Source of the DNA: an uncultured Clostridia bacterium
GTDB taxonomy: Bacteria > Bacillota > Clostridia > Oscillospirales > CAG-382
Assembly: GCA_947627335.1 (NCBI GenBank)
Contig: CANQVQ010000002.1
Location: 1-37,317, forward strand
DNA length: 37,317 nt
Reading direction: 5' to 3'
A program made the translations under genes and the position numbers. Each line of letters begins with the position of its first letter. Positions within the stretch are counted from its first letter, which is position 1. The notes under the pieces are model-generated. The model searched no databases. It was not told the DNA's origin and was given only the letters and a program-made list of their open reading frames with translations. Below, piece by piece: positions 1 through 37,317 of this stretch.

Positions 1-696
1 CTTCGCCGCATCGGCGACGGGGCGACCATCGACCGACTGGTCGCGTCGTTCGCGGACAAGCAGTTGTTCATCGCCGACGGACACCACCGCTACGAGACCG
101 CCCTGCGCTACCGCGACGACGTGCTTTCCCGCGGGAATCCCGCCGGACAGGACGTCGATCACATCCTCATGACGCTGGTCGATCTGGCGGACGACGGGCT
201 GGTCGTCCTGCCGACCCATCGGCTCGTCCGCCGGGCGGGAGGCTGCTTTACGGCGGAGGAATTTCCGAACGTCGCGGACGCGGAGCGGGTGCTCGCCGAA
301 AAGATGCGGCAGGGGAAGCACGCCTACGCGCTCTATACCGGCGGGGACGGCTTCACGCTGCTGACCGGCACGTCGGACGCGGACCGGCTGACCGTCGAGG
401 GGCGGAGCGCCGCGTACGCCCGGCTGGACGTGACCGTACTGCACACCCTGCTGCTGGAACGTGCGCTGGGCATCGACCGCGAGAACATGGCGCGTCAGCA
501 GAATCTCCGCTACACCCGTTCCGCCGAGGAAGCGATCGCGTCCGTGCGGAGCGGGCAAAGCACCGCCGCGTTCCTGCTGAACCCGACGCGGATCGAGGAG
601 ATCCGTGCGGTAGCGGAAGCGGGGGACAAAATGCCCCAGAAAAGCACCTATTTCTACCCCAAACTCAAGACCGGGCTGGTCATGAACCGGCTGTAA
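1..696 (+). CDS. DUF1015 family protein, C-terminal part (5' end lies outside the window)
   Basis: Frame 1 is open from nt 1 to the stop at 696. The listed ORF start at 64 is an internal TTG. Motif FIADGHHRYETAL is typical of DUF1015. Confidence 0.8.
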   Translation, partial: LRRIGDGATIDRLVASFADKQLFIADGHHRYETALRYRDDVLSRGNPAGQDVDHILMTLVDLADDGLVVLPTHRLVRRAGGCFTAEEFPNVADAERVLAEKMRQGKHAYALYTGGDGFTLLTGTSDADRLTVEGRSAAYARLDVTVLHTLLLERALGIDRENMARQQNLRYTRSAEEAIASVRSGQSTAAFLLNPTRIEEIRAVAEAGDKMPQKSTYFYPKLKTGLVMNRL

Positions 697-717
697 ACGA
701 AAGGACGGCGCAACGAT

Positions 718-3357
718 ATGGCAAAGCAACTGGAAAAGAAGTACGACCCTTCCGATTTCGAGGAACGGCTGTACGCGGAATGGAACGAAAAAGGGTATTT
801 CCGCCCGGGCAGACCGGGCGCGAAGCCGTTTTCCATCGTCATGCCCCCGCCCAACATCACCGGGCAGCTGCATATGGGTCATGCGCTCGACAATACCCTG
901 CAGGATCTGCTGGTGCGCTATAAGCGTATGTGCGGGTACAACACGCTGTGGGTGCCGGGGACCGACCACGCGTCGATCGCGACGGAGGCGAAAATCGTCG
1001 AAAAGATGCGGGAGGAAGGGCTGACGAAGGAGCAGATCGGTCGGGAAGCGTTCCTCGAACGCGCCTGGGATTGGAACCGGCAGTACGGCGGACGCATCAC
1101 CGAACAGCTCAAGAAGCTCGGTTCGTCCTGCGACTGGTCCCGTCAGCGGTTCACGATGGACGAGGGCTGCTCGGAAGCCGTGCGGGAGGTGTTCGTGCGC
1201 CTGTACCGCAAGGGGCTGATCTACCGCGGGAACCGCATCATCAACTGGTGTCCGCACTGCCTGACCTCCATTTCCGACGCGGAGGTGGAGTACGAGGAGC
1301 AGGCGGGGCATTTCTGGCATCTGCGCTACCCGGTCAAGGGCAGCGACGGCGAATATATCTACCTCGCGACCACCCGTCCGGAGACGCTTTTGGGCGATAC
1401 GGCGGTCGCGGTCAACCCGAAGGACGAGCGGTACCGCCATCTGGTCGGCAAGACGCTCATTCTGCCGTTGGTCGGGCGGGAGATCCCGGTCGTCGCCGAC
1501 GAGTACGTCGAGATGGACTTCGGGACGGGCGCCGTGAAGATCACCCCGGCGCACGACCCGAACGACTTCGAGGTCGGTCTGCGGCATGATCTGGAGGTCA
1601 TCAACGTCCTCACGCCGGACGCCCGCATCACCGACGACTACCCCGCCTACGCCGGAATGGACCGCTACGAAGCGCGCAAGGCGATCGTGCGGGACCTTGA
1701 CGCGGGCGGTTACCTCGTGCGGGTGGAGAACTACTCCCACAACGTCGGGACCTGCTACCGCTGCGGCACGACCATCGAGCCACGCGTGTCCCTGCAATGG
1801 TTCGTTCGGATGGGGACCCTCGCGGAACCAGCGATCCAAGCGGTCAAGGACGGGGACATTCGCTTCATCCCCGACCGCTTCTCGAAAAACTACCTGCACT
1901 GGATGGAGAACCTCCGCGACTGGTGCATCTCCCGACAGCTCTGGTGGGGGCACCGCATTCCGGCGTTCTACTGCGACGACTGCGGGGAACTGACCGTCAC
2001 CGCCGAACCGCAGGCAATCTGCCCGAAGTGCGGCAAGCCCATGCGGCAGGACCCGGATACGCTGGACACCTGGTTCTCGTCCGCGCTCTGGCCGTTTTCG
2101 ACGCTCGGCTGGCCGAAGCAGACGGAGGACCTGGAAACCTTTTACCCGACCTCCACGCTCGTGACCGGGTACGACATCATCACGTTCTGGGTCTCCCGCA
2201 TGATCTTCTCCGGTTTGGAGCATACCGGGAAAAAGCCGTTCTCCGACGTGCTGGTGCACGGGCTGGTGCGGGACGCGCAGGGGCGGAAGATGTCCAAATC
2301 GCTCGGCAACGGCATCGACCCGCTGGAGCTGATCCGCACCTACGGGTGCGACGCGCTCCGCTTCGCGCTGGTCAGCGGGAACAGCCCCGGAAACGATATG
2401 CGGGCGTCCGAGGAGAAGTTTGAAGCCGCACGGAACTTCGCGAACAAGATCTGGAACGCGGCACGCTTCGTGCTCATGAACCTCGACGGCGAAGACCCGG
2501 TCGCCTTCGGCGATCTGCCGCTCGCGGACCTGCCGGACGAGGACAAGTGGATCCTTTCGCAGTACAACCGCACGGTCGGCGAAGTGCGGGAGAACCTCGA
2601 TCGGTACGAGCTGGGCGTGGCGCTCGGCAAGCTGTACGACTTCATCTGGGACGTGTTCTGCGACTGGTATATCGAGCTGGTCAAGGCGCGCCTGTCCGAA
2701 AAAGGCACTGAAAGCAACCGCACGGCGCAGAAGGTGCTGATCTATGTGCTTTCCAACACGATGGCGCTCCTGCACCCGTTCATGCCGTTCATCACCGAGG
2801 AGATCTGGCGCACCCTGCCGCACGAAGGGGATTCCGTCATGGTGTCGGATTACCCCGTCTGCCGCCCGGAGCTGGACTTCCCGCGTGAGGAAGCGTCCAT
2901 GCGGAAGGTCATCGACGCGGTCCGCGCCGTGCGCAACCTGCGCAGCGAGATGAACGTTTCGCATTCCCGCCGTGCCCATCTGCACATCGTCGCGTCCGAT
3001 CCGTCCGCGTTCCGCGGCAAGGAGAAGTTCTTCGAGCGCCTGGCGTTCGCGTCGGGCGTGGAGGTCGGGAGCGAAGCGGCGAACGCCGACGGGTCCGTCC
3101 GCGCCATCACCGACGACTGCGAGATCCTCATTCCGCTCGCCGACATGATCGACCGCGAGGAGGAACTCGCCCGTCTGCGCAAAGAGCTCGCGTCGGCGGA
3201 AGGGGAGCTGACCCGTGCGCAGAGCAAGCTGGCGAACGCCGATTTCGTCGCCAAGGCGCCGCAAAAGCTGGTCGACGGGGAACGCGCCAAGGCGGAAAAC
3301 GCTTCCGCCAAGCTCGAAAAGCTCCGCGCCGCGATCGCGCAGCTGGAAAATCTGTAA
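718..3357 (+). CDS. valS: valine--tRNA ligase
   Basis: 879 aa. HIGH-type motif (PNITGQLHMGHAL), KMSKS motif, C-terminal coiled coil typical of ValRS. RBS GAAAGGA lies upstream of the ATG. Confidence 0.97.
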   Translation: MAKQLEKKYDPSDFEERLYAEWNEKGYFRPGRPGAKPFSIVMPPPNITGQLHMGHALDNTLQDLLVRYKRMCGYNTLWVPGTDHASIATEAKIVEKMREEGLTKEQIGREAFLERAWDWNRQYGGRITEQLKKLGSSCDWSRQRFTMDEGCSEAVREVFVRLYRKGLIYRGNRIINWCPHCLTSISDAEVEYEEQAGHFWHLRYPVKGSDGEYIYLATTRPETLLGDTAVAVNPKDERYRHLVGKTLILPLVGREIPVVADEYVEMDFGTGAVKITPAHDPNDFEVGLRHDLEVINVLTPDARITDDYPAYAGMDRYEARKAIVRDLDAGGYLVRVENYSHNVGTCYRCGTTIEPRVSLQWFVRMGTLAEPAIQAVKDGDIRFIPDRFSKNYLHWMENLRDWCISRQLWWGHRIPAFYCDDCGELTVTAEPQAICPKCGKPMRQDPDTLDTWFSSALWPFSTLGWPKQTEDLETFYPTSTLVTGYDIITFWVSRMIFSGLEHTGKKPFSDVLVHGLVRDAQGRKMSKSLGNGIDPLELIRTYGCDALRFALVSGNSPGNDMRASEEKFEAARNFANKIWNAARFVLMNLDGEDPVAFGDLPLADLPDEDKWILSQYNRTVGEVRENLDRYELGVALGKLYDFIWDVFCDWYIELVKARLSEKGTESNRTAQKVLIYVLSNTMALLHPFMPFITEEIWRTLPHEGDSVMVSDYPVCRPELDFPREEASMRKVIDAVRAVRNLRSEMNVSHSRRAHLHIVASDPSAFRGKEKFFERLAFASGVEVGSEAANADGSVRAITDDCEILIPLADMIDREEELARLRKELASAEGELTRAQSKLANADFVAKAPQKLVDGERAKAENASAKLEKLRAAIAQLENL

Positions 3358-3380
3358 AACCCGAAAGGAAGAACGAAAAA

Positions 3381-4199
3381 ATGGCAGAATGTACGCACGA
3401 TTGCTCCGCCTGCGGCGAGGAATGCGCCTCCCGGCAGGAAGCGGGCAGTATGCTGGAAAAGCCGCACGAGCAATCCGACATCCGCAAGGTCATCGGCGTG
3501 GTGTCCGGCAAAGGCGGGGTCGGGAAATCCATGGTGACTTCCCTGCTTTCCGTGCTGGCAAACCGCGCAGGGCTGAAAACCTCCATCCTCGACGCGGACG
3601 TCACGGGTCCGTCGATCCCGCGTTCCTTTGGACTGCGCGGACAGGCGACCGCCGACGAGGTCGGCATCTATCCGCTCCTGACGAAAACCGGCATTCGCGT
3701 CATGTCGGTCAACCTGCTGCTGCAGAACGAGACGGACCCGGTCGTCTGGCGCGGTCCGGTCATCGCCGGGTGCGTCAAGCAGTTCTGGACGGACGTGATC
3801 TGGGGACCGACGGACGTGATGTTCATCGATATGCCCCCGGGGACCGGCGACGTGCCGCTGACCGTGTTCCAGTCCGTCCCGCTCGACGGGATCCTGATCG
3901 TCACGTCGCCGCAGGAACTGGTCTCCATGGTCGTCGAAAAGGCGGTCAATATGGCGAAGCTGATGAACATCCCGGTTCTGGGGCTGGTGGAGAACTTTTC
4001 CTACTTCGTCTGCCCCGATTGCGGCGGCAGGCACGAGATCTTCGGCGAAAGCCGCGCCGAGGAAACGGCGAAACGGCTGGGGATTCCGGCGGTCGCACGG
4101 ATGCCGATCGACCCGAAGCTGGCGGCCGCCTGCGACGCGGGCACGGTCGAACTGTTTGAAGGGGATTGGCTCAACGGTCTGTTCGAGACGCTGCTCTGA
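3381..4199 (+). CDS. Mrp/NBP35 family ATP-binding Fe-S cluster carrier protein
   Basis: 272 aa. P-loop GKGGVGKS, CPDCG motif, N-terminal Cys-rich stretch CTHDCSACGEEC. Confidence 0.9.
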   Translation: MAECTHDCSACGEECASRQEAGSMLEKPHEQSDIRKVIGVVSGKGGVGKSMVTSLLSVLANRAGLKTSILDADVTGPSIPRSFGLRGQATADEVGIYPLLTKTGIRVMSVNLLLQNETDPVVWRGPVIAGCVKQFWTDVIWGPTDVMFIDMPPGTGDVPLTVFQSVPLDGILIVTSPQELVSMVVEKAVNMAKLMNIPVLGLVENFSYFVCPDCGGRHEIFGESRAEETAKRLGIPAVARMPIDPKLAAACDAGTVELFEGDWLNGLFETLL

Positions 4200-4211
4200 C
4201 AAACCCGAAAC

Positions 4212-4252
4212 AAAAAAACGGTATGGCAAACGCGAAGCCATACCGTTTTTTT
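4212..4252. terminator. bidirectional intrinsic terminator between the Mrp gene (+) and the lipoprotein gene (-)
   Basis: A-tract, stem CGGTATGGC / GCCATACCG with a 9-nt loop, then a T7 tract. Confidence 0.8.
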
Positions 4253-4265
4253 GTATGTTTTTTCG

Positions 4266-4823
4266 TCAATTGAACGCGAACGTGGACAGGACCGTCTCGT
4301 AGCAGCCGACCGTGTCGTCGTAACCTTCCTCCGGCACCGTGAACGTCACGAGGAACGCCGTGCCGTACCGCACGCAGACCGTCTGCTCGAATCGGTAGAG
4401 CAGGTCGTCCTCGGTAAGCTGCAGCGTGTAGCGGTTGCGGCAGGCGGGCGTGCCGCCGAGCTTCATCTCTTCCTTTTCGGAGGTGAATTGGATCCGGTCG
4501 CCGTAAACGTCGGTCAGGTCGGAACGGTAGTCGTCCCAATAGTTGTTCGCACCCTGGTCGCTGTCGGAGAGCGTGAACGCCATGACCGAGATGCTCGCGT
4601 AAGCGACCGCTTTGTCGCCCGCGATGTTGCGCTTGATACCGGTCATGCCGTCGCTGCGATCGACCTCCCACCCCTCGGCATAGGAAAACGAATAGTCCTC
4701 GCCTTCAAACAGCACGCCCCCATCGGGCGCGTCCCCCTCCGACCGCCCGGACGAGCAGGCGCAAAGCAGCAGGGCGGCGAGCAGCGGGAACAGCGAAAGA
4801 CGGAGAAAACGGTTTTTTTTCAT
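4266..4823 (-). CDS. hypothetical lipoprotein (possible PsbP/DcrB-like fold; low-confidence guess)
   Basis: 185 aa. Signal peptide with lipobox LLLCAC. RBS AAAGGAAG. Normal amino-acid composition, unlike the shadow ORFs. Confidence 0.7.
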   Translation of the reverse strand: MKKNRFLRLSLFPLLAALLLCACSSGRSEGDAPDGGVLFEGEDYSFSYAEGWEVDRSDGMTGIKRNIAGDKAVAYASISVMAFTLSDSDQGANNYWDDYRSDLTDVYGDRIQFTSEKEEMKLGGTPACRNRYTLQLTEDDLLYRFEQTVCVRYGTAFLVTFTVPEEGYDDTVGCYETVLSTFAFN

Positions 4824-4855
4824 GAGAAACTTCCTTTCTGCGCTTCGTCCGCAGC

Positions 4856-5233
4856 TTACGGGACCGTGTAAACGGTGCTTTTCCCGCAGACCAGCTTGCG
4901 CGTGCCTTCCGGCAGCTCGATTTTGAAATTCGCGTCGTCAAGCCCGGGCGTCTCCGCGAGGTCGGGCTGCTTCCCGCCGCGGAAGGTCAGGGCGATCTGC
5001 CCGTTCCCGTCGTCGTCGGCGAAGAATTTGTAGACGTATTCGCCCGTGACGTTGGAACGGACGCGGAAATACAGCCACCCATCGACGAGCGAGAAATTAT
5101 CGAAGGTCAGTTCGCTGTACTCATATGTGTAGGACCAGTGGTACGCCACGACCCCCGCCGTCAGCGCGACGGCGAACGCGAGCAGCAGAGAAACGCAGAC
5201 GAGCAGCAATCGGTTCGGCAACGATCGGTTCAT
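4856..5233 (-). CDS. hypothetical membrane-anchored protein
   Basis: 125 aa with one N-terminal TM helix. AAAGGAG lies 12 nt upstream of the ATG. Tandem with the lipoprotein gene and preceded by a good promoter. Confidence 0.6.
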   Translation of the reverse strand: MNRSLPNRLLLVCVSLLLAFAVALTAGVVAYHWSYTYEYSELTFDNFSLVDGWLYFRVRSNVTGEYVYKFFADDDGNGQIALTFRGGKQPDLAETPGLDDANFKIELPEGTRKLVCGKSTVYTVP

Positions 5234-5265
5234 GGAGAAGATGCGCTCCTTTCGGATTTTCTTCC

Positions 5266-5294
5266 ATTATACACTTCTTTTTGCAAAAAGGCAA
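5266..5294 (-). promoter_or_regulatory. sigma-A type promoter for the 4856-5233/4266-4823 gene pair
   Basis: On the minus strand: TTGCCT, 17 nt, TATAAT. Confidence 0.5.
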
Positions 5295-5359
5295 GGGGAA
5301 AACGTAAAAAAGACGCAAAATCAGTGCGTTTTGTCCCGCAATTTTGGTCAGGTCTGCTC

Positions 5360-5388
5360 TTGACAAGTTTCCCGAAAGCGGGTATACT
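5360..5388 (+). promoter_or_regulatory. sigma-A type promoter for homoserine dehydrogenase
   Basis: TTGACA (5360-5365), 17 nt, TATACT (5383-5388). Confidence 0.6.
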
Positions 5389-5417
5389 AAGAAAAATGGA
5401 CAGACAGGAGCAAAAAG

Positions 5418-6461
5418 ATGAAGGCAATTGCGATCCTCGGCTTCGGCACGGTCGGAAGCGGCGTCTATGAGGTGCTGAAAAAAGCGGAGGATATTCGGAT
5501 CCAATACGTCGTCGATCTGCGGGAATTCCCCGGGCATCCGCTCGCGGACCGGGTCACGTCGGACTATGAAAAGGTGCTTGCGGACGAGCGCGTCGAGGTC
5601 GTCGTGGAAACCATGGGCGGCGTGAAGATCGCCTACGACTATACCAAGCGGGCTCTGCTCGCCGGCAAGAGCGTCGTGACGTCGAACAAGGCGGTCGTGG
5701 ACGCCTGCGGGGAGGAACTCGAAGCCATCGCACGGGAGAAGGGCGTTTCCTACCTGTACGAAGCGAGCGTGGGCGGGGGGATCCCGATCCTGCGTCCGCT
5801 GCGGGACTGCTTTGCCGCCGACCGCATCCTGAAGATCTCCGGCATCCTCAACGGCACGACCAACTATATCCTGACCCGCATGGCGGAATCCGGCTGCTCG
5901 ATGGAGGAAGCGCTCGCCGAAGCGCAGGCGCTCGGCTACGCCGAACAGGACCCGACGGCGGACGTCGAAGGGCACGACGCCGCCCGGAAGATCTGCATCC
6001 TCGCGGGGCTGGCGTTCGGGCGGTATATCCCGTATACCGAGGTGAAGTGCCTGCAGGGCATCCGCGACGTGACCGTCGAGGACGTGCGGCTCGCGGCGGA
6101 ACGCGGGTGCGTCATCCGCCTGCTCGGCACGGCGGAACGGGTGGAGGTCGACGGGAAGGAACACCTCCGGCTGGCGGTCGCCCCGTATCTGGTGCCGGAG
6201 GACAGCCTGCTGCACGCCGTGCGCGGAGCGTTCAACGCCATCTCGGTCATTGGCGAATCGGTCGGGGAAGTGCTGTTCTACGGGCAGGGAGCGGGGTCTT
6301 TGCCGACCGCGTCCGCCGTCGCGAGCGACGTGCTCGAAGCGTTGGCGCGTAAGCCGATCCCCGCCGTGCGGAACCATTTGGAAGCGGGGTACGTCCTGCC
6401 CGACTGCACGACCCACCGCACCGCCGTCCTGCCGAACGGAAAGACCTATTTCGCACTGTAA
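5418..6461 (+). CDS. hom: homoserine dehydrogenase (short form, no C-terminal ACT domain apparent)
   Basis: 347 aa. N-terminal Rossmann motif ILGFGTVGSG, catalytic-domain motif EASVGGGIPI, RBS AGGAG. Confidence 0.88.
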   Translation: MKAIAILGFGTVGSGVYEVLKKAEDIRIQYVVDLREFPGHPLADRVTSDYEKVLADERVEVVVETMGGVKIAYDYTKRALLAGKSVVTSNKAVVDACGEELEAIAREKGVSYLYEASVGGGIPILRPLRDCFAADRILKISGILNGTTNYILTRMAESGCSMEEALAEAQALGYAEQDPTADVEGHDAARKICILAGLAFGRYIPYTEVKCLQGIRDVTVEDVRLAAERGCVIRLLGTAERVEVDGKEHLRLAVAPYLVPEDSLLHAVRGAFNAISVIGESVGEVLFYGQGAGSLPTASAVASDVLEALARKPIPAVRNHLEAGYVLPDCTTHRTAVLPNGKTYFAL

Positions 6462-6499
6462 CGTTTCGCGGGACGACGCTTTCCCGGAAACTGGATCAT

Positions 6500-6546
6500 A
6501 ACGCCTCGGGCGGGGACAGGCTCGCCGGGGGCGTTTTCCGTTTTTC
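6500..6546 (+). terminator. probable intrinsic terminator downstream of hom
   Basis: Imperfect GC-rich hairpin (AACGCC...GGCGTT outer pairs) followed by TTTTCCGTTTTT. Confidence 0.4.
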
Positions 6547-6632
6547 CGCCGGAGGACCTCGCGACCCCTGCTCCGGGTGCCGGGGCGGGGACGGCGAATC
6601 CGCTTTTGCCCGCAAAAAATTCAAAAAACCTC

Positions 6633-6661
6633 TTGACAAGAAGCGAAAAGTATGGTATACT
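6633..6661 (+). promoter_or_regulatory. sigma-A type promoter for the tRNA-Thr/tRNA-Tyr pair
   Basis: TTGACA (6633-6638), 17 nt, TATACT (6656-6661), about 40 nt upstream of the first tRNA. Confidence 0.65.
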
Positions 6662-6702
6662 GTCCTACGCTGACGGAACGCAAACGGTTCCTTGCGTAAC
6701 TT

Positions 6703-6777
6703 GCTGGTGTGGCTCAATGGCAGAGCAGCTGATTTGTAATCAGCAGGTTGGGGGTTCGACTCCCTTCACCAGCTCCA
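6703..6777 (+). tRNA. tRNA-Thr (anticodon UGU), CCA encoded
   Basis: Hand-folded cloverleaf. Acceptor GCTGGTG/CACCAGC, D stem GCTC/GAGC, anticodon stem GCTGA/TCAGC with loop TTTGTAA, T-loop TTCGACT, 3' TCCA. Confidence 0.9.
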
Positions 6778-6783
6778 AAATAT

Positions 6784-6868
6784 GGGAGAATTCCCGAGTG
6801 GCCAAAGGGGACAGACTGTAAATCTGCTGGCATCGCCTTCGGTGGTTCGAATCCACCTTCTCCCACCA
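6784..6868 (+). tRNA. tRNA-Tyr (anticodon GUA), long variable arm, CCA encoded
   Basis: Acceptor GGGAGAA/TTCTCCC, anticodon loop CTGTAAA, variable arm GGC-ATC-GCC, T arm GGTGG-TTCGAAT-CCACC, 3' ACCA. Confidence 0.9.
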
Positions 6869-6871
6869 AAA

Positions 6872-6901
6872 ATCGGCAAGACATCCGTCTTGCCGATTTT
6901 T
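6872..6901 (+). terminator. intrinsic terminator after the tRNA pair
   Basis: 11-bp perfect stem ATCGGCAAGAC / GTCTTGCCGAT, loop ATCC, then a T5 tract. Confidence 0.85.
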
Positions 6902-6936
6902 CACTCTTCACTTTTCACTCTTCACTCTTCACTCAT
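6902..6936. repeat. five tandem heptamers CACTCTT (variants CACTTTT, CACTCAT)
   Basis: Read directly: cactctt cactttt cactctt cactctt cactcat. Two further TTTTCAC motifs at 6947-6953 and 6963-6969. Confidence 0.8.
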
Positions 6937-7010
6937 AACTTCCCGCTTTTCACTGCGTCGCGTTTTCACCGCAGAAGTCATACGGCAAATCCCTCCGCAC
7001 CTGTTCAAAA

Positions 7011-7041
7011 AAGCACGGGCTTTAGCCCGTGCTTATTTTTT
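7011..7041. terminator. bidirectional intrinsic terminator
   Basis: A6 tract, stem AAGCACGGGC / GCCCGTGCTT, loop TTTA, then ATTTTTT. The stop codon of the XRE-like ORF (7033-7035, minus) lies in the right arm. Confidence 0.75.
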
Positions 7042-7227
7042 GAAATTCCCACAGTACCGCAACGGTTTCGGCGTGTCCGTCAACCCGATTAAATAATCCG
7101 AAGAAAGATCATAGAATTCACAAAGCCGTACCAAATCTTCGATTTTCAGCTCTGCACGTCCGGTCTCTATATGGTTATACCCTTGCTGGGATTTGTTAAG
7201 CAACTTGCCAATTTTGAGTATTGACAT
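7033..7227 (-). CDS. short XRE/HTH_3-like protein, apparently lacking the first helix (possible remnant)
   Basis: 64 aa. KIGKLLNKSQQGYNHIETGRAELKIEDLVRLCEFYDLSSDYLIGLTD aligns with helices 2-5 of XRE/Cro-type HTH domains. An in-frame TAA sits immediately upstream of the ATG. No convincing RBS. Low-GC context. Confidence 0.55.
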   Translation of the reverse strand: MSILKIGKLLNKSQQGYNHIETGRAELKIEDLVRLCEFYDLSSDYLIGLTDTPKPLRYCGNFKK

Positions 7228-7249
7228 TTACTCAATGATTGAGTACAAT
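7214..7249 (+). promoter_or_regulatory. promoter of the zinc-ribbon gene with an embedded palindromic operator
   Basis: TTGACA (7221-7226), 17 nt, TACAAT (7244-7249). The perfect palindrome TACTCAAT-G-ATTGAGTA (7229-7245) fills the spacer. A third half-site TTGAGTA lies at 7214-7220. Confidence 0.55.
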
Positions 7250-7296
7250 GGTATTGTCGGTTTTCGGCGAATCATTTTTCGGGAGGTAGAAAGGGC

Positions 7297-7815
7297 ATGA
7301 AATATTGTACACATTGCGGGAAAGAACTGTCGGACGATGCGATGTTTTGTACCAGATGCGGCAGCGCAGTGCATGGGCAGAACTACAAAACGAATACGCA
7401 TATGTCGGCGAACGAAACGGCTCTGTTAAATATGTTGGCGCAAAGACTGCTCGTAATGGGTATTATTTGGTTTATCATCGGAGGACTGCAATTTCTGTGT
7501 GGTTATTTATTCCGCGAGTGGCGTTATACCTATTGGTGGTTTTTGCTGATTGTCGGCGGCACGAATATCCTTGCGGGCGCCCAGGATATACTATACGGTA
7601 AGGCTCTCCTGGCAGGGCAGCGCGGAATCATCAGGAAACTCAAATCTGTAATTCCCTTTGTCACAGATTTGGTTTTTTGCATTGTCATCGGAGGATTCGG
7701 TTTTATCATTAGCGCAGTAATAGGTGCTGCAGGTTCTATCTGCTCTTTTGTCCTCATAAGAGGATACATCATGAAAAACGGAGCGTTTTTTGAAAGATTG
7801 GATACGGAAATTTGA
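7297..7815 (+). CDS. zinc-ribbon domain membrane protein (3-4 predicted TM helices), function unknown
   Basis: 172 aa. N-terminal CTHCG...CTRCG zinc ribbon followed by hydrophobic helices. RBS GGGAGG. Low-GC gene. Confidence 0.75.
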   Translation: MKYCTHCGKELSDDAMFCTRCGSAVHGQNYKTNTHMSANETALLNMLAQRLLVMGIIWFIIGGLQFLCGYLFREWRYTYWWFLLIVGGTNILAGAQDILYGKALLAGQRGIIRKLKSVIPFVTDLVFCIVIGGFGFIISAVIGAAGSICSFVLIRGYIMKNGAFFERLDTEI

Positions 7816-7853
7816 TAAGAAAAAAGCAACGCCTTTGCAGCATTACCCTCACG

Positions 7854-7906
7854 CAAAAAAATCCCCCGCCATGGCGAATTTCGTCACCGGCGGGGGAGCG
7901 TTTTTT
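7854..7906. terminator. probable bidirectional terminator between convergent genes
   Basis: A7 tract, stem CCCCCGCC / GGCGGGGG with an 18-nt loop, then AGCGTTTTTT. Confidence 0.55.
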
Positions 7907-7908
7907 CT

Positions 7909-8160
7909 TCAAGCGGCGGGCAGGAAGGACGCGACCGCGTTCTCGTCGATCGGTCCGAGGTAGGTTTCCCAGTACAGCGGCGAAGAGCTTTCGCCGCAGG
8001 ATGGGAAGCACTGCCGCAGGATATAGCTGTAAAAACGGGCTTTTTCAAGCAGATGCGGCGCCTTGAGCGGCTCGGGCAGTTTGCCGTCGAGCGGACCGAA
8101 CAGGTTCTCCATGATCCGCGCACGGTCCTCGGTCGGGAACGTGCGGGAATACGCGTCCAC
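7909..8160 (-). CDS. C-terminal fragment, in frame with the upstream lipoprotein ORF across a TAG (see findings)
   Basis: The 83-aa ORF is in the same frame as 8194..9984 ((9984-8160) is divisible by 3). The 11 codons between the TAG and the listed start are also open. Protein-like composition (DAYSRTFPTEDRARIMENLF...). Confidence 0.55.
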   Translation of the reverse strand: MDAYSRTFPTEDRARIMENLFGPLDGKLPEPLKAPHLLEKARFYSYILRQCFPSCGESSSPLYWETYLGPIDENAVASFLPAA

Positions 8161-8193
8161 GAACCAGACGCGGGACTGCGAGGATTCGTCGGT

Positions 8194-9948
8194 CTATGTG
8201 TACGCCGAGTTCGCGTCATATCGGTCGTAGGAATAGGTGTAGGCGTTTCGGAAGGGGTGTAGTTCCTCCCAAAGCCGTATCCAATCGTTGTCGGAATCCG
8301 CCGAGACCGCCTCGATCCGGTAGTCGAAAACGTGGGAAAGCTCGTGCGGGAGGGTGGTTTCCAGCCCGTTGTAGACGTCGAGCGCCATGAGAATGTTTTC
8401 CCCGTCAACCGTCGTCACACCGCTCGCCGTGGCGACCCCGTCCGACAGGTAGCCGTACAGCCCCGAACACAGGTAGACGTGCAGTCCGCCGTCGAACAGC
8501 CCCTCGTACGTCTCCCGAAGCATTCCGTTCGGATAGCGGGACAGGATCCCGTCGATCACCCGCAGGGCGCGGCAGATGCCCAACGGGTCGCGTTCGACCT
8601 GCCCGACGTAGCCGGGGATCTCGAAATCGTTGCCATCCGAGCCGACGTGCAGGGTCACGCCGTAGGTTTCCTCCATCGTGTCGGTGATCCTTGCGAGGAA
8701 TTCGTCCGCGGTCTCCGCGTCCGTAAAGACGGTCTGCATCGGTTCCCCGTCGGCATTCGCGGCGCAGGCGGTCGGCAGGTCGTACAGGTAGCAGCGGGCG
8801 CCGTCGTACAGCAGGGCGGTCCCGTCCGCCGTCAGCGTGATTTTCGGCGTCACACCGGCAAACGCGAACCCGACGGCGCAGACGCCCGCACGCAGGTCGT
8901 AAAAACGGACGTAATCGTCCCACGAGACCGTCGCGCAGAAACCGAGCCCGAGGGACGCGAAACGCTCGTCGTCCCAGAGAAATTCCGCCGCGAACAGCCG
9001 GTTGCCGTCCGCGTCCGCCGTCGTCCCGCGCAGCAGAAGCCCCCGCTCGGCGCCGTCCAGCCGCAGCAGCCCGCCGAACGCCTCGCACACCGGGTCGCCC
9101 TGCGCAAGCAGGTCCGCTGTCGCTTCGCTGACCGAAAGCCGGACGAGAGAACCGCGTGAACCGGCGAGCAGGAAGCCGTCCGATTCGCACGAAAGCAGTT
9201 TCCACGACTGCGCACGGACGTCGGCGGAAACGCGGGTACGCGCTCCGGTCCGCAGGTCGAACAGCAGGAACGGGTCCTCCGCGCCGAATCCGGCGAGCAG
9301 GGTGTTCCCGTCCGCGGAAAGCGCCAGCAGGCGGGGCGCATTTTCGCCGGTGTAGTTCTCGCTCGCCTGCCGCAGGACGGTTTCCTTCCCGTTTCGGTCG
9401 CAGACGACCAGCAGGATCCCCTCCGGATCGGCGTACCAGAAGCCCCCGTCCGGCATCGAACCGTAAAAACGGCCGTCCGGCAGGGTCTTTTCCGCGAGCA
9501 GCGCCCCGGTGGACGCGTCGAACAGCCGCAGGCGGGAAATTGCTTCGCCCGCCTCGTAGTCGGTGTAGTCCAGTTGATACGTCTCCGCGACCCGGCGGAA
9601 TGCGCCGAATTCGCCGATCGATTCCGGCAGGTCGAGCGGCAGACCGTACAGGTACGGGGTGTCCGTCGATTCGCGGAACGCGGGCAAGTTCGCCGACGCG
9701 GGCAGGGCGTCCTGTCCGTTCGCGGTGAAGAAATCGGTCTCCTGCAGAGACGGCGCCGGGGCGGGCGAAACCGACGACGTATCGTCGACCGACGACGCGT
9801 CGTCAACCGACGAAGCGTCCGCGGAAACGGACGCGTCCGCCGACGGCGACGGACCGACCGGGTCGCCGGACGGCAAAACCGTCTCCGACGCGCAGCCGCA
9901 GACCAGCAGCGCAAGCAGTAAAAACAGGCAGATCCAACGTTTTTTCAT
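8194..9948 (-). CDS. lipoprotein with a beta-propeller-like middle region and an HExxH (HELSH) metallopeptidase-like C-terminal region, ending at an in-frame TAG
   Basis: Start taken at MKKRWICLFLLLALLVCGCAS (lipobox) with RBS AAAGGGG, not the listed 9984. Ser/Asp-rich linker. HELSH motif about 45 codons before the TAG at 8194-8196. Confidence 0.7.
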   Translation of the reverse strand: MKKRWICLFLLLALLVCGCASETVLPSGDPVGPSPSADASVSADASSVDDASSVDDTSSVSPAPAPSLQETDFFTANGQDALPASANLPAFRESTDTPYLYGLPLDLPESIGEFGAFRRVAETYQLDYTDYEAGEAISRLRLFDASTGALLAEKTLPDGRFYGSMPDGGFWYADPEGILLVVCDRNGKETVLRQASENYTGENAPRLLALSADGNTLLAGFGAEDPFLLFDLRTGARTRVSADVRAQSWKLLSCESDGFLLAGSRGSLVRLSVSEATADLLAQGDPVCEAFGGLLRLDGAERGLLLRGTTADADGNRLFAAEFLWDDERFASLGLGFCATVSWDDYVRFYDLRAGVCAVGFAFAGVTPKITLTADGTALLYDGARCYLYDLPTACAANADGEPMQTVFTDAETADEFLARITDTMEETYGVTLHVGSDGNDFEIPGYVGQVERDPLGICRALRVIDGILSRYPNGMLRETYEGLFDGGLHVYLCSGLYGYLSDGVATASGVTTVDGENILMALDVYNGLETTLPHELSHVFDYRIEAVSADSDNDWIRLWEELHPFRNAYTYSYDRYDANSAYT

Positions 9949-9969
9949 GAAAATCCCCTTTCGGAAGGG

Positions 9970-10010
9970 AGAAAAACAGGGCAAACCCGTTCCATACAGC
10001 GTTTGCCCTG
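9970..10010 (-). terminator. intrinsic terminator downstream of leuS
   Basis: On the minus strand: CAGGGCAAAC, 14-nt loop, GTTTGCCCTG, then TTTTTC. Confidence 0.7.
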
Positions 10011-10038
10011 TCCCGAAACGTCCCTTGCGGCGGGACGG

Positions 10039-12438
10039 TCATTTCACCACGAGGTTGCACAGCCGACCCGGCACATAGATCTGTTTGACGATCTGTTTGC
10101 CGGCGAGCATCGGGGAAAGCGTCCCGTCCGCCCGGATCGCGGCGAGGACGTCCTCCTGCGTCGCGTCGACCGGGACGGTCAGCCGTCCGCGCACCTTGCC
10201 GCAGAGCTGAACGGCGATCTCCACCGTCGCTTCCTTGGTCTTTTCCTCGTCGTATTCCGGCCACGAAGCGGCGGAGCAGAAGCCCTCTCCGCCCAATTCC
10301 TGCCACATTTCCTCGCAGATATGCGGCGCAAACGGGCAGAGCAGCTTGGTCAGGGTCATCAGGGACGCACGGTCGATCGCTCCGGCGGCGTAAACGTCGT
10401 TGACGAAGGTCATGATCGCGGCGATCGCCGTATTGAACTTCATGCTTTCGATGTCCTCGGACACCTTGCGGATCGTGCGGTGCAGCGGCGTCACCAGCGA
10501 CGGGACCGGTTCTTCGGTCAGCAGGTCCGTCAGCGCCGCGAAGCGGTCGATCAGGCGCTTGCAGCCGCGGACCGAGCTGTCCGACCACGGCGCCGCCTGC
10601 TCGTAATCTCCCATGAACAGGATATAGGTACGCAGCACGTCCGCGCCGTAGCGGTCGATGACGTCGTTCGGGTCGATGACGTTGCCGAGCGATTTGGACA
10701 TCTTCACGCCGTTCGCGCCCAGCACAAGCCCCTGCGCCGTCCGCTTCGCGTAAGGCTCCGGGCAGGGCACTACGCCGATGTCGTACAGGAAGCGGTGCCA
10801 GAAGCGGGAATAGATCATGTGACGGGTGACGTGCTCCATGCCGCCGTTGTACCAGTCCACCGGCAGCCAGTATTTCAGTTTTTCCGGGTCGGCGAGCGCC
10901 TTGTCGTTGTGCGGGTCGGCGTAGCGCAGGAAATACCAGGACGAACCCGCCCACTGGGGCATCGTATCCGTTTCCCGCTTCGCGTCGCCGCCGCACTTCG
11001 GGCATTTGCAGTTCACAAAGGACGCGACCTTCGCGAGCGGGGACTCCCCGCCCTCGCCCGGCTCGAAGTTCTCCACTTCCGGCAGCTTCAGCGGCAGTTC
11101 CTCATAGGGAACGCCCACCATGCCGCACTTCGGACAATGCACGATCGGGATCGGCTCGCCCCAGTAGCGCTGGCGGTTGAACGCCCAGTCCTTCATCTTG
11201 TACTGCACGCCCGCTTCGCCGACGCCGCGCTTTTCCAGCTCCTCGAGCATCCGCTCGATGGAGGATTTCTTATCGGTCAGCCCGTTGAGGAAGCCGGAAT
11301 TGATCATACGCCCTTCGCCCGTATACGCGTCCTCGGAGATGTCGCCGCCCTCGATGACCGGCAGGATCTCCACGCCGAACTTCTTCGCGAACGCGTAGTC
11401 ACGCGTATCGTGCGCCGGGACCGCCATGATCGCCCCGGTGCCGTACCCCATCATGACGTAGTCCGAAATGAAGATCGGGATCTCCCGACCCGTGATCGGG
11501 TTGATCGCCGTCAGCCCGTCGATGCGCACGCCGGTTTTGTCTTTGACCAGCTGGGTGCGCTCGAATTCCGTCTTTTTGGCGCATTCGGCGCGGTAGGCGC
11601 GCACTTCGTCCATGTTTCTGACCCTGTCCGCGTATGTGTCCAGCACCGGGTGCTCCGGGGCGATGACCATGAAGGTCACGCCGAAGAGCGTGTCGCAGCG
11701 GGTGGTGTAAATGCGAAGTTTGTCGTCGACCTCCTTGATGGGGAAGTTGACGAACGCGCCGGTAGACCGCCCGATCCAGTTCTCCTGCTGGTTGCGGATA
11801 TTCGGCAGGTAATCGACGTGGTCGAGCCCTTCGAGCAGTTTATCCGCGTAGGCGGTGATGCGCAGGTACCAGACGTCCTTGGACTTCTGCACCACGTCGT
11901 TGTGGCAGATGTCGCACTTCCCGCCCTGCGAATCCTCGTTGGAAAGCACCACCTGGCAGTGCGGACAGAAATTCACGAGCGTCTTATCGCGGAACACCAG
12001 TCCCGCGTCGAACATCTTGCGGAAGATCCACTGCGTCCAGCGGTAATACCCCTCGTCCGTCGTGTCCACCGTCCGGGACCAGTCGAAGGAGAAGCCGACG
12101 CGGCGGAGCTGGTCGGTGAACTTCCGAATGTTCCGGTCGGTCAGCACGCGAGGATGCACGCCATCCTTGATGGCGGTGTTCTCGGTCGGCAGACCGAACG
12201 CGTCGAAGCCGATCGGGAACAGGACGTTATACCCCTGCATCCGACGCTTGCGGGAGACGACCTCCAGCCCGCCGTACGCCTTGATATGCCCGATGTGCAT
12301 CCCGTGACCGCTCGGATAGGGGAACTCCACGAGCGCGTAGAACTTCGGCTTTTCGCTCCCGTCCACCGCCCGAAACAGACCAGCTTCCTCCCATTTTTTT
12401 TGCCATTTCGGCTCGATTTCCCTGAACTTGTATTCCAT
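10039..12438 (-). CDS. leuS: leucine--tRNA ligase
   Basis: 799 aa. HIGH-type motif (HMGHIKAY region) and VKMSKSLGN. Full-length LeuRS architecture. Confidence 0.97.
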   Translation of the reverse strand: MEYKFREIEPKWQKKWEEAGLFRAVDGSEKPKFYALVEFPYPSGHGMHIGHIKAYGGLEVVSRKRRMQGYNVLFPIGFDAFGLPTENTAIKDGVHPRVLTDRNIRKFTDQLRRVGFSFDWSRTVDTTDEGYYRWTQWIFRKMFDAGLVFRDKTLVNFCPHCQVVLSNEDSQGGKCDICHNDVVQKSKDVWYLRITAYADKLLEGLDHVDYLPNIRNQQENWIGRSTGAFVNFPIKEVDDKLRIYTTRCDTLFGVTFMVIAPEHPVLDTYADRVRNMDEVRAYRAECAKKTEFERTQLVKDKTGVRIDGLTAINPITGREIPIFISDYVMMGYGTGAIMAVPAHDTRDYAFAKKFGVEILPVIEGGDISEDAYTGEGRMINSGFLNGLTDKKSSIERMLEELEKRGVGEAGVQYKMKDWAFNRQRYWGEPIPIVHCPKCGMVGVPYEELPLKLPEVENFEPGEGGESPLAKVASFVNCKCPKCGGDAKRETDTMPQWAGSSWYFLRYADPHNDKALADPEKLKYWLPVDWYNGGMEHVTRHMIYSRFWHRFLYDIGVVPCPEPYAKRTAQGLVLGANGVKMSKSLGNVIDPNDVIDRYGADVLRTYILFMGDYEQAAPWSDSSVRGCKRLIDRFAALTDLLTEEPVPSLVTPLHRTIRKVSEDIESMKFNTAIAAIMTFVNDVYAAGAIDRASLMTLTKLLCPFAPHICEEMWQELGGEGFCSAASWPEYDEEKTKEATVEIAVQLCGKVRGRLTVPVDATQEDVLAAIRADGTLSPMLAGKQIVKQIYVPGRLCNLVVK

Positions 12439-12462
12439 GGTGGTTGTCCTTCCTTTCCCGGG

Positions 12463-12831
12463 TCAGTTCTCGCCGCCCCAGAGCCGTTCGAGATGATAGA
12501 ATTTCCGCCCCTCGTCGGTGAAAATATGCACGACGACCGAACCGTAGTCCAGCAGGTACCACATACTGTTGCGGTAGCCTTCGATGTGCAGCGGTCCGAC
12601 GTTCAATTCCTGTCGAATGCGAAATTCCACCTCGTCCGCCAGTGCGCGGACGTGCGTGCCGGACGTGCCGGTCGCCAGGACGAAGAAATCCGCCAGCGGG
12701 GTCTGCTTCGCGACCGGGAGCGTCTGGACGTCCAGCCCCTTCTTGTCCTCGAGCGCGGACGCGGCGAGCGCCGCGATGCGTTCGGCGAGTTCCTTTTGCC
12801 GTTCTTCGGTCAACGGTCGTTCCATATCCAT
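12463..12831 (-). CDS. rsfS: ribosome silencing factor RsfS (Iojap family)
   Basis: 122 aa. Motif ADFFVLATGTSGTHVRALADEV plus WYLLDYGSVVVHIF, typical of RsfS. Confidence 0.9.
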   Translation of the reverse strand: MDMERPLTEERQKELAERIAALAASALEDKKGLDVQTLPVAKQTPLADFFVLATGTSGTHVRALADEVEFRIRQELNVGPLHIEGYRNSMWYLLDYGSVVVHIFTDEGRKFYHLERLWGGEN

Positions 12832-12837
12832 ACTCTG

Positions 12838-13491
12838 TTATCCGTCCTTTCCCGTGTGTGGGTTCGTCGTTTTGACGAGCCTGAGATAGTCGTTTCGCGC
12901 CTCGACGGTGCAGGAATCGATCGGTTTGCGTTCCGCAAGCAGGAACCGCACCGTCGTGTCAAAGGAGCGCACCAGCGCCAGATACAGCGCACGCGTCTTG
13001 TCCCTGCGCGACTGATACTGCCGTTCGTAGTATTCCCGCAGACGCGTGCAGGCCGGGTCCGTCCGCCCGGGTTCGATATAATCGGCAAAGTAGATCACCA
13101 GCTCCAGCGGGCGCATGGCGGGCCGCCCGGTCGTGTGCCAGCGGACCGCCGAGCAGATCTTCTCCGGCGCACCGTAAAGATGTTCCGCGAGCAGCGACGC
13201 CGAACGTGCGTGCAGCAGCTTCGGCGTTTCCAATTCCTCCGCCGGGACCTCCATGCCGTACCGCCGGCAGATCTCCAGCTGCTTCTCGATCGGGTACTCC
13301 TTGGTGTAATCGTGCAGGAGCGCCGCCAGTTCCGCCTCCTCCGGCGTGATCTCCGCCGGGAAGTGCCGCTCTGCCAGCAGTTTCGCCGTCCCGACGACCC
13401 CTTCGGTGTGCCGACGGCGCTTTTCGCTCATGCGCAGGTCCCGCCGCACGGTTTCGATCAGTTCCTTCATACGTTCCTTCCCGTTTTTCAA
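12838..13491 (-). CDS. yqeK: HD-domain bis(5'-nucleosyl)-tetraphosphatase YqeK
   Basis: 217 aa. H...HD signature (RRHTEGV, LLHDYTKE). Conserved nadD-yqeK-rsfS order. Confidence 0.85.
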   Translation of the reverse strand: MKNGKERMKELIETVRRDLRMSEKRRRHTEGVVGTAKLLAERHFPAEITPEEAELAALLHDYTKEYPIEKQLEICRRYGMEVPAEELETPKLLHARSASLLAEHLYGAPEKICSAVRWHTTGRPAMRPLELVIYFADYIEPGRTDPACTRLREYYERQYQSRRDKTRALYLALVRSFDTTVRFLLAERKPIDSCTVEARNDYLRLVKTTNPHTGKDG

Positions 13492-14072
13492 ACGTAAAGT
13501 CCTTTTTCCGCGATATAGCGGTTGACGGCGTCGCAGCAGAGCGAGAGGTCCCCCGCCCGACGGGCGGTCGAGGACGCGTCGAGCGCCTGAAAGCGCAAAA
13601 TCCGAAAGTTCGCGCCGTAGTTCCTTTCCAGTTCCGCGACGAGCGCCGTCACGTCCCGCCCGCTGCGGTTCGCGAGCGCGACGGTCACGTTTGCGAGCAG
13701 TTCCCGCACGTTTTTCCAGCGCGGAAGCCCCTCCAGCCAGTCATCCCCGAAGAACAGGTACAGCTCCGCGCCCGGGTGCATCCGTTTCAGTTCGGACACC
13801 GTGTCGCAGGTATAGCTCACGCCGCCCCGACGCACTTCGAGGTCGCTGACGAGAAACCCGTCCTTCTCCTTCCCCGCGAACGCCAGACGCAGCATGGCGA
13901 GCCGGTCCTCCGCCGGGGCGACCTTGCGGTCCTTGAGGTTCGGGATACTGTTCGGGAGGACGTAGACCAGGTCCAACGCGCACTCCTCCCGAAAGCGCTC
14001 CGCCGCACGGACGTGCCCGTTATGCACCGGGTCGAAGCTGCCGCCGAAGATGCCGACACGCATGGGCGTCAC
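13488..14072 (-). CDS. nadD: nicotinate-nucleotide adenylyltransferase
   Basis: 194 aa. GGSFDPVHNGH motif. 4-nt overlaps with both neighbouring genes. Confidence 0.92.
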   Translation of the reverse strand: MTPMRVGIFGGSFDPVHNGHVRAAERFREECALDLVYVLPNSIPNLKDRKVAPAEDRLAMLRLAFAGKEKDGFLVSDLEVRRGGVSYTCDTVSELKRMHPGAELYLFFGDDWLEGLPRWKNVRELLANVTVALANRSGRDVTALVAELERNYGANFRILRFQALDASSTARRAGDLSLCCDAVNRYIAEKGLYV

Positions 14073-14791
14073 GCGTCCCAGTTATGCCAGACGTTCTGCA
14101 CGTCGTCGTTGTCCTCGAGCCGTTCGAGCAGTTTCTGCATCTGTCCCGCCTGCTCGTCGTCAAGCTCGACGTAGGTCGCCGGGACCTTTTCGATCTCCGC
14201 CGACAGGAACGTGTACCCCTTGCCGGACAGCGCTTCGCAGACCGCGGAAAAGTCCGCCGGTTCGGTGTAGATCTCAAAGCAGTCGTCCTCCGCCGAGAAA
14301 TCCCCCGCACCCGCTTCGAGTGCGGCGTCCATCAGCGCTTCCTCGTCCACGTCGCCCTCCTCGTTGGACACGACGACGACCCCTTTCTCCGAAAAGAGGA
14401 AGGACACGCACCCGTTCGTGCCGAGGTTGCCGCCGAACTTGTCGAACGCGTGCCGCACTTCCGGCGCCGTGCGGTTGCGGTTGTCCGTCGCCGCTTCGAC
14501 GATGACGGCGACCCCGCCCGGACCGTAGCCCTCGTAGGTGACGAACTCGTAGGCGGCACTGTTGTCGCTCGACGCCTTGTCGATGATGCGCTTGATATTG
14601 TCGTTCGGCACGTTGAGGCTCTTCGCCTTGGTGATCAGGTCGCGCAGCTTGGTGTTGGAAACCGGGTCCGCCCCGCCTTCCCGCACCGCCATGGCGATCT
14701 CCTTGCCGACTTTGGTAAAGACTTTTGCCCGTGCGGCGTCGGTCTTTTCCTTCTTGTGCATGATATTTTTCCACTTGGAATGTCCGGACAT
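14069..14791 (-). CDS. yebC: YebC/PmpR family DNA-binding transcriptional regulator
   Basis: Start moved to MSGHSKWKNIMHKK (ATG at 14791; RBS GGGAG 9 nt upstream). The listed TTG at 14800 has no spacer to the RBS. Confidence 0.9.
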   Translation of the reverse strand: MSGHSKWKNIMHKKEKTDAARAKVFTKVGKEIAMAVREGGADPVSNTKLRDLITKAKSLNVPNDNIKRIIDKASSDNSAAYEFVTYEGYGPGGVAVIVEAATDNRNRTAPEVRHAFDKFGGNLGTNGCVSFLFSEKGVVVVSNEEGDVDEEALMDAALEAGAGDFSAEDDCFEIYTEPADFSAVCEALSGKGYTFLSAEIEKVPATYVELDDEQAGQMQKLLERLEDNDDVQNVWHNWDA

Positions 14792-14833
14792 ACCTATCAA
14801 CTCCCTATTGTTTGTAACGGTTGCAAATCCTTC

Positions 14834-16540
14834 TCAAATTTCTTCCGTGCGGCGGATCCCGAGCAGGTCGAGCCCGTTTCCGATGACCGTGCGCGTCGCC
14901 GCGGACAGGCGCACCCGGAAGACGCGCGCATCCTCCGCGTCCGCGCCGAGAATGCGGCAATTGTGGTAGAACTGGTTGAAAAGCGCACAGACGGCGAGCA
15001 GATAGCGGGAGATCACGCTCGGTTCATACGCCTCAAGCGCACGGTCGACCGCTTCCGGGAACTCGGAGAGCTTCTTCGCGAGCGCCGTTTCCTCCGCGCA
15101 CGGCGCATAGCCGACGGGGGACGCGGGCGGCAGTCCGCCGTTTTTGCGCAGGATGCTCGACGTGCGGGCGTAGGTGTACTGTACATACGGTCCGGCGTTG
15201 CCCTCGAAGGAGAGCGCGTCCTCCCAGTTGAAGTCGCTGTCCTTGATACGGCTGTTGGACAGGGCGTTGAACACCACGGCGCCGACGCCGACCGCCTTCG
15301 CGGTCTCCTCGCGATTGGGCAGGTCCGGGTGCTTTTCGGCGATGACCTGCTCGCACTTGCGGATCGCTTCGGAAAGCAGGTCCTCCAGCAGCACGACGTT
15401 CCCGGTCCGGGACGCGAGCTTCTCCCCGCCGACGCTCATTGTGCCGTAGGGGACGTGCACCAGCCCGTCCGCCCAATCGTAGCCCATCTTGCGGACCACC
15501 CGGAACCACTGCGCGAAATGCAGGCTTTGCCCCGCGCTCGTCACATATATGCACTTCTCGAAATCATAGGTCTTTTTGCGCCAGATCGCGGCGGCGATGT
15601 CCCGCGCCGGATAGAGCGTCGAACCGTCCCGCTTGAGGATCAGGCAGGGGGGCATCCCCTCCTCGTCCAGCCGCACGACCGACGCGCCGTCGTCCAGTTC
15701 GAGCAGCCCCTTCTCCCGCAGTTCTTCCACCACGGCGGGCATCTTGTCCGAAAAGAACGCCTCCCCGACGTAGGAATCGAACGTGATCCCCAGCAGATCG
15801 TAGGTTTTTTGGTACTCCGGCAGGGAGATGTCCTTGAAGGTCTTCCAGATCCGCAGGCATTCCTCGTCCCCGCATTCCAGCCGGTGGAAGGCGTCCCGCG
15901 CCGCCTGCGTCAGGGACGGGTCCTCCTTTTCCGCCGTGCAGAAGCGGACGTAGAGCTTTTCCAGTTCGGTGATCCCGCCCTGCTCCAGCTTTTCCTGCGA
16001 CGACCAGTTCCGATAGGCGTAGATCAGCTTGCCGAACTGCGTCCCCCAGTCGCCGAGGTGGTTGATGGCGACGGTCCTGTAGCCGTGGAAATCGAACAGG
16101 TTCCGCAGGGCGTTGCCGATGACCGTCGTGCCGAGATGCCCGAGATGGAAGCGCTTGGCGATGTTGGGGGAGGAGAAATCCAGGCAGACCGTCTTGCCGT
16201 TCCCCTCGTCGGAGGAGCCGAAACGCTCGTTTTGCAGAATTTCATCGACCGCCGAGACCGCCGACGCGCCGTCGTAGAAGAAATTGAGGTACCCCCCGAC
16301 CGCTTCGACCTTAGAGATGCCCTCCGTCCCGACGAACGCACCCGACAGCTCGGACGCGATCTTCGGCGGTGCGCTCCGCAGCAGCTTCGCCAGCTTGAAG
16401 CAGGGAAGCGCTAAGTCGCCCAACTTCGGGTCGGCGGGGGTTTCAAACAGCCCGACCGCCTCCGCCGCCGTCAGGGAGACCCCCTGCCCGTCGAGCAGCG
16501 ACGCGAGCTTTTCCGCGAGAATGGTTTTGTTGTCACGCAT
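14834..16540 (-). CDS. argS: arginine--tRNA ligase
   Basis: 568 aa. N-terminal Arg-tRNA synthetase domain, HLGHLGTT (HIGH-type) motif, C-terminal DALR-type anticodon-binding region. Confidence 0.95.
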   Translation of the reverse strand: MRDNKTILAEKLASLLDGQGVSLTAAEAVGLFETPADPKLGDLALPCFKLAKLLRSAPPKIASELSGAFVGTEGISKVEAVGGYLNFFYDGASAVSAVDEILQNERFGSSDEGNGKTVCLDFSSPNIAKRFHLGHLGTTVIGNALRNLFDFHGYRTVAINHLGDWGTQFGKLIYAYRNWSSQEKLEQGGITELEKLYVRFCTAEKEDPSLTQAARDAFHRLECGDEECLRIWKTFKDISLPEYQKTYDLLGITFDSYVGEAFFSDKMPAVVEELREKGLLELDDGASVVRLDEEGMPPCLILKRDGSTLYPARDIAAAIWRKKTYDFEKCIYVTSAGQSLHFAQWFRVVRKMGYDWADGLVHVPYGTMSVGGEKLASRTGNVVLLEDLLSEAIRKCEQVIAEKHPDLPNREETAKAVGVGAVVFNALSNSRIKDSDFNWEDALSFEGNAGPYVQYTYARTSSILRKNGGLPPASPVGYAPCAEETALAKKLSEFPEAVDRALEAYEPSVISRYLLAVCALFNQFYHNCRILGADAEDARVFRVRLSAATRTVIGNGLDLLGIRRTEEI

Positions 16541-16619
16541 AGTCCTGTTTCCTTATATGATGGTAATAAAGCGTCGTTTGCAAGGGATGACCCCGATGCC
16601 GCATAGGATAAATCAGTAT

Positions 16620-16648
16620 ATTATAGCATAGGGTTTCCGGCTTGTCAA
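16620..16648 (-). promoter_or_regulatory. consensus sigma-A promoter for argS
   Basis: On the minus strand: TTGACA (16643-16648), 17 nt, TATAAT (16620-16625). Leaves a leader of roughly 75 nt. Confidence 0.7.
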
Positions 16649-16683
16649 GCATTTTCCGACGACTTTGAAGGGAAGAACGGGCA

Positions 16684-17970
16684 ATGATTTTTCATACGGT
16701 GACCTCCGGGGAGACGCTCACGTCCATCGCGAACCGATACGGCGTGCCGGTCCGCAATCTGGCGGCGGACAACGGCGTGGCGGTACCGGAAAAGCTGCCG
16801 GTCGGAATGACGCTTCTGGTGGCGGTCCCGACGGCGACCCACACGGTCACGGCGGGCGAAACCCTCTACGGCATCGCGTCCCGCTACGGGCTGACCGTCC
16901 GCACGCTCTGGCGCAACAACGTATTCCTGAACGGCGGAAGCGAGATCTTCCCCGGCGACGTGCTTTACCTCGGCACGGAAGGCGAGCGCATCGGGGCGTA
17001 CATGGTCGGCGGATACGTCTATCCGTTCGTGGACCTGACGCTCTACCGACAGACCCTGCCCCTGCTGTCCGGGATCATGCCGTTCACCTACGGGTTCCGC
17101 CCGGACGGGACGCTCATTCCGCTCGACGACGGGGAACTGCTGTACGAAGCGTTCTCCTACAGCGTTTCCCCGGTCATGCACCTGTCCACCCTGACCGACG
17201 ACGGCAACTTCTCTTCGGCGCTCGCGTCCGCGCTCCTGCGGGACGAAACCGCCCAACAGACGCTGATCGGCGAACTGCTTGCGACCCTGCGCCGGAAGGG
17301 GTATTACGGTCTGGACGTGGATTTCGAGTTCCTCGGGGCGGAAAACGCACCGCTCTACGCCGCTTTCCTGACACGCGTGCGGGAAGCGCTCAATCCCGCC
17401 GGCTACCCGGTCCTCGCCGCCCTCGCGCCCAAGACCCGCGACGACCAGCCCGGCACGCTCTACGAGGGGCACGACTACGCCGCCATCGGGCAGGCGGTCA
17501 ACTGCGTACTGTTAATGACCTACGAATGGGGGTACACCTACGGTCCGCCGATGGCGGTCTCCCCGATCCGACCGGTCCGCAGCGTCATCGAGTACGCGCT
17601 GACCCGCATTCCGGCGGAAAAGATCTTTTTGGGCGTTTCCAACTACGGCTACGACTTCACGCTCCCGTTCGTGCAGGGGCTTTCCATGGCGCGGTCGCTC
17701 TCGGTCGCCGAGGCTTTCCTGCTCGCCGGGGACGTCGGGGCGGAGATCCAATACGACGAGACCGTGCAGGCGCCGTTCTTCCGTTACACGTCCGACGGCG
17801 TCGAACACGTCGTCTGGTTCGAGGACGTGCGCTCGCTGGATGCGCGTCTGCGCCTGCTGCCGGAATACGGGCTGCGCGGGGCGCTCTACTGGAACTTCAT
17901 GCGTCCCAACCCGCAGAACCTCGCCCTGCTCAACAACCTGCTGTATCCGCGTGTCCTCAACCTGTTCTGA
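16684..17970 (+). CDS. LysM-LysM-GH18 peptidoglycan hydrolase (SleL/YaaH-like spore cortex-lytic N-acetylglucosaminidase)
   Basis: 428 aa. Two LysM repeats (HTVTSGETLTSIANRYGV, HTVTAGETLYGIASRYGL). GH18 catalytic motif GLDVDFE. Confidence 0.85.
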   Translation: MIFHTVTSGETLTSIANRYGVPVRNLAADNGVAVPEKLPVGMTLLVAVPTATHTVTAGETLYGIASRYGLTVRTLWRNNVFLNGGSEIFPGDVLYLGTEGERIGAYMVGGYVYPFVDLTLYRQTLPLLSGIMPFTYGFRPDGTLIPLDDGELLYEAFSYSVSPVMHLSTLTDDGNFSSALASALLRDETAQQTLIGELLATLRRKGYYGLDVDFEFLGAENAPLYAAFLTRVREALNPAGYPVLAALAPKTRDDQPGTLYEGHDYAAIGQAVNCVLLMTYEWGYTYGPPMAVSPIRPVRSVIEYALTRIPAEKIFLGVSNYGYDFTLPFVQGLSMARSLSVAEAFLLAGDVGAEIQYDETVQAPFFRYTSDGVEHVVWFEDVRSLDARLRLLPEYGLRGALYWNFMRPNPQNLALLNNLLYPRVLNLF

Positions 17971-17974
17971 ATCG

Positions 17975-18010
17975 AAAAAAGGGACCGTCGTCACACGGTC
18001 CCTTTCGTCT
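17975..18010 (+). terminator. possible terminator after the LysM-GH18 gene
   Basis: Stem AAGGGACCG / CGGTCCCTT with an 8-nt loop. The T-tract is weak (TCGTCTGCTTT). Confidence 0.45.
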
Positions 18011-18107
18011 GCTTTCATGCCCCGGCGGTCCTGCCCGCACAGGCAAATCCCTTCGTTTTAATCACCAAAAGGAAATTTTTTCGAGGATTTTCGGGAACCG
18101 GCGGCTC

Positions 18108-20564
18108 TCAGCCCCGGTCCCGCTTCTTTTTGCCCTTCCTTCGCACGGCAAACACGCCCGCCGCGGCAATAACCGCGACCGCGGCGACCGCAGCGGCGAT
18201 CCCCGCGTACAGCCAACCGCGACCGCCCTCCTCCGACGCGGACGATTCGTCTGCGGAGGCGCTTTCCTCAGCGGAGGACGCGTCGGCGCCGTCATCGCCT
18301 TCACTTGCGTCGCCGACGCTCACGTCGATCGGCAGCAGCTCGACGGTTCCGCGATATGCCTCGCGGGAGAAATTTTCGATGCGCACCGCGAGGTCTAAAT
18401 CGCGGTACAGGAAGGCGTTCTCCCCGTTTTGCTCCCGCAGTGCGTCGAGCAGACCGGACAGGTCGATCTCCCCGCTCTCATACTGCCCGAACAGGTCGTC
18501 CGCGTCCGCTCCGAACAATGCAAACCGCTTCTTCGCCTGCTCGACCAGCAACTTGACGCTCTCGCTCTCGTGCGCCGTGAAGGACAGCGCGTCGTTCTCG
18601 TAGACGGTTCCGCGCAGGAAATCCGCGTAGCCGTATTTCTCGTACGCGCTCCACTCGAAGTACGCGATGCCGTCCGCCCCGTAGAGCGGCGCCTGCTTTG
18701 CCTGCAGAGCGATCTCGTCCTCGGTGAAGGACATATACGCACCGCTGCCCATGACGAGGAAGGTCTTTTCGTTGCGGTACGGGGAGAATTTTTCGGTCGA
18801 CGACCGCATAAGCCCCTCGCCGTAGGACATCGGGTAGATGCCGTCCACCAGCGCACGGTCCATCCACGTCCGGCTGTCCTGACAGTAGGACGCGAGCGCC
18901 GTGTCGTCCGCGACGGCGGCGGTCACATACAGGTCCGGGCGCAGGTCGTCGATCATGCCCCGCAGTTCCTCGAGGAATTCCGTGATCAGTCCCGCCCGGA
19001 ACTGCACCCATTCGTTCCACTGCGGGTGCGAACGCAGCTGCGTGCCGATCTCGTCCACCGTCGACGCGGGCAGACCAGTCTTTTCGGCGAATTTCTGCTT
19101 GGTGATCTCGTCGTAGCCGTAATCCACGCTCCCGTCGAAATAGGGGTAGCGGATATAGTCGAATTCCAGCCCGGAAATATCGTAATGCTGGATGATATAG
19201 CGGACGTAGGCGCTGAAGTAGGCGCGGTACGCGTCGTTCGCCGGCGAGAAGAACGGGTCGAGGTTGGCGGTTTCGCGGTTCGTGGTCGTCTGCCACTCTT
19301 TCTGATAGCGCACGCCGCCGCTGTTCTGGAACACCGGGATACTCACGACCAGCTCGATGCCCTCCGCCCGGCACGCCTCGGCGTATACCGCGAGCAGATC
19401 CACGTTCTTGCACCGCGTGTCGACGCGGAAGGGGAATTCAATGCTTCCGCCTTCGCCGTCGTCCAGCGCTTCCGGCATGGGGACGATCGTGTGGTGTCCG
19501 TTGGAAACGCCCAGCCGAAGCTGATTGATCCCGACCTCCGCCATGCGGCGGACCGACGCGACCGCGCTCTCGGCGTTCAATTCGGTCGGGACGTACCAAA
19601 CGCTGCGCACCCCGACCGGCGCACGCTCGGTCAGCCCGAGCCGGATCGGCGTGAGCCGCGCAAGCAGTTCGTCGCGAGCCGCAAACGACGGAAATCCGCC
19701 GTCCGCTTCGATCTGCGCGATCTCCGCCTCCGCGTCCGCGAGCTGCGCTTCGACGCCGTCGTAGTCCACCAGCCGCAGTTCTTCCTTCGCCGTTTCCAGC
19801 TCCCGCCGAATATCCGCAAGTTCCGCCCTCGCCGTGGTCATGAGCATCGGCGGCTCGTACCTGACGGTGACGCGAAGCCCGTCGAGTTCGCAGGACGCGC
19901 CGGGGATGAAGTAGGTCTTGAGCAGGTTGATGTCGGTTTTTTCGATGGCGGAGATCACATATCCGCCCTCGGGGACGGCGTTGTCGTTGCCGCCGGCGGA
20001 CAGGATCCGTCCGTCCGCGCCGACGCAGACTTCGTAGCCGTAACCGTTGGTCCCGGTGGTTTCCCCGCGGTCGTAAAGGACGATAGTCTGCGCGTAGCGC
20101 ACGTCGTTATAGGTCGTCGCCTGCAGGGTATACTCGTAGAACGGGTCGATCTCCCCCGCGGAGATCAGCACCCGCGAGCTGTACGCGTCGAAATAGACGT
20201 TCGAGCCGATCTCGCACGCGTCGTAAGGCAGTTTGCCGGGGTCGTCGCAGCCGGAAACCACCATGCCGCCCGCCGGAATGGCGAGATCCCTGCCCCGCGA
20301 ATCCCCCGCCGGGATCTTTTCGATGACCTTGCCGTCCGCATCGACGACGATGTTCCAGCCGTACTGGTTCTGCCCGGTCGTTTCCGCGTTGCGGTAGACG
20401 ATAAGGGTCTGTTCCCAGCGGGTGCCGTTGACGGCGTTGACCGGGAAGATGTGCGTCTCCTCCCCCTCCGCCGAGACCCCGAGCGGCAAAACGGGACCGA
20501 ACAGCACGGATGTCAAAAGCAAGAGCGCCAGCGCCCGCAGACGGGCGAATCGGTGAGCATTCAT
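18108..20564 (-). CDS. GHL10/UPF0748 (YngK/YddW-like) glycoside-hydrolase-like protein with signal peptide, duplicated N-terminal domain and C-terminal TM anchor
   Basis: Start taken at MNAHRFARLRALALLLL (ATG at 20564, RBS AAGGGAAA). Motif ISGLEFDYIRYPY is typical of the family. Acidic Ser/Asp/Glu linker, then a TM helix and KKKR tail. Confidence 0.8.
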   Translation of the reverse strand: MNAHRFARLRALALLLLTSVLFGPVLPLGVSAEGEETHIFPVNAVNGTRWEQTLIVYRNAETTGQNQYGWNIVVDADGKVIEKIPAGDSRGRDLAIPAGGMVVSGCDDPGKLPYDACEIGSNVYFDAYSSRVLISAGEIDPFYEYTLQATTYNDVRYAQTIVLYDRGETTGTNGYGYEVCVGADGRILSAGGNDNAVPEGGYVISAIEKTDINLLKTYFIPGASCELDGLRVTVRYEPPMLMTTARAELADIRRELETAKEELRLVDYDGVEAQLADAEAEIAQIEADGGFPSFAARDELLARLTPIRLGLTERAPVGVRSVWYVPTELNAESAVASVRRMAEVGINQLRLGVSNGHHTIVPMPEALDDGEGGSIEFPFRVDTRCKNVDLLAVYAEACRAEGIELVVSIPVFQNSGGVRYQKEWQTTTNRETANLDPFFSPANDAYRAYFSAYVRYIIQHYDISGLEFDYIRYPYFDGSVDYGYDEITKQKFAEKTGLPASTVDEIGTQLRSHPQWNEWVQFRAGLITEFLEELRGMIDDLRPDLYVTAAVADDTALASYCQDSRTWMDRALVDGIYPMSYGEGLMRSSTEKFSPYRNEKTFLVMGSGAYMSFTEDEIALQAKQAPLYGADGIAYFEWSAYEKYGYADFLRGTVYENDALSFTAHESESVKLLVEQAKKRFALFGADADDLFGQYESGEIDLSGLLDALREQNGENAFLYRDLDLAVRIENFSREAYRGTVELLPIDVSVGDASEGDDGADASSAEESASADESSASEEGGRGWLYAGIAAAVAAVAVIAAAGVFAVRRKGKKKRDRG

Positions 20565-20679
20565 GGATGATTTCCCTTTCCCTGCACAGACAAATTTCCT
20601 GTTTTGCACATTTTAGCATATCTTCCCCGCTTTGTCAACCGGCATTTCCCGCCCCGTGCGCTCTGTCTGCATCTTCCTC

Positions 20680-20708
20680 TTGACAACGACGCCGTTTTGC
20701 GGTAAAAT
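20680..20708 (+). promoter_or_regulatory. sigma-A type promoter for coaX
   Basis: TTGACA (20680-20685), 17 nt, TAAAAT (20703-20708). Confidence 0.6.
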
Positions 20709-20743
20709 AGGGCGAAGGACGCGAAAAAAACGGAGGGATCGGT

Positions 20744-21550
20744 ATGCTGCTTGCGGCGGACATCGGAAATTCGAGCATCTCGTTCGGACTGTTCGACGGG
20801 GACGGAACGCTCCTGCACAAAAGCAAGGTCTCGGCGGAAAAGACCCGCACGGCGGACGAGTACGCGGTTCTGGTGGGCGGTCTGCTGAAGCTGCACGGCG
20901 TGTCGGCGCAGGACGTGACCGACTGCGTGCTGTCCTCCGTCGTGCCGACGCTGACGCGCAACCTGCGGGTTGCCCTGCGGACGCTGTTCGGCGTGCAGGC
21001 GTTGGAGGTCGGTCCGGGCATTCGGACCGGGCTGAATAGCCGCATCGAAAGCCAGGCGGAACTGGGCGCGGACCTCGTCGCGAACGCGGTCGCCGCCCTG
21101 GCGTCGTTTTCCCCGCCGGTGGTCGTCGTGGACGTCGGAACGGCGACGACGTTTACCGTGCTGGACGGGAACGGCACGCTGGAGGGCGCGGTGATCGCGC
21201 CGGGACTTCGGATGTCCATGGACGCGCTGTCCGCCGGTGCGTCGGAGCTGCCGGACGTTTCGCTGGTCCCGCCGAAGCGGCTGATCGGGAAGAATTCGCG
21301 GGAATCCATGAATATCGGCGTGCTGTACGGACACGCGTTCCTGATCGACGGCTTTCTGGATCGCTTCCGGGGGGCGCTCCGCACGCAGACGTTGACCGCC
21401 GTCGCGACCGGGGGGCTTGCCGAAACCGTCCTGACCTTCTGCCGTGCGCCGATGACCCACTGCCCGGACCTGACCCTGCGGGGACTGTACCTGCTTTGGA
21501 AGCGCAACCGCTGTCCTTCCGCGGACGCCGCCGGACCGAAAAACGCTTGA
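20744..21550 (+). CDS. coaX: type III pantothenate kinase
   Basis: 268 aa. N-terminal LLAADIGNSSI (DxGNT/S) motif. RBS GGAGGG. Confidence 0.9.
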   Translation: MLLAADIGNSSISFGLFDGDGTLLHKSKVSAEKTRTADEYAVLVGGLLKLHGVSAQDVTDCVLSSVVPTLTRNLRVALRTLFGVQALEVGPGIRTGLNSRIESQAELGADLVANAVAALASFSPPVVVVDVGTATTFTVLDGNGTLEGAVIAPGLRMSMDALSAGASELPDVSLVPPKRLIGKNSRESMNIGVLYGHAFLIDGFLDRFRGALRTQTLTAVATGGLAETVLTFCRAPMTHCPDLTLRGLYLLWKRNRCPSADAAGPKNA

Positions 21551-21650
21551 GCCCCAACCCACGCTATGAACGCGGGAAACCGCTTTCATAAATACACCGC
21601 CGCGCCGTACCCGCCATGCGGGACGTCAGCGGCAAAAAGGAGAAACCCCT

Positions 21651-22262
21651 ATGCAAACCAACGCAAAAACCCTGTCAAAGACACAAAGCATCACCCTGCT
21701 TGGTCTTATGACCGCCCTTGTGGTTGTTCTGCAGCTGCTCGGTTCGTTTATCCATCTCGGACTCTTTTCCATCTCGCTCGTGCTGGTCCCGATCGTCATC
21801 GGCGCGACGCTGCTCGGTCCGCTCGCGGGCGGGTGGCTCGGTCTGGCGTTCGGCGTGACCGTCCTGATTTCCGGCGACGCGGCGTTCTTCATGGGCTTCA
21901 ATGCCGCCGGGACGATTATCACGGTGCTGGTCAAAGGCGTCGCGGCGGGCGTCGCGGCGGGCTTCGTCTATTCCGCCCTGCAAAAGTGGAACCGCTGGGT
22001 CGCCATCCTTGCCGCGGCGCTCGTCTGCCCGGTCGTGAACACCGGCGTGTTCGTCGCCGGATGTTTCCTGTTCTTTTTCGGCGACCTCACTGCGGTCGCG
22101 GCGGAAGCCGGAGAAAACGTTTTCGCCTACATCTTTTTGGTGCTGGTGGGCGGGAACTTCCTGTTCGAGGTGCTGTTCAACCTCGTGCTTGCCCCGGTCA
22201 TTCTCCGTTTGACGGAGATCGGTGAAAAAGTCTTTCGGCGAAGCCGCGGTCTTTCCGCGTAA
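21651..22262 (+). CDS. ECF transporter S component (substrate-capture subunit; pantothenate PanT-like by context)
   Basis: 203 aa with about 6 TM helices and Gly/Ala-rich helices typical of ECF S components. RBS AAAGGAG. Directly downstream of coaX. Confidence 0.7.
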   Translation: MQTNAKTLSKTQSITLLGLMTALVVVLQLLGSFIHLGLFSISLVLVPIVIGATLLGPLAGGWLGLAFGVTVLISGDAAFFMGFNAAGTIITVLVKGVAAGVAAGFVYSALQKWNRWVAILAAALVCPVVNTGVFVAGCFLFFFGDLTAVAAEAGENVFAYIFLVLVGGNFLFEVLFNLVLAPVILRLTEIGEKVFRRSRGLSA

Positions 22263-22281
22263 GCCGAAGAAATCCATACGG

Positions 22282-22316
22282 AAAAGGCGTCGCCGGGTGG
22301 GGCGACGCCTTTTTCT
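22282..22316. terminator. bidirectional intrinsic terminator between convergent genes
   Basis: AAAAGGCGTCGCC, 6-nt loop, GGCGACGCCTTTTT. Confidence 0.85.
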
Positions 22317-22324
22317 TCAAAAAA

Positions 22325-24835
22325 TCAGTTTTTCTTTCGCCGAAATCCGTCCCGGACCCGCTTGTACAGCTCGCAGAACACCAGCGGGAACGCGCACAGC
22401 CCCGCAGTGCACAGCCATTGCGCCGCGTCGAGCGGAACGGTCAGGAACAGCCGTCCGAGAAACGGGACCTGCACGACGGCGACCTGCATAGCGGTCCCGA
22501 GCAGGAACGAACCGAGCAGCCACGGGTTGGAGAACGGCGAAACCGTAAAGAGCGACGCGGAGGTCCGCATATTGAACGCGTGTACCAACTGCGACACCGC
22601 CAGCACCGTGAAAGCCATGGTCCGTCCGACGGCGAACCCGCCGGAGACCGCCCCGAACCCGAAGGCGAGCAGGGACAGGCAGCCGATCAGGATCCCTTCC
22701 GCGAAGATCTCCAGCCAACGCGGTGCGGGGAACAACGGCTCGTCGCGCCGTCCCGGCGGATGGCGCATCACGTCCCGCGCAGGCTTCTCCAGCCCGAGCG
22801 AAATGGCGGGCAGGGAGTCGGTCACGAGGTTGACCCAGAGGAGCTGGATCGCCTCGAGCGGGGAGGGCAGGGAGAGCAGAATACCGAGCAGGACCGTGAC
22901 AATCTCGCCGATATTGCAGGAGAGCAGGAAATGCACGGCACGGCGGATGTTTCCGTAGATGGTCCGCCCCTCGCGGACGGATTCGACGACGGTGGAGAAG
23001 TTGTCGTCGGTCAGGATCAGGTCGGACGCTTCCCGTGCGACCTCCGTGCCGCCCTTGCCCATCGCGCAGCCGATGTCCGCCTTGCGGAGCGCCGGCGCGT
23101 CGTTGACCCCGTCGCCGGTCATGGCGACGACGAAGCCGTTCCTTCGGTACGCGTCGACGATCCGCATCTTGAAGGCGGGCGTGGTGCGGGCGAACACCGT
23201 GCAGGTGCGGACCTGCTCGGAAAGCTGTTCGTCGGACAGGTCCCGCAGTTCCGCCTCCGTGCGGCAGGTCTGCCCGTCCCGCAGGATCCCGAGCCGACGG
23301 GCGACGGCGGAGGCGGTCGAGGCGTGGTCGCCGGTGATCATGACCGGCAGGATCCCCGCGTCGGCGCACTGCCGAACCGCGTCCTCCACCCCTTCGCGGG
23401 GCGGATCCTCCATCCCGCAAAGCCCGAGGAAGCGAAAACGCTGCCGCAGCGGGTCCGCAGGGAGAACGTCCGATTCCGCGAGCGCAAACCCGATGACCCG
23501 TTTCGCGTCCTCCGTCATGCCCCGCATCGCGTCCGCTGCCTCCCGTGAAAGTCCGCCGCAAAGCCCCGCGAGCACGTCCGGCGCACCCTTCAGATAGGTC
23601 AAAAAGCGGTTCCCGGAACGGTGTACGGTCAGCATTCGCTTGACGTCCGAATCGAACGGCAGGGTCTTCACCCGCGGAAAGCGTTCGCGGAGGGCGTCCG
23701 GGTCCTTTCCCGCACGGACGGCGAACGCCCAGAGCGCTTCCTCGGTCGGGGACGCCCGGTCGTTGCAGAGGACGCACGCCCGTGCGACCTGTTCGCGGTC
23801 GCCGTACACGTCGGTGACGGTCATGCGGTTGCAGGTCAGCGTGCCGGTCTTATCCGAACAGATGACCCCGGCGCAGCCGAGCGTTTCCACCGCCGGGAGC
23901 CTGCGCACGATGGCGCGCTGCTTCGCCATGCGCTGTACGCCGAGCGACAGCACGACGGTCACGATGGCGGGCAGCCCCTCCGGGATCGCCGCGACGGCGA
24001 GGCTGACGCTCGTCAGGAACATATCCTTCGGCTCCAGCCCCTTCCAGAGGGAAAGCAGGAAGATGACCGCACAGATGCCGACGGTCAGGTTGCCGAACAC
24101 CCCGGACAGCTTCGCGAGCCGCTGCTGCAGCGGGGTCTTCTCCCCCTCGCCCTCCAGCAGCGACGCGATGCTCCCCACGGCGGTGTCCATGCCGGTCTTG
24201 ACCGCAACGAACAGCCCGCTCCCGGCGAGGACCGCCGTCCCGCCCCACACCGCGTTGACCACGTCGCCGGTCGGGGTCCCGGGCGGGAGCAGACGCGACG
24301 CGTCCTTGCGCACGCCGCCGGATTCGCCGGTCAGCGCCGATTCGTCCGTGAGCAGTCCGTCCGCTTCCAGCAGGCGACCGTCGCAGGGGACGATCTCCCC
24401 TTTCGACAGGCGGACGACGTCCCCGGGGACGACCTGTTCGCCGGGAATACACCGTTCGACCCCGTCCCGCAGGACCGTGCAGGTCGGCGCGGAGATGCGT
24501 TTGAGCGCTTCGAGCGCCTTTTCCGCCCGGCTCTCCTGGATCAGCGTGACGACGGCGTTGAGCAGGACGATGGCGAGGATGATGAACGGGTCGGGGCTCC
24601 ATTCGCCGTTGAGGCGGTCGGCGGCGAAGGAGATGGCCGCCGCCGCGAGCAGGACCAGCGTCATGCGGTCGGCGAAGGCGGAGAAAAAGCGGAGAAGCGG
24701 GTGTTTTCGCCGGCGGGGACGCAGGGTGTTTGCGCCGTAGGTGCGCAGGCGGTCGGCGGCGTCGCGTCCGCGCAGACCGTTTCGGTCGGTTTTCAGTTCG
24801 CGCAGGAGGACTTCTTGTTCTTCAGAGTACCACAC
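22325..24835 (-). CDS. cation-translocating P-type ATPase (type IIA, Ca2+-ATPase-like)
   Basis: Motifs DKTGTLT, TGDGVNDAPAL and PEGLP. Start placed at GTG 24835 (MWYSEEQEV...), 8 nt after RBS AAAGGAAAGG. The upstream 77 codons of the listed ORF are R/P/A-rich and overlap the neighbouring gene. Confidence 0.85.
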   Translation of the reverse strand: MWYSEEQEVLLRELKTDRNGLRGRDAADRLRTYGANTLRPRRRKHPLLRFFSAFADRMTLVLLAAAAISFAADRLNGEWSPDPFIILAIVLLNAVVTLIQESRAEKALEALKRISAPTCTVLRDGVERCIPGEQVVPGDVVRLSKGEIVPCDGRLLEADGLLTDESALTGESGGVRKDASRLLPPGTPTGDVVNAVWGGTAVLAGSGLFVAVKTGMDTAVGSIASLLEGEGEKTPLQQRLAKLSGVFGNLTVGICAVIFLLSLWKGLEPKDMFLTSVSLAVAAIPEGLPAIVTVVLSLGVQRMAKQRAIVRRLPAVETLGCAGVICSDKTGTLTCNRMTVTDVYGDREQVARACVLCNDRASPTEEALWAFAVRAGKDPDALRERFPRVKTLPFDSDVKRMLTVHRSGNRFLTYLKGAPDVLAGLCGGLSREAADAMRGMTEDAKRVIGFALAESDVLPADPLRQRFRFLGLCGMEDPPREGVEDAVRQCADAGILPVMITGDHASTASAVARRLGILRDGQTCRTEAELRDLSDEQLSEQVRTCTVFARTTPAFKMRIVDAYRRNGFVVAMTGDGVNDAPALRKADIGCAMGKGGTEVAREASDLILTDDNFSTVVESVREGRTIYGNIRRAVHFLLSCNIGEIVTVLLGILLSLPSPLEAIQLLWVNLVTDSLPAISLGLEKPARDVMRHPPGRRDEPLFPAPRWLEIFAEGILIGCLSLLAFGFGAVSGGFAVGRTMAFTVLAVSQLVHAFNMRTSASLFTVSPFSNPWLLGSFLLGTAMQVAVVQVPFLGRLFLTVPLDAAQWLCTAGLCAFPLVFCELYKRVRDGFRRKKN

Positions 24836-26121
24836 GTTGACAACCTTTCCTTTTGAGCGGAGATATATACGACTTCTTTTCGTTGCAGGAACAGCAGCAG
24901 GAGGTTCGGCAGGATCATCAGCGCGTTGAGCACGTCCGCCGCCGCCCAGAGCGCGTGCATCGGGACGAACGCCCCGAAGAATGCCGCCCCGACGGACAGC
25001 AGGCGGTAGACCGTCTGCCCGTGCGGCAGGGCGAGGAAGGTCAGGCAGACGTCGCTGTAATAGCACCAGCTGAGGATGGACGAAAAGGCGAACACCGCCG
25101 CGAGCAGCGTGAGCAGCAGGACGCCGAACGTCCCGAACGCATTCCCGAACAGCTCCGCCATTCGCAGGGGCTCCCCGCCCGCCGAAAGCAGTGCGAGCGC
25201 CGTCAGGGTGGAGACGAGGAACGTGTCGACGAGGATCTCAAACGCACCCCATTCCCCCTGCTTCTGCGGGTCGCTTTCGCCGGAGGACGCGTGCGCGAGC
25301 GGGGAGGAACCGACGCCCGCTTCGTTCGAGAACACCCCGCGTGCGAATCCCTCGCGCAGCGCCAGCGAAAGCAGGCTCCCGCTCACGCCGCCGACCGCCG
25401 CACGCACCCCGAACGCCTCCCGCAGGATCCGCAGGAACACGCCCGGCAGGGCGGGCAGATCGCACAGCAGGATCCACAGGACCGCGAGCAGGTAGAGCGC
25501 CGACGCCGCCGGGACGATGGCGGTGTTCAGCTTGCCGATGCGCTTCCGCCCGCCGAACAGGACGTAAGCGAGCAGCAGCGCGCACGCTCCGCCGCAGACC
25601 GGGGCGGAAACGCCCAGCGTGCCCGCCGCCTCCGTCAGCGCGCCGATCTGCGCGAGGTTGCCGACCCCGAACGAGGAACATACGCACAGCAGGGCGAACA
25701 GCACGCCGAGCGGTCGCAGTCCGAGGTCGGTAAGCCCGTAAGGCGCGCCGCCGGCATATCCGCCGTCCGGCAGTTTCCGACGATGGGCGACAGCGAGGTA
25801 GACCTCGGCGTACTTCAGCGCCATGCCGGTGATCCCGCTGACCCACATCCAGAACACGCTGCCCGCTCCGCCGACGGCGATCCCGTAAGCGACGCCGGTG
25901 ATGCTCCCCACGCCGACCGTCCCGCCGAGCGCGGTGGATACCGAGGCGAGCAGGGTCCGCCGTCCCTCCTTTTTGCGGAACAGTCCGCCGACGGTATGGC
26001 GGCACAGGCGGATCGGATGGAGCTGGAAGAAGCCCGTCCGGACGGAGAACCAGAAGCCGCTGACGACCAGCAGCGCGATCATGGGGAATCCCCATAGGGC
26101 CTCCCGCAGGGTCTGCAGCAT
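24793..26121 (-). CDS. alanine/glycine:cation symporter (AGCS) family protein
   Basis: Start at MLQTLREALWGFPM (ATG 26121; perfect RBS AAAGGAG). Polytopic membrane protein with AGCS-like N-terminus. Confidence 0.85.
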   Translation of the reverse strand: MLQTLREALWGFPMIALLVVSGFWFSVRTGFFQLHPIRLCRHTVGGLFRKKEGRRTLLASVSTALGGTVGVGSITGVAYGIAVGGAGSVFWMWVSGITGMALKYAEVYLAVAHRRKLPDGGYAGGAPYGLTDLGLRPLGVLFALLCVCSSFGVGNLAQIGALTEAAGTLGVSAPVCGGACALLLAYVLFGGRKRIGKLNTAIVPAASALYLLAVLWILLCDLPALPGVFLRILREAFGVRAAVGGVSGSLLSLALREGFARGVFSNEAGVGSSPLAHASSGESDPQKQGEWGAFEILVDTFLVSTLTALALLSAGGEPLRMAELFGNAFGTFGVLLLTLLAAVFAFSSILSWCYYSDVCLTFLALPHGQTVYRLLSVGAAFFGAFVPMHALWAAADVLNALMILPNLLLLFLQRKEVVYISAQKERLSTCGTLKNKKSSCAN

Positions 26122-26161
26122 ACGAAACTCCTTTCCGGTGCGCGAAGAACGCGTTTTTCGG

Positions 26162-26190
26162 TTGACAAATGCGAAAAAATGTGGTATCTT
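26162..26190 (+). promoter_or_regulatory. sigma-A type promoter for the DivIVA-domain gene
   Basis: TTGACA (26162-26167), 17 nt, TATCTT (26185-26190). Confidence 0.55.
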
Positions 26191-26251
26191 ATCCGTAGAG
26201 AAAGAAACGGACGGCGCGGAAAGCGCCGAAAGAGATGGGACGGACGGCATT

Positions 26252-26788
26252 ATGGCGGAAGCAATGTTTGCGAAGGCGGGACGCGGTTACGACCGCGCAC
26301 AGGTGGACGCTTTCCTGCTGGAGATGAACCGCACCTGCGCGGAGAAGGAAACCGCGTGGGAGGACAAGCGGCGGGAACTGGAAACGGCGCTGGCGGAAGC
26401 GCAGGAAGAACTGAAGACCAAAGAAGCGGAATTTGAAGCGCGGGAGCGGGAACTGACCGAGGCGCTCGAAGCGAAGGAGCGGGAGTGCGAAACGCTGCAG
26501 GCGAGCATCGGACAGCGGATGCTGACTGCGGACGCACGTGCCGAGGAGATCCTCGCGCAAGCCCAACGGGAAGCGGCGGAACTGGTCGAAAAGGAGCGCT
26601 GCAAGGCGGAGCAGGAGACCGCACGCGCCGTCGCGGAGGTGCGCGCACGCTGCGCCGTGCTCGGGCAGGCGGCGGACCTGTTCGCCAAGCGCATCGGCGC
26701 GCTTTCGGCGGACCTGCGCAAGACGGAGACCGCCATCGGCGACGCGACGGAGGACCTGCGCCGCAAGACGCTCGGCAGTATGCAGTGA
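26252..26788 (+). CDS. DivIVA domain-containing coiled-coil protein
   Basis: Start at MAEAMFAKAGRGYDRAQVDAFL (the GYD..VD.FL DivIVA signature). The rest is E/A/R-rich coiled coil. Confidence 0.75.
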   Translation: MAEAMFAKAGRGYDRAQVDAFLLEMNRTCAEKETAWEDKRRELETALAEAQEELKTKEAEFEARERELTEALEAKERECETLQASIGQRMLTADARAEEILAQAQREAAELVEKERCKAEQETARAVAEVRARCAVLGQAADLFAKRIGALSADLRKTETAIGDATEDLRRKTLGSMQ

Positions 26789-27357
26789 GCGACGTCCGTT
26801 CGGTCCGCGTTTCGGACGCGAAGCGCTGGGTGCCGGAGCTGCACGCGGGGGACACGCTGCTGCTGAGCGGGACGGTCTACACCGCCCGGGACGCGGCGCA
26901 TAAGAAGATGGCGGAACTGCTCGCGGCGGGGGAGCCCCTGCCGTTCCCGCTGGAAGGCGCTTTCCTCTACTATGCCGGACCGACCCCGGCGCCGGAAGGC
27001 CGGGTGTGCGGCTCGTTCGGACCGACGACGTCCTGCCGCATGGACGCGTTCGCCCCGTCACTCTACCGGCTGGGTCTGCAAGGGACCGTCGGCAAGGGCG
27101 GTCGGAGCGCGGAGGTCGTGGACGCGATCCGGGAAACCGGCGGCATCTACCTCATTGCGGTCGGCGGCGCAGGCGCGTTCTACGCCAGCCGGATCGCTTC
27201 CTGCGAGGAGATCGCCTTCCCGGAACTGGGGTGCGAATCCGTCAAGCGGTTGGAATTTCGGGAATTCCCGCTGACCGTCGCGGTGGACGCGTACGGGAAC
27301 GACCTGTTCAGGACACGCTCGGCGGAAGTCCCTCCGGCGGCGTCTCCCCGGGCGTGA
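26785..27357 (+). CDS. Fe-S hydro-lyase beta subunit (class I fumarate hydratase / L(+)-tartrate dehydratase beta type)
   Basis: 190 aa from GTG 26785, forming a GTGA overlap with the DivIVA stop. Motifs SGTVYTARDAAHKK, GPTTSCRMD, GKGGRS. Confidence 0.8.
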   Translation: MSDVRSVRVSDAKRWVPELHAGDTLLLSGTVYTARDAAHKKMAELLAAGEPLPFPLEGAFLYYAGPTPAPEGRVCGSFGPTTSCRMDAFAPSLYRLGLQGTVGKGGRSAEVVDAIRETGGIYLIAVGGAGAFYASRIASCEEIAFPELGCESVKRLEFREFPLTVAVDAYGNDLFRTRSAEVPPAASPRA

Positions 27358-28525
27358 GCGGGGAATCCACGGTCAATTCCTTCAGAAACGTGACCTCCGC
27401 GTCGAGGATGCAGGCGTTTCGGATCTCGTCGAAGCTGACGCTGCTCGTGCTTTCGAGCACCTCGTCCGTCTGCCGTTTCAGCCATGCGCGGAACGCCTCC
27501 TCCGCCTCCCGCTGCGCCTGCTCCGGCGTGACGGTCACGGTTTCCGGGGTATATTCGACGTAGGTCACGCTGGTGCTTCGGATCGGCGTCTCCGCGATCC
27601 CGAAAAGCAGGAACGGCTTTTCTTCGACCGTCGTGTCGAAGCTGTCGAACCGGCATTCCTCCGTCCGAAACAGATCCAGACGCTTGCCCAGCAGGGCGAG
27701 GGTCGTCTTTTTTTCGGTCCGCCCGGTGTAGTGCTTGACCGTGCGTTCCAGCGGAATGACGAACGAACAGCGTTCGTAGGTCTGCGCCTTGACGCTGCCG
27801 CGTGCGTGGTGCAGTCGGTAGACCCCCCGCCCGTCGATCGTGTAGCCGCTGACCAGCTTCTGTCCCGCCGTGACCACGTCCCCCGGGCGCACCAGCGCCG
27901 TCCCCGCCGCCACGTCCACCGAAAGGACGATGCCGTCCTCGGACGCGACGAGGTCGCATACCCCGTCGTTCGGGTCGATCTCCGGCGCGTGGGTGCGCTC
28001 GAGCAGTTCGACCTCGATGTGCGTGCCTTTGACGTTGATGGCGACGGAGGAAACCTCCCGAAAGTTCAGCAGGAACTCGTTCTGCACCCGCAGGATCGGA
28101 ATATCCGGGATATAGCTCCCCACGCGGACCCCGCAGTCCGCGAGCGCCTCGACGACTTCCTCGTCCGTCAGCAGGACGTTCCCGTTGACCGACACCTTCC
28201 AAACGAACAGCTCCGCCCAGAACAGCAGCGCCAGCCCCAAAAACATCCCGACCAGCAGTCCCGGCCGCTTCCGATACCGGGCAAACAGGAACGGCAGCCC
28301 CCGCCTGCGAAGCAATTCCGCTTCCAGCCCCGCCTCCTTCGCCCCGGCGAACAGCCCCTCGGCGCAGGACAGGGAGGTCCGCAGCAGGACGGCGCCGTCC
28401 TCCTCCCGCCGGACGCGCCAGAACAGCACCCCGTCGGCGCTCAGCCGGTACAGGAACGGCAGGACGCCCTCTCCCCGCAGGCGGATATGGTACTCCCCGA
28501 ACAGGGGGTGCAGAAAGCGGTACAT
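27308..28525 (-). CDS. yqfD: sporulation protein YqfD
   Basis: 405 aa. Central TM helix, family-like N-terminus, directly downstream of yqfC as in other spore formers. Confidence 0.85.
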   Translation of the reverse strand: MYRFLHPLFGEYHIRLRGEGVLPFLYRLSADGVLFWRVRREEDGAVLLRTSLSCAEGLFAGAKEAGLEAELLRRRGLPFLFARYRKRPGLLVGMFLGLALLFWAELFVWKVSVNGNVLLTDEEVVEALADCGVRVGSYIPDIPILRVQNEFLLNFREVSSVAINVKGTHIEVELLERTHAPEIDPNDGVCDLVASEDGIVLSVDVAAGTALVRPGDVVTAGQKLVSGYTIDGRGVYRLHHARGSVKAQTYERCSFVIPLERTVKHYTGRTEKKTTLALLGKRLDLFRTEECRFDSFDTTVEEKPFLLFGIAETPIRSTSVTYVEYTPETVTVTPEQAQREAEEAFRAWLKRQTDEVLESTSSVSFDEIRNACILDAEVTFLKELTVDSPLTPGETPPEGLPPSVS

Positions 28526-28528
28526 CTC

Positions 28529-28783
28529 CTAACGCTCCTTTTCGGTTTCGTAGCGGACGGAGCGGATCTCCCCCTCGAGCACGATGCGGTTCTCCGAAAG
28601 GAAGGTCATCTCCAGGGCGTCGCCCTCAAAGACGATCCGCCGGTCCCCCGCGCCGACGGCGACCCGTTCCTCGCCGTATTCCAGCAGGCTGTCGATCCCC
28701 TCGGCGAGCAATCGGTTCCCATTGCGCCATTCGATGTAAACCCCTTCCGAACGGGGCAGTTTCTTCAGCAAAACCCGCCTCAC
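28529..28783 (-). CDS. yqfC: sporulation protein YqfC (YabP/YqfC family)
   Basis: 84 aa. ...LEMTFLSENRIVLEGEIRSVRYE pattern. Conserved yqfC-yqfD pairing. Confidence 0.75.
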   Translation of the reverse strand: MRRVLLKKLPRSEGVYIEWRNGNRLLAEGIDSLLEYGEERVAVGAGDRRIVFEGDALEMTFLSENRIVLEGEIRSVRYETEKER

Positions 28784-28855
28784 GCGCCTTTCCGCGAACC
28801 GGGAAAAGGCATACCCCCGGTCGCATCAACAGTATATTGGTGCCGGAGGGATTTT

Positions 28856-29761
28856 ATGAACCTGTCTGTCGGTCTGCGCCGGACGTCCCGGCTCCTTTTC
28901 CCGCTTTTTCCGCTTGCGCTGTTCGTCCTTTTGCTCGCGCACCCGTCGCTGTCCGCGTCCCTGACGCTCGGGCGGCTGACGTTTTTCGTCAAGGCGGTGT
29001 TCCCGTCTCTGTTCGGCTCGCTGTGCCTGTCCGGGCTGCTGGTGTCCTCCCCGCCTGCGCGGGCGCTCTACCGCTTTCCGTTCGGCGTGGAGCTGACCGG
29101 GCTTGCGCTCGGCGTGCTGTGCGGGTTCCCGGTCGGCGCACGGACGGCGGTGCAGTTGTACGAGGAAGGGCGTATCTCCAAAGCCCGTGCGGAATTCCTG
29201 TGCGGGTTTTCCAATCTCGCCTCCCTGCCGTTCCTCGTCGGCGTGGTCGGCAGTACGCTGTTCGGGGACGTCGGGTTCGGCGTCCGGCTCGCCGTTCTGC
29301 AGCTGCTCGCCGCCCTGCTCGCGGCGGGCGTGCTGTTCGCCGTCCTCCGCCCGTCCTGCGGCGGGGTGCGCGTCCCGTCGGCGCGGACGGACGTCGGCGT
29401 CGGCGCGGTCGCACGGGCGGTCGCGGGGAGCGCGCACACCATGCTCGAACTCGGCGGAATGCTGGTGTTCTTCGGCGCGTCGGCGGACCTGCTGCTGCAA
29501 ATTTCCGGGCTTTCGCCGGACGGCGTCGGGGCGGCGGTCCTGCAGGGGCTGCTGGAATTTTCCTCCGGGGTCGGTCGGGCGGCGGAGATCGGCGGGAGAA
29601 CCGGCAGACTGCTCGCGGCGGGGACCGTCGGCTGCGCGGGGCTTTGCGTGTGCGCGCAGGTCGCCTCGGTGACGCGTGGGAAGCTGTCCCTGCGCCCCTA
29701 CCTGCTCGGAAAACTGCTGACCGGCGCATTTTTGCTGCTGTTTGCGGCACTTTTCGCTTGA
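28856..29761 (+). CDS. YlbJ-like sporulation integral membrane protein (nucleoside-recognition/gate-domain type)
   Basis: Start at ATG 28856 (RBS GGAGGG 5 nt upstream). Polytopic. GFPVGARTAVQLYEEGRISKARAEFLCGFSNLASLPFLVG resembles the YlbJ signature region. Confidence 0.6.
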   Translation: MNLSVGLRRTSRLLFPLFPLALFVLLLAHPSLSASLTLGRLTFFVKAVFPSLFGSLCLSGLLVSSPPARALYRFPFGVELTGLALGVLCGFPVGARTAVQLYEEGRISKARAEFLCGFSNLASLPFLVGVVGSTLFGDVGFGVRLAVLQLLAALLAAGVLFAVLRPSCGGVRVPSARTDVGVGAVARAVAGSAHTMLELGGMLVFFGASADLLLQISGLSPDGVGAAVLQGLLEFSSGVGRAAEIGGRTGRLLAAGTVGCAGLCVCAQVASVTRGKLSLRPYLLGKLLTGAFLLLFAALFA

Positions 29762-29815
29762 CAAACCCGACGAAAAGGGATATAATGGAAAAAACGGAAA
29801 GGGAGGCGGTCGAAC

Positions 29816-30652
29816 GTGCTGCTCGCTTTCGGCGCGGCGGGCGCATTGCTGTCCGCGCTCTGCTGCGTGCTTTGGGACATCTCCAAGGTGTGGCTCCTGC
29901 CGGCGTTCATCGGGCTGTCCGTCGCGTATCTCGCGGGGATCATCCTGCTGTACGTCCTGTTCCTGCTGATCGTTTCCCTGTTCCTGCGTCCGAAGACCCC
30001 GTTGGAGCGGGAACACCCGGTCGCACGGTGGATCCTGGTGGAAACGCTGCGTGCGGTCTGCGCGGCGTCCCGGGTGACCGTGCGGGTGGAGGGCGCCGAA
30101 AAGCTGCCGGACGAACCGCTTCTGCTGGTTTCCAACCACCGTTCCATGTTCGACCCGATCGTCGCCGTCGCCGCTTTCCCGCGCCGACCGCTGTCCTTCG
30201 TCGCCAAGCCGGAGCTCCTGCGCGCCCCGCTTATCGGGAAATTTGCGCGCTACTGCGGCTTTCTCGCGATCGACCGCACGGATGCGCGGAACGCCGTCCG
30301 CACGGTCCACGCCGCCGCCGACCAGCTTTCTCGCGGCGTCTGCTCGATGGGCGTGTACCCGGAAGGCACCCGCAACCGGCTCCGAAAGGGTTCGCCGAAG
30401 GACCAGCCGCTCCCGACGCTGCTGCCGTTTCACGACGGCGTGCTGATGATCGCGCAGAAGGCGAAAGTCCCCGTCGCCGTCGTCGCGACGCACGGGACCG
30501 CCGAAGTCACGCGCAACTTCCCGTTTCGGCGCACGAAGGTGACGCTGACGGTCTGCGGCGTGCTGCCGGTCGAGGAGGTGCTCTCCCTGCGGACCGCGGC
30601 GCTGAGCGAACGCGTTTCATCGCTCCTGGAGGACGCCCTGAAAACCCCATAA
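29816..30652 (+). CDS. plsC: 1-acyl-sn-glycerol-3-phosphate acyltransferase
   Basis: 278 aa, GTG start after RBS GGGAGG. Acyltransferase motifs NHRSMFD and YPEGTRN. N-terminal TM helices. Confidence 0.85.
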   Translation: MLLAFGAAGALLSALCCVLWDISKVWLLPAFIGLSVAYLAGIILLYVLFLLIVSLFLRPKTPLEREHPVARWILVETLRAVCAASRVTVRVEGAEKLPDEPLLLVSNHRSMFDPIVAVAAFPRRPLSFVAKPELLRAPLIGKFARYCGFLAIDRTDARNAVRTVHAAADQLSRGVCSMGVYPEGTRNRLRKGSPKDQPLPTLLPFHDGVLMIAQKAKVPVAVVATHGTAEVTRNFPFRRTKVTLTVCGVLPVEEVLSLRTAALSERVSSLLEDALKTP

Positions 30653-30704
30653 AACGAATTGCTTTCGCGATACACCCGCAAAAGAAAGGAATGGTCATAC
30701 CAAA

Positions 30705-31955
30705 ATGAACGCAAAGTACATCTTTCGCGCCGTCCTGCTTTGCCTGCTCGCGGCGATCCTGCTCTGCGCCTGCGCCGGGGATCCCCAGCCTGCGGAGAGC
30801 GGCGAGGAAACCGGCGGTGAAGAAACCGACGGCGAAGCGGTGAGCGGCACGGAGACAAGCGACGAGACCAGCAGCGACGCAACCAGCAGCGAACCGCCGA
30901 GGGAGGCAGCTTACATGGAGTACGAGATCCCGGAGAACTACAACGACGCCTATACCGACACGTTCGCCGAAAACCTCGGCGCGACCGACGGGATCGATTA
31001 CAAGAAGATGCGGGTCGTCTGCAACGAGACGAGCGGCGTCTATTCGATCTATTACGATTACCCCGAGGGCGGTTCCTATATGACGCAGTTGGTCAGAAAG
31101 CGCTGGGGGATGTATATGCTCGGCGCCATCCAGCACACGGACGCGGCGGGCGTCATGGCGCAGATCATCGGCGCGTCTACCGACTTTGAATGGGTCCTGC
31201 GGTGCGGACCGGATACCGGTTCGAGCGGCACCTTCCGCGGCGGAAACCACGGCGACTACACCGCGACCGACTGGACCGCCGAGGATACCACGAAAACCAA
31301 CGACCACTTCATCGACATGACCTTCTACGACGGCAAGACCGGCGAAAAGCTGGAACCGAAGGACGGCGAAACGCTGACCGCCGACGGGCTTCGCGTGGTC
31401 ATCCACAACAACATCTACGCCGGCGAATATACGCAGGACAACGTGATGATCAACGTCGAAAAGCTCTACCTGTTCAACGGAGAGGACGTGTTCGTCCAAT
31501 CCAAGCTGTATATGACGCGGAACGTCTACTTCCAGATGTCCTATACCTGCATGATGCCGATCATGAAGCAGTACGGCAACTGGACGAAATTCTACAACAC
31601 CGACGGCACGGAAAAACTGGTCCAGACCCCGCTGACCGGCACGAGCAACTACGGCAACAACTTCAACGACGGCAACAACGCCTGCAAGGTCGAAATGTGG
31701 GGCGAGCAGGCCCCCGCCTACCACATGACCATGCAGATCTATAACCCCGACGACCAGTTCTACCGCTCGACCGATTACGTCAAGCTCTGGGACATGAACC
31801 CCAGTTCCAACAAGCTCTACTTCTCTTCCTTTGCGCTCGGCACGCCGTCCCTCGTCAAGAAGGGCACCGAGTGGACCTTCGTCAGCAGTTGGAGCTTCTC
31901 CTATCAGCCGGACTTCGTTTCCCCGACCGAGCCGGACGAGCAACTGGGCTTCTGA
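30705..31955 (+). CDS. hypothetical lipoprotein
   Basis: 416 aa. Signal peptide with lipobox LLCACAG, then a Glu/Ser/Thr-rich linker, then a globular Y/N/T-rich domain with no motif I recognise. Confidence 0.7.
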   Translation: MNAKYIFRAVLLCLLAAILLCACAGDPQPAESGEETGGEETDGEAVSGTETSDETSSDATSSEPPREAAYMEYEIPENYNDAYTDTFAENLGATDGIDYKKMRVVCNETSGVYSIYYDYPEGGSYMTQLVRKRWGMYMLGAIQHTDAAGVMAQIIGASTDFEWVLRCGPDTGSSGTFRGGNHGDYTATDWTAEDTTKTNDHFIDMTFYDGKTGEKLEPKDGETLTADGLRVVIHNNIYAGEYTQDNVMINVEKLYLFNGEDVFVQSKLYMTRNVYFQMSYTCMMPIMKQYGNWTKFYNTDGTEKLVQTPLTGTSNYGNNFNDGNNACKVEMWGEQAPAYHMTMQIYNPDDQFYRSTDYVKLWDMNPSSNKLYFSSFALGTPSLVKKGTEWTFVSSWSFSYQPDFVSPTEPDEQLGF

Positions 31956-32006
31956 AACGACGCATACGCCAAACAAAAAGGGCTTGTCGTAGACAAATAA
32001 GAATAC

Positions 32007-32141
32007 TGTTCCGCAGGCGGACACGTGCCGCCGAAGGGGCACCTCAAGAGAAAAACGGCGATGGCGGCGTCAGAAGTGGCGCAAGCCGAGCCGTTTTTCG
32101 ACGAAAGGGGGGTTTTTGGGGGGGGGAAAACACGGAACAAG
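32007..32141 (+). repeat. copy A of a roughly 131-135-nt structured intergenic element
   Basis: Aligns with 35319-35449 in the same orientation. Includes an identical 25-mer GGCGGCGTCAGAAGTGGCGCAAGCC (32063-32087) and a 10-bp stem GAAAAACGGC (32050-32059) / GCCGTTTTTC (32090-32099). Confidence 0.85.
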
Positions 32142-32147
32142 GCGAAG

Positions 32148-32186
32148 CATGACGAAGTCTCATGACGAAGTCCCATGACGAAGTCA
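32148..32186. repeat. 13-bp tandem repeat x3 (CATGACGAAGTCN)
   Basis: catgacgaagtct catgacgaagtcc catgacgaagtca, followed by the related ttacgag. Confidence 0.85.
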
Positions 32187-32254
32187 TTACGAGCCGCCGT
32201 GATCGTGTTTGCCCCCTCAAAACCGAGCCAGCCCGACGTTTTTACGTTTGGGGC

Positions 32255-32283
32255 TTGACAAGCCGTCCCGCAAGGGGTATACT
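32255..32283 (+). promoter_or_regulatory. sigma-A type promoter for the DUF3737-patB pair
   Basis: TTGACA (32255-32260), 17 nt, TATACT (32278-32283). Confidence 0.65.
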
Positions 32284-32318
32284 TTTTTACGGTCATTACG
32301 AAACGGAGTGAATACGCG

Positions 32319-33182
32319 ATGGAAGAGATCAGACAACAGGTGTACGTCGGCGAGCGTCCGCTGTTTCACGGAACCGACCTCGAACTGCACGACACCATCT
32401 TCACCGACGGCGAGTCGCCGCTGAAGGAAAGCCGGGACGTCCGGCTGTACAACTGTATGTTTCAATGGAAATATCCGCTCTGGTACGCGAAAAACATCTA
32501 CGCGAAGGACTGTACCTGGCTGGAAATGGCCCGTTCCGGCGTGTGGTACACGGACAACATCACGCTCGAGGACTGCGTGCTGGACGCCCCGAAGAACTTC
32601 CGACGGTGCCGCGGCGTGACCCTGAAAAACGTCTCGTTTTCGCAGGCGGCGGAGACGCTCTGGACCTGCGAGGACGTTTCGCTCGAACGCGTCACGGCGA
32701 AGGGCGACTACTTCGGCATGAACAGCCATAACCTGCGGATCCAAGATTTCACGCTCTACGGCAACTACGCCTTCGACGGCGCGAGCGACATCGAAGTGCG
32801 GCACGCGAAGATGCTCTCCAAGGACGCGTTCTGGAACACGCAAAACGTCACGGTTTACGACAGCTTCCTTTCCGGCGAATACCTCGGCTGGAACTCAAAA
32901 AACCTGACCTTCGTCAACTGCACCATCGAAAGCCTGCAAGGGCTTTGCTACATTGAAAACCTCACCCTGAAAAACTGCAAACTGCTCAACACCACGCTCT
33001 CCTTTGAATACTCCACCGTCGACGCGGAGATCAAAGGACGGGTGGAAAGCGTGTTCAACCCGTCCGGCGGCGTGATCCGGGCGGACGAGATCGGGGAGCT
33101 GACGATGGACCCGCAGCGCATCGACCCGTCCAAAACCGTCGTCCTCACCGGTCCCGACGCGAAGAAAGGGGACCCGGCATGA
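32319..33182 (+). CDS. DUF3737-like right-handed beta-helix repeat protein
   Basis: 287 aa. Periodic repeats of about 22 residues with N/D-hydrophobic patterns (NVTVYDS, NLTFVNCTI, NLTLKNCKL). Recalled similarity to DUF3737 proteins of Firmicutes. Confidence 0.65.
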   Translation: MEEIRQQVYVGERPLFHGTDLELHDTIFTDGESPLKESRDVRLYNCMFQWKYPLWYAKNIYAKDCTWLEMARSGVWYTDNITLEDCVLDAPKNFRRCRGVTLKNVSFSQAAETLWTCEDVSLERVTAKGDYFGMNSHNLRIQDFTLYGNYAFDGASDIEVRHAKMLSKDAFWNTQNVTVYDSFLSGEYLGWNSKNLTFVNCTIESLQGLCYIENLTLKNCKLLNTTLSFEYSTVDAEIKGRVESVFNPSGGVIRADEIGELTMDPQRIDPSKTVVLTGPDAKKGDPA

Positions 33183-34348
33183 CCGACGAGCGCTTCGACC
33201 TGCCGATCGACCGGCGACAGACCAATTCGCTGAAATGGGACGTCGGGGCAGACGAACTGCCCATGTGGGTGGCGGACATGGACTTCCCCACGGCGCCCGC
33301 GGTGCGGGACGCGATCGAACGCCGTGCGCGGCACGGGGTGTTCGGCTACGCGACGGTCACGGACGCGTGGTACGACGCGTATCGGACGTGGTGGGCGACC
33401 CGCCACGGCTTTGCGATCGAACGGGAATGGCTGATCTTCTGCACCGGCGTGGTGCCGGCGATCTCCACGACCGTCCGCAAGCTGACGACCCCGGCGGAAA
33501 AGGTGGTCGTGATGACCCCGGTCTACAACATCTTTTTCAATTCCATCGAAAACAACGGGCGACGCGTGCTGGAATGCCCGCTGGTCTACGACGGGCACGC
33601 GTACGGGATCGACTTTTCCGCCCTCGAAGCGGCGCTTTCCGACCCGCAGGCGACCCTGCTGCTGCTCTGCAACCCGCATAACCCGGTCGGGAAACTGTGG
33701 GACCGCGAAACGCTTGCCCGCATCGGCGAACTGTGCAGGGCGCATTCCGTCACGGTGCTGTCCGACGAGATTCACTGCGACCTGACCGACCCGGGGTGCG
33801 CGTATGTGCCGTTCGCGTCGGTTTCGGACGTGTGCCGGGAGATCAGCGTCACCTGCCTTGCGCCGACGAAAGCGTTTAACCTCGCGGGACTGCAAACGGC
33901 GGCGGCGGTCGTGCCGAATCCGGCGCTGCGGCACCGCGTGGACCGCGCTTTGAACACGGACGAGGTCGCCGAACCGAACGCGTTCGCCGTCGACGCCACG
34001 GTCGCCGCCTTCACGCGGGGCGGGGACTGGCTGAACGATCTGCGGCAGTACCTCTTTGCAAACAAACGCACCGTCGCGGACTTCCTCGCAAAGGAACTTC
34101 CGCAGATCAAACTGCTCCCCTCGCAGGCGACCTATCTGCTCTGGCTGGACTGCGGCGAACTTCCGGGGGACACGACGGCGCTCGCGCACTTCCTGCGGGA
34201 GCGGACCGGGCTTTACCTCTCCGCCGGCGCACAGTACGGCGGCAACGGGTCGCGCTTCCTGCGCCTGAATATCGCCTGTCCGCGAAGCACGCTGCTCGAC
34301 GGTCTCGACCGCCTGCGCCGGGGCGTCCGAGCGTACCGCGGAGAATGA
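33179..34348 (+). CDS. patB: MalY/PatB family PLP-dependent C-S lyase (cystathionine beta-lyase type)
   Basis: 389 aa. N-terminal TNSLKWD motif. PLP-lysine region APTKAFNLAGL. ATGA overlap with the upstream gene. Confidence 0.88.
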   Translation: MTDERFDLPIDRRQTNSLKWDVGADELPMWVADMDFPTAPAVRDAIERRARHGVFGYATVTDAWYDAYRTWWATRHGFAIEREWLIFCTGVVPAISTTVRKLTTPAEKVVVMTPVYNIFFNSIENNGRRVLECPLVYDGHAYGIDFSALEAALSDPQATLLLLCNPHNPVGKLWDRETLARIGELCRAHSVTVLSDEIHCDLTDPGCAYVPFASVSDVCREISVTCLAPTKAFNLAGLQTAAAVVPNPALRHRVDRALNTDEVAEPNAFAVDATVAAFTRGGDWLNDLRQYLFANKRTVADFLAKELPQIKLLPSQATYLLWLDCGELPGDTTALAHFLRERTGLYLSAGAQYGGNGSRFLRLNIACPRSTLLDGLDRLRRGVRAYRGE

Positions 34349-34355
34349 CGAACGC

Positions 34356-34400
34356 AAAAAACGGTTCCGTGTCCCCGTAAACGGGGCGCGGAACCGTTTT
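34356..34400. terminator. bidirectional intrinsic terminator between patB (+) and the XRE gene (-)
   Basis: AAAAAACGGTTCCG ... CGGAACCGTTTT with inner hairpin CCCCG-TAAA-CGGGG. Confidence 0.8.
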
Positions 34401-34413
34401 CCCATGCGATCGC

Positions 34414-34755
34414 TTATGACGTTTCCCGGTTTTCCGCCAGCCAGCGGACAAACGAGAGGACCAACCGCCGTTCCCGGTCGGTCAGACGCGAGATCCGTTC
34501 GAGCAGTTCGGTTCGCAAATAGGCTTCGGACGCCGTCGCACTGCCGGAGAGCAGCTCCCCCGGGTCGCAGGAAAGCAGCGACGCGACCGCCGAAAGCAAC
34601 TCCAGACTGATCTTGGTGACCCCCCGCTCGACCTGGCTCACATACCCGACAGAAACCCCCAAACATTCGGCAAGCCGCTCCTGCGTAAGGTTGTTTTGCT
34701 TTCGCTTTTCCCGGATCCTTCCCCCGATCAGGCGATAATCCACCGCGTACTTCAT
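34414..34755 (-). CDS. XRE family transcriptional regulator
   Basis: 113 aa from ATG 34755 (RBS GGAGGAG). HTH_3 pattern LTQERLAECLGVSVGYVSQVERG. The upstream part of the listed 204-aa ORF runs through the AT-rich intergenic region. Confidence 0.85.
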   Translation of the reverse strand: MKYAVDYRLIGGRIREKRKQNNLTQERLAECLGVSVGYVSQVERGVTKISLELLSAVASLLSCDPGELLSGSATASEAYLRTELLERISRLTDRERRLVLSFVRWLAENRETS

Positions 34756-34864
34756 GCCTTTCTCCTCCCGTCCGTTTGCTTCAATTTTGTACCTTCTCAA
34801 TGCCAGTATACATGGTTTTATGCAAAAAATAAGACACTTATAAATTAAATTATATCTATTACTG

Positions 34865-34893
34865 TTGACAAATGCAGAAATCTGTTGTATACT
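34865..34893 (+). promoter_or_regulatory. sigma-A type promoter directed toward the 69-aa XRE gene
   Basis: TTGACA (34865-34870), 17 nt, TATACT (34888-34893). A second candidate (TTGACT ... TATACT) lies at about 34922-34952. Confidence 0.6.
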
Positions 34894-35021
34894 GTATTTC
34901 CAAAAAAATTGCGAAAGCCCCTTGACTCTCCGGTACCCTTTCGGTTTATACTGTGCGTAAGGCGCCGAAACGCAAGGGGCGCATACGGAAAAAGCGGGAC
35001 GGATAAGGGGGGGGGAACGGC

Positions 35022-35231
35022 ATGGCAACGATCGGGGAACGCATCCGGGAGCTGCGGACGGAAAAGCAGGTCACGCAGGAACGGTTGGCGAATTTTCTCG
35101 GCGTCACGCCGCAGGCGGTCAGCAGGTGGGAGCGGGAAGGGGTTTGCCCGAATCTGGAATTGCTTCCGAGGCTGGCGAAGTTTTTCGGCGTCAGCACGGA
35201 CTATCTGCTGGGGTTGATCGAGCGGTCGTGA
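35022..35231 (+). CDS. small XRE family transcriptional regulator (Cro/CI-type HTH only)
   Basis: 69 aa. IGERIRELRTEKQVTQERLANFLGVTPQAVSRWEREG...FFGVSTDYLLG is a canonical HTH_3 domain. Confidence 0.85.
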   Translation: MATIGERIRELRTEKQVTQERLANFLGVTPQAVSRWEREGVCPNLELLPRLAKFFGVSTDYLLGLIERS

Positions 35232-35318
35232 ACCGGCGGGAACGATTTTGACCGTCGGCTTTTTCGTCACGGATGCAGGCGAAACGGACGTTGGTCGGAA
35301 ACAAAAAAATAAAATCAT

Positions 35319-35449
35319 GTTTCGGAGGCGGACATGCGCCGACTCCGAAACACCTCAAGAGAAAACCGGCGAAGGCGGCGTCAGAAGTGGCGCAAGCCAA
35401 GCCGGTTTTCGACCAAAGGGGGGCATTTGGGGGGAAAACGCAGAGCAAG
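35319..35449 (+). repeat. copy B of the roughly 131-135-nt structured intergenic element
   Basis: Aligns with 32007-32141. Identical 25-mer at 35374-35398. Stem GAAAACCGGC (35361-35370) / GCCGGTTTTC (35401-35410). Confidence 0.85.
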
Positions 35450-35529
35450 ACATCGCTGCGACAAAGTCGCCGGCGATGGCGATGCGATTGCGTTTTCCCC
35501 CCAAACTAAAAAAACTTCCGCAAAAGATA

Positions 35530-35558
35530 TTGACAAATCCCATTTCCTGTGCTATACT
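35530..35558 (+). promoter_or_regulatory. sigma-A type promoter for the MarR-acpP-fabK cluster
   Basis: TTGACA (35530-35535), 17 nt, TATACT (35553-35558). Confidence 0.65.
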
Positions 35559-35634
35559 GTGCCGGTAAGGGAAATTGACTGGTCAACATTTGACGAAAAA
35601 CGGCGCGAAAGCGCGTCTGAAAGGAGGGGTTGTC

Positions 35635-36138
35635 GTGATCGAACGGGAAGGCGTCGTCATCAGCAGTTTTCTGCGCATTTCCAACTCTCTGACGACCCTG
35701 CAGAAGAACCTCGAGCGGGCAAAATCCCTTCGGGCAAGACCCCTCAACCTCAAGAACGGCGAAGTGCTGGTCATGTACCTGTTCTACGACAACCCGGACG
35801 GGCTTTCGGCGGAGCAGCTCTCCCGCGTCTGTATGCTCGACCGGTCCCTGATCTCGCGCAGTCTGCGCTCGCTGAGCCTCAAGCGGCTGATCACCTGTCC
35901 GCGTGTGGCGGAAGGCAAGCGGCGGTACGGCAGTAAACTGATCCTGACGGAGGAAGGGCGGCGCGTCGGCGGCATCGTCAAGCAGCACGTCCGGGAAGCG
36001 CAGGCGTTCCTGCGGGAAGGGATCACCGACGAGGAGCTGGAGATCATGTACAGCACCCTCGAAAAACTCTGCGCACGGTTCGAGGAATACAACCGAATGA
36101 CCCGTGCGGAGCTGAAATCGAAAAAAGAAAGTATATAA
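35635..36138 (+). CDS. MarR family transcriptional regulator (FabT-like by context)
   Basis: Start placed at GTG 35635, 5 nt after RBS AAAGGAGGGG. Winged-helix region LSAEQLSRVCMLDRSLISRSLRSLSLKRLI. Heads the acpP-fabK cluster. Confidence 0.8.
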   Translation: MIEREGVVISSFLRISNSLTTLQKNLERAKSLRARPLNLKNGEVLVMYLFYDNPDGLSAEQLSRVCMLDRSLISRSLRSLSLKRLITCPRVAEGKRRYGSKLILTEEGRRVGGIVKQHVREAQAFLREGITDEELEIMYSTLEKLCARFEEYNRMTRAELKSKKESI

Positions 36139-36164
36139 AACACCATCATTAAGGAGAATGACAC

Positions 36165-36395
36165 ATGGTACTCGAAAAAGTGCAGGAAATGCTTGCGGAA
36201 AAGCTGGGCGTCCCGGCGGAAGAAATCACGGCGGAATCCGAATTTTCCGCGCTCGGTCTGGACTCTCTGGATTTTGCGGAAATGCTGATGACCGTTGAAA
36301 CGGAATTCGGCGTATCCATCGAAGCGGACCCGTCCATCAAGACGGTCGGCTCGCTGGTCGAAAAGATCGAAGAGCTGCAAAAGAAGGGATCGTAA
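36165..36395 (+). CDS. acpP: acyl carrier protein
   Basis: 76 aa. Phosphopantetheine attachment motif LGLDSLD. Confidence 0.93.
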   Translation: MVLEKVQEMLAEKLGVPAEEITAESEFSALGLDSLDFAEMLMTVETEFGVSIEADPSIKTVGSLVEKIEELQKKGS

Positions 36396-37317
36396 TGAAT
36401 TCCCCGCTCTGTGAGCTGCTGCATATCCGCTATCCCGTCCTGCAGGGCGGGATGGCGTGGATCTCGGACGGGAAGCTCGCCGCAGCCGTCTCGGAAGGCG
36501 GCGGACTGGGCATCATCTCGGCGATGAACGCCGGGGCGGACTACCTCAGGGAGCAGATCCGCCTCGCCCGTTCGCTGACGGACCGCCCGTTCGGCGTGAA
36601 CGTCATGCTTATGAGCCCGCACGCGGAGGAAGTCGCGCAGGCGGTGATCGACGAGAAAGTTCCCGTCGTCACGACCGGCGCCGGCTCTCCGGCGAAGTTC
36701 CTCCCCGCCTGGAAATCGGCGGGGATCCTCGTGCTGCCCGTCGTCGCTTCGGTCGCGTCCGCCGTCATGGCGGAGCGGGCGGGCGCGGACGCGGTGATCG
36801 CGGAAGGGCAGGAGTCCGGCGGACATATCGGCGAGCTGACGACCATGGCGCTGGTGCCGCAGGTGTGCGACGCGGTCAAGGTCCCGGTGCTTGCCGCCGG
36901 CGGGATCGCCGACGGGCGCGGAATGGCCGCCGCCTTCATGCTCGGCGCCTGCGGGATCCAGATGGGCACCCGTTTCCTGGTCGCGGCGGAATGCGGCGTA
37001 CATCAAAACTATAAGGACATGGTTCTCCGCGCCACGGACGTTTCCACGACCACGACCGGCAGACGGTTCGGCGGGAACACCTGCCGCTGCCTGAAAAACC
37101 CGTTCAGCCGTCACTTCCTGCAGGTGGAATATCAGCCGGAAACCACGGCGGAGGACGTCGCGGACCTCGGCGTCGGCGCGCTGCGTCTCGCCGCCGTGGA
37201 GGGCGACACGAAGAACGGCAGTTTCCTCGCCGGTCAGATCGCCGGGCTCGTCCGGAAGGAACAACCTGCGGCGGAGATCCTGCGCGAGGTCTGCGAACAG
37301 TGCGACGCCCTTTTGAG
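36395..37317 (+). CDS. fabK: enoyl-[acyl-carrier-protein] reductase FabK (FMN-dependent, nitronate monooxygenase fold), 3' end outside the window
   Basis: Not in the ORF track because no stop is reached. ATG 36395 overlaps the acpP stop (TAATG). My translation reads MNSPLCELLHIRYPVLQGGMAWISDGKLAAAVSEGGGLGII...GGIADGRGMAAAFMLGACGIQMGTRF. Confidence 0.85.
   Translation, partial: MNSPLCELLHIRYPVLQGGMAWISDGKLAAAVSEGGGLGIISAMNAGADYLREQIRLARSLTDRPFGVNVMLMSPHAEEVAQAVIDEKVPVVTTGAGSPAKFLPAWKSAGILVLPVVASVASAVMAERAGADAVIAEGQESGGHIGELTTMALVPQVCDAVKVPVLAAGGIADGRGMAAAFMLGACGIQMGTRFLVAAECGVHQNYKDMVLRATDVSTTTTGRRFGGNTCRCLKNPFSRHFLQVEYQPETTAEDVADLGVGALRLAAVEGDTKNGSFLAGQIAGLVRKEQPAAEILREVCEQCDALL

Follow-up and report, generated by a model that had tools for sequence, protein, structure and literature searches.

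Does a short intergenic sequence that occurs twice among the genes of one genome represent a decaying duplicate or a structure maintained by selection, and, if it is selected, does it act as RNA or as DNA? The question is raised by two segments of the window, the 37,317-nt stretch of Clostridia DNA analysed here. A first-pass annotation had described them as co-oriented copies of a 131-135-nt element whose 10-bp stem carries a compensatory base-pair change, and had read this pattern as a selected hairpin, leaving a long-looped bidirectional terminator, a small RNA, a REP/MITE-like element and a protein-binding module equally open. A single compensatory change alone could not separate RNA-level from DNA-level selection.

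Extent and folding of the two window copies

Every sequence detail listed for the two copies was found in both. The 25-mer GGCGGCGTCAGAAGTGGCGCAAGCC occurs exactly twice in the window, at 32063 and 35374, where shuffled sequences lead to an expectation of 0; CACCTCAAGAGAAAA likewise has exactly two occurrences (32040 and 35351), and each copy carries the G-rich tail. The 10-bp stem is formed by GAAAAACGGC/GCCGTTTTTC at 32050-59 and 32090-99 in copy A and by GAAAACCGGC/GCCGGTTTTC at 35361-70 and 35401-10 in copy B, the latter differing from the former by the matched A>C and T>G changes. The reported length of 131-135 nt proved too narrow. While the ungapped repeat between the copies measures 129 nt at 82% identity (repeat finder), pairwise alignment, repeat finder and folding all revealed a third long hairpin downstream in both copies, and homology, folding and empty-site joints place the true extents at ~241 nt for copy A (31985-32225) and 226 nt for copy B (35283-35508), almost twice as long. 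Folding showed the G-rich "tail" to be the left side of this additional hairpin, pairing with a C-run ~60-90 nt downstream. Each window copy thus consists of three hairpins: P1, P2, which carries the identical 25-mer, and the long G-run/C-run hairpin P3. Fold z-scores were -5.2 for copy A and -10.8 for copy B, and both strands fold far better than shuffled sequence.

Copy A occupies 241 nt of the + strand (31985-32225); an empty allele in a contig of metagenome X5 joins 31984 directly to 32226 through the six-base filler GTCGCA, and a profile match (nhmmer) covers 31996-32222. The unit opens with an A/T-rich 5' leader, TGTCGTAGACAAATAAGAATACT (31985-32007, + strand), in which family alignments and a census of the TACAAT hexamer found the box of that sequence to be degenerate. 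Hairpin P1, GTTCCGCAGGCGG-ACACGTG-CCGCCGAAGGGGC, follows at 32008-32040 (+ strand; folding, with helices 1-2 covarying over 48 copies). Folding and covariation define P2 at 32050-32099 (+ strand), composed of a 10-bp A-tract/U-tract basal stem, upper stems of 3 bp and 6 bp and a GAAG loop, with the invariant 25-mer located inside it at 32063-32087 (+ strand) by exact-match search. The long hairpin P3, UUUUUG9AAAACAC ... GUGUUUGCCCCCUCAAAA, spans 32113-32223 (+ strand; folding, with helices 6-8 in the covariation test). Within the P3 apex lies a 13-nt tandem repeat, CATGACGAAGTCC x2.9, at 32148-32185; five units are present in L049 and one extra unit in an X5 contig, so this tract is a variable-number repeat inside the element.

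Copy B fills the whole of a polymorphic 226-nt segment (35283-35508, + strand), whose limits follow from the alleles of L043/L046 compared with those of L047/L045 and from the joint of 35282 to 35509 in X1 and X5; the nhmmer match runs from 35303 to 35505. Its P1, GTTTCGGAGGCGG-ACATGCG-CCGACTCCGAAAC, at 35319-35351 (+ strand; folding, covariation), is a covarying variant other than that of copy A. P2 lies at 35361-35410 (+ strand; folding, exact match) and holds the invariant 25-mer at 35374-35398, and P3, at 35426-35505 (+ strand; folding, inverted-repeat search), consists of perfect 17-bp arms, TTTGGGGGGAAAACGCA and TGCGTTTTCCCCCCAAA, around a 46-nt apex. At 35307, copy B lacks four nucleotides (ATAC) that other strains possess (L045 and an X1 contig), a deletion that destroyed its TACAAT box.

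The surroundings of the two copies had been described as alike, downstream of a + strand gene and upstream of a consensus promoter, and this is true of both. The gene before copy A (30705-31955, + strand) has no Pfam match, and that before copy B (35022-35231, + strand) encodes an HTH_3 protein. Promoters of the form TTGACA-17-TATACT follow on the + strand at 32255-32283, outside the segment missing from the empty allele, and at 35530-35558, where the promoter is present in both alleles; both belong to the host context and not to the repeat. One of the three near-perfect TTGACA-17-TATACT promoters between 31.8 and 35.8 kb is included in a separate 32-nt promoter-like direct-repeat family (TTxxxxTTGACAAAxxC...TAT) at 26156-26187, 29752-29783 and 34859-34890.

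Family size, covariation and consensus anatomy

The two window copies are not alone. An exact 22-mer from the core matched 42 stretches in a species-representative genome collection, 41 of which lie on many contigs and on both strands of two rabbit-gut metagenome-assembled genomes (MAGs; Lapin-024 bin47 and Lapin-012 bin103, both "uncultured Clostridia"). The other match, in a Burkholderiaceae genome (L030), is a chance match. Within ~330 kb around the copies, an nhmmer profile recovered ~10 further copies without the exact 22-mer, some of them diverged or partial. The family therefore numbers at least 50 copies and is dispersed, non-coding and lineage-specific, in a few rabbit-gut Clostridia. 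All copies that were placed are intergenic, and their number, dispersal on both strands and restriction to one lineage are what characterizes an interspersed extragenic repeat. In rabbit-gut metagenomes that hold the window organism, contig depth over the element reached 300-400 compared with ~20 in the flanks, an ~18-fold excess in DNA runs.

Searches elsewhere returned nothing related. The core 22-mer had 0 matches in viral contigs, a degenerate 21-base core pattern gave two chance matches without homology in JGI metagenomes, and blastn against plasmids and phages found nothing. Rfam 15, searched with the whole window at gathering thresholds, returned only two tRNAs; searched with region 31900-32350 on both strands at E <= 10, it gave only a chance match to PK-BYV (14.5 bits against a gathering score of 50). 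That the annotation had recognised no family is in line with this result. The two tRNA genes (6703-6774 and 6784-6865, Rfam 70 and 51 bits) are preceded by a consensus-like promoter, and at the syntenic MAG locus L007 a repeat copy and different downstream genes are found at their position. L007 was considered as a clean empty site by synteny and rejected, as gene order changes there.

Across 48 aligned copies, 95.4% of cells form standard pairs, and 18 of 46 pairs show double changes, in 155 cells. None of 500 column shuffles matched these figures, partners slid by 1-3 columns gave at most 50 double-change cells, and RNAalifold applied to 21 copies reported 16 covarying pairs. The compensatory change first seen between the two window copies is confirmed as one of the 18 doubly changed pairs (column 105/145), being C-G in 23 copies, A-U in 16 and G-C in 2. 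Stem positions thus change with compensation family-wide, and the family structure is under selection. These counts bear out the view of a selected hairpin as opposed to a decaying duplicate or coding region, and the REP/MITE-like option is shown to be right by the dispersed copies, their strain-variable presence (below) and the family-wide covariation. A chance or local duplication, decaying or of coding origin, could be suspected from the presence of only two copies in the 37-kb window and from an ATG in the P1 loop that opens an Arg-rich + strand frame; more than 50 copies on many contigs of two other genomes, with compensatory changes throughout the family, refute this. The ATG is not conserved, being ACG or GTG in other copies, any frame is disrupted by indels and by the optional cassettes, and no long ORF with the GC3 signature of the genome covers the element. 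We accordingly give such an origin practically no credence.

Units measure 199-294 nt (median 216) and share one consensus order: a weakly conserved, A/T-rich leader with the consensus AAAAATACAATAAAATATCG, P1, the linker CACCUYAAGA, P2, GAYGAAAGGGGGG, a G-run and P3. P1 has three discrete forms, each complementary within itself (GCCCCGUAGGCGG.., GUUUCGGAGGCGG.. and GUCAAAUCUGCGG..). P2 is built from a 10-bp stem, GAAAAYYGGC/GCCRRUUUUC, a 3x2 internal loop, GGC/GCC, a 1x2 loop and GCGUCA/UGGCGC capped by the loop GAAG; a 4-bp helix, CCUY/RGGG, closes the P2 region. The P2 core of ~47 nt is almost invariant, and since upper P2 never varies outside loop positions, it is constrained in sequence, beyond the demands of pairing. 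P3 follows the pattern UAUUC-G6-AAAACRC, variable apex, GYGUUUG-C6-GAAA and ends in CCCCCCGAAA, where the 3' boundary of the unit is sharp. Optional hairpin cassettes are inserted in P1 (11 copies), after P2 (10 copies) or in the second G-run (7 copies), and one sub-family has a different leader. In approximately one third of copies, GTCGAAAA in the leader can pair with TTTTCGAC immediately downstream of P2 (in the window, 35291-35302 with 35405-35416). Matched variants are GTCAAAAA/TTTTTGAC and ATCGAAAA/TTTTCGAT. A helix of this kind would compete with the lower part of the P2 stem. We rejected it as a family-wide long-range helix, given a mean run of 5.6 compared with 4.4 in shuffled sequence and its restriction to that third of copies.

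Other repeated hairpins lie near the copies in the MAGs. A second, unrelated hairpin-rich repeat, GGGTACGAGG..GTTGGGGG(T)TG..CAACCCCCAA.CCCCC..CAAAGTCAAC..GTTGACTTTGGGGGG...GCGACCCGATTGT.GCC.GCTCCCGC.GAGCGCTCGC, lies upstream of element copies in L005 (~6800-7050) and L041 (~3550-3800) and also occurs in L029. Two small repeated hairpins, the bidirectional-terminator-like CAAGGRACTTTTTNAAAAAGTYCCTTG and GCGTGTCGA-TTT-ATCGACACGC, are found near copies in L006, L007 and L039 and just after the 3' end in L007, L018, L023 and L027. It seems that the two MAG genomes carry a whole set of mobile hairpin modules. In L002, a low-G+C, foreign-looking stretch stands out from a high-G+C background ~700 nt upstream of the copy.

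Position at gene ends, alternative alleles and transcription

The copies are placed non-randomly with respect to genes. On the basis of GC3-based gene calls, 21 copies lie between convergent genes, 12 between tandem and 2 between divergent genes (chi-square P = 6e-6 against 1:2:1). For 26 copies, the 3' end of P3 is followed after 1-14 nt by the stop codon of an opposite-strand gene, and these adjoining stops are enriched for TAA (18/26, compared with 44/160 elsewhere; P = 7e-5). Most copies are therefore antisense, just past the stop of a convergent gene. Between the upstream gene and the element leader, the terminator of that gene is usually retained. The window copies, arranged as gene, sense element, promoter, gene, represent a minority layout; in two MAG copies of the same layout the -35 box starts at most 6 nt from the element end. 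Neighbours are ordinary chromosomal and housekeeping genes, among them DUF3737 and aminotransferase genes, and the genes enclosed by inverted copies in the ~330 kb around copies are those for an ABC transporter, a PfkB kinase, spoIIGA-sigE and a PALP enzyme. No transposase or recombinase lies next to any copy inspected in these ~330 kb of the two MAGs, and a partner gene may lie beyond them. The spoIIGA-sigE-like gene pair, at 2423-3989 of L033, suggests that the host lineage is probably spore-forming.

Strain comparisons indicate what stands in place of the element at both window sites. The empty allele of site A, AAAAAGGGCTGTCGCAAGCCAGCCCGACGTTTTT, forms a hairpin of -16 kcal/mol and restores a small A5-hairpin-T5 terminator, so copy A sits in the loop of an ordinary terminator; the left arm of this host hairpin, GGGCT, remains at 31980-31984 (+ strand), and its right arm AGCCAGCCC and T-tract GACGTTTTTAC lie at 32226-32245 (+ strand; empty allele, folding). 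At site B, L047 and L045 carry the element, whereas in L043 and L046, whose aligned flanks match the window at 98.5-99.6% identity, its place is taken by a canonical terminator of 57 nt (12-bp stem, U7), between flanks that are the same in both alleles (GCAGGCGA ... AAAAAACTTCC). Both alternative alleles are thus terminator-like hairpins. In X1, other contigs skip two of the three copies in L003.

These substitutions lend indirect support to the proposed bidirectional terminator, as the element replaces or interrupts ordinary terminator hairpins. P2 is a G+C-rich stem with an A-tract and a U-tract on both strands, and in its copy B version folds with ~-32 to -33 kcal/mol on the + strand and -25 kcal/mol on the - strand; when the unit is read in the commoner antisense direction, the U-rich GAUAUUUUAUUGUAUUUUU comes after P1. 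P2 is atypical as a terminator, since the hairpin spans 50 nt, contains two internal loops and has no more than 4-5 U, and a consensus terminator scan of the window called neither P2 nor P1, both missed because of the internal loops in their stems.

We consider it fairly probable that the element represents a new mosaic family of interspersed repeats, similar to REP/BIMEs or BOX, and serves as a 3'-end RNA structure or bidirectional terminator. It behaves as REP/BIME, BOX, Correia or ERIC elements do: between strains and species, copies come and go, lose internal segments, decay and exchange modules, and they settle at the 3' ends of genes. Read within the neighbouring mRNA, it would serve as a 3'-end structure and terminator, with the A-tract, stem and U-tract of P2 usable in both directions. 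A helix 2-8 nt after a stop codon could hinder the terminating ribosome; Liang, Rudd and Deutscher reportedly found in 2015 that E. coli genes are down-regulated when a REP follows their stop codon within 15 nt. The invariant core, for its part, is a candidate recognition site for a putative protein.

Transcript data bear on these roles through two metatranscriptomes that hold the organism, both unstranded, contig-level and shallow. RNA contigs of 370-920 nt (unstranded, contig-level) run through element copies, which indicates that the element is co-transcribed with its flanks. Some continue at least 300 nt past P2, which suggests leaky termination or contaminating DNA. In RNA run X13, bins over the element have a depth of 3-4.6 compared with 5-7 in the flanking genes; being below the flanks, unlike the excess in DNA runs, this depth indicates that the element is not an abundant RNA in X13.

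The latter observation counts, within the limits of unstranded and shallow contig data, against the idea that the element is a multicopy small-RNA gene, in which TACAAT would be a -10 box, transcription would start a few bases before P1 and the product would act in trans or antisense. This RNA would comprise P1, the single-stranded CACCUCAAGAGAAAA and P2 as terminator, or a read-through form with P3 and flank, and would be fully complementary to element copies in the 3' UTRs of convergent genes. Its layout of P1, single strand and P2 with U-tract resembles a typical bacterial sRNA. The TACAAT hexamer lies 12-13 nt before P1 and is near-invariant at positions 1, 2, 5 and 6 in 35 copies, a TAnnAT pattern that matches the known information profile of sigma-70 -10 elements; however, a -35 match of at least 4/6 at 16-18 nt occurs in only 6 of these 35 copies, a TG extension is absent, and the box has been lost from the two window copies. 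The + strand, the G-rich one of the two, has the more stable fold in 48/48 copies (-103.5 compared with -89.3 kcal/mol), and three G.U pairs are fixed on it. By contrast, minority cells, with 65 G.U and 42 A.C, are balanced when counted by column (13 and 11), and wobble pairs therefore permit no call of the folding strand. Copies also decay and delete internally, and no U-tract follows P3. Taken together, we regard a small-RNA gene as unlikely. The TAnnAT box and the three fixed + strand G.U pairs would nevertheless be superfluous for a passive 3'-end structure, and hint at a promoter or a sequence-specific partner.

Sites shared by the two MAG species revealed how individual copies change over time. 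At one conserved site the copies are 93% identical, compared with 91% in the flank; at the site shared by L001 and L021, which carry different module variants, the copies are only 62% identical against 90% for the flank. At a separate site, a copy that is intact in L021 has decayed in L001. L029 and L005 have an identical 3' half and a swapped 5' half, with the crossover in the invariant core, and the full copy of L039 corresponds in L010 to a remnant of 63 nt, in which both ends persist and the interior is deleted. These comparisons indicate that copies are not individually indispensable and that modules re-assort, either because copies recombine through the invariant core or because variants insert repeatedly at hot spots.

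Module swapping with a crossover in the core, along with presence/absence polymorphism, would also suit a selfish or protein-binding module that acts at the DNA level only, with hairpins as single-stranded or cruciform substrates for a recombinase, a Y1 (RAYT/IS200-like) transposase or nucleoid proteins. The element would then have no RNA role, and its location at gene ends would reflect where insertions are tolerated, convergent regions being classic tolerated sites, as for REP/BIMEs (PMC2817692). A ~47-nt core that stays invariant amid flanking helices that all vary is consistent with sequence-specific binding, and wobble intermediates without strand bias fit a structure formed in DNA. Tolerance alone leaves unexplained the 1-14-nt stop spacing in 26 copies and the TAA excess, as well as the finding that the alternative alleles are terminators; moreover, no transposase or recombinase gene lies beside any inspected copy, and the flanks have no conserved tetranucleotide of the kind IS200/IS605 elements need. 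We judge a role confined to DNA to be quite improbable. More speculative, and in our estimate very improbable, is an active system in which each copy would be transcribed from its TACAAT box into a structured RNA whose P2 core is bound by a putative protein. This RNA would be antisense to the copies lying 2-8 nt past the stops of dozens of convergent genes, or would bear a 3' extension derived from the flank, and the copies would jointly form a genome-wide network that controls mRNA 3' ends or guides insertion at TAA stops.

Relation to known bacterial repeats

The family comes from uncultured gut Clostridia, where interspersed repeats are almost undescribed, and is absent from Rfam. Units of 199-294 nt break metagenome assemblies, with contigs ending at them, and could be mis-called as riboswitches or sRNAs. 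With its stop-codon spacing and TAA excess, its interchangeable alleles and its hairpins re-assorting around an invariant core, the family offers a useful system for studying how repeats choose their sites and substitute for terminators.

Several known elements invite comparison. Intrinsic bidirectional terminators have the A-tract and U-tract stem seen in P2, and the family replaces or interrupts terminators at both window sites; unlike in ordinary terminators, this stem is embedded in a ~220-nt unit and repeated with invariant sequence. Correia elements (CREE/NEMIS, Neisseria), ERIC/IRU (Enterobacteria) and bcr1 (Bacillus cereus group) are small, non-autonomous repeats that form mRNA hairpins and can act as terminators, processing sites or promoters, with target-site duplications of TA for Correia and TTTAT for bcr1. 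They resemble the present family in their small size, strain-variable presence and long hairpins, and differ in having terminal inverted repeats and target-site duplications. No MITE-like terminal inverted repeats were found here, all inverted repeats being internal hairpins, and neither window site has a target-site duplication: at site A, GGGCT-GTCGCA-AGCC is replaced by GGGCT-element-AGCC, and at site B a 57-nt segment is replaced by one of 226 nt.

A hairpin-rich unit of ~200 nt that ends sharply, with neither terminal inverted repeats nor target-site duplication, is also reminiscent of IS200/IS605-derived PATEs and of the omega-RNA scaffolds of TnpB/IscB. Information content is ~0 beyond the leader and beyond the terminal GAAA, where a target or TAM motif was sought; tnpA, tnpB and iscB are absent near the inspected copies, and Rfam gave no omega-RNA or HEARO match. 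We considered the frequent TTAC/TTTA after the 3' end as an IS200/IS605-like target and rejected it, as it is the reverse complement of the TAA stops of convergent genes.

Among Firmicutes, the BOX elements of Streptococcus pneumoniae (boxA-boxB(n)-boxC) are modular 100-300-nt intergenic repeats, non-coding and co-transcribed, whose mobiliser is not established. The present family is likewise modular, highly structured and non-coding with variable internal modules; its sequence and modules are unrelated to those of BOX, and its optional modules are inserted hairpins where BOX has tandem boxB units. To our knowledge, no fixed spacing to stop codons has been reported for BOX elements.

For the REP/BIMEs of Enterobacteria, Pseudomonas and Stenotrophomonas, RAYT tyrosine transposases are the presumed mobilisers (PMC2817692). 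In common with them, the family is high-copy, extragenic and species-specific, consists of mosaics of hairpin modules, is enriched at 3' ends and between convergent genes, and has a link to termination and mRNA 3'-end effects. Many REPs, too, reportedly lie no more than 15 nt from a stop codon (Liang, Rudd and Deutscher 2015). The family differs in having three different hairpins within 199-294 nt, compared with REP palindromes of 20-40 nt, in lacking a GTAG head, and in keeping its modules in one orientation where those of BIMEs alternate; it also has its own ~47-nt core and TACAAT box, no sequence similarity to REPs and no RAYT gene among the genes inspected. Because it lacks the defining features of REP/BIMEs and of MITEs and shares no sequence with anything searched, we assign the family to the structured interspersed repeats of bacteria in general, as a fresh example of this known class and not a new kind of system.
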